Origin: a virus
Taxonomy: Duplodnaviria > Heunggongvirae > Uroviricota > Caudoviricetes
Length of the DNA stretch: 43,997 nt
Virus record (IMG/VR): IMGVR_UViG_2778261068_000003
Span: 1-43,997 of that record
Reading direction: 5' to 3' (one strand)
A model generated the notes under the pieces. The model ran no database searches and was not told where the DNA came from. It was given only the letters and a program-made list of their open reading frames with translations. The number at the start of each line of letters is the position of its first letter. Positions within the stretch are counted from its first letter, which is position 1. Positions 1-43,997 of the stretch are shown in pieces. The position numbers and the translations under genes are program-made.

Positions 1-201
1 ATGAATCGTAAAAGAGTGGCTTTGTTGCAAGCCATTGGCTCGGTTATAGCCCTGAGGCCAGCGGTCATTTCAGCAAATGGTATGCCAGCGAATCCAGTTG
101 CCGCTTTGCGTCAGGATGCTGCGGCTATCAGAAGCGATTTCCAAAGAGCAATGATATCCGTTAACGTTGAAAAACTGAACGATGCCAGATCAAAATTCTA
201 A
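1..201 (+). CDS. hypothetical small protein (66 aa); host or prophage-edge cargo
   Basis: Intact ORF with ATG at window position 1, followed by a hairpin plus T-run terminator; no motif recognised. Confidence 0.35.
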   Translation: MNRKRVALLQAIGSVIALRPAVISANGMPANPVAALRQDAAAIRSDFQRAMISVNVEKLNDARSKF

Positions 202-230
202 GCAGGAACCTGATCAAGATTAGTCTCCGA

Positions 231-256
231 ACCCCGGTTGATGCCGGGGTTTTGCA
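231..256 (+). terminator. Rho-independent terminator (possibly bidirectional)
   Basis: CCCCGG-TTGATG-CCGGGG stem-loop followed by TTTTG, between convergent ORFs 1..201 (+) and 261..815 (-). Confidence 0.5.
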
Positions 257-260
257 TTCA

Positions 261-815
261 TTAAAACCGCATCAACCGCTCCACCAGTTGTTCCTTACGG
301 GCAACTATCCAGCCTTGCTGTTCCAGATAAAACTTAAAACGCTCCAGGGTGCACACCATTGCGTCGGCTGGGACTTTTTCTGTGAACTCAATCTGACCGT
401 GGCTATTGAAATGGATCAGCAACGAGCAACCGGCAACTGATGTGGTTTGTGGCGATGCTGGAGGTTGTTTCTTATTGAAATAACAGTCTTCCAGTTTTTC
501 GAACACTTCCCACGCCTGATCGGTTTCCAGCATTTTGGCGTGGCGGGCTGCTCCGCGTTCTGTCCAGAGGATGAGCGAGCGGGTTTTGGGAGATATTTGT
601 GACTCTCTTAAAGATAGTCGCAAATTTTTTAGCTCCTCACCCACAATTTTGAAAAAGTGCTTTCCCTCAACAAAGCGATCCGAGTTGCGTTTGTGATTTT
701 GCTGAATGCGAATTGCTTCTGTACCGTAAAGCTGCGCCAAAAGTTCAGTGGTAATAACAGGGATCTGGTTATGAGTGATCGGGGAGAGAGTTTTAACAGA
801 GATTTGAGTTGTCAT
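261..815 (-). CDS. ORF6N/KilA-N-like DNA-binding domain protein (phage regulatory or antirepressor-like)
   Basis: N-terminal ...IPVITTELLAQLYGTEAIRIQQNHKRNSDRFVEGKHFFKIVGEELKNLR... resembles the ORF6N domain; GAGGG Shine-Dalgarno 6 nt before ATG at 815. Confidence 0.55.
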   Translation of the reverse strand: MTTQISVKTLSPITHNQIPVITTELLAQLYGTEAIRIQQNHKRNSDRFVEGKHFFKIVGEELKNLRLSLRESQISPKTRSLILWTERGAARHAKMLETDQAWEVFEKLEDCYFNKKQPPASPQTTSVAGCSLLIHFNSHGQIEFTEKVPADAMVCTLERFKFYLEQQGWIVARKEQLVERLMRF

Positions 816-1085
816 AATGACGCCCTCTGGTGGTTTCTAAATAACTCACCACCGACGACGCCAATCGTCTGGTGGTGAACTGTGCAGGGTTGGCGTAACC
901 GGGAAACCAACCGGCGCACCTTTCGGTGCCCCCACACAGCCCACCATAATTCAGATGTGCGTGCGCATACGACAATAAAAAACACGCTCGCGGCGTGTGT
1001 CTGTCGCGGTTTCTATCCGGGACGCCAATCCCGACGCCAGATTTTGCTGGCGTGCGCAGACTATAATCCCGGACGGTTATTTTTG

Positions 1086-2204
1086 TCAAATAACCAACTT
1101 AACCCATTCCTGACCACGGGTGTCGTTATAGCGATCGGTGGTTGCCTGGACTTTATGTCCCAGTAATGTTTTTGTATCGATACCCTGTGCCCGGTACAGC
1201 CGTTCTGACAGGGAGCGTTGTTCATGAAATGTTGGTGGTGTTTTTCCTGCTGGTGGAGTTATTCCTGCCAGATCCCGCGCTTTAGCAAAGTAGTCGCTAA
1301 GGTTATCTTTACTCATTGGTTTTGGTTGTTTCTGGTGCCGACTATGAATCAGGTATGGACTCAATATTCTGTCCCTGCATCCATCAATTACTTCCTTTAG
1401 CGATATCCCAATGGCATCACAGCGTAGTGTAAGCGGTAACGCCAGACGCATTCCGGTTTTTCCCTGGGTGATATGCAAGTGTTCGTTCCATACATCTGAA
1501 AAACGCATGTGGCAAATGTCATCGCGGCGCTGACCTGTAACAATCGCAATAAGCATTGCATTGCGGATAAAATGTTTTTCAGGCGTTGCGTTGTAAATTT
1601 TTTGCCAGTCTTCCAGAGTAAGTCTGGCTCTTGTCACTTTAGGGATCGGTTTACGGGTTGCCTCCGGGGGATTCCATCCGGGAGGAACTTCTCCAGCATG
1701 CTGCGCTTCTTTATATATATCAACCCACAATCCACGATTTACTTTTGCTGTACTGACCATGTCTTTATCCAGCCACTCATCCAGTATTAATGCAAAGTCT
1801 CTTACTTCCAGTTCTTTCAATGGGTGGTTTCCCAGACGGGAAACCAGGAATGCAGCCATTCGCGCTTTTTCTTTGTGAGTTGTAGCTGCAATATCTCCAT
1901 TTTTCAGTCGCGCGTCCTGTATTTTCAGATATCGATCAACCCATGCTTTTAATCTGATGCCCCGACGTTTTGTTGCTGACGGACTTTCATCAATTTTGCG
2001 CATGAAATATTCAGCTTCTGCTGCAGCTATTCGCTGATTGGCTGTGGTGGCGATTTTTTCTGCCTTATTTTTGTCTGTTCCGAGTCCGTGAAATTTTCCG
2101 GTTACAGGATTTTTATACTGGTAGTAAACTCTGCCGGTTCTGCGATCAAATTTTTCGTAAAGACCCGCTACATCAGTGCTGTTTTTTCGTGGCCTCGGTG
2201 ACAT
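1086..2204 (-). CDS. int: lambda-family tyrosine integrase
   Basis: 372 aa; N-terminal arm-binding-like region and C-terminal ...LLGHKVQATTDRYNDTRG... catalytic-tyrosine region; overlaps the 3' end of the xis-like gene as in lambdoid phages. Confidence 0.9.
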   Translation of the reverse strand: MSPRPRKNSTDVAGLYEKFDRRTGRVYYQYKNPVTGKFHGLGTDKNKAEKIATTANQRIAAAEAEYFMRKIDESPSATKRRGIRLKAWVDRYLKIQDARLKNGDIAATTHKEKARMAAFLVSRLGNHPLKELEVRDFALILDEWLDKDMVSTAKVNRGLWVDIYKEAQHAGEVPPGWNPPEATRKPIPKVTRARLTLEDWQKIYNATPEKHFIRNAMLIAIVTGQRRDDICHMRFSDVWNEHLHITQGKTGMRLALPLTLRCDAIGISLKEVIDGCRDRILSPYLIHSRHQKQPKPMSKDNLSDYFAKARDLAGITPPAGKTPPTFHEQRSLSERLYRAQGIDTKTLLGHKVQATTDRYNDTRGQEWVKLVI

Positions 2205-2451
2205 GAGTTAAAATCTCCTTTAGCGCGTCATCATCGCCAGTATGAATTTCCGGCGCAATTCCCGTTTCACCAGGTCCAACAAATACAGCCCGGCGATCTA
2301 TCAGCCAACGCCCACGAATTTTTTGTGGTCTTGGAACGATGTATCCCAGTTTTCCGTATTTCACCAGGGTAGTATTCGTTATTGGGAGGCTGAACCGTTT
2401 AGGTTTCCACTCGTCGAGCGTTATCAGGTACTGTTCGCTCATGGCTATCAC
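2173..2451 (-). CDS. xis: excisionase (Xis-like)
   Basis: Small ORF immediately upstream of and overlapping int; ...LITLDEWKPKRF...YIVPRPQKIRGRWLIDRRAV... resembles excisionase DNA-binding proteins; true start may be the Met at 2442. Confidence 0.65.
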   Translation of the reverse strand: MIAMSEQYLITLDEWKPKRFSLPITNTTLVKYGKLGYIVPRPQKIRGRWLIDRRAVFVGPGETGIAPEIHTGDDDALKEILTHVTEATKKQH

Positions 2452-2503
2452 TCCGGAAAGCGCCAGTTACAGAATACCAACCGCAACTGGCGACGGTTGA
2501 ACA

Positions 2504-4963
2504 TTAAAAATCAGCCTGACTCGGGAGCAGTTTTTGCCAGATAGCTGAAACGTATTTTGCCTGGTAACGGGCGTCATCAAGTGCATTGTGGCGCTCGCCT
2601 TCGAATGGAATAGCCGTTCTGGCATCGAAGTCCATGGCTCCTCCCAGTTCAACGATCGTGCGAACATCGCGATCATTGCAGTAGTGCCACGGGCAGGGGA
2701 TTCCCTGTCGTTCGTATGAACGGCGTAAAATTACGTTGTCGAAACTGGTTCCGTTGCTCCAGACCTGAACAAAAAACTCACCAGAGTTTTCGTCGATAAA
2801 TTCCCGTAATTGCAACAGTGCATCATCTAACGGGATTTCATCAGCCAGAATGGCAGACTGCGCTTCGCGCGATTGCTTCAGCCACCACTTAACGGTGTCC
2901 CTGTCAATGACACCGCCAGCAGTATCCAGATCGATGGTCTTACTGAATTCTGGCCCAATATTTCCGGTTTGCGGATCGAAAAATATTGCACCTATTGAGA
3001 TAACTGCAGCATCAGGATTTTTTCCCATGGTTTCCAGGTCGATCATCATATGAGTCCACATTCTGTTACTGGTGGATATGTATTTATGATGACCGTTCGC
3101 CGGAATTAGGGGATTTGCCGTCTCGCCAGTTTCATCACTGCTATTGCCATGCTGAGCGTCACCAGCGCTCTCCTTATGAGAATTCTCAGTGCTTTCCATT
3201 TTCTCCGAATCTTTTTCAGCCAGATTTTCTTCATCGAATGTTTCCTGATATGTTGTGTTACCCATAACAGGCCCGCAGTCCGGACATTTTCCACCGCCAG
3301 CCCGGCTGCAAGTATTGCAGCTTTTTTCAGTCCCCTGTTGTGCTGTTGGCTCTGACTGTTGCACTTCTGGCCCATTTTGTTGCGCATCCGGACTGTTTTG
3401 TTCCGCTTTCTGGTCGTTCTGTTCCGTTTCTTGCTGATTCTGGTACAGAGAATCGCGAGTCTGGATCCCCTCAACCCACTTCGGATCATTCGGGTCGCTA
3501 ATTCCTTCAACAAATTCACCACGTGATGCAGCAAGCACTTTGTCGGCATCAGGCAGATTTTCTGTCTCCATTTTTTTATTTGTTTCGACCGTGTTAACTT
3601 TTACCGGCTCTGGTTGTTCAGAGTTTTGTGCGACACTGGTATTTTGCGGTAAGCCTGTGTATGTGCCATTTTTTCGGGCGACATATTCTTCTTTGGTGAT
3701 TTCAGTAGCCCCGGCAGCCAGCGCCTTATTCAGACCAGACAGTTTGTTTGCGCGACCGTATTTTTCGCCGTCCTTATCGGTAAAGAGGAAGTAGAACGGT
3801 CCTTCACGCTCTACAGATGGTTCAGCTTCCAGTGCGCTTTCATTTTTTTGGGTGCCAGATACTTCTGTTTCCACTGCATCAGTTTGTGTTGCTGACGACC
3901 GGAGAACATCAGCAGGACTCTGATCCGTTTCTTCATCTTCAAACACGCCTTTTGTCGTCAGGTATTCAGTAATGTATTTGTTCAGTGCCACAGGGTCTTT
4001 GTGAATGTCGATCGGACGTTCACGGACAAGGCCAAAAATAGTCTGGCGGCTGTAGCGAAGCGCATCAGGCTGTTTGCGCATTGATGCGGAGATGCGCTTC
4101 CAGTCTTCGCGATCTTTGTCGATAACTTCATTTTTTGCCCAGCGATGGATGCTGCCGTCAATGTTTCCGGCATCAATATCGCCAGGCCAGAGAGCGTAGG
4201 CCAGTTCTTCATCCAGCGTTTTCCATGTCTGCCTGTATTCGCGACGAATGGCGGCAGTGACTGGGTTGATTTTTGCTACTGAGTTTTCAGTGTTCTGCCG
4301 GTTAACTTTGGCGCGGGCGAGATCAACAACAGAAGTATATGCTCCACCTTCTTTGCGCTCCTTTTCCATGCGTTTTTTACGTTCGAGAAAATACGCCTGA
4401 ATGTCGGGCCATTTGGCTGTTGGTTTTAAATCACGTCTGGCATCGTTGATGTACTCAGTCTGACGCTCAGGATACATGGCGTTAATTTCTTTAGTCCTGA
4501 TAATTGCTTCAGTGAGGTGTCCATCAAAAGTCGTCATCTCGTCATCGCCGAGAAGCCCGCTTGCATTGATGACCATATCCACGGTGATGTTTTCATGTGT
4601 ACCGAACCTGACAAGGACAGCAGCCCGCTTGTCTTCAGATAACTGATTAAAGTTAACAGTTTCTGTATCCGGTTCAGGGTCGACCGGAACAAAGGAAGCC
4701 GACTCCTCATTCCAGCGGTTTTCCTGCATATATTCGGAATCCCAGGAATCGAGAGCAGGGCGGGCCATGCCGGGTTTATCCTCGCAGACAAGAAATTTAT
4801 AAGCACAGTCCTGAGCTTCCGGGTATTGTTCCAGAAATAACCAGCTAAATTTGGCTCTTGCCCGGCGTTCGTCGCCTGCTTCAATGGCAGTGGCCACAGG
4901 TCTGGCGCCTTCTGCTGTTGCCTGTTCGTCCGGAATGGCGGCGCAAATAAAGACTTTACTCAT
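2504..4963 (-). CDS. large phage exonuclease-domain protein (C-terminal DnaQ/DEDD-like 3'-5' exonuclease fold)
   Basis: 819 aa; C-terminal MIDLETMG...SNGTSFDNVIL...HNALDDA resembles DEDDh exonuclease motifs; central CxxC...CPDC zinc-ribbon-like motif and a Q/E-rich low-complexity segment; sits at the exo/recombination position. Confidence 0.7.
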   Translation of the reverse strand: MSKVFICAAIPDEQATAEGARPVATAIEAGDERRARAKFSWLFLEQYPEAQDCAYKFLVCEDKPGMARPALDSWDSEYMQENRWNEESASFVPVDPEPDTETVNFNQLSEDKRAAVLVRFGTHENITVDMVINASGLLGDDEMTTFDGHLTEAIIRTKEINAMYPERQTEYINDARRDLKPTAKWPDIQAYFLERKKRMEKERKEGGAYTSVVDLARAKVNRQNTENSVAKINPVTAAIRREYRQTWKTLDEELAYALWPGDIDAGNIDGSIHRWAKNEVIDKDREDWKRISASMRKQPDALRYSRQTIFGLVRERPIDIHKDPVALNKYITEYLTTKGVFEDEETDQSPADVLRSSATQTDAVETEVSGTQKNESALEAEPSVEREGPFYFLFTDKDGEKYGRANKLSGLNKALAAGATEITKEEYVARKNGTYTGLPQNTSVAQNSEQPEPVKVNTVETNKKMETENLPDADKVLAASRGEFVEGISDPNDPKWVEGIQTRDSLYQNQQETEQNDQKAEQNSPDAQQNGPEVQQSEPTAQQGTEKSCNTCSRAGGGKCPDCGPVMGNTTYQETFDEENLAEKDSEKMESTENSHKESAGDAQHGNSSDETGETANPLIPANGHHKYISTSNRMWTHMMIDLETMGKNPDAAVISIGAIFFDPQTGNIGPEFSKTIDLDTAGGVIDRDTVKWWLKQSREAQSAILADEIPLDDALLQLREFIDENSGEFFVQVWSNGTSFDNVILRRSYERQGIPCPWHYCNDRDVRTIVELGGAMDFDARTAIPFEGERHNALDDARYQAKYVSAIWQKLLPSQADF

Positions 4964-5079
4964 TTTGTTTTAACCTCATTACAGATTTAAGGATGAACAA
5001 ATCCCTGCCATTGCTGACATAAATTTATGTTGAATATTTTTATCTGATAAAAATATTGTGTTGATTCAGGCGCTGATAC

Positions 5080-5319
5080 TCACCATGATTCTGCTTTTAC
5101 AGGCAAGCCATCACGACCGAGAAATATTTTGATCATATAATCGCTGATACATTTTTGCTCACCAACACTTCTGATATATAACCTGTGTCTGCATATATCG
5201 TTTGCAGAGGCGATATATGTTTGCCCTTTATGAATAACATAATCGCCGGGGGTGACGCACTGACGTGGTATTTCATCGGTTCCGAAATGGTGTGCGATCA
5301 TAATTATCTCCATTTTCAC
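5080..5319 (-). CDS. hypothetical early-left protein
   Basis: 79-aa ORF on the early-left strand downstream of the exonuclease gene; no motif recognised. Confidence 0.35.
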
Positions 5320-5779
5320 AAATGAATTTTGTCGATGCGGTGCCTGGTGCCTCCAGGTGACGTTAACCAGTTAACAATTAACGCCGGATACAGAGAACCC
5401 ACCCATAAGAACCAATACGGAAGTCAACTGGCCTTTTTAACTGTTCCGCGTGCGCTGAGCCGCATTCACCGCATCACAAAATTCACTTTAAAAAGGGCGG
5501 ACATCAGCCAGCAATGAAACTGATGCCGCCAAAAGGTAATCAACATGGGTTGTTGCAGCGGGGTTGTCACTCAGGCGTATGGTCAACCTGACAACCCGGT
5601 GTCCTCAACAGGGGGAAGGAATAACCCCGCCATACGTACCGCCGTGCGCTTTCGCGTTATGCCCTGACTTTTCAGGGATATATCCTTTCAGTAAACTGTC
5701 AGTGCCGGATTCTTATCCGTGTCCGGCGCACGACCACATGTGGCAGCGTGTTGGTCTCCATTTTTAACCCAGAATCTCA

Positions 5780-5977
5780 ATGGAGAATAAAATGTCAGAC
5801 AAGTTAATTAACCCATTTACCTATCCATCTGTTGCAGCTTTGAACTTAACAGTTGAGTTAATTCGGGCTGGCAAAATGTCATCCCCTTCAGAGGCGGCTA
5901 ATTCAGTTATTACAATTTGCAATATATTAAAAGAAGAAAAACAAGCCGCTATGGAGAAGACTGATAAAGAGCAATAA
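5780..5977 (+). CDS. hypothetical small protein (65 aa)
   Basis: ORF with GGAGAA Shine-Dalgarno 5 nt upstream of ATG; opposite in orientation to the surrounding early-left genes; overlaps a possible 53-aa minus-strand ORF. Confidence 0.35.
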   Translation: MENKMSDKLINPFTYPSVAALNLTVELIRAGKMSSPSEAANSVITICNILKEEKQAAMEKTDKEQ

Positions 5978-6248
5978 AGGCTTCTCTGATTTCTTGAGCC
6001 AGTTTTTTAGCTGGCTCTACCTTTTCTGTCTCCCCGTTCAAAATGAGAGATTTCAGTGTTTCTGCGGCGATTTTCTGAGTGTCTGGAGGTAAATCTTTAA
6101 ATTCCATCTTTAACCCCGTTAGTCGATAGATTTTGTCGAACTGGAAAGCGCCTGTTTAAACTCACTGAAGCTGAGAGCTTCTTCGCCTTCGGCAAGGCCT
6201 TCGAAGTATTCTTCGTAAGCCTTTTTCATGATTGCGTCGAAATCCATA

Positions 6249-6404
6249 TCACTCACCTGAATTTCTTTCCAGCCAGCGACGTGCGCCAGTTTCGGTTTTA
6301 AACGTTTTGCTTTTGGTATACGTCATCGCGGTGAATGTGCCGTCCTGGTTGGGAAACACGCCGTATGCCAGAGATTCGTTGTTGCCAAGATCGATAGTAT
6401 CCAT
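6249..6404 (-). CDS. hypothetical small early protein (51 aa from internal Met)
   Basis: Minus-strand ORF immediately downstream of the leftward operator region; GAGG Shine-Dalgarno 6 nt before ATG at 6404; the ORF track extends it to 6497. Confidence 0.35.
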   Translation of the reverse strand: MDTIDLGNNESLAYGVFPNQDGTFTAMTYTKSKTFKTETGARRWLERNSGE

Positions 6405-6486
6405 GCTGACCTCATCTCCCCTTAACGCTGGGGTAGCGGAACTGTTTGCTGAGAACACCGTGCGGTGTCTTGATGAATGATAATTT

Positions 6487-6534
6487 AGTTTTCTCATGTT
6501 AATTGGTCAAGTGTTTTTGATGAGAAAACTCAAT
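6487..6534. promoter_or_regulatory. operator-like inverted repeats (OL-like) downstream of the repressor gene
   Basis: AGTTTTCTCAT ... ATGAGAAAACTCA inverted repeat in an AT-rich intergenic region; the same TGAGAAAACTCA motif recurs at 7053..7066. Confidence 0.5.
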
Positions 6535-6594
6535 ATTTAATGCAAAATAAAGCCAATACATTGAAATGTAAGGCTTTAAAATTTGTGAATGGGG

Positions 6595-7002
6595 TTATTG
6601 ATGTTTGTTACGTTTGCGAGCTTCTAGTAGCTCGGTGAATAGGCGATTAAAATTCTCAACGCGGGCACGGAGTTCGCTGATTTGTGCTTGCTGCTCTGAT
6701 TTTGGAAGTGCGCGATACAATCGCAACATCTCCAACTCATCTTCCGATAAGTCTAAGGCGCTGTTGAGTGCAACTGGTGGATCTGGTGTTTTATCCTCGT
6801 CACCAAACAGTATCCAAGTTGGTGAACATTGCAATACCTCAGCCAGGCGATGCAAATTTTGCCCACGCGGGGCTGTATGGTCGCTTTCCCATAGTGAAAT
6901 TGATGAGCCAGATACGCCAGCAGCTTTGCTTAAATCGTTTTGACTTAAACCAACCTGTTTGCGTCTTTCTCTAATTCGTTGACCTAAAGTTTTCTCGTTC
7001 AT
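6595..7002 (-). CDS. DicA-like HTH (XRE family) prophage repressor
   Basis: ...LGQRIRERRKQVGLSQNDLSKAAGVSGSSISLWE...LQCSPTWILFGDEDK... closely resembles E. coli DicA; start placed at MNEKTL (7002) because the longer ORF start at 7053 would overlap the operator. Confidence 0.85.
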   Translation of the reverse strand: MNEKTLGQRIRERRKQVGLSQNDLSKAAGVSGSSISLWESDHTAPRGQNLHRLAEVLQCSPTWILFGDEDKTPDPPVALNSALDLSEDELEMLRLYRALPKSEQQAQISELRARVENFNRLFTELLEARKRNKHQ

Positions 7003-7024
7003 ATTTAGATATCTTAATAACCCT

Positions 7025-7066
7025 TGACTTGAGATTCCTTGAGTGATTACCATTGAGAAAACTCAA
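7025..7066. promoter_or_regulatory. divergent promoter/operator region (OR-like) between repressor and cro-like genes
   Basis: TTGACT -35-like hexamer and repeated TTGAG half-sites, including TTGAGAAAACTCAA at 7053..7066, just upstream of the GGAGG Shine-Dalgarno of the cro-like gene. Confidence 0.5.
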
Positions 7067-7079
7067 TTTTGGAGGGGCG

Positions 7080-7307
7080 ATGTTTAAATCAGACGTAATT
7101 AATTTTTATGGGACGAAAGCCAAAGTAGCGAAAGCTGCTGGTGTTGATCCATCTGCTGTTTCTCAATGGGGGGCACTGGTTCCTGAAGGTCGCGCGATGC
7201 GCCTGCAAGAGGCATCCGGCGGGGAACTTCAGTACGACCCCAAAGTTTATGACGAGTATCGTAAGGCAAAGCGGGCGGGGCGGTTGAACAATGAAAATCA
7301 CCCCTGA
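7080..7307 (+). CDS. Cro-like/YdaS-like small HTH regulator
   Basis: 75 aa from the ATG at 7080, with GGAGG at 7071..7075; ...FYGTKAKVAKAAGVDPSAVSQW... HTH; divergent from the repressor as in the Rac racR-ydaS arrangement. Confidence 0.7.
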   Translation: MFKSDVINFYGTKAKVAKAAGVDPSAVSQWGALVPEGRAMRLQEASGGELQYDPKVYDEYRKAKRAGRLNNENHP

Positions 7308-7812
7308 ACAGGTTTGTGAGGCTCTGGATGCCTGGGTATGCCGACCAGGAATGACACAGGAGCAGGCGACAATATTAATCACGGAAGCATTCTGGGCTCT
7401 GAAAGAACGCCCGAACATCGCTGTTCAACGTGTCACGTTTGATGATGGCGCGGTTGATCAACGGGCACTGGGCGTTAACCGGGTAAAGATATTCGAACGC
7501 TGGAAAGCTATCGACACCAGGGATAAGCGTGAAAAATTCACGGCGTTGATTCCGGCAATTATGGAGGCTATCCGGATAAGTGATTTCAGGTTGTATCGTG
7601 AAATTACTGACGCAAAAAGCATTACATACATGATCGCCGGGCTAAACAAAGAATATGGCGACGTGGTGGAGTCAGGTCTGCTTTTTGCAGATCCGGCTGT
7701 TGTGGATCGTGAAACCGACGAACTTATAGAAAAAGCCATTGCTTTCAAGCGTGCGTATCGTCAGCAATATCAACAAAAAGCCGGATGGAATTATGAGTCT
7801 TCTGTTTGCTGA
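7291..7812 (+). CDS. CII-like/YdaT-family regulator
   Basis: 173-aa ORF immediately downstream of the cro-like gene, at the position of lambda cII / Rac ydaT; the family assignment is by position and general resemblance only. Confidence 0.5.
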   Translation: MKITPEQVCEALDAWVCRPGMTQEQATILITEAFWALKERPNIAVQRVTFDDGAVDQRALGVNRVKIFERWKAIDTRDKREKFTALIPAIMEAIRISDFRLYREITDAKSITYMIAGLNKEYGDVVESGLLFADPAVVDRETDELIEKAIAFKRAYRQQYQQKAGWNYESSVC

Positions 7813-8758
7813 ACGCCCACTGGTTATTAACACGCATCTGGCGATGAAAATTGGCCTGAATGAAGCCATTGTGCTGCAGCAGCTGCATTACTGGTTGAGA
7901 GATACCAGTTCCGGTATGGAATGTGGCGGGGTTCGCTGGATTTATAACACAACGGAACAATGGCTGGAACAGTTCCCGTTCTGGTCAGAGTCAACGTTAA
8001 AACGCGCGTTTGCAAGTCTGAAAACGCTGGGGCTTTTGCGTTGCGAAAAGCTCAACAAATCAAAGCGTGATATGACTAATTTTTACACGATTAATTACGA
8101 GAGTGAGCTTTTAGATGGTGGCAAAGTGAGCGAATCCATCAGGTCAAAATGCACCGCTCCATCAGGTCAAAATGACACGATGGAAGAGGTCAAAATGGCA
8201 CGCTCCATTGGTTCAAAACGACCCAATGTCATCGGGTCAAAATGGCCCGATGATCTTACAGAGAATACAACAGAGATTACTACAGAGAATAAAAACACTT
8301 CTCGTCCGGAAGCTTCGCAACCAGACATGCAGACGGCTGAACAGGATTTTTTAACCCGACACCCTGACGCGGTTGTATTCAGTGCGAAAAAACGCCAGTG
8401 GGGCAGCCAGGAAGATTTAGCGTGTGCGCAGTGGATCTGGGGACGAATCGTGAGTCTTTACGAGCAGGCTGCCAGCGATGATGGCGAAATCATGCGACCG
8501 AAAGAACCAAACTGGACCGCGTGGGCCAATGACGTGCGCACAATGCGGATGCTGGATGGCAGAAGCCACAGACAAATTTGCGAAATGTTTGGGCGGGTAC
8601 AGCGGGATCCATTCTGGGTAAAAAACATCATGAGCCCGTCAAAGCTCCGCGAAAAATGGGACGAACTGGTCATCCGCCTGGGGCGTTCACCTGTACAGCG
8701 TTGTGTGAATCATATTTCTGAACCGGACACCGAAATTCCATCGGGGTTCAGGGGGTAA
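7793..8758 (+). CDS. phage replication initiation protein (O-like replisome organiser)
   Basis: Start at MSLLFAERPLVINTHLAMKIG (7793); iterons lie inside the gene as in lambda O; followed directly by the DnaC-like loader. Confidence 0.7.
   Translation: MSLLFAERPLVINTHLAMKIGLNEAIVLQQLHYWLRDTSSGMECGGVRWIYNTTEQWLEQFPFWSESTLKRAFASLKTLGLLRCEKLNKSKRDMTNFYTINYESELLDGGKVSESIRSKCTAPSGQNDTMEEVKMARSIGSKRPNVIGSKWPDDLTENTTEITTENKNTSRPEASQPDMQTAEQDFLTRHPDAVVFSAKKRQWGSQEDLACAQWIWGRIVSLYEQAASDDGEIMRPKEPNWTAWANDVRTMRMLDGRSHRQICEMFGRVQRDPFWVKNIMSPSKLREKWDELVIRLGRSPVQRCVNHISEPDTEIPSGFRG
8137..8247. repeat. replication origin iterons (5 direct repeats, ~23 bp spacing)
   Basis: (C)AGGTCAAAATG(G/A)-like repeats starting near 8143, 8165, 8188, 8211 and 8236, inside the O-like gene. 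Confidence 0.6.
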
Positions 8759-8764
8759 CGAGCT

Positions 8765-9511
8765 GTGAAAAATATTGCGACAGGCGGCGTTCTTGAACGT
8801 ATCCGCAGACTGACCCCGCCACATGTAACCGCTCCATTCAGAACGGTGGCGGAGTGGCGCGAGTGGCAGCTTGCCGAAGGCCAGAAACGTAGCGAGGAGA
8901 TCAACCGCCTGAATCGTCAGTTGCGGGTGGAAAAAATTCTGAATCGCTCAGGCATCCAGCCGTTGCACCGTAAATGCTCGTTTGCGAATTACCAGGTGCA
9001 GAACGACGGCCAGCGATACGCGTTAAGCCAGGCAAAATCCATCGCAGATGAACTGATGACCGGGTGTACAAATTTTGCGTTCAGTGGAAAACCTGGTACC
9101 GGGAAAAACCATCTGGCGGCAGCTATCGGGAACCGACTGCTGAAAGAAGGACAGACAGTGATTGTGGTTACTGTGGCTGATGTCATGAGCGCCCTGCACG
9201 CCAGCTATGACGAAGGACAATCAGGCGAAAAATTTTTGCGGGAACTGTGCGAAGTGGATCTGCTGGTTCTTGATGAAATTGGCATTCAGCGCGAGACGAA
9301 AAATGAGCAGGTGGTGCTGCATCAGATTGTTGATCGCCGGACAGCATCGATGCGCAGCATGGGGATGCTGACAAACCTGAACTATGAGGCCATGAAAACG
9401 TTGCTCGGCGAGCGGATTATGGATCGCATGACCATGAACGGTGGGCGCTGGGTGACGTTTAACTGGGAAAGCTGGCGCCCTAATGTCGTCCAGCCAGGAA
9501 TTACGAAATAA
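8765..9511 (+). CDS. DnaC-like replicative helicase loader (AAA+ ATPase)
   Basis: Co-linear similarity to E. coli DnaC (...NRSGIQPLHRKCSFANYQV...FSGKPGTGKNHLAAAIGN...DLLVLDEIG...MLTNLNYEAM...); GTG start with a G-rich Shine-Dalgarno. Confidence 0.9.
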   Translation: MKNIATGGVLERIRRLTPPHVTAPFRTVAEWREWQLAEGQKRSEEINRLNRQLRVEKILNRSGIQPLHRKCSFANYQVQNDGQRYALSQAKSIADELMTGCTNFAFSGKPGTGKNHLAAAIGNRLLKEGQTVIVVTVADVMSALHASYDEGQSGEKFLRELCEVDLLVLDEIGIQRETKNEQVVLHQIVDRRTASMRSMGMLTNLNYEAMKTLLGERIMDRMTMNGGRWVTFNWESWRPNVVQPGITK

Positions 9512-9532
9512 CTTTACCAGGAGAAAAATTTA

Positions 9533-10294
9533 ATGGAGACCGTTTTTGACGCACTGAAAGCAATGGGAAAAGCCACGTCGGTAGAACTGGCCGCACGACT
9601 TGATGTCAGTCGTGAAGAAGTGCTGAACGAGCTGTGGGAACTGAAAAAGGCTGGCTTCGTTGATAAAAGCGTATACACCTGGCGTGTGGCTGATAACAAC
9701 GTTCAGCAGGAACAGCCAGCGCAGGCGGAACTGCCGGAAGAAACCACCACAGCAACAGTGACGAAAATTTTGGAGAACGATTTAACGGCGATGATTGAAC
9801 AACGCGGACCACAATCGGAGGATGAACTGGCTACGCTGTTCGGTACCACATCCCGCAAAGTGACTTCAACGCTGGCAATGGCAATAAGCAAAGGGCGTCT
9901 GATTCGCGTAAACCAGAGCGGTAAATTCCGTTACTGCCTGCCGGGCGATGATTTACCAGCAGAACCGAAAGCTGCATTGGTAACGAAAAATGATGGTAAA
10001 GCCTTTCCTCAGCCAGCAGGTGTTACGTTACCAGCGTCGGAAGTTGCAATACAGGAAGAAATTAAAACAGAAACTGTGGCGGACATTGTGCAGTCGTTGC
10101 CATCGTTCACCAAAACGCGAGCCGATGGCCTGACTTTACCATCGCTGCATCTGGCAAACCGCGAACTGCGCCGGGCAAAAAACCGTGTCCAGAAGTGGGA
10201 GCGCGTCTGCGCAGCACTGCGGGAGCTGAATAAACACCGGGATATTGTCCGACAGATTGTCGATTCCACCAGTCGCGTTGTATCGGAAAAGTGA
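9533..10294 (+). CDS. hypothetical protein with N-terminal winged-helix-like domain
   Basis: 253 aa; N-terminal ...[29 protein letters not shown]... resembles a wHTH; remainder unassigned. Confidence 0.5.
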
Positions 10295-10301
10295 GGCGTT
10301 T

Positions 10302-10718
10302 ATGGGAAACGTTTTTACACCTGAATACAGGGAACAACTGAAGGCGCGTATTGTGGAACTGGTACGCAGAGACGGGAGGAAAACGCGTAAGCAACTGGAA
10401 GATGAAACCGGAGCTACCAGACACCTGATAGAAGTTCTGGCGAAAGAGCTGGTGGTCAGTGGTGCAGTATATGGTTCGGGGCATGGGATATTTCCTTCGG
10501 AGCAGGCGCGTAAGGACTGGATAAAGGCCTGCAAAAAAATGTCGAAAGGTACAGCGAAAAAGAAGAGCGACCCCGACCTGATTTATTCATTGCCGGATGG
10601 TGAAATACGCCGTTACAACAGGCGACAGAACATAATCTGTCGCGAGTGCCGTCAGAGCGAAGCTATGCAGCGTGTGCTGGCTTTCTGGAGGGGCGATTTT
10701 CAGGAGGTGGTGGCGTGA
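10302..10718 (+). CDS. hypothetical phage protein
   Basis: Start at MGNVF with GAGG Shine-Dalgarno; C-terminal Cys/Arg-rich segment; function unknown. Confidence 0.5.
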   Translation: MGNVFTPEYREQLKARIVELVRRDGRKTRKQLEDETGATRHLIEVLAKELVVSGAVYGSGHGIFPSEQARKDWIKACKKMSKGTAKKKSDPDLIYSLPDGEIRRYNRRQNIICRECRQSEAMQRVLAFWRGDFQEVVA

Positions 10719-11020
10719 GGGTGAGAGTTTATATTGCCGGTCCAATGACCGGGTATAAAAATTTCAACCGTGAGGCGTTCCACAAGGCGGAAGAGGAACT
10801 GAAACGGGAAGGGCATACAGTCTTAAACCCGGCAGTACTTCCTGACGGGCTGACACAGCCACACTACATGGATATTTGCATGGCAATGATTCGTTGTGTG
10901 GATGCGATTTACATGCTGAAAGGCTGGCAGCGGTCAGCAGGCGCTAAGGCAGAACTGGCGCTGGCGGGGAAACTGGGGCATGCAGTTATTTTCCAAGAGG
11001 CAAACAGTGAGCAAGATTGA
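10715..11020 (+). CDS. DUF4406-like (nucleoside 2-deoxyribosyltransferase-like fold) protein
   Basis: VYIAGPMTGYKNFNREAFHKAEEELKREGHTVLNP... is characteristic of the family; GTG start overlapping the upstream stop, with GGAGG 7 nt upstream. Confidence 0.55.
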   Translation: MRVRVYIAGPMTGYKNFNREAFHKAEEELKREGHTVLNPAVLPDGLTQPHYMDICMAMIRCVDAIYMLKGWQRSAGAKAELALAGKLGHAVIFQEANSEQD

Positions 11021-11207
11021 CTACCAGGAATTGATAGCGACACTGTGACGCTTAAGGAGGCGACTGATGCGCTACTGCACTGTGCGGAACAGCTTCGCGC
11101 TCCAGAATAATTAAATTTAGCACTGTAAATAAAATTAAATCCTTAACAGGAGGGATTCCTGCACCCTCAAAACATCAGGAGGCCGCCCGAAAGGGCGGTA
11201 ATAAATA

Positions 11208-12038
11208 ATGCAAGAAATCAAAGAAAATATCAGACAACAGCTTTACGGGTTTTATATTGCTTATGATTTGTGGCTGAGTAATGGGGTGAAACCCGGCGGG
11301 GTGTTTTCTCAAAGTTATGGTTTATGCGCTAATCTTTTTGATTATCTCACACTAATTGGTGCCCCCAGCGAAGCGGTACTGGAACAATTACACACGGATT
11401 TCAGAAGTGCCGGGCTGAATGAGGTGTTGCCATTTAACGAGAGTAAAGGACATTACTATGAAGAAAAAGAGAACAATAAGTGCCATATGAATCCGGCGCG
11501 GGCGGCGTGGGTCAGGGCGCAGATGGTGCAGGCAGTGCCGGACGGACTGGTTAAGGCCGTACGCTTCTATGAACAGGTAAAGTGTGAGAATCCGCCAGCT
11601 GAAACCGGAGCATGGAAAGACGCTGTTGACTGGGTACTCAAAGAGGCCTGCCGCGCTGCCATGCTTCATAGTGCCGAACCTGTAAGCCAGGCTTTAAGTG
11701 GCGAGAAGATGAAAAAGAAAGATCGCGATGCTGATTTGCGCTGGATTCATGGCGTAATAGTTCAGGCTGCGTGGTTTGTAAAAGCATCACTGGAGCAGAC
11801 CGCGCTATCGGGCACTCCTCCGGTAACTCAGGATGGTTGGATAAGCTGTAGTGAGCGAATGCCAAATGATGGTCAGCACGTAATTATTTTATGTGATGGC
11901 GCATTCGTTCTTTATGCGCAATATCGGGACGGTGAGTTTTTTGATATTGTCCGCAATGGTGAGGAGTTCTTCGAAACACAGAGCCGCAATGTAACCCACT
12001 GGATGCCACTACCAGAACCGCCGGAGATGAATCGATGA
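11208..12038 (+). CDS. hypothetical protein with C-terminal DUF551-like domain
   Basis: C-terminal ...WISCSERMPNDGQHVIILCDG...VTHWMPLPEPP resembles DUF551, common in lambdoid ninR regions. Confidence 0.55.
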   Translation: MQEIKENIRQQLYGFYIAYDLWLSNGVKPGGVFSQSYGLCANLFDYLTLIGAPSEAVLEQLHTDFRSAGLNEVLPFNESKGHYYEEKENNKCHMNPARAAWVRAQMVQAVPDGLVKAVRFYEQVKCENPPAETGAWKDAVDWVLKEACRAAMLHSAEPVSQALSGEKMKKKDRDADLRWIHGVIVQAAWFVKASLEQTALSGTPPVTQDGWISCSERMPNDGQHVIILCDGAFVLYAQYRDGEFFDIVRNGEEFFETQSRNVTHWMPLPEPPEMNR

Positions 12039-12118
12039 CCTGGCCTGAGGCATTCGCAACAGTAGGTATTGCACTGGCGGTGGCGCTGGTGGTGTATTCG
12101 ATTTGCCGCTGGGGATAA
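12035..12118 (+). CDS. putative small hydrophobic peptide (27 aa)
   Basis: MTWPEAFATVGIALAVALVVYSICRWG; ATG overlaps the upstream TGA (ATGA coupling); single predicted transmembrane helix; below the ORF-track length cutoff. Confidence 0.3.
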   Translation: MTWPEAFATVGIALAVALVVYSICRWG

Positions 12119-12306
12119 AAACGATTTGCGGGAAAAGGACAGTTAAGTAAAATCGCTGCGGGTGCTTGAGGCTATCTGTCTCAGGCATGAACACCAACGG
12201 CAGATAGATAAAAGCCCCACCCGACTATAAATCGAAGTGAGGCCCCTATATGCTCGACACATATAGATTGCCTCTTACGGACCGAAAGGTCAAGGAGAAG
12301 CAGGCT

Positions 12307-12462
12307 ATGAAGCAGCAAAAGGCGATGTTAATCGCCCTGATCGTCATCTGTATTACCGTCGTAGTGACGGCACTGGTAACGAGGAAAGATCTCTGCGAGG
12401 TACGAATCCGTACCGGACAGACGGAGGTCGCTGTCTTCACAGCTTACGAATCTGAGGAGTAA
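12307..12462 (+). CDS. hok: Hok/Gef-family type I toxin
   Basis: MKQQKAMLIALIVICITVVVTALVTRKDLCEVRIRTGQTEVAVFTAYESEE matches the Hok family pattern; AAGGAG Shine-Dalgarno; an in-frame upstream extension (12250) is mok-like; stem-loop directly after the stop. Confidence 0.85.
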   Translation: MKQQKAMLIALIVICITVVVTALVTRKDLCEVRIRTGQTEVAVFTAYESEE

Positions 12463-12532
12463 GAGACCAGGCGGGAGATTACTCTCCCGCCTCCTCTGAT
12501 GTGTCAGGCATCCTCAACGCGCCCGCACCTAA

Positions 12533-12553
12533 CCCGCTTCGGCGGGTTTTTTG
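12533..12553 (+). terminator. Rho-independent terminator of the hok transcript
   Basis: CCCGCTTCGGCGGG hairpin followed by TTTTTT. Confidence 0.7.
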
Positions 12554-12734
12554 TTGTTTATTTTTAGTGGGTTTGATCTTTTTGATTGCGTCATCACGTT
12601 TGCCTGTAAAGGCATCGCGGATGTATTGAACAGATAATGAGCCAACATAGAATCAAAAATTCTTAAGTAGCGCGCAGGGAGAAGATGGATGGATCCCGAA
12701 GGGGAAGATCTATTTATCTGGAAGGATTCTGAAG

Positions 12735-12995
12735 ATGAAAATCGAAGAATTGCGTGAAATTTTTAGTGAAGATGGCCTCTATACTGTGTGCGTTGAGAAT
12801 GGCTCTATTGTCAGCCACTGCCGTATTAAATGTTTACAGTTTCAACAAAGGAAGAGTGGGGCTGCGTTAATTTACTTTGTGGATGGGCTTGTGACAGATG
12901 GTTTTATTTTGCGTGAAAATGAATTTGTCACATCATTGCAGTCTCTGAAAGAAGCTGGGCTTAAGGCTGGTTTTTCTGCTTTTGAAGATGAGTGA
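12735..12995 (+). CDS. hypothetical protein (86 aa)
   Basis: ORF with GAAGGA Shine-Dalgarno; no motif recognised. Confidence 0.45.
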   Translation: MKIEELREIFSEDGLYTVCVENGSIVSHCRIKCLQFQQRKSGAALIYFVDGLVTDGFILRENEFVTSLQSLKEAGLKAGFSAFEDE

Positions 12996-13061
12996 ATTCA
13001 TCTACAATTCAGCACAGGGCTGAACCCCTGTTGAGTAACACTGTGCCACCGGAGAAAGCCG

Positions 13062-13340
13062 ATGGCGCAAAATCCCAGATCACACAATTCTGATAATTCA
13101 GCCGCCTTTGCCAGCAGGCACGGGCGGCGTTCTCATGCATTCAAATCTGACTGGTTCCAGTACGACCCATGCACTGAAGAACAGGCCGAATGGCTGATTC
13201 AGAACTACCGCAGACGTGGGTATGAGTTTAGGAAAGCCCTCAGCCTCGATTATCGTCACTGGATAATCTACGTCAGGCTCCCTTACTTCGAACGGCCACC
13301 GCGTCCGTCCCGCACATTCCAGCAACGGATTTGGAGGTAA
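13062..13340 (+). CDS. hypothetical protein (92 aa)
   Basis: ORF with GGAGAAA Shine-Dalgarno; stop abuts the start of the downstream DUF968-like gene. Confidence 0.45.
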   Translation: MAQNPRSHNSDNSAAFASRHGRRSHAFKSDWFQYDPCTEEQAEWLIQNYRRRGYEFRKALSLDYRHWIIYVRLPYFERPPRPSRTFQQRIWR

Positions 13341-13341
13341 C

Positions 13342-14391
13342 GTGCGGGTATTACTTCGACCTGTTTTGGTACCGGAGCTCGGGCTGGTGGTCCTTAAGCC
13401 TGGCCGTGAATCCATGCAGGTATTTCATAACCCTCGAGTGTTGGTGGAACCGGAACCAAAAAGCATGCGCGGTCTGCCGTCCGGAGTCATTCCTGCCGTT
13501 CGCCAGCCGCTGGCAGAAGATAAATCATTACTGCCATTTTTCAGCGATGAGCGGGCGATTCGTGCTGCTGGCGGCGCTGGCGCATTGTCTGACTGGCTCC
13601 TGCGTCATGTTAAATCCTGCCAGTGGCCTCATGGTGACTATCACCACAGCGAAACCGTCATACATCGTTACGGTACCGGCGCGATGGTGTTGTGCTGGCA
13701 CTGTGACAACCAGCTGCGCGACCAGACTTCAGAATCACTCGGGCAACTTGCTCAACAAAACCTGACAGCCTGGATGATTGACGTCATCCGCCACGCAATA
13801 AACGGTATACAGGAGCGGGAGTTATCGCTGGCTGAATTATCCTGGTGGGCGGTCTGCAATCAGGTAGCGGACGCGCTACCGGAGGCAGTATTACGTCGTT
13901 CTCTGGGGTTACGTGCGGAAAAAATCCGCTCGGTGTACCGCGAAAGCGACATCATACCGGGAGAGCAGACAGCCACCAGCATACTGAAGCAGCGCACAAA
14001 AAATCTTGCGCCGCTGCCTCATGCCCACCAGCAACAAATCCCGCCACGGGAAAAGACGGTGGTAAGCATTGCCGTTGATCCGGAGTCTCCTGAATCTTTC
14101 ATGAAGCGACCTAAACGTCGCCGTTGGGTAAATGAGAAATACACGCGCTGGGTAAAGACACAGCCGTGCGCGTGTTGTGGTAAGCCAGCCGACGATCCCC
14201 ATCACCTGATTGGTCATGGTCAGGGCGGAATGGGAACAAAATCACACGATATTTTCACGCTACCGTTGTGTCGGGAGCATCACAACGAGCTTCATGCGGA
14301 TCCACTGGCGTTCGAAGAAAAGTATGGTCCCCAGGTTGGTTTAATTTTTCGTTTTCTTGATCACGCCTTTGCAACCGGCGTGCTCGGGTAA
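13342..14391 (+). CDS. DUF968-like protein with C-terminal HNH-like Cys/His motif
   Basis: GTG start 6 nt after GGAGGT; C-terminal ...CACCGKPADDPHHLIGHGQGG...LPLCREHHNELHADP...; sits at the NinG-like position upstream of rusA. Confidence 0.65.
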   Translation: MRVLLRPVLVPELGLVVLKPGRESMQVFHNPRVLVEPEPKSMRGLPSGVIPAVRQPLAEDKSLLPFFSDERAIRAAGGAGALSDWLLRHVKSCQWPHGDYHHSETVIHRYGTGAMVLCWHCDNQLRDQTSESLGQLAQQNLTAWMIDVIRHAINGIQERELSLAELSWWAVCNQVADALPEAVLRRSLGLRAEKIRSVYRESDIIPGEQTATSILKQRTKNLAPLPHAHQQQIPPREKTVVSIAVDPESPESFMKRPKRRRWVNEKYTRWVKTQPCACCGKPADDPHHLIGHGQGGMGTKSHDIFTLPLCREHHNELHADPLAFEEKYGPQVGLIFRFLDHAFATGVLG

Positions 14392-14403
14392 AAGAGGTTA
14401 CTG

Positions 14404-14763
14404 ATGCGTATAGAATTTGTTTTGCCTTACCCGCCGTCGGTGAACACCTACTGGCGCCGTCGTGGTGGCGTATATTTTGTATCAAAAGCCGGTGAGCGTT
14501 ATCGTCGGGATGTGGCGTTTATTGTTCGCCAGCAGCAACTGAAATTAAACCTGTCCGGTAGATTGGCAATCAGGATTATTGCAGAGCCACCGGATAAGCG
14601 CCGTCGTGATCTGGACAATATTCTGAAAGCGTCGCTGGATGCGCTGACGCATGCCGGACTGCTCATAGACGATGAGCAGTTTGATGAAATTAATATTGTG
14701 CGCGGTCAGCCCGTTTCTGGTGGGCGACTGGGGATAAAAATCACACAGCTGGGGTGTGCATGA
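14404..14763 (+). CDS. rusA: RusA-family Holliday junction resolvase
   Basis: MRIEFVLPYPPSVNTYWRRRGG...DLDNILKASLDALTHAGLLIDDEQ... is typical of RusA. Confidence 0.9.
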   Translation: MRIEFVLPYPPSVNTYWRRRGGVYFVSKAGERYRRDVAFIVRQQQLKLNLSGRLAIRIIAEPPDKRRRDLDNILKASLDALTHAGLLIDDEQFDEINIVRGQPVSGGRLGIKITQLGCA

Positions 14764-15449
14764 ATAACCAGTATTTACAGTTTGTTCGTGAGCGGCTCAT
14801 TATCGCCACCGCCAATTTGAGTGGAGCAACAAAAGGTCAGCTTGAGGCCTGGCAGGAGAATGCCATATTTGATACAGGGCGTTACAGGCGTAAAAAAATC
14901 CGGTACCGCGATGAAGTGACCGGAAAAATGATCACGCGGGATAATCCACCAATCCCGGGGAAACAATCGCAGGCGAAGGGTACGTCAGTTCCTCTGGTAA
15001 GTCCGGTTGAGTTTTCGACATCATCATGGCGGCGGGCAGTTCTGTCTCTTGAAGAACACCAGAAAGTGTGGTTGCTGTGGTGTTACAGTGGCAGCATTTG
15101 CTGGGAATATCAGATCGCGATAACTCAGTGGGCGTGGAATGAATTTAATGCTCAATCCGGTACCAGAAAAATTGCAGGGAAAACGCAGGAACGCCTGAAA
15201 AAATTAATCTGGCTGGCGGCGCAGGCAGTAAAAGCAGAACTTTGGGGTGGGGAAGGTTATGAATACCAGGAGCTGGCATTGCTGGCGGGGGTGACAACCA
15301 AAAACTGGTCCAAAACATTTACTCGTCACTGGGTTGCAATGAAACACATTTTTCACCAGTTGGATAGTGAGGCTTTATTGTTTGTGATGAGAACACGTTC
15401 AGAACAAAAGGTGGCATTTTCAAAGCAAAGTATTGCAAAAGTAGATTAA
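14760..15449 (+). CDS. putative late antiterminator (Q-like)
   Basis: ATG overlaps the rusA stop; position immediately upstream of a promoter-plus-terminator pair and the lysis genes corresponds to lambdoid Q; family assignment is mainly positional. Confidence 0.55.
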   Translation: MNNQYLQFVRERLIIATANLSGATKGQLEAWQENAIFDTGRYRRKKIRYRDEVTGKMITRDNPPIPGKQSQAKGTSVPLVSPVEFSTSSWRRAVLSLEEHQKVWLLWCYSGSICWEYQIAITQWAWNEFNAQSGTRKIAGKTQERLKKLIWLAAQAVKAELWGGEGYEYQELALLAGVTTKNWSKTFTRHWVAMKHIFHQLDSEALLFVMRTRSEQKVAFSKQSIAKVD

Positions 15450-15461
15450 AAGACATATATT
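15433..15461 (+). promoter_or_regulatory. putative late promoter (pR'-like)
   Basis: TTGCAA, 17-bp spacer, TATATT, directly after the Q-like gene and ~50 nt before a strong terminator. Confidence 0.45.
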
Positions 15462-15511
15462 TCATGCAAATCTGATATCTTGCCGATTTTGTATGTGATG
15501 GCAAAGTGACC

Positions 15512-15540
15512 AAACCCGCTACTGGCGGGTTTTTTGCGCC
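15512..15540 (+). terminator. tR'-like Rho-independent terminator
   Basis: AAACCCGCTACTGGCGGGTTTTTT hairpin with T-run, a short distance downstream of the putative late promoter. Confidence 0.65.
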
Positions 15541-15632
15541 CGAAAAGTGGCACAGGACGTTAAATGCGCTGGTGGTTGCGAATACTGGTCTTTCAGCTTG
15601 CTGGCCTTTTATCCCTGTGAAAACCGGCGGAT

Positions 15633-15843
15633 ATGTTGCGTCAGATAATAGAGGCCAGCAGCCGTCCGGGTGATTTGGTTGCCGACTTTTTTATGGGGTC
15701 AGGCTCCACGATAAAAGCCGCACTTTCACTGGGGGCGTCGTGCAATTGGTGTTGAGCTTGAGGCCGAACGGTTTGAGCAGACGGTGAGGGAAGTGTGTGA
15801 GGTAAACATTCCTGGCCAGTTAGCAGGATTACTTAATCAATAA
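15633..15843 (+). pseudogene. frameshifted 3' remnant of a DNA methyltransferase
   Basis: ...GDLVADFFMGSGSTIKAALSLG... (DPFxGSGTT-like motif) runs into a stop; the adjacent frame continues ...IGVELEAERFEQTVREV... (the IGxE motif); no 5' part of the gene is present. Confidence 0.5.
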
Positions 15844-15890
15844 ATTATGGTGATAAAATGCGTATCCTTTGTAGTGTGGTAGAGGACTGT

Positions 15891-16394
15891 AAAATGATAC
15901 GTTTTAGCGAGCTTCGGGAAAAATATGTTGAAGTTATTTCCGGTCAGGTAAATCTGCGCAAAGATCTTGCAATGCTGGTGAAGCGATTGAAAGTTTCGCT
16001 GGAAGAATCGCTGTTATTGCCGGAACGGCAGTGGGTGGATCCAGCAACAGGGAAAAAGGAAAATTATCTTCGTGTCCTGGTAGAGCGCAATGGTGACACA
16101 AAAGAGTCTGATGGAACGACTAACTCACTGTATTTTGATGAAGAGTTAGGAGTGCCCTGTTTGTTTGCGCTTACTCTGGACAGATCCCCGACATCTTTTC
16201 CGAAAACAATAATGTCAGTAGCGGTTCGCGTATCCCGTGAGCGTGATGGGTACCGGATTGCTGTTAACGGTGTGAGCGGGAAGTATGAGTCAATGGTGCC
16301 GATTGATTTTAATGATAATGATCTGGGCGAAGCCTGTGAGCTCATAAAACAAGTGATTCTTAGTGAATTAAATAACAGTTTTCCTGCCTGTTAA
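15891..16394 (+). CDS. hypothetical protein (167 aa), moron downstream of the late promoter
   Basis: Start at MIRFSELREKY with GAGGA Shine-Dalgarno; no motif recognised; at the position occupied by cargo such as stx in other lambdoid phages. Confidence 0.5.
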   Translation, partial: KMIRFSELREKYVEVISGQVNLRKDLAMLVKRLKVSLEESLLLPERQWVDPATGKKENYLRVLVERNGDTKESDGTTNSLYFDEELGVPCLFALTLDRSPTSFPKTIMSVAVRVSRERDGYRIAVNGVSGKYESMVPIDFNDNDLGEACELIKQVILSELNNSFPAC

Positions 16395-16526
16395 ATAAAA
16401 AAGGGCTGTATTTGCGGCCTTTTTCATATCTGCGCCACGCCCGGCGCACATCACATCAGATAACACCACACAAAAGGCATCCGACGCGGTGCCTTTGATG
16501 GGGTGTTTTTTTACGGGCCGCTGGTG

Positions 16527-17526
16527 ACCCTTTTTTAGATTGATTGTTATGTCTGCGTGAAATACACGCATACACTCAATTTCATTTTTTAACAACACCA
16601 TTCATTGACGCCGTTCCGATCAGGGTTGATATTTATACCTGTTTGATGACGCATGTTGATTACCACCTGTAGTTATTATTGCGATTCAAACGGTGCTGAC
16701 CGTAAGGAAAGCATCCAGAAAAAACGACTGCACACTTTATGGTATGTGCGCAGATTTTGCGTGAAGATTACAGCCACTCTCCTGGGACATCGTCTTCATT
16801 CTGCAACTGTGGCTGGTTGCAGATTACATACCATTTTTTGAGGTGGCACAGTGATGGCGTATTGTCGGTATGTCATGCCGGATGAGATGAAAGCGCAATT
16901 CATTATCACCTGAGGCGATACGTCATCACTCTGCCTCTTTGACTGAATCTGAGGTGAGCCCGCGAGGGGTGGTATCAGGCGTGGTATCACGCATACTGTT
17001 TTTTAGCGGCCAGTATGCCCCGGAATATATCCGGCACCTCGACCTTACTCTCGCGATTGTCTGCTTTTGATATGGTCTGTTTGTATTACCTTTCCGCCAT
17101 TTATATGGCGGTTTTTTTTATGCCGGATATTTACGTCAGTGAATAAAAAAGGGAGCGGGCTATTGGGGAGCCCGCCGGACAAGGTCCATTTATCGGTTCT
17201 GACATTACTGAGCGTGAACGCTGGACTGAAACGCTCAAATATCAGTGGGTCATTAGGAAAGAACTACCTCCCATTGGAGTTCCGGGAGGTGGCTTTTTAA
17301 TATCATGAGAAACTGGCAAAGTAAACATAACTATATGAAAAATATATAGTTTTTAGCTTTTTGCGAACATTTCTGATGTTATCTTCGCCGACTTATTTCA
17401 AAATTACTGTCCGTGATGGTTATCTTTAGAAGATATTTGTTTTGCATATTTTATATTTTGTTGTTTTTTTGCACGACGACAAAGTAACCAAAACTGCCAT
17501 CGGCGGTTTTTTTATATCTGAAAAGA
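16527..17526. repeat. tandem duplicated noncoding module, copy A (~1 kb)
   Basis: Begins AGATTGATTGTTATG, as does copy B at 17527; co-linear with copy B with substitutions and indels; its 3' ~100 bp resembles the pR'/tR' region after Q. Confidence 0.8.
17095..17120 (+). terminator. Rho-independent terminator inside repeat copy A
   Basis: CCGCCATTTATATGGCGG hairpin followed by TTTTTTTT. Confidence 0.6.
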
Positions 17527-18450
17527 GATTGATTGTTATGTCAGTGTGAAATATACGCATACATTCAATTTCATTTTTTAACAACACCATTCATTGACAC
17601 CGTTCCGAACCGGGTTGATATTTATACCAGTTCGATAACGCATGTTGATTACCATCTGTGGTTACTATTGTTATTCGAACAGTTGCGGACCGTAAGGAAT
17701 GCATCCAGAACGGGGGCATAGTGCCACCTGCTAACAAAAAAGCGACTATACATTTTTATGGTATGTGCGCGTGCTTGCGCGGAGGTTACAACCACAACCA
17801 CCTCTCTTTCCTCCCTCCATTCTGTAATAGTGGTTGATTACAGTTTGCATACCATTTTTTTGAGGAGATACAGTGATGGCGTATTGCTGGTCTGTCATGC
17901 CCGATGAGATAAAGCGCGACTCACAATTACTCCGTGGCAGTACGCCATCACTGTATAGCTTCATGCAGAATTTGAGGTGAGCCCGTGAGGGGTGATGCAG
18001 GGAACAGCATCACGCATGCTGTTTTGAGGCAGCAGTATGTCCCGGGATATATCCGGCACCTCAACCAGGTTCTCGCGATTGTCTGCTTTTGATATGGTCT
18101 GTTTGTATTACCTTTCCGCCATTTATATGGCGGTTTTTTATGCCGGATATTTACGTCAGTGAATAAAAAGGGGAGCGGGCTATTGGGGAGCCCGCCGGAC
18201 AAGGTCCATTTATCGGTTCTGACATTACTGAGCGTGAAAGCTGGACTGAAACGCTCTGAAATGTCATTTCAGGTCATACCAGTAAGTAAAGAACAGTCTC
18301 CCGAGGATAGAGGCGGGAGACTGGCTTTTTAATATCATAAGAAATCGCCATGGTAAATATAACTATATGAAAAATATATGGTTTTTAGCTTTTTGCGAAC
18401 GTTTCTGACGTTATCTTCGCCGACTTATTTCAAAATTCCTGTCCGTGATG
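17527..18450. repeat. tandem duplicated noncoding module, copy B
   Basis: Second copy of the same module; ends in the leader of the holin-like gene. Confidence 0.8.
18116..18139 (+). terminator. Rho-independent terminator inside repeat copy B
   Basis: Identical CCGCCATTTATATGGCGG hairpin followed by TTTTTT. Confidence 0.6.
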
Positions 18451-18491
18451 ACCAGGTTTACGGTCAGCGGCTCTTTTCATCGGATTTAATC

Positions 18492-18887
18492 ATGCACAGT
18501 TCACTGACCATTACTGGTGCGGTTGCCGCAGGCTCCACCGGAGTCACTCTCTCCACTCTTTTTCCTGAAGCAACTCCGGCGGTGGTGATTTGCTCGCTCG
18601 CCGGAACGGCGCTTTATGTTCTTTCATCCCGCCCGCACAGGGTCTGGAGGCAGATTCTGTTTGCCCTGATTTCTTTTATCGGGGGTATACACAGTGCTGA
18701 AACAGTCTCTGAAATTATCGCGGCGGTGATTAATGCCTGGCTGGTAAAAATTGCGCCGGGTGCATCAGTTCATGTCACGCCCGGGATCGGGGCGCTGGTG
18801 GCTTCAACAATCTGCGTCAGTGTTCTGTTGCGTGTTATGGCGAAATACCAGGATGGCAGGCAGACGAAGAAGGGAGAGGAACAATGA
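18492..18887 (+). CDS. putative holin-like membrane protein
   Basis: Several hydrophobic helices; first gene of the lysis cluster; start placed at 18492 because the upstream in-frame extension lies in the repeat and is interrupted by a stop in copy A; weak Shine-Dalgarno. Confidence 0.45.
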   Translation: MHSSLTITGAVAAGSTGVTLSTLFPEATPAVVICSLAGTALYVLSSRPHRVWRQILFALISFIGGIHSAETVSEIIAAVINAWLVKIAPGASVHVTPGIGALVASTICVSVLLRVMAKYQDGRQTKKGEEQ

Positions 18888-19219
18888 ACTGGGAAAAACT
18901 GGTGCTTTCCGCAAATGCTGTTGTTTGCCTGCTGATAGTACTCCGCCTGATGTTCTATCAGAAAAAGGCGGGCAGCTATCGTTTTATGTACTCCCTGCTT
19001 GCGTGGATGGTGATTGTTGCCGCCGGATGGACAGCAGTACGCATTTTTTATGGTGAATATTCCGGGGCAGATCCGGCAGAGCTTTTTCTGAATTTTTCTT
19101 TCTGTCTGGCTGTCTGGGGAGCTGGCGGAAATATTGCAAAAGCCACTCACTGGAGTGTGCAAAACAGAAAAGTAAAAAGAAGGGGGCAGAGTGAAAAAAA
19201 CGAAAGAGATAATTTTTGA
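18884..19219 (+). CDS. putative holin/antiholin-like membrane protein
   Basis: 111 aa with two or three predicted transmembrane helices and a charged C-terminus; ATG overlaps the upstream stop. Confidence 0.5.
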   Translation: MNWEKLVLSANAVVCLLIVLRLMFYQKKAGSYRFMYSLLAWMVIVAAGWTAVRIFYGEYSGADPAELFLNFSFCLAVWGAGGNIAKATHWSVQNRKVKRRGQSEKNERDNF

Positions 19220-19739
19220 TGCCATCCTGGGAAAAGAGGGCGGCTATGTGGATCACCCTGACGACAAGGGAGGTCCAACAAAGTGGGGCGTGACGCAGAC
19301 GACCGCCCGCGCCCACGGATACCGTGGCGATATGCGCGATTTAACCCGCGAACAGGCACTGGAAATTCTTGAGGCTGATTACTGGTACGGACCACGCTTT
19401 GATCAGGTGGCGGCATTATCCCCTGATATTGCGGCGGAGATGTGCGATACGGGCGTCAACATGGGGCCGACTGTGGCGTCCAGAATGCTTCAGCGCTGGC
19501 TGAACGTATTCAATCTGAGCGGGAAGCTGTATCCCGATATGGACACGGACGGACGCACTGGCCCACGCACGATTAACGCATTACGTGCGTATCTGGAAAA
19601 GCGCGGCCGGGAAGGCGAAATGGTGCTGTTAACAGCACTGAACTGTACTCAGGGCGACCGCTATCTGGAGCTGGCAGAGAAACGGGAGGCTAACGAGTCG
19701 TTTGTCTACGGCTGGATGAAAGAGCGTGTGGCTGTATGA
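19191..19739 (+). CDS. endolysin (GH108-like domain plus PG_binding_3-like domain)
   Basis: ...EGGYVDHPDDKGGPTKWGVTQ... (GH108-like motif) and a C-terminal peptidoglycan-binding-like region; GTG start with AGGGGG Shine-Dalgarno. Confidence 0.85.
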   Translation: MKKTKEIIFDAILGKEGGYVDHPDDKGGPTKWGVTQTTARAHGYRGDMRDLTREQALEILEADYWYGPRFDQVAALSPDIAAEMCDTGVNMGPTVASRMLQRWLNVFNLSGKLYPDMDTDGRTGPRTINALRAYLEKRGREGEMVLLTALNCTQGDRYLELAEKREANESFVYGWMKERVAV

Positions 19740-19879
19740 AGCGAAAACACTGGACACACAGAATGCCGCGAACGGCGGCGAAATGGGCACTGGTAGCGAT
19801 ACTGGTGCCTTTTTTATTGCTCAAAAAACGAAAGAACGGAGGTACGTATGTACGCACTGAAAAAAATTACGGTAACTGA
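19736..19879 (+). CDS. putative small membrane protein (47 aa), possible spanin remnant
   Basis: ATG overlaps the endolysin stop (ATGA); basic N-terminus then hydrophobic WALVAILVPFLLL; below the ORF-track cutoff. Confidence 0.25.
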   Translation: MKRKHWTHRMPRTAAKWALVAILVPFLLLKKRKNGGTYVRTEKNYGN

Positions 19880-20129
19880 AGATGGGCGCCAGGTTGAGGA
19901 AGTGCATGTTCTGGGGGATATGTATCGCCTGGAGTTCTATCCGCGTGACACTCATCTTGCTGCAAAAATTGAGTATTGCCGGGACGGGAATACTCCATGT
20001 ATTCCGGTAGAAAAAGAGGATGAGGCTTACATTACCACACTGACCGGAGACACGGTGCGTTGTATCTGTCGCGGTGACAGTAAAGCCCGGGATGAAATCG
20101 CTAAATGCCGCACTCATACCAGTAAATAA
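19848..20129 (+). CDS. hypothetical protein (93 aa, Cys-rich)
   Basis: GGAGG Shine-Dalgarno 5 nt before ATG; several Cys; last gene of the lysis-region operon. Confidence 0.4.
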   Translation: MYALKKITVTEDGRQVEEVHVLGDMYRLEFYPRDTHLAAKIEYCRDGNTPCIPVEKEDEAYITTLTGDTVRCICRGDSKARDEIAKCRTHTSK

Positions 20130-20249
20130 AAACAAAACTCCGACTGCGCGAACAGCCCAAGGGGGCGGTGATCATGCTCGCCTGATTCGTGAGTAACAGT
20201 AGGCATTACAGCAGCCCTTCAGTGAGGGGCTGCGATAATGATGATTATG

Positions 20250-20690
20250 TTAAGAAAGAGCGAGTCCAATTTTGTTGAAGGCCATTTTTACGCCAACAGC
20301 AATTGTTTGCGCTGATAATTTTATAATAGTTTCAGTCGCGCCCGTTTTTATAGCTGCGGCTAACCTGGCCCCTAACGGGAGGTTTTCAGAGTTAATGCTT
20401 TCAGGTATTGCTCTTAAGGCTTCCAGCCCTTTTTCTGTGAGAACAACATTAAAAAAATCAACACCATTTGTGCCTGATGTGGACAGGTAGCCTGTGTTTG
20501 CAAGCCACTGTACAGAATGGAACGCAATTTCAGAATCTGTGCTGATTTCCTGATGTGTAAAATCCAGATAATCAGCACTGGATTCACCAGTAATGCCCTT
20601 GATGCTCAAATCAACAGGTATTGGGAAGGCCTCATACAAAGTGCCGAAGACTTTCCCTGTATATTCATCAAACTTAACGATATTGGACAT
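20250..20690 (-). CDS. hypothetical protein (146 aa), opposite-strand moron at the bor-equivalent locus
   Basis: Minus-strand ORF between lysis genes and cos; no signal peptide or motif recognised; divergent from the small ORF at 20695. Confidence 0.5.
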   Translation of the reverse strand: MSNIVKFDEYTGKVFGTLYEAFPIPVDLSIKGITGESSADYLDFTHQEISTDSEIAFHSVQWLANTGYLSTSGTNGVDFFNVVLTEKGLEALRAIPESINSENLPLGARLAAAIKTGATETIIKLSAQTIAVGVKMAFNKIGLALS

Positions 20691-20694
20691 AAAG

Positions 20695-20910
20695 ATGGAT
20701 AACTCTCTCTATCAAAAAGAAGAAGAAAAAGCCGCTCTGATTAAAGAGCTTCGCAGTGCGATTAAAGCACAATTACGCGGTGATATGGACTGGGTAAGAA
20801 CGCGGGCGTTTTGGGCAGCGCGATTGCCTGGCATACCGAATGAAGTGCTTGCGGAAGCGCTCGCCTCCGCGATCAGTTACGGTGCGGTGATGATGAGGGA
20901 AAGGCGCTGA
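20695..20910 (+). CDS. hypothetical small protein (71 aa)
   Basis: Starts 5 bp from the divergent gene's start; helical, charged; start taken at the internal Met of the 20593 ORF. Confidence 0.4.
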   Translation: MDNSLYQKEEEKAALIKELRSAIKAQLRGDMDWVRTRAFWAARLPGIPNEVLAEALASAISYGAVMMRERR

Positions 20911-20989
20911 GTCGGCGAGTTATGTGTCAGCGGCGCTTTGGTAATGATAATTGCTCCCATTCTCACGGGTCCTTTCCAGAATCTGAAAC

Positions 20990-21175
20990 ACCGAGGGTAC
21001 GTGTACGCGCAAAAACGCGCTATTTATGAAAATTTTCAGGGAAAAACCAGATCCGTTCTTCTTCTGTCTAACCTGTTGTTTAATAGAATTTTCTTGAAAA
21101 AAAGAAAGGATCTGGCAGCGGTGATTTTTCGCTGAAAAAAGCGTTTTGAGATCCTTTCTTCTTTTTGTGAGGAAT
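20990..21175. other. cos site (cosN/cosB-like) of the lambda type
   Basis: GCTATTTATGAAAATTTTC and CCGTTCTTCTTC blocks match the lambda left-end cos region; AAAGAAAGGATCT...AGATCCTTTCTT inverted repeat; ends ~10 bp before the Nu1-like start. Confidence 0.6.
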
Positions 21176-21182
21176 ATGTGCC

Positions 21183-21731
21183 GTGAAGGTTAACAAAAAG
21201 AAACTAGCGGAAATTTTTGAGTGCGATGTCAGAACAATCACTGGCTGGCAAAGTCAGGGGCTGAGAGTTTTGTCGGGGGGAGGCAAAGGTATCGAGGCCA
21301 TGTTCAATACAGCAGAAGCCATTGAGTGGTATGCGCAGCGGGAAAAAGATATCGAAAACGAAAAGCTCCGCAAAGAACTGGAAGATTTGCGTGCGGCTGC
21401 AGAATCAGATTTACAACCCGGCACCATTGACTATGAACGCTACCGGCTCACCAAAGCACAGGCTGACGCACAGGAGCTGAAAAATGCCCGCGAAGAAGGG
21501 CTGGTGCTGGAAACGGAATTGTTTACCTTCATTCTGCAACGTGTGGCACAGGAGATTTCGGGGATACTTGTACGTGTGCCGCTGACATTACAGCGTAAAT
21601 ATCCGGATATTTCACCATCACACCTTGATGTGGTGAAAACTGAAATCGCGAAAGCCTCCAATGTTGCAGCTAAAGCCGGTGAAAACGTGGGCAGGTGGAT
21701 TGATGATTTCAGACGCACAGAAGGCAGCTAA
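21183..21731 (+). CDS. terminase small subunit (lambda Nu1-like)
   Basis: [27 protein letters not shown]...[28 protein letters not shown]... is co-linear with lambda gpNu1; GTG start. Confidence 0.9.
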
Positions 21732-23619
21732 TGCAGCCGGTGCGATAGCTACAGGGCTTTTATCTCTTAATATTCCGGTTCCACTGACGACGGTTCAGTG
21801 GGCTGATCAACATTATTATCTGCCGAAAGAATCTTCATACACTCCCGGACAATGGGAAACCCTGCCGTTTCAGGTTGCCATTATGAACAGCATGGGAAAT
21901 GACCGGATCCGCACCGTTAATCTGATTAAATCGGCGCGCGTTGGTTACACCAAAATGTTGTTGGGGGTGGAGGCTTATTTTATTGAGCATAAATCCCGTA
22001 ACAGTCTGCTTTTTCAGCCAACAGATTCTGCTGCAGAAGATTTCATGAAATCTCATGTTGAGCCAACGATCAGGGATGTCCCTGCATTGCTGGAGCTGGC
22101 TCCATGGTTCGGAAGAAAGCACCGCGATAATACACTCACCCTGAAGCGTTTTTCCTCCGGCGTGGGCTTCTGGTGCCTGGGCGGTGCCGCTGCTAAAAAC
22201 TACCGTGAAAAATCTGTGGATGTGGTCTGCTATGACGAACTCTCCTCGTTTGAGCCGGATGTGGAAAAAGAAGGTTCGCCGACGCTGCTTGGTGATAAAC
22301 GTATCGAAGGCTCGGTATGGCCTAAGTCCATACGCGGCTCAACGCCAAAAATAAAAGGTTCCTGTCAGATTGAGAAAGCCGCGAATGAATCTGCGCATTT
22401 CATGCGGTTTTATGTTCCCTGTCCTCATTGCGGGGAGGCCCAGTATCTGAAGTTTGGCGATGATGCGACGCCGTTTGGTCTGAAATGGGAGAAGGGTAAA
22501 CCCGAAACGGTGTATTACCTGTGTGAACATAATGGCTGTGTGATCCGCCAGTCGGAACTTGACCAGACTGACGGACGCTGGATTTGTGACAATACCGGGA
22601 TGTGGACGCGTGACGGCCTGATATTTTACAGCGCCGGTGATGAGGAGATGCCGCCACCGCGCTCAATCACTTTCCACATCTGGACGGCGTACAGTCCGTT
22701 CACCACATGGATGCAGATTGTCTATGACTGGCTGGATGCACTGAAGGATCCGAACGGCGTCAAGACGTTTATTAACACCACGCTCGGGGAGCCCTATGAA
22801 GAGGCTGTGGCAGAAAAACTGAGCTTTGAGTTGTTGCTGGAAAAAGTCTGTCACTATGGCGCGCAGGTTCCCCTGCGGGTGGTTTACCTGACTGCAGGGA
22901 TCGACTCCCAGAAAGATCGCTATGAAATTTATGTCTGGGGCTGGGCACCCGGCGAAGAAGCCTTTCTGATTGACAAACAAATTATCATGGGGAGACCGGA
23001 AGACGAGGACACACTTAAACGTGTTGATGCGGTGATCCGGAAAAAATATCGCCATGCTGACGGCACTGAAATTTCCATTTCCCGCGTCTGCTGGGATACC
23101 GGTGGTATCGACCAGGATATCGTGTATCAGCGTTCCAGAAAGCACGGCACTTTTTTTGTGCTTCCCATAAAAGGGGCATCGGTGTATGGCAAACCGGTGA
23201 TCACCATGCCCAAAAAGCGAAACCCGCGTGGGGTGTTTTTGTGTGAAGTGGGTTCCGATACCGTCAAGGAAATGCTGTATGCCCGTTTTGCCCTGCCGGT
23301 GGTCCCTGTCAGTGAAGCGGCCCCGTATACTTTCCGCTTTCCGGATAACCCGGACATTTTTTCAGAAGAAGAGGCGCGTCAGATAGTGGCGGAAGAGCTG
23401 GTGGAAAAGGTGGTTAATGGCAGGGTGAAACTGTTGTGGGATAAAAAAGGGCGGCGCAACGAAGCCCTCGACTGTCTGGTGTATGCCTATGCTGCCCTGC
23501 GTATTTCAGTACAGCGATGGCAGCTGGATCTTGAGGCACTGGCGCGGGCAAGAAGAGATGAGCAGGATGAGGATGATATGAGTCTGGAAGAGATTGCGGC
23601 TGCACTGAGTGGAGGGTAA
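21703..23619 (+). CDS. terminase large subunit (lambda gpA-like)
   Basis: Extensive co-linear similarity to lambda gpA (...[12 protein letters not shown]...[14 protein letters not shown]...[13 protein letters not shown]...[11 protein letters not shown]...); start at the internal Met at 21703, overlapping Nu1. Confidence 0.95.
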
Positions 23620-23832
23620 GTGATGATTTATACACATGAGATGCTTTGCGAAGCGCGTCGGGCGCTGCATGAACTGATGATCGGGCGTGCTGTGGTTTCT
23701 GTCAGTAAGAACGGACGACAGGTGCAGTATTCGCGGGCGACAATTAATGAGCTACGGCGATATATTGAAGAAATTGAAAGTGCGCTTGGAATCTCCGGTC
23801 GTCGCCGTGGCCCTGCAGGAGTAAGACTGTGA
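23620..23832 (+). CDS. head-tail joining protein (lambda gpW-like)
   Basis: ...ARRALHELMIGRAVVSVSKNGRQVQYSRATINELRRYIEEIE...RRRGPAG... resembles lambda gpW. Confidence 0.8.
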   Translation: MMIYTHEMLCEARRALHELMIGRAVVSVSKNGRQVQYSRATINELRRYIEEIESALGISGRRRGPAGVRL

Positions 23833-25418
23833 ACGGGGAACTGGTGGATCTTCATGGGCAACCTCTGCGGCAGAGTATGGGATATTCCGGTGGTGGTACC
23901 GGATTTGGCGGGCAGCTTGCGGAATGGCTGCCAGCACCGGAAAGCGCCGATGTGGCGCTGTTACCCTCCATTCAGCTGGGGAACGCTCGCGCGGATGATC
24001 TGGTCCGTAACAACGGTATTGCCGCAAACGCCGTGGAAATCCATAAGGATCATATTGTCGGGCACATGTTTCGCCTGAGTTACCGGCCAAACTGGCGCTG
24101 GCTGGGGATGTCGGAAGCTGATTCGCATGCCTTTATTGAAGATGTGGAGGCGGCATGGATGGAATATTGCGATCCGGTGTTTGGTTCGATGGATGTGGAA
24201 GGGCGTCGCTCGTTTACCGAATTCATTCGTGAAGGGGTAGGAGTCCATACTTTTAACGGTGAAATTTTTGTCCAGCCCGTATGGGATACGGAATCCACGT
24301 CATTATTCCGGACGAAATTCAAGACCATCAGTCCGAAGCGCGTCAGTACACCTGGTTATGGCATCGGCGATCGTTTTATGCGTGCCGGGGTGGAAATTAA
24401 CCGGCACGGGAAAGCACTGGCTTACCATGTTCAGGAAGATGACTGGCCCGGCTATGGTGTCAGCAACTGGACACGGATTGCGGCGACGCTGCCCTCCGGG
24501 CGACCGGGAATGATCCATGTGTTTCAGCCGCAGGAGGACGGACAGACGCGCGGGGCCAACCAGTTTTATTCCGTGATGGAGCGCCTCAAGATGCTCGACA
24601 CACTGCAGGCCACACAACTGCAGTCGGCGGTGGTGCGGGCGATGTATGCCGCGACGATTGAATCCACACTGGATTCGGAAAAAGCTTTTGAATATATCGC
24701 CGGGGTGGGAGATGGCGGTAAAAATCCCCTGAACACCATCATGGCAGGCTATGCGCGTTATTACGCCACTAATACAGTAAAAATGGGAGGTGTACGTATT
24801 CCGCATCTTTATCCGGGGGATTCACTGAATCTGCAGACACCACAGAATGCGGATAATGGTTTCTCTGAACTGGAAAAGGCGCTGTTACGTTACATTGCTG
24901 CCGGACTGGGGGTGTCCTATGAGCAGCTTTCCCGTGATTATTCACAGGTCAGCTATTCCAGTGCCAGGGCATCCGCCAATGAGTCGTGGCGGTATTTTAT
25001 GGGGAAACGAAAATTTGTGGCCAGCCGTCTGGCGTCACAGATGTTTGCCTGCTGGCTGGAGGAAGCGCTTATTCGCGGCGTGGTCCGCCCGCCGAAATCC
25101 CGTTTCTCATTCTGGGAGGCCCGTTCCGGATGGTGTCGTGCCGAGTGGATTGGTGCCGGTCGCATGGCGATTGACGGACTCAAGGAGGTTCAGGAGTCCG
25201 TAATGCGTATTGAATCCGGTCTGAGTACCTACGAGAAAGAGCTGGCGATGATGGGGGATGATTATCAGGAAATTTTCCGGCAACAGGTGAGAGAGTCGGA
25301 AGAGCGCAGAAATGCAGGATTGTCACGACCAGTCTGGATCGCAGATACATATCGCCAACAAATAGAGAAAAGTCGGGAGTCGGGAGAAAACGGGGGGAAT
25401 GCACAACGTGAGACGTAA
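23829..25418 (+). CDS. portal protein (lambda gpB-like)
   Basis: 529 aa at the position and with the general character of lambda gpB; GTG start overlapping the W-like stop. Confidence 0.9.
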   Translation: MNGELVDLHGQPLRQSMGYSGGGTGFGGQLAEWLPAPESADVALLPSIQLGNARADDLVRNNGIAANAVEIHKDHIVGHMFRLSYRPNWRWLGMSEADSHAFIEDVEAAWMEYCDPVFGSMDVEGRRSFTEFIREGVGVHTFNGEIFVQPVWDTESTSLFRTKFKTISPKRVSTPGYGIGDRFMRAGVEINRHGKALAYHVQEDDWPGYGVSNWTRIAATLPSGRPGMIHVFQPQEDGQTRGANQFYSVMERLKMLDTLQATQLQSAVVRAMYAATIESTLDSEKAFEYIAGVGDGGKNPLNTIMAGYARYYATNTVKMGGVRIPHLYPGDSLNLQTPQNADNGFSELEKALLRYIAAGLGVSYEQLSRDYSQVSYSSARASANESWRYFMGKRKFVASRLASQMFACWLEEALIRGVVRPPKSRFSFWEARSGWCRAEWIGAGRMAIDGLKEVQESVMRIESGLSTYEKELAMMGDDYQEIFRQQVRESEERRNAGLSRPVWIADTYRQQIEKSRESGENGGNAQRET

Positions 25419-27024
25419 CCTTTCACATATTGCCGCCATGGCATTTAATGAACCACTTTTACTGGAGCCCGCCTATGCGCGGGTTTTCTTTTGCGCACTG
25501 GGCAAGGAGATGGGAGCAGGCAGCCTTGCTGTTCCGCAGCAGGCTGTTCAGCTTGATGCTGATGGTATGCAACTGGCGGTGACTGACTATATGTCCGGAG
25601 GTCAGCGACCGGCAAAGAGCTACCAGGTGAAGAATGGCATTGCCATTCTTCCGGTGAGCGGCACGCTTGTTCATAAACTGGGTTCCCTGCGACCTTATTC
25701 CGGCATGACTGGCTATGACGGCCTGACTGCCCGTCTTCAGATGGCGGTCGATGATCCGGATGTGCGCGGCATTTTGCTGGATATCGACAGTCCCGGTGGG
25801 CAGGCTGCCGGGGCTTTTGACTGTGCTGACATGATTTACCGCCTGCGTGAACAAAAACCCGTCTGGGCGCTGTGTAATGATATGGCCTGTTCAGCCGCCA
25901 TGTTGCTGGTGGCAGCCTGTACGCGTCGGCTGGTCACGCAGACGGCAAAAATTGGCTCGATTGGTGTGATGATGGCGCATACCAGTTATGAGAAACAACT
26001 GGCGCAGGAAGGCGTGGATATTACGCTGATTTACTCCGGGCAGCATAAGGTTGATGGCAACAGTATTCAGGCGTTACCGGCTGGCGTGCGTGCGGATTTT
26101 CAGCGCCGTATTGATGAGGCCCGCCGGATGTTTGTTGACAAGGTGGCACTTTATACGGGGCTGAGTTCTGAGACGGTGATGAATACCGAAGCCGCCGTTT
26201 ATGACGGTCAGGCAGGCATTGATACAGGCCTGGCTGATCAAATGATTAATGCTGCAGATGCCGTTGATGTGATGGTTTCCGCACTGAATAATTCTGTTAC
26301 AAAGGAGAATGCAATGAGCGTTAAAAATCTTACCGTTGCTGAAGCCGTGGCTCAGGAAAATCAGCGTGTGATGGGGATCCTGAATTGTCAGGAGGCGAAA
26401 GGACGCGAACAACTGGCGCAGATGCTGGCAGGGCAACCGGGAATGTCTGTTGAGCAGGCGAAAACGTTGCTTGCAGCAGCGCCGGTTGCTGGTACTGACA
26501 GCACGGGAGATCAGATTATGGCGCTGCCGGAAGCAAAGGGGCGTGAACAACTGGCGCAGGTGCTGGCAGGTCAGCCGGGAATGACTGTGGAGCAGGCGAA
26601 AGCGTTTCTGGCGGCAGCTCCTGTAGCCAGTGTTGCAGGCACAGGCGATCAGATTATGGCACTGCCGGAAGCAAAAGGGCGTGAACAGTTGGCTCAGGTG
26701 CTGGCAGGCCAGCCGGGAATGACAGTGGAGAAAGCGAAAGTGTTTCTGGCGGCAGCTCCTGTAGCCAGTGTTGCAGGCACGGGCGATCAGATTATGGCGC
26801 TGCCGGAGGCGAAAGGGCGCGAGCAGCTGGCACAGGCGCTGGCAGAACAACCGGGAATGACGGTGGAGCAGGCAAAAACGTTGCTGGCAGCCGCACCGAC
26901 GGCATCACAACCGTCACAGGAAACACTTTTTGATCGCTTTATGGCACAGCATGCAGCAGGTGCGGTTTCCGGTGGCGGAGCAGCCGGACACAGTGAAGAA
27001 AAGCTGCTGCTGAGTATGCCGTAA
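25399..27024 (+). CDS. capsid assembly protease / scaffold (lambda gpC-like, S49 peptidase) with expanded C-terminal repeats
   Basis: N-terminus ...NLSHIAAMAFNEPLLLEPAYARVFFCAL... and protease core co-linear with lambda gpC; C-terminus carries four ~46-aa repeats. Confidence 0.9.
   Translation: MHNVRRNLSHIAAMAFNEPLLLEPAYARVFFCALGKEMGAGSLAVPQQAVQLDADGMQLAVTDYMSGGQRPAKSYQVKNGIAILPVSGTLVHKLGSLRPYSGMTGYDGLTARLQMAVDDPDVRGILLDIDSPGGQAAGAFDCADMIYRLREQKPVWALCNDMACSAAMLLVAACTRRLVTQTAKIGSIGVMMAHTSYEKQLAQEGVDITLIYSGQHKVDGNSIQALPAGVRADFQRRIDEARRMFVDKVALYTGLSSETVMNTEAAVYDGQAGIDTGLADQMINAADAVDVMVSALNNSVTKENAMSVKNLTVAEAVAQENQRVMGILNCQEAKGREQLAQMLAGQPGMSVEQAKTLLAAAPVAGTDSTGDQIMALPEAKGREQLAQVLAGQPGMTVEQAKAFLAAAPVASVAGTGDQIMALPEAKGREQLAQVLAGQPGMTVEKAKVFLAAAPVASVAGTGDQIMALPEAKGREQLAQALAEQPGMTVEQAKTLLAAAPTASQPSQETLFDRFMAQHAAGAVSGGGAAGHSEEKLLLSMP
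26314..27024 (+). CDS. putative nested scaffolding protein (Nu3-like), same frame as gpC
   Basis: In-frame internal ATG at 26314 preceded by AAGGAG at 26302..26307, at the position where lambda Nu3 initiates within C. Confidence 0.45.
   Translation: MSVKNLTVAEAVAQENQRVMGILNCQEAKGREQLAQMLAGQPGMSVEQAKTLLAAAPVAGTDSTGDQIMALPEAKGREQLAQVLAGQPGMTVEQAKAFLAAAPVASVAGTGDQIMALPEAKGREQLAQVLAGQPGMTVEKAKVFLAAAPVASVAGTGDQIMALPEAKGREQLAQALAEQPGMTVEQAKTLLAAAPTASQPSQETLFDRFMAQHAAGAVSGGGAAGHSEEKLLLSMP
26393..26890 (+). repeat. in-frame 138-bp tandem repeats (~3.6 copies) within the gpC/scaffold coding region
   Basis: Near-identical DNA units encoding EAKGREQLAQVLAGQPGMTVEQAKAFLAAAPVASVAGTGDQIMALP. Confidence 0.85.
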
Positions 27025-27063
27025 GCGGTATCCGGTATTCCGATAAATCAGGAGACTGAAAAA

Positions 27064-27399
27064 ATGATTAAAACCATCACGGAAAAGCGCGCAGATGTGC
27101 ACATTTTTGCCGGAAGCGATCCGGCCTATACCGCAATTGCCAGCAGTGGTATCAGTGCCGCCACGCCTGCGCTTACGCCACTGATGCTGGATGATACTAC
27201 CGGAAAACTGGTTGTATGGGATGGTCAGAAAGCCGGAACGGCAGTGGGGGTACTGGCACTGGCTCTTGCCGGGACAGAGCCCACGCTGACGTATTACAAA
27301 AGCGGTACTTTTGCCACTGAATCGCTGGTCTGGCCTGACTCGGTGGATGCGGTGAAAAAAGCCAACGCATTTGTGGGAAGTGCCATCAGCCATGCCTGA
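27064..27399 (+). CDS. head decoration protein (lambda gpD-like)
   Basis: ...SDPAYTAIASSGISAATPALTPLMLDDTTGKLVVWDG...TLTYYKSGTF... is co-linear with lambda gpD. Confidence 0.9.
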   Translation: MIKTITEKRADVHIFAGSDPAYTAIASSGISAATPALTPLMLDDTTGKLVVWDGQKAGTAVGVLALALAGTEPTLTYYKSGTFATESLVWPDSVDAVKKANAFVGSAISHA

Positions 27400-27468
27400 T
27401 GGTGAAGTGATTAACTGAAAAAACGGGTCGCGGTGCGGCCCGTTTGTGTTTCTGAAGGAAAATAAATT

Positions 27469-28497
27469 ATGGGTTTATTTACCACGCGTCAGTTACTCGG
27501 GTACACCGAGCAGAAAGTGAAATTCCGTGCACTGTTTCTTGAGTTGTTCTTTCGTCGCACGATCACTTTCCATACTCAGGAAGTGATGCTGGATAAAATT
27601 ACCGGCAAAACACCGGTTGCGGCGTATGTCTCTCCGGTGGTGTCGGGTAAAGTACTGCGCAGCCGCGGTGGTGAAACCCGCGTGTTACGTCCCGGCTATG
27701 TAAAGCCCAAACACCGCTTTGATTATCAGCAGGCGGTGGAACGTCTTCCGGGGGAAGATCCAGCCCGCCTTAATGACCCGGCTTACCGCCGCCTGCGTAT
27801 TCTGACGGACAATCTGAAACAGGAAGAGCAGGCGATCGTGCAGGTGGAAGAAATGCAGGCAGTCAGCGCCGTTCTGCAGGGTAAATACACCATGAGTGGC
27901 GAGCAGTTTGAGACGGTGGAAGTGGACTTTGGGCGTTCTGCTGCTAATAACATCACTCAGGCGGGGGGTAATGAGTGGTCAAAACAGAATGCTGACACTT
28001 TTGATCCGACTCATGATCTGGATGCGTACTGTGATTTTGCTTCCGGTACCATCGATATTGCGATTATGGATGGTACGGTCTGGCGTATGCTGAACGGTTT
28101 TAAACTGTTCCGTGAAAAACTGGACACCCGCCGTGGTTCCAAATCTGAGCTGGAGACCGCACTGAAAGACCTGGGCTCCGCGGTATCCTTTAAAGGTTAT
28201 TATGGCGATCTGGCTATTGTTGTGGCGAAAACAGCTTATGTCGACGAAAACGGGGATGAACAGCGTTATCTGCCGGAAGGTACACTGATTCTGGGAAATA
28301 CCCAGGCGGAGGGGGTCCGTTGTTATGGGGCCATTCAGGATAACCAGGCGCTGAGTGAGGGGATCACCTCTGCAATTCGTTATCCGAAACACTGGCTGGA
28401 AGTGGGTGATCCTGGTTGCGAATATACCATGACGCAATCTGCGCCGTTGATGGTGTTGCCGGATCCGGATGTATTTGTGGTGGTTCAGGTGAAATAA
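27469..28497 (+). CDS. major capsid protein (lambda gpE-like)
   Basis: ...YVSPVVSGKVLRSRGG...PGYVKPKH...VQVEEMQAVSAVLQGKYTMSGE...KLDTRRGSKSELETALKDLG... is co-linear with lambda gpE. Confidence 0.95.
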   Translation: MGLFTTRQLLGYTEQKVKFRALFLELFFRRTITFHTQEVMLDKITGKTPVAAYVSPVVSGKVLRSRGGETRVLRPGYVKPKHRFDYQQAVERLPGEDPARLNDPAYRRLRILTDNLKQEEQAIVQVEEMQAVSAVLQGKYTMSGEQFETVEVDFGRSAANNITQAGGNEWSKQNADTFDPTHDLDAYCDFASGTIDIAIMDGTVWRMLNGFKLFREKLDTRRGSKSELETALKDLGSAVSFKGYYGDLAIVVAKTAYVDENGDEQRYLPEGTLILGNTQAEGVRCYGAIQDNQALSEGITSAIRYPKHWLEVGDPGCEYTMTQSAPLMVLPDPDVFVVVQVK

Positions 28498-28556
28498 GAG
28501 TGGGCGGGAATATCCCGCCTTTTTCTTTAGCGCACGGGAGAAATGCGATGACAAAA

Positions 28557-28931
28557 GAGCAGATAACTGAACGTTTGCAGGAACTGGCTGCGATTCTGGG
28601 GCGTGAAGCAGATATTTCTGGTTCAAAGGCCGATCTTGAGCAGCGCCTGGCAGAATGGGAAGAGGAGGCCGCCGGATTCGATATGGAGGCGGAATTCGAT
28701 ACAGAGGAGGAAGGAGCGAAGAGTGAATATGGGGAGGTCTCAGATAACAGAGTGCGCTCTGAGCAGGAACTCGTTCGGGTGCGCATGCTTAAAACGGCAC
28801 ATATGCCAGCCCGTGATGCCGTGACGGGAAAAATGTTGATGTTCGCTCCGGCCTCCGGTGTTGTGCTGGTTAATGAAGCCATTGTCTCTGAGTTGATAGC
28901 TGGCGGTCTGGCAGAAAAAGTCCGGGAGTGA
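28557..28931 (+). CDS. DNA packaging protein (lambda FI-like)
   Basis: MTKEQITERLQELAA... with acidic middle region resembles lambda gpFI; GGGAGA Shine-Dalgarno; the longer ORF-track start lies inside gpE. Confidence 0.7.
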   Translation, partial: EQITERLQELAAILGREADISGSKADLEQRLAEWEEEAAGFDMEAEFDTEEEGAKSEYGEVSDNRVRSEQELVRVRMLKTAHMPARDAVTGKMLMFAPASGVVLVNEAIVSELIAGGLAEKVRE

Positions 28932-29335
28932 TGATGTCCGATAATCTGTTCGATCAGGCCATGAGTGATGCGGATGACATTATCCTGGAGACGATGGGGA
29001 CGGAAATCAGCATATATCCGGGGGGCACGGAAAGAAAAATCCGTGCCGTTTTTGATGCCCCGGCAGATAACACCGGGATGAATACCGGCAGCGGTGAAAT
29101 TCGTGATACTGCGCCAGTGTTATTTACCCGGAGCGCATGGGTTGCCGGACTGAAAAAATATGACAGGGTCATGATCCACGGTGAACCCTACCAGGTGGTC
29201 GATCCTGGCTGGGATGAGTCGGGTACTGCTGGGCACGGCGTGATTACCATCACTCTTGCGCGGGGAGAACCCGGAAGAAGTACGCCTGCTGCCCCTGTCC
29301 GACCGAGTAAACGTTATGGCAGTCAGAGAACATGA
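28928..29335 (+). CDS. head completion/connector protein (lambda FII-like)
   Basis: ...DNLFDQAMSDADDII...IRAVFDAP... resembles lambda gpFII; last gene of the lambda-like head module. Confidence 0.7.
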   Translation: MMMSDNLFDQAMSDADDIILETMGTEISIYPGGTERKIRAVFDAPADNTGMNTGSGEIRDTAPVLFTRSAWVAGLKKYDRVMIHGEPYQVVDPGWDESGTAGHGVITITLARGEPGRSTPAAPVRPSKRYGSQRT

Positions 29336-30038
29336 ACGAAGCAGCTCCCGACCGCGACGGCTGGCGCGAAACCTTATCGTCGATATTGATGAAGATGAGG
29401 TGCTGAGTATTATCGCTAAACTGGGTGGTTCAAAAAGTCAGATCCGTAAAGCCTGGGGAGTGGCGCTGAAAAGAGCTTCGTCTGCACTGCGGATGAAGGC
29501 CATGGCTGAGTTTAAAAAACAGGTTGCCCCACGCAGTCAGAAAATGATCAAAAAGCGTGTTCTGCACGATTTTGTCATTCGCCGTAACGGTGATGAGTTT
29601 GATGAGGCAAAGGTGTGGTTCGGTCTGAACGCCATCAAAGTGCGTGACCTGCGCGGACGTATTACCGGCGGAAGGCGTGGCGAACGCCATCAGTTACGCG
29701 ATGAGAGAGGGCGTTTTGCACCGGCTTCCAGCCGCAGGAAAGCGCCGGAGATTCGTTTTAAACCTGCCGGGGAGGCAATACCGGTCACTACCTGGTCAGG
29801 TGAAGAGGCTTTCATTAATGAATTTGAGTCTGAAAACCGGCGCGGACGCATTTCACAACGTAAGACGATACTGGTCCGGCAGGCATCCGGACGACGAAGG
29901 GTGCGCGAAGCAGAAATTGATATTTACGAAGCCATGCTGAACCGTATCGAGGATTCTGTTTTTCCGGATGCGGAAGCACTGATCCTGAAAAATTTTGAGC
30001 ATGAACTGAAATTCCGGGTATTTAAGGGGATGGAGTGA
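29316..30038 (+). CDS. putative head-tail adaptor / tail completion protein
   Basis: Basic 240-aa protein between the head completion gene and the baseplate genes; positional call only. Confidence 0.35.
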   Translation: MAVREHERSSSRPRRLARNLIVDIDEDEVLSIIAKLGGSKSQIRKAWGVALKRASSALRMKAMAEFKKQVAPRSQKMIKKRVLHDFVIRRNGDEFDEAKVWFGLNAIKVRDLRGRITGGRRGERHQLRDERGRFAPASSRRKAPEIRFKPAGEAIPVTTWSGEEAFINEFESENRRGRISQRKTILVRQASGRRRVREAEIDIYEAMLNRIEDSVFPDAEALILKNFEHELKFRVFKGME

Positions 30039-30601
30039 TGGAGCCATTGATGATGGGAACCTGGCATCAGGCCGTGATTGACAGCCTGAAGCAACTTCCC
30101 TGGGTGGAGGATGCAGATGAGTATCCGGAAAAAGTGACGCAACTGGTGACGCCTGCCGTGTTTGTGGATGTGCCCGGCTGGGACAAGGCTCAGTTTGCCG
30201 ACGGGCAGACGCGGGTCACGCTGAAATGCGATTTATTTGTGGTGACAGACCGGGCCGGGAAGACGGAGAACGTGTCAAAACCTCAGATTTTTGCCCGCTG
30301 TCTGGCGATGGATTTGTCTGACTGGATTGAGGGGGCCACGTTCGGGCTGGATAACGTTGATCCGGCTGTTTTTATTGATGCAGAGGTGGACACCTTCGAC
30401 CGGCTTCTGGACGATTACATCGTTTTCCGCGTTTCTTTCGAACAGGATATTCCTGTCGGGGAAGCGCTGTTTGCGGCTCCGGCAGGCGCACCGTTACAGG
30501 AGGTCTGGCTGGGGAAAGTACCGGAAACCGGCAAAAAACACGTTCAGGATTATCGTCTTATCTGGAAAGCAGAGGGGGACAGCGATGAGTCTGGCGGATG
30601 A
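30035..30601 (+). CDS. putative tail completion / virion morphogenesis protein
   Basis: 188-aa ORF translationally coupled to its neighbours; positional call only. Confidence 0.35.
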   Translation: MMEPLMMGTWHQAVIDSLKQLPWVEDADEYPEKVTQLVTPAVFVDVPGWDKAQFADGQTRVTLKCDLFVVTDRAGKTENVSKPQIFARCLAMDLSDWIEGATFGLDNVDPAVFIDAEVDTFDRLLDDYIVFRVSFEQDIPVGEALFAAPAGAPLQEVWLGKVPETGKKHVQDYRLIWKAEGDSDESGG

Positions 30602-31208
30602 AGTGGCGGAGTTGCGTCGCAGGGTGGCGAATATGGTCCGTCGCGGCGTGGTGGAAGAGGTGATCCCGGGTAGCCCGGTGAGGGTCCGGGTGGATATCGG
30701 GGATGTGATTTCGCCACCGCTGCCCTGGATCCAGGTGCAGTCCGGCCATTATATGCAGGCCAGTAATTATCCTGCTCCCGGAGATGCGGCCACGGTGATA
30801 TCGGAGGCGGGCGATCTGTGTAACGGTCAGGTATATCCGGGGGTAAATATTGACGCCATTCCTGTACCGGCGGGCAGCGAACACGAACATATTATTTTGT
30901 TTGATACCGGAACGGAGATCCGTTACGACCGTCAGGCCAATGCCCTGTTCATCACGCTGGCAGAAGGCGGCAGCTATAAAATCACCGGCAAAGGAACACT
31001 GGACGGTCCGGTGGAAATCACAGACACCCTGACCGTACAGGGCAAAACAACCCTGAATGCTGATGCCGTGGTTAAGGCAAATCTGAGTGTCGGCGGTGAG
31101 GTTTCTGATCATCGCGGAACGATGAGTCAGATCCGGCTTGTTTATAACGGTCACACCCACCGTGGTGACAGCGGCGGCACTACCGGGCAGCCGGGCCAGC
31201 AAATGTAA
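30585..31208 (+). CDS. baseplate assembly protein V (P2 gpV-like spike)
   Basis: Start at MSLADEV with AGGGGG Shine-Dalgarno; ...VRVRVDIGDVISPPLPWIQ... resembles gpV-family baseplate spike proteins. Confidence 0.75.
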   Translation: MSLADEVAELRRRVANMVRRGVVEEVIPGSPVRVRVDIGDVISPPLPWIQVQSGHYMQASNYPAPGDAATVISEAGDLCNGQVYPGVNIDAIPVPAGSEHEHIILFDTGTEIRYDRQANALFITLAEGGSYKITGKGTLDGPVEITDTLTVQGKTTLNADAVVKANLSVGGEVSDHRGTMSQIRLVYNGHTHRGDSGGTTGQPGQQM

Positions 31209-31242
31209 TCCCCTTTTCAGTTTTTCTTCCGGAATAAACAAC

Positions 31243-31599
31243 ATGACTGGTATTGATTCAGCCACGGGCAAACCCCTCGCCGGGAATGCACATCTGCGTC
31301 AGTCGGTTGCCGATATTCTGTCAACACCGGTCGGCAGCCGGGTACTTCTCAGGGAATACGGCAGCAGACTGTTCAGCCTGCTTGATAATCCGCAGGATGA
31401 TTTTACACGCGTCAGGATTGTGCGGGAGACGGTGACCGCGCTTGAGCGCTGGGAGCCGAGACTGACTGTTCTGCGTGTGGAAGTTGACTGGCGGGAGGAG
31501 GGCTGTTTCTGGCTGACGCTGATCGGAAAAAATAACGAATCTCAGGAAATGACCCGTCTGGAGGAGATAAAAATTGGCCGCATCTCAGGCGATAATTGA
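31243..31599 (+). CDS. baseplate protein W (GPW/gp25-like)
   Basis: ...NAHLRQSVADILSTPVGSRVLLREYGSRL... is typical of the GPW/gp25 family. Confidence 0.75.
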   Translation: MTGIDSATGKPLAGNAHLRQSVADILSTPVGSRVLLREYGSRLFSLLDNPQDDFTRVRIVRETVTALERWEPRLTVLRVEVDWREEGCFWLTLIGKNNESQEMTRLEEIKIGRISGDN

Positions 31600-32488
31600 T
31601 CTTTCCACGATACCGGTTCCGGATATTGTTGATATTCCGGATACAGAATCGCTGGTCAGTCAGATAGTGGAGAAATACACCGAGCTTGACAGCCTGTTCT
31701 CTGCGCTTGTGGAGTCAGATCCCGCGTATAAATGGGCAGAGGCACTGGCTTTTCGTGTGGCACTGGTACGCCAGCAGATAAATGATGCTGTCAGGGCTGT
31801 ACTGCTTGCCAGTGCCTGTGGTGCCGATCTTGATCAGATCGGGGCAAATTTTCAGGTGCAACGTATGATGATTACGCCGCCGGATGACAGCACCGTGCCT
31901 CCGTCGCCTGCCGTGTATGAGGATGATGATGCATTTCGTGAACGCACCCAGTTGTCATGGGCGAGGCTCAGCACTGCTGGCGCGAAAAACGCATATCACT
32001 ATTTTGCACAGAGTGCCGATCCTGATGTGCTGGATGTGAAAGCCTACGGGCCGGAAACGCATGCACAGGAGGGACGGGTTTTTCTTTATGTGTTATCCCG
32101 TACCGGAGATGGTACGGCACCTCAGCCACTGCTGGATAAAGTGGCGGAGGCCGTGAACGATGATGAGATCCGTCCCCTGACGGATTTTGTCAGCGTCCGT
32201 TCAGCAGAGATCGTGGCTTATGATGTGGTGGCTGATATCCATATTCCTTATGGGCTGGATGGTGAACTGGTGATGGAGAGCGCCCGTCAGGCACTGCAGA
32301 AATATACAGACAGCGTTCACCGTATAGGCTCAGTGGCTGCCCGTTCGGGGATTGACGGCGCCCTGCATCAGAGTGGTGTGATCACCGTGGTCCTTCATTC
32401 CCCACCGGCAGATATTGTTCCGCAGATGGGACAGGCGCCGTGGTGTCGCTCAGTCACACTGAACAAGGTGGAGACAACCGATGAATGA
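31574..32488 (+). CDS. baseplate assembly protein J (P2 gpJ-like)
   Basis: Co-linear with P2 gpJ from ...IIDL onward; only TTG at 31574 is available as a start, with GAGGAG 7 nt upstream. Confidence 0.85.
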   Translation: MAASQAIIDLSTIPVPDIVDIPDTESLVSQIVEKYTELDSLFSALVESDPAYKWAEALAFRVALVRQQINDAVRAVLLASACGADLDQIGANFQVQRMMITPPDDSTVPPSPAVYEDDDAFRERTQLSWARLSTAGAKNAYHYFAQSADPDVLDVKAYGPETHAQEGRVFLYVLSRTGDGTAPQPLLDKVAEAVNDDEIRPLTDFVSVRSAEIVAYDVVADIHIPYGLDGELVMESARQALQKYTDSVHRIGSVAARSGIDGALHQSGVITVVLHSPPADIVPQMGQAPWCRSVTLNKVETTDE

Positions 32489-41527: not shown

Positions 41528-42612
41528 ATGAATACTGTCCTGATTTCAGTCTGTCAGCAGAAGGTGAAGACATTACGCAGGTAATAAAACGGGGGCTTGC
41601 AGAACTGCATTACACGGATAATGGTGCAGCAACAAAACAGGCGGATGAGCTGGTGATAACGCTGTTCAGCGAAACCCTGTCATTACCTCCCAAAGGGGCG
41701 CTGCTGCGTCTGGGACTGGGTTTTAACGGAAAACTGGTAAATAAAGGGACGTTCACCGTCTGCCAGGTGGCAAGCAGTGGTCCACCCCGCAGAATCACTG
41801 TCTCAGCCACATCGGCCCCCATGAATGCATCAAAACATGGTGCGGATGTGACCGCGCTTAAAAACCGTGCTTTCAGCGATATTACGCTGGGGGACCTGGT
41901 GAAAACAATCGCCACTGAAAATAATCTGGTGGCGCGGGTCTCACCGGCGCTGGCGAAAATCCGTATTCCGTGGGTGATGCAGTCATCAGAATCTGATGCG
42001 TCGCTGTTATCGCGGCTTGCAGCCATGTACGGGGCCACCAGTAAACCGACGAACGGTTACTGGTTGTTCCTGGAGTATGGCGCCTCACAGAGTCCGTCCG
42101 GCAGGGATGCACCAGCTCTGACCATTACACCGGATATGGTTTCGGGCTGGAGTTATACAGAGGGAGAGCGCGGAGGGGCATCCGGCGTGAGTGGTGAAAA
42201 AAAAGGTAAGGTTGGGGTCAGATATTTTGAACAGAGTACGGGACGGACGCGTGAGCATACCGTTGATGTGGAGTCCACAGATAAGCGTCATCCGTTTACC
42301 CAGGCAGATAAAGGTGCGGCAGAGCACAGCGCACAGGCAAAGGTCAGGCGGGTACAGAAATCCGGACGCCGGATGACAATAACACTGCCCTGCAGGCCAG
42401 CGCTGCTGAAAGCGGGGGCGGAAATGCGTTTTATCACGCAGGGATTTGGGGTACGTGAGGATCATAACTGGCAGGCAGAGTCGGTGGAGTTCTCACTGGT
42501 ACCAGGCCAGGGATTTACACTGAATCTGTCGCTGTCCACAGATATTTCCGCGAAAGGACAGGAGTCAGGGAAGAAAAAAGCCGATAAAAAAGGGGTGAAT
42601 TATTATGGATAA
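41518..42612 (+). CDS. tail protein D (P2 gpD-like late control/tail protein)
   Basis: 364-aa last gene of the tail operon, at the gpD position. Confidence 0.8.
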   Translation: MELNEYCPDFSLSAEGEDITQVIKRGLAELHYTDNGAATKQADELVITLFSETLSLPPKGALLRLGLGFNGKLVNKGTFTVCQVASSGPPRRITVSATSAPMNASKHGADVTALKNRAFSDITLGDLVKTIATENNLVARVSPALAKIRIPWVMQSSESDASLLSRLAAMYGATSKPTNGYWLFLEYGASQSPSGRDAPALTITPDMVSGWSYTEGERGGASGVSGEKKGKVGVRYFEQSTGRTREHTVDVESTDKRHPFTQADKGAAEHSAQAKVRRVQKSGRRMTITLPCRPALLKAGAEMRFITQGFGVREDHNWQAESVEFSLVPGQGFTLNLSLSTDISAKGQESGKKKADKKGVNYYG

Positions 42613-42816
42613 AAAACGTGCCCGGCAGAGATTTATTCTGTTGCAGGGCACGTTCTTAAAACTATTCTGGCTATTGAGTAGTCAGGGTGGAAGCATCGGG
42701 ATTATGCGCAATTCCCGAAAAAATCTTTCTCCAAAACCAGAACGCAATTGATTGATTTTGACAGGATTTATAATACCGTTACTTTAAAAAGCAAAACCCC
42801 CTCAAAACAAACATAA

Positions 42817-43098
42817 TACATTGAATATAAAGGATTAATCATCTATTTCGCTAACCTTCATATCTGTAAGGCGAAAGTCAGAATTGCCGATCGCACGTTT
42901 ACCACGTTTGGCTCGCGCGGCGGAGTGGTGTTTGTGATCAGCGGGACGTGGCAACTGGGTGATAAACTGTTGACCTCCGACCAGGGCGCGTGCTGGTACG
43001 ATGGCAAGCACACCCTGCGGCTTTTGCAATCGCAAGGTCAATTGCTGTTCAGTGAAATTAGCTGGCGTCCTGGTCATTCGCCGGAGTTCGTTCAGTAA
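42817..43098 (+). pseudogene. start-less 3' fragment of a host ORF at the prophage right junction
   Basis: Frame is open from the stop at 42814..42816 to TAA at 43096..43098 with no ATG before a late GTG; encodes ...[76 protein letters not shown] (beta-rich). Confidence 0.4.
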
Positions 43099-43125
43099 TT
43101 TTTTCCTAAAAGATAAAAGGGGATG

Positions 43126-43161
43126 CTGTGTCCGATAATATTGGCATTATCAGACACAGCT
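43126..43161. terminator. bidirectional hairpin terminator downstream of nadE
   Basis: Near-perfect inverted repeat GCTGTGTCCGATAATATTGGCATTATCAGACACAGC between the convergent nadE and the host ORF fragment. Confidence 0.5.
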
Positions 43162-43169
43162 ATGGGGCG

Positions 43170-43997
43170 TTATTTCTTCCAGAAATTATCAAAAACCGTA
43201 ATCGGCGGGCGGCGTTTGTGTTCGGTTTTCAGATACCAGTTTTCAATCGTTCTGGCGACCTGTTCCGGTACGCTTTTCCCTTCCAGGTAGTCATCGATAT
43301 TTTCATAGGTCACGCCAAGCGCGACTTCATCCGGCAGTGACGGGCGGTCATCTTCGAGATCTGCCGTTGGTGCTTTCTTATAGAGATGTTCCGGGCAACC
43401 TAATGCTGCCAGCAGCTGTTTACCCTGACGTTTGTTCAGACGATACAGCGGATTAATGTCCGTACCGCCATCGCCATATTTAGTGAAGAATCCGGTAATG
43501 GCTTCTGCTGCATGATCGGTGCCGACCACGACGCCATTGGTCATGCCTGCAATGCTGTATTGTGCTTTCATCCGCTCGCGCGCTTTTTCGTTGCCGCGAA
43601 CAAAATCACTTAATTCAATGCCAGCTTCGCGTAGCGCCTGTTCGCTGGCCAATACCGCACCTTTGATATTAACGGTTAACACACGATCTGGCTGAATAAA
43701 GGCAATCGCATCCTGGCAATCTTGCTCATCGGCCTGAACACCGTAAGGAAGGCGTACGGCAATAAATTGCAGTGATTCGTTGCCGCTCTCCTGACGCAGT
43801 TCATTAATCGCCATCTGGCACAGTTTTCCAGCAAGGGTGGAGTCCTGACCGCCGCTAATACCAAGAACCAGTGATTTAATGAACGGGTAAGTTTGCAGAT
43901 AGCTTTTTAGAAAATCGACGCTGCGGCGAATTTCTTCTTCAGCATTAATCTGTGGTTTTGCGCCCAGCGCCTTTATTATTTGTTGCTGTAATGTCAT
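43170..43997 (-). CDS. nadE: NH3-dependent NAD+ synthetase
   Basis: Complete 275-aa ORF with the PP-loop motif (...[18 protein letters not shown]...) and overall NadE character; start codon at the window end. Confidence 0.95.

Follow-up and report, generated by a model that had tools for sequence, protein, structure and literature searches.

A lambda-type prophage junction within the ves gene of Escherichia albertii

The right-hand part of the DNA analyzed here, a window of 43,997 nucleotides, is interpreted with a probability of about 0.93 as the attR of a complete-looking prophage of ~43.1 kb (counting one core) that entered the ves gene of Escherichia albertii by lambda-type integration. 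The evidence comprises the two prophage-host junctions, a shared core, the empty site, both halves of ves, the domains of the integrase and the conservation of the phage arms. The initial annotation had placed a right prophage junction in a host gene convergent with nadE; the junction is where homology to prophage-free relatives stops, at 42855, and the gene is ves. A literature search, limited in reach, found no paper on ves as a prophage target, and this use of the gene is apparently undocumented; the mechanism itself is of a known kind. The features discussed below are collected in Table 1.

Table 1. Features of the prophage, its att sites and the flanking host DNA (window coordinates unless a contig is named).
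Feature	Position or sequence	Strand	Basis or remark
66-aa phage gene	1..201	+	Function unassigned; last gene before the attL arm; gene order in L011-L018
Lambda-type tyrosine integrase	1086..2204	-	Pfam Arm-DNA-bind_1 (E 3.5e-22) and Phage_integrase (E 3e-19)
Excisionase	2173..2451	-	Pfam PF07825 Exc, E 8e-5; E. coli homologues annotated excisionase
Tape measure gene	39206..40840		Before gpD
gpU	40837..41349		Before gpD
gpX	41309..41527		Before gpD
gpD-type tail/baseplate hub gene	41518..42612	+	Pfam PF05954 Phage_GPD; last gene of the late operon
Hairpin directly after the gpD stop	42615..42654	+	Probable tail-operon terminator
Phage arm of attR (P arm in lambda nomenclature)	42655..42854		AT-rich, GC 27-41%
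Candidate arm-type integrase site, TCTCCAAAAC	42728..42737	+	10-mer, invariant in the three-way arm alignment
Exact IHF consensus, AATCAATCAATTG	42745..42757	-	Consensus WATCAANNNNTTR; invariant in the arm alignment
attR core, CCTTCATATCTGTAAGG	42855..42871		CCTTC / 7-bp overlap ATATCTG (putative) / TAAGG
attL	...ACACG CCTTGATATCTGTAAGG TGGAGCAC...		
attB	...ACACG CCTTGATATCTGTAAGG CGAAAGTC...		
attR	...GCTAA CCTTCATATCTGTAAGG CGAAAGTC...		
ves 3' remnant, host-derived	42872..43098	+	Residues ~116-191 plus stop; no start codon
ves-nadE spacer, as compared	43099..43169; L001 10829..10899; L020 2399..3286		
Host palindrome, 36 bp, between convergent ves and nadE	43125..43160		Probable shared terminator
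nadE (NAD synthetase), host flank	43170..43997	-	Pfam NAD_synthase

The site before integration is preserved in close relatives. An exact look-up of the NadE protein retrieved nine prophage-free chromosomes with the gene order nadE, ves (191 amino acids, convergent), spy, astE, and homology of the window to these nine empty E. albertii loci, which amounts to 98.9-99.9% identity over 42855..43997, stops exactly at the junction. Three of the comparator accessions are named Escherichia albertii (PMC10673567, PMC9861504), and the exact NadE protein of the window is found in many genomes of this species. Among 185,579 species representatives (one genome each), a 27-mer of attB that covers the core plus flanking bases on the right was found in E. 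albertii NBRC 107761 alone. The equivalent place in ves of E. coli K-12 reads CCTGG-ATGTCTG-TAAGG. Within the window, no tRNA or tmRNA target was found.

Alignment of the nine empty sites with both junctions defines a 17-bp core, CCTT[C/G]ATATCTGTAAGG, which is the overlap of the window-to-attB and attL-to-attB homologies. In this three-way alignment, attB matches attL up to the 17-bp segment and attR from the same segment onward. The core copies are identical at 16-17 of 17 positions across 9 attB, 8 attL and 7 attR sequences and read as inverted half-sites, CCTTC and TAAGG (reverse complement CCTTA), around ATATCTG. The variable position is position 5, which is G in every attB and attL and C in every attR of this set and falls outside the central 7 bp. 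As this mismatch segregates by side, the strands are expected to be exchanged to the right of it, which fits a putative overlap of 7 bp, ATATCTG. The attR site had initially been located near 42817..42845, and the core actually lies 10 bp to the right of that interval.

The window itself ends before the left junction, and attL was taken from identical or near-identical contigs. In contig L013, which is 100% identical to window positions 1..10815, the attL core lies 258-274 bp to the left of position 1. A look-up with the ORF6N protein of the window retrieved eight contigs, L013 among them, that carry int, ORF6N, the 66-aa gene, the 5' part of ves, spy and astE, so the suggestion that the true attL lies outside the window was borne out. 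At attL, in the contigs identical to the window, ves codons 1-115 are fused to phage DNA, with spy next. The hybrid ORF formed there matches Ves positions 1-117 and the remnant at attR matches positions 110-191; taken together, the two halves account for all of ves and have only the core in common, and hence nothing was deleted. One sample, SRR9671737, holds both an attL (L016) and an attR (L029).

These findings bear on the possibility, raised in part in the initial annotation, that insertion went along with loss or replacement of 5' ves sequence, or that illegitimate recombination formed the junction, with no matching attL in existence. Inside the window there is indeed neither 5' sequence of ves nor a second copy of the core, even with three mismatches allowed; this single occurrence accounts for the failure to find a left repeat in 816..1086 or 200..260, neither of which is an att site. 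This possibility is nevertheless very unlikely, given that contigs with exactly the sequence of the window's left end run into the 115 intact 5' codons of ves and spy, with the same 17-bp core at the joint. The 172-aa fusion ORF at attL (L013 10904..11422; also in L011, L015, L017 and L018) is called a 'HutD-family' gene in some assemblies and left uncalled in others; this 'HutD' gene is an annotation artefact of the junction.

On the right side, the start-less frame 42817..43098 (+) described initially as a C-terminal fragment is present, and it represents the 3' end of ves, a HutD-family gene with a product of 191 aa in its intact form. It is preceded by TAA at 42814..42816 and stays open for 93 codons, and its first ATG, GTG or TTG is the GTG at 42925. 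The first 38 nt of the frame (42817..42854), attributed to the host gene at the time, are phage-arm DNA. From 42855 on, the DNA shares 98.7-99.9% identity with uninterrupted ves loci of E. albertii. The interrupted gene was identified from two kinds of match: E. coli genomes match window positions 42860..43101 at ~87%, annotated 'environmental stress-induced protein Ves', and the NCBIfam Ves equivalog aligns frame residues 12-93 with model positions 110-191 of 191 (E 3e-44). The remnant scores 150.9 bits against the cut-off of 292 of this model (NF008488), as compared with 396 bits for an intact comparator; it is a gene remnant and not a member protein of the Ves/HutD family (NF008488, PF05962). 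A Pfam search with the fragment alone gave no match. Solved structures related to Ves are the HutD proteins 5FCC and 1YLL.

The open frame and its internal GTG could be taken for a real small gene, either over all of 42817..43098 or as the 57-aa ORF 42925..43098 that starts at the GTG. This is highly improbable: nine genomes have a 191-aa gene whose 3' part shares 99% identity with the DNA from 42855, the Ves profile is matched in colinear order, the upstream 38 nt belong to the phage arm, and no promoter-like site was found in 42300..43300. The initial annotation had considered that prophage-free comparators might hold a complete small gene here; they hold intact ves instead. The ORF 42925..43098 was accordingly rejected as a gene, its DNA matching the 3' part of ves. 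An antisense ORF of 80 aa over the remnant (42835..43077, -) is called in several public assemblies and looks spurious.

Beyond the remnant, the 36-bp palindrome reported initially at the 3' end of nadE was confirmed. It starts 26 nt past the ves stop and 9 nt past the nadE stop and folds on both strands, with a dG of -25.1 kcal/mol and a z of -6.3 on the nadE strand, where it is followed by CCCCUUUUAUCUUUU. A consensus terminator scan did not call the palindrome, whose U tract is short or displaced; it probably terminates nadE and, at the empty site, ves. The palindrome also occurs in prophage-free genomes. In E. coli K-12, cho (excinuclease) sits between ves and nadE; the E. albertii locus has no cho there, and a 71-bp spacer containing the palindrome takes its place. 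Since the spacer with the palindrome belongs to the E. albertii locus and has no counterpart in that of E. coli, the palindrome is host DNA older than the prophage.

On the phage side of the core, the AT-rich stretch noted before was found again, with a GC content of 27-35% in 42700..42900 as against 52-60% in the flanking genes. The attR arm (42655..42854) has no homology to the empty site and no exact match among species-representative genomes, and an arm adjoining ves was seen in no E. coli genome matched. Its core-proximal part, 42719..42854, is shared with the prophage of contig L004 and is 80-89% identical to E. coli prophages at potB. It holds one clear arm-type site only. In the attL arm, outside the window, an AT-rich spacer of 42 bp is followed by three tandem copies of the arm-type 10-mer (TCTCCAAAAY/TCCCCAAAAC) with at most one mismatch, at +43..+76 past the core. 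Thus repeated arm-type sites are found in both arms, one in attR and three in attL, and are conserved in sister phages. The motif CTCCAAAA has only 3 occurrences on both strands of the 44-kb window, and exact matches to the IHF consensus number 2 in the whole window, one of them in the attR arm. Judging from their conservation and placement, these motifs are candidate binding sites of Int and IHF.

The L004 contig (10829..20828; E. albertii 2014EL-1348, CP126908) carries a different prophage at the ves site, with the same attR core and a related arm. That prophage encodes lambda-type tail genes J, I, K and L, an Ail/Lom gene and a tail fibre gene. The presence of a related arm at the same site indicates that the integration module has been exchanged between unrelated phage bodies.

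The prophage in the window encodes both a lambda-type integrase and an excisionase (Table 1), and the most probable course of events is as follows. Int recombined attP with the 17-bp site in ves codons 111-116, the host partner reading CCTTG-ATATCTG-TAAGG and the phage partner CCTTC-ATATCTG-TAAGG. The resulting attR joins gpD, the terminator-like hairpin behind it and the ~200-bp AT-rich arm to the last ~76-80 codons of ves, which have lost their promoter and start codon. The resulting attL joins the first 115 codons to the int-side arm with its three tandem candidate sites, creating the 172-aa hybrid ORF with an unrelated tail of 57 residues. The gene is thus split at codon 115/116, and loss of its function in the lysogen is most likely; an intact ves would return on excision by Int and Xis. 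The predicted excision joints are ...GCTAACCTTCATATCTGTAAGGTGGAGCAC... for attP and ...ACACGCCTTGATATCTGTAAGGCGAAAG... for the restored attB. A ves-type attP (arm, CCTTCATATCTGTAAGG, arm) had no match in viral or metagenome contigs, and the excised form is undocumented. Mu-like transposition, with the 17-bp repeat as a target-site duplication, would likewise place the insertion mid-gene between direct repeats, but it can be dismissed as having almost no probability, for the two repeat copies differ consistently by side (C next to the phage partner's arm in attR, G in the host version), the different prophage in L004 uses the same site, a lambda-type integrase and excisionase are encoded and no transposase, and the contiguous attP of sister phages already contains the core.

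The remainder of the prophage combines a lambdoid early region and head with a P2-type contractile tail. Upstream of the tail genes listed in Table 1 lie genes for sheath, baseplate, fibre, capsid, portal and terminase, and a megablast search of a phage collection with the right end gave no match to a named relative. The hairpin after gpD, initially described as a 7-bp stem with a 22-nt loop at 42619..42654, is real but differs in form and is stronger: a 9-bp outer stem (42615..42623 with 42646..42654) encloses an inner helix, with a dG of -23.1 kcal/mol and a z of -5.2, and none of 200 shuffled sequences folds as well. The hairpin is conserved in other contigs with the same tail module and is followed only by UUCUU; a simple terminator scan did not call it. 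It probably ends the late operon. A 48-aa ORF crossing the hairpin (42605..42751, +) is called as a gene in several public assemblies and looks spurious. It was considered as an ogr-like gene and rejected: it matches no family, it extends across the hairpin, and a 22-nt indel in sister arms breaks its frame.

At the other end of the prophage, Rfam models match the minus strand between int and an ORF6N (antirepressor-like) gene (261..815), over 868..1066: C4 antisense RNA at 868..951, IsrK at 977..1053 and the c4 a1b1 target element at 1014..1066. This cassette is of the P1/P7 'immunity I' type or the Gifsy isrK-anrP type and lies as cargo in the stretch from int to attL. The structure of the region in which att repeats had been sought is explained by it, and 816..1086, which encodes the C4 antisense RNA, IsrK and the a1b1 targets, was rejected as an att region. 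An Rfam match to sok antitoxin RNA (105 bits) at 12160..12309 (+) indicates a hok/sok-type toxin-antitoxin locus inside the prophage.

In phage lambda, attP and attB are recombined with the participation of Int, Xis and IHF; H' and P'1-P'3 lie on the int side, and the distal arm carries two arm-type sites. The integrase in the window resembles that of lambda in its N-terminal arm-binding domain, and in the short core putative inverted half-sites likewise flank a 7-bp central region. The three tandem repeats that follow an AT-rich spacer in the int-proximal arm recall H' and P'1-P'3. The distal arm also has an arm-type site and an IHF consensus, comparable to a P site and an H site of lambda, and the prophage order is the same: attL, int, xis ... 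late genes, attR. In contrast to lambda, the attR arm shows a single clear arm-type site, the core and arm-site sequences are unrelated, the target is inside a coding sequence rather than intergenic as between gal and bio, int is separated from the arm by two cargo genes and an antisense-RNA locus, and the tail is of the P2-type contractile kind. Phage 21 and e14 integrate into icd, which is kept functional by a replacement 3' end that they bring along. The prophage described here similarly sits inside a protein-coding host gene, but the 57-aa phage tail of its ves hybrid has no similarity to Ves and the gene is split.

Close relatives of this integration module were found at the potB/potC locus of E. 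coli. The integrase shares 97.6-97.9% amino acid identity with the integrases of E. coli prophages at potB/potC (~97.7%) and 97.0-97.3% with those next to an intact attP in viral contigs L025 and L027. In E. coli, the attR-type arm (80-89%) adjoins potB, and the int-side module, with the 66-aa gene, an ORF6N or DUF2335 gene, int and xis, adjoins potC at ~90-95% nucleotide identity. In L025 and L027, the potB-type attP is intact, with arm, CCTTCTTATTCATAAGG, arm and int adjacent. Compared with these prophages (strains EC11, A8 and ETEC1730; L025, L027), the one in the window has arms that are ~90% identical, with the arm-type repeats and the IHF site, and the same half-sites and int-side cargo (66-aa gene, ORF6N). 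The potB-type and ves-type cores differ at 4 of 7 central base pairs (TTATTCA vs ATATCTG) between identical half-sites CCTTC and TAAGG. The targets also differ in kind: the relatives enter potB at its 3' end, and the final codons (...VSELDD*) and stop of that gene come from the arm, whereas ves is entered mid-gene and nothing is restored. In the E. coli sister prophages (L019 4117..4148; L021 2192..2219), a distance of 11 nt separates the core from the start codon of potC downstream, and potB takes its final 20 nt and its stop from the arm, so that PotB has 287 aa.

A vestige of the potB arrangement is carried in the window. On the minus strand, the tail KVSEIDD* can still be read at 42835.., as the 3' end of the antisense ORF mentioned above, where it has no role, and this points to potB as the ancestral target of the module. 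The odds are about even that the ves module is a natural retargeted derivative of the E. coli potB/potC module; the four substitutions, all in the putative overlap, coincide with a change to another gene in another species. A switch from potB to ves could have arisen by secondary-site integration followed by an excision that kept the host overlap. The same attR-type arm joins other sequences after CCTTC in further contigs. In L030 (~4100..4350), the arm joins ATTCATTAAAACC (CCTTC-ATTCATT) next to a Rha gene and trpA/trpB, and in L023 (5324..5420) and L026 it joins TTATCGGAAACTGG (CCTTC-TTATCGG), which has at most 7 copies per E. coli genome. The joints in L023/L026 and L030 may be further target variants or mosaic joints, and they hint at a family that hops between targets by changes in the overlap.

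This is an ordinary lambda-type prophage junction that involves no new mechanism, and its definition serves mainly annotation: the prophage boundaries are fixed, with phage DNA extending from 257 bp to the left of the window to 42854 and the right core at 42855..42871, and the annotated ORFs 42605..42751, 42835..43077 and 42925..43098 are not genes. For the host, it means that these E. albertii lysogens carry ves in two pieces. The one point of mild interest is that a potB-type module has apparently been retargeted to ves by changes confined to the overlap. With nearly the same integrase and arms and a different overlap, the ves-type and potB-type modules form a natural test case that bears on the rule that overlap identity, and not integrase specificity, selects the chromosomal target. 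If the retargeting is true, it would parallel in nature what the 'site affinity' (saf) mutants of lambda show in the laboratory.
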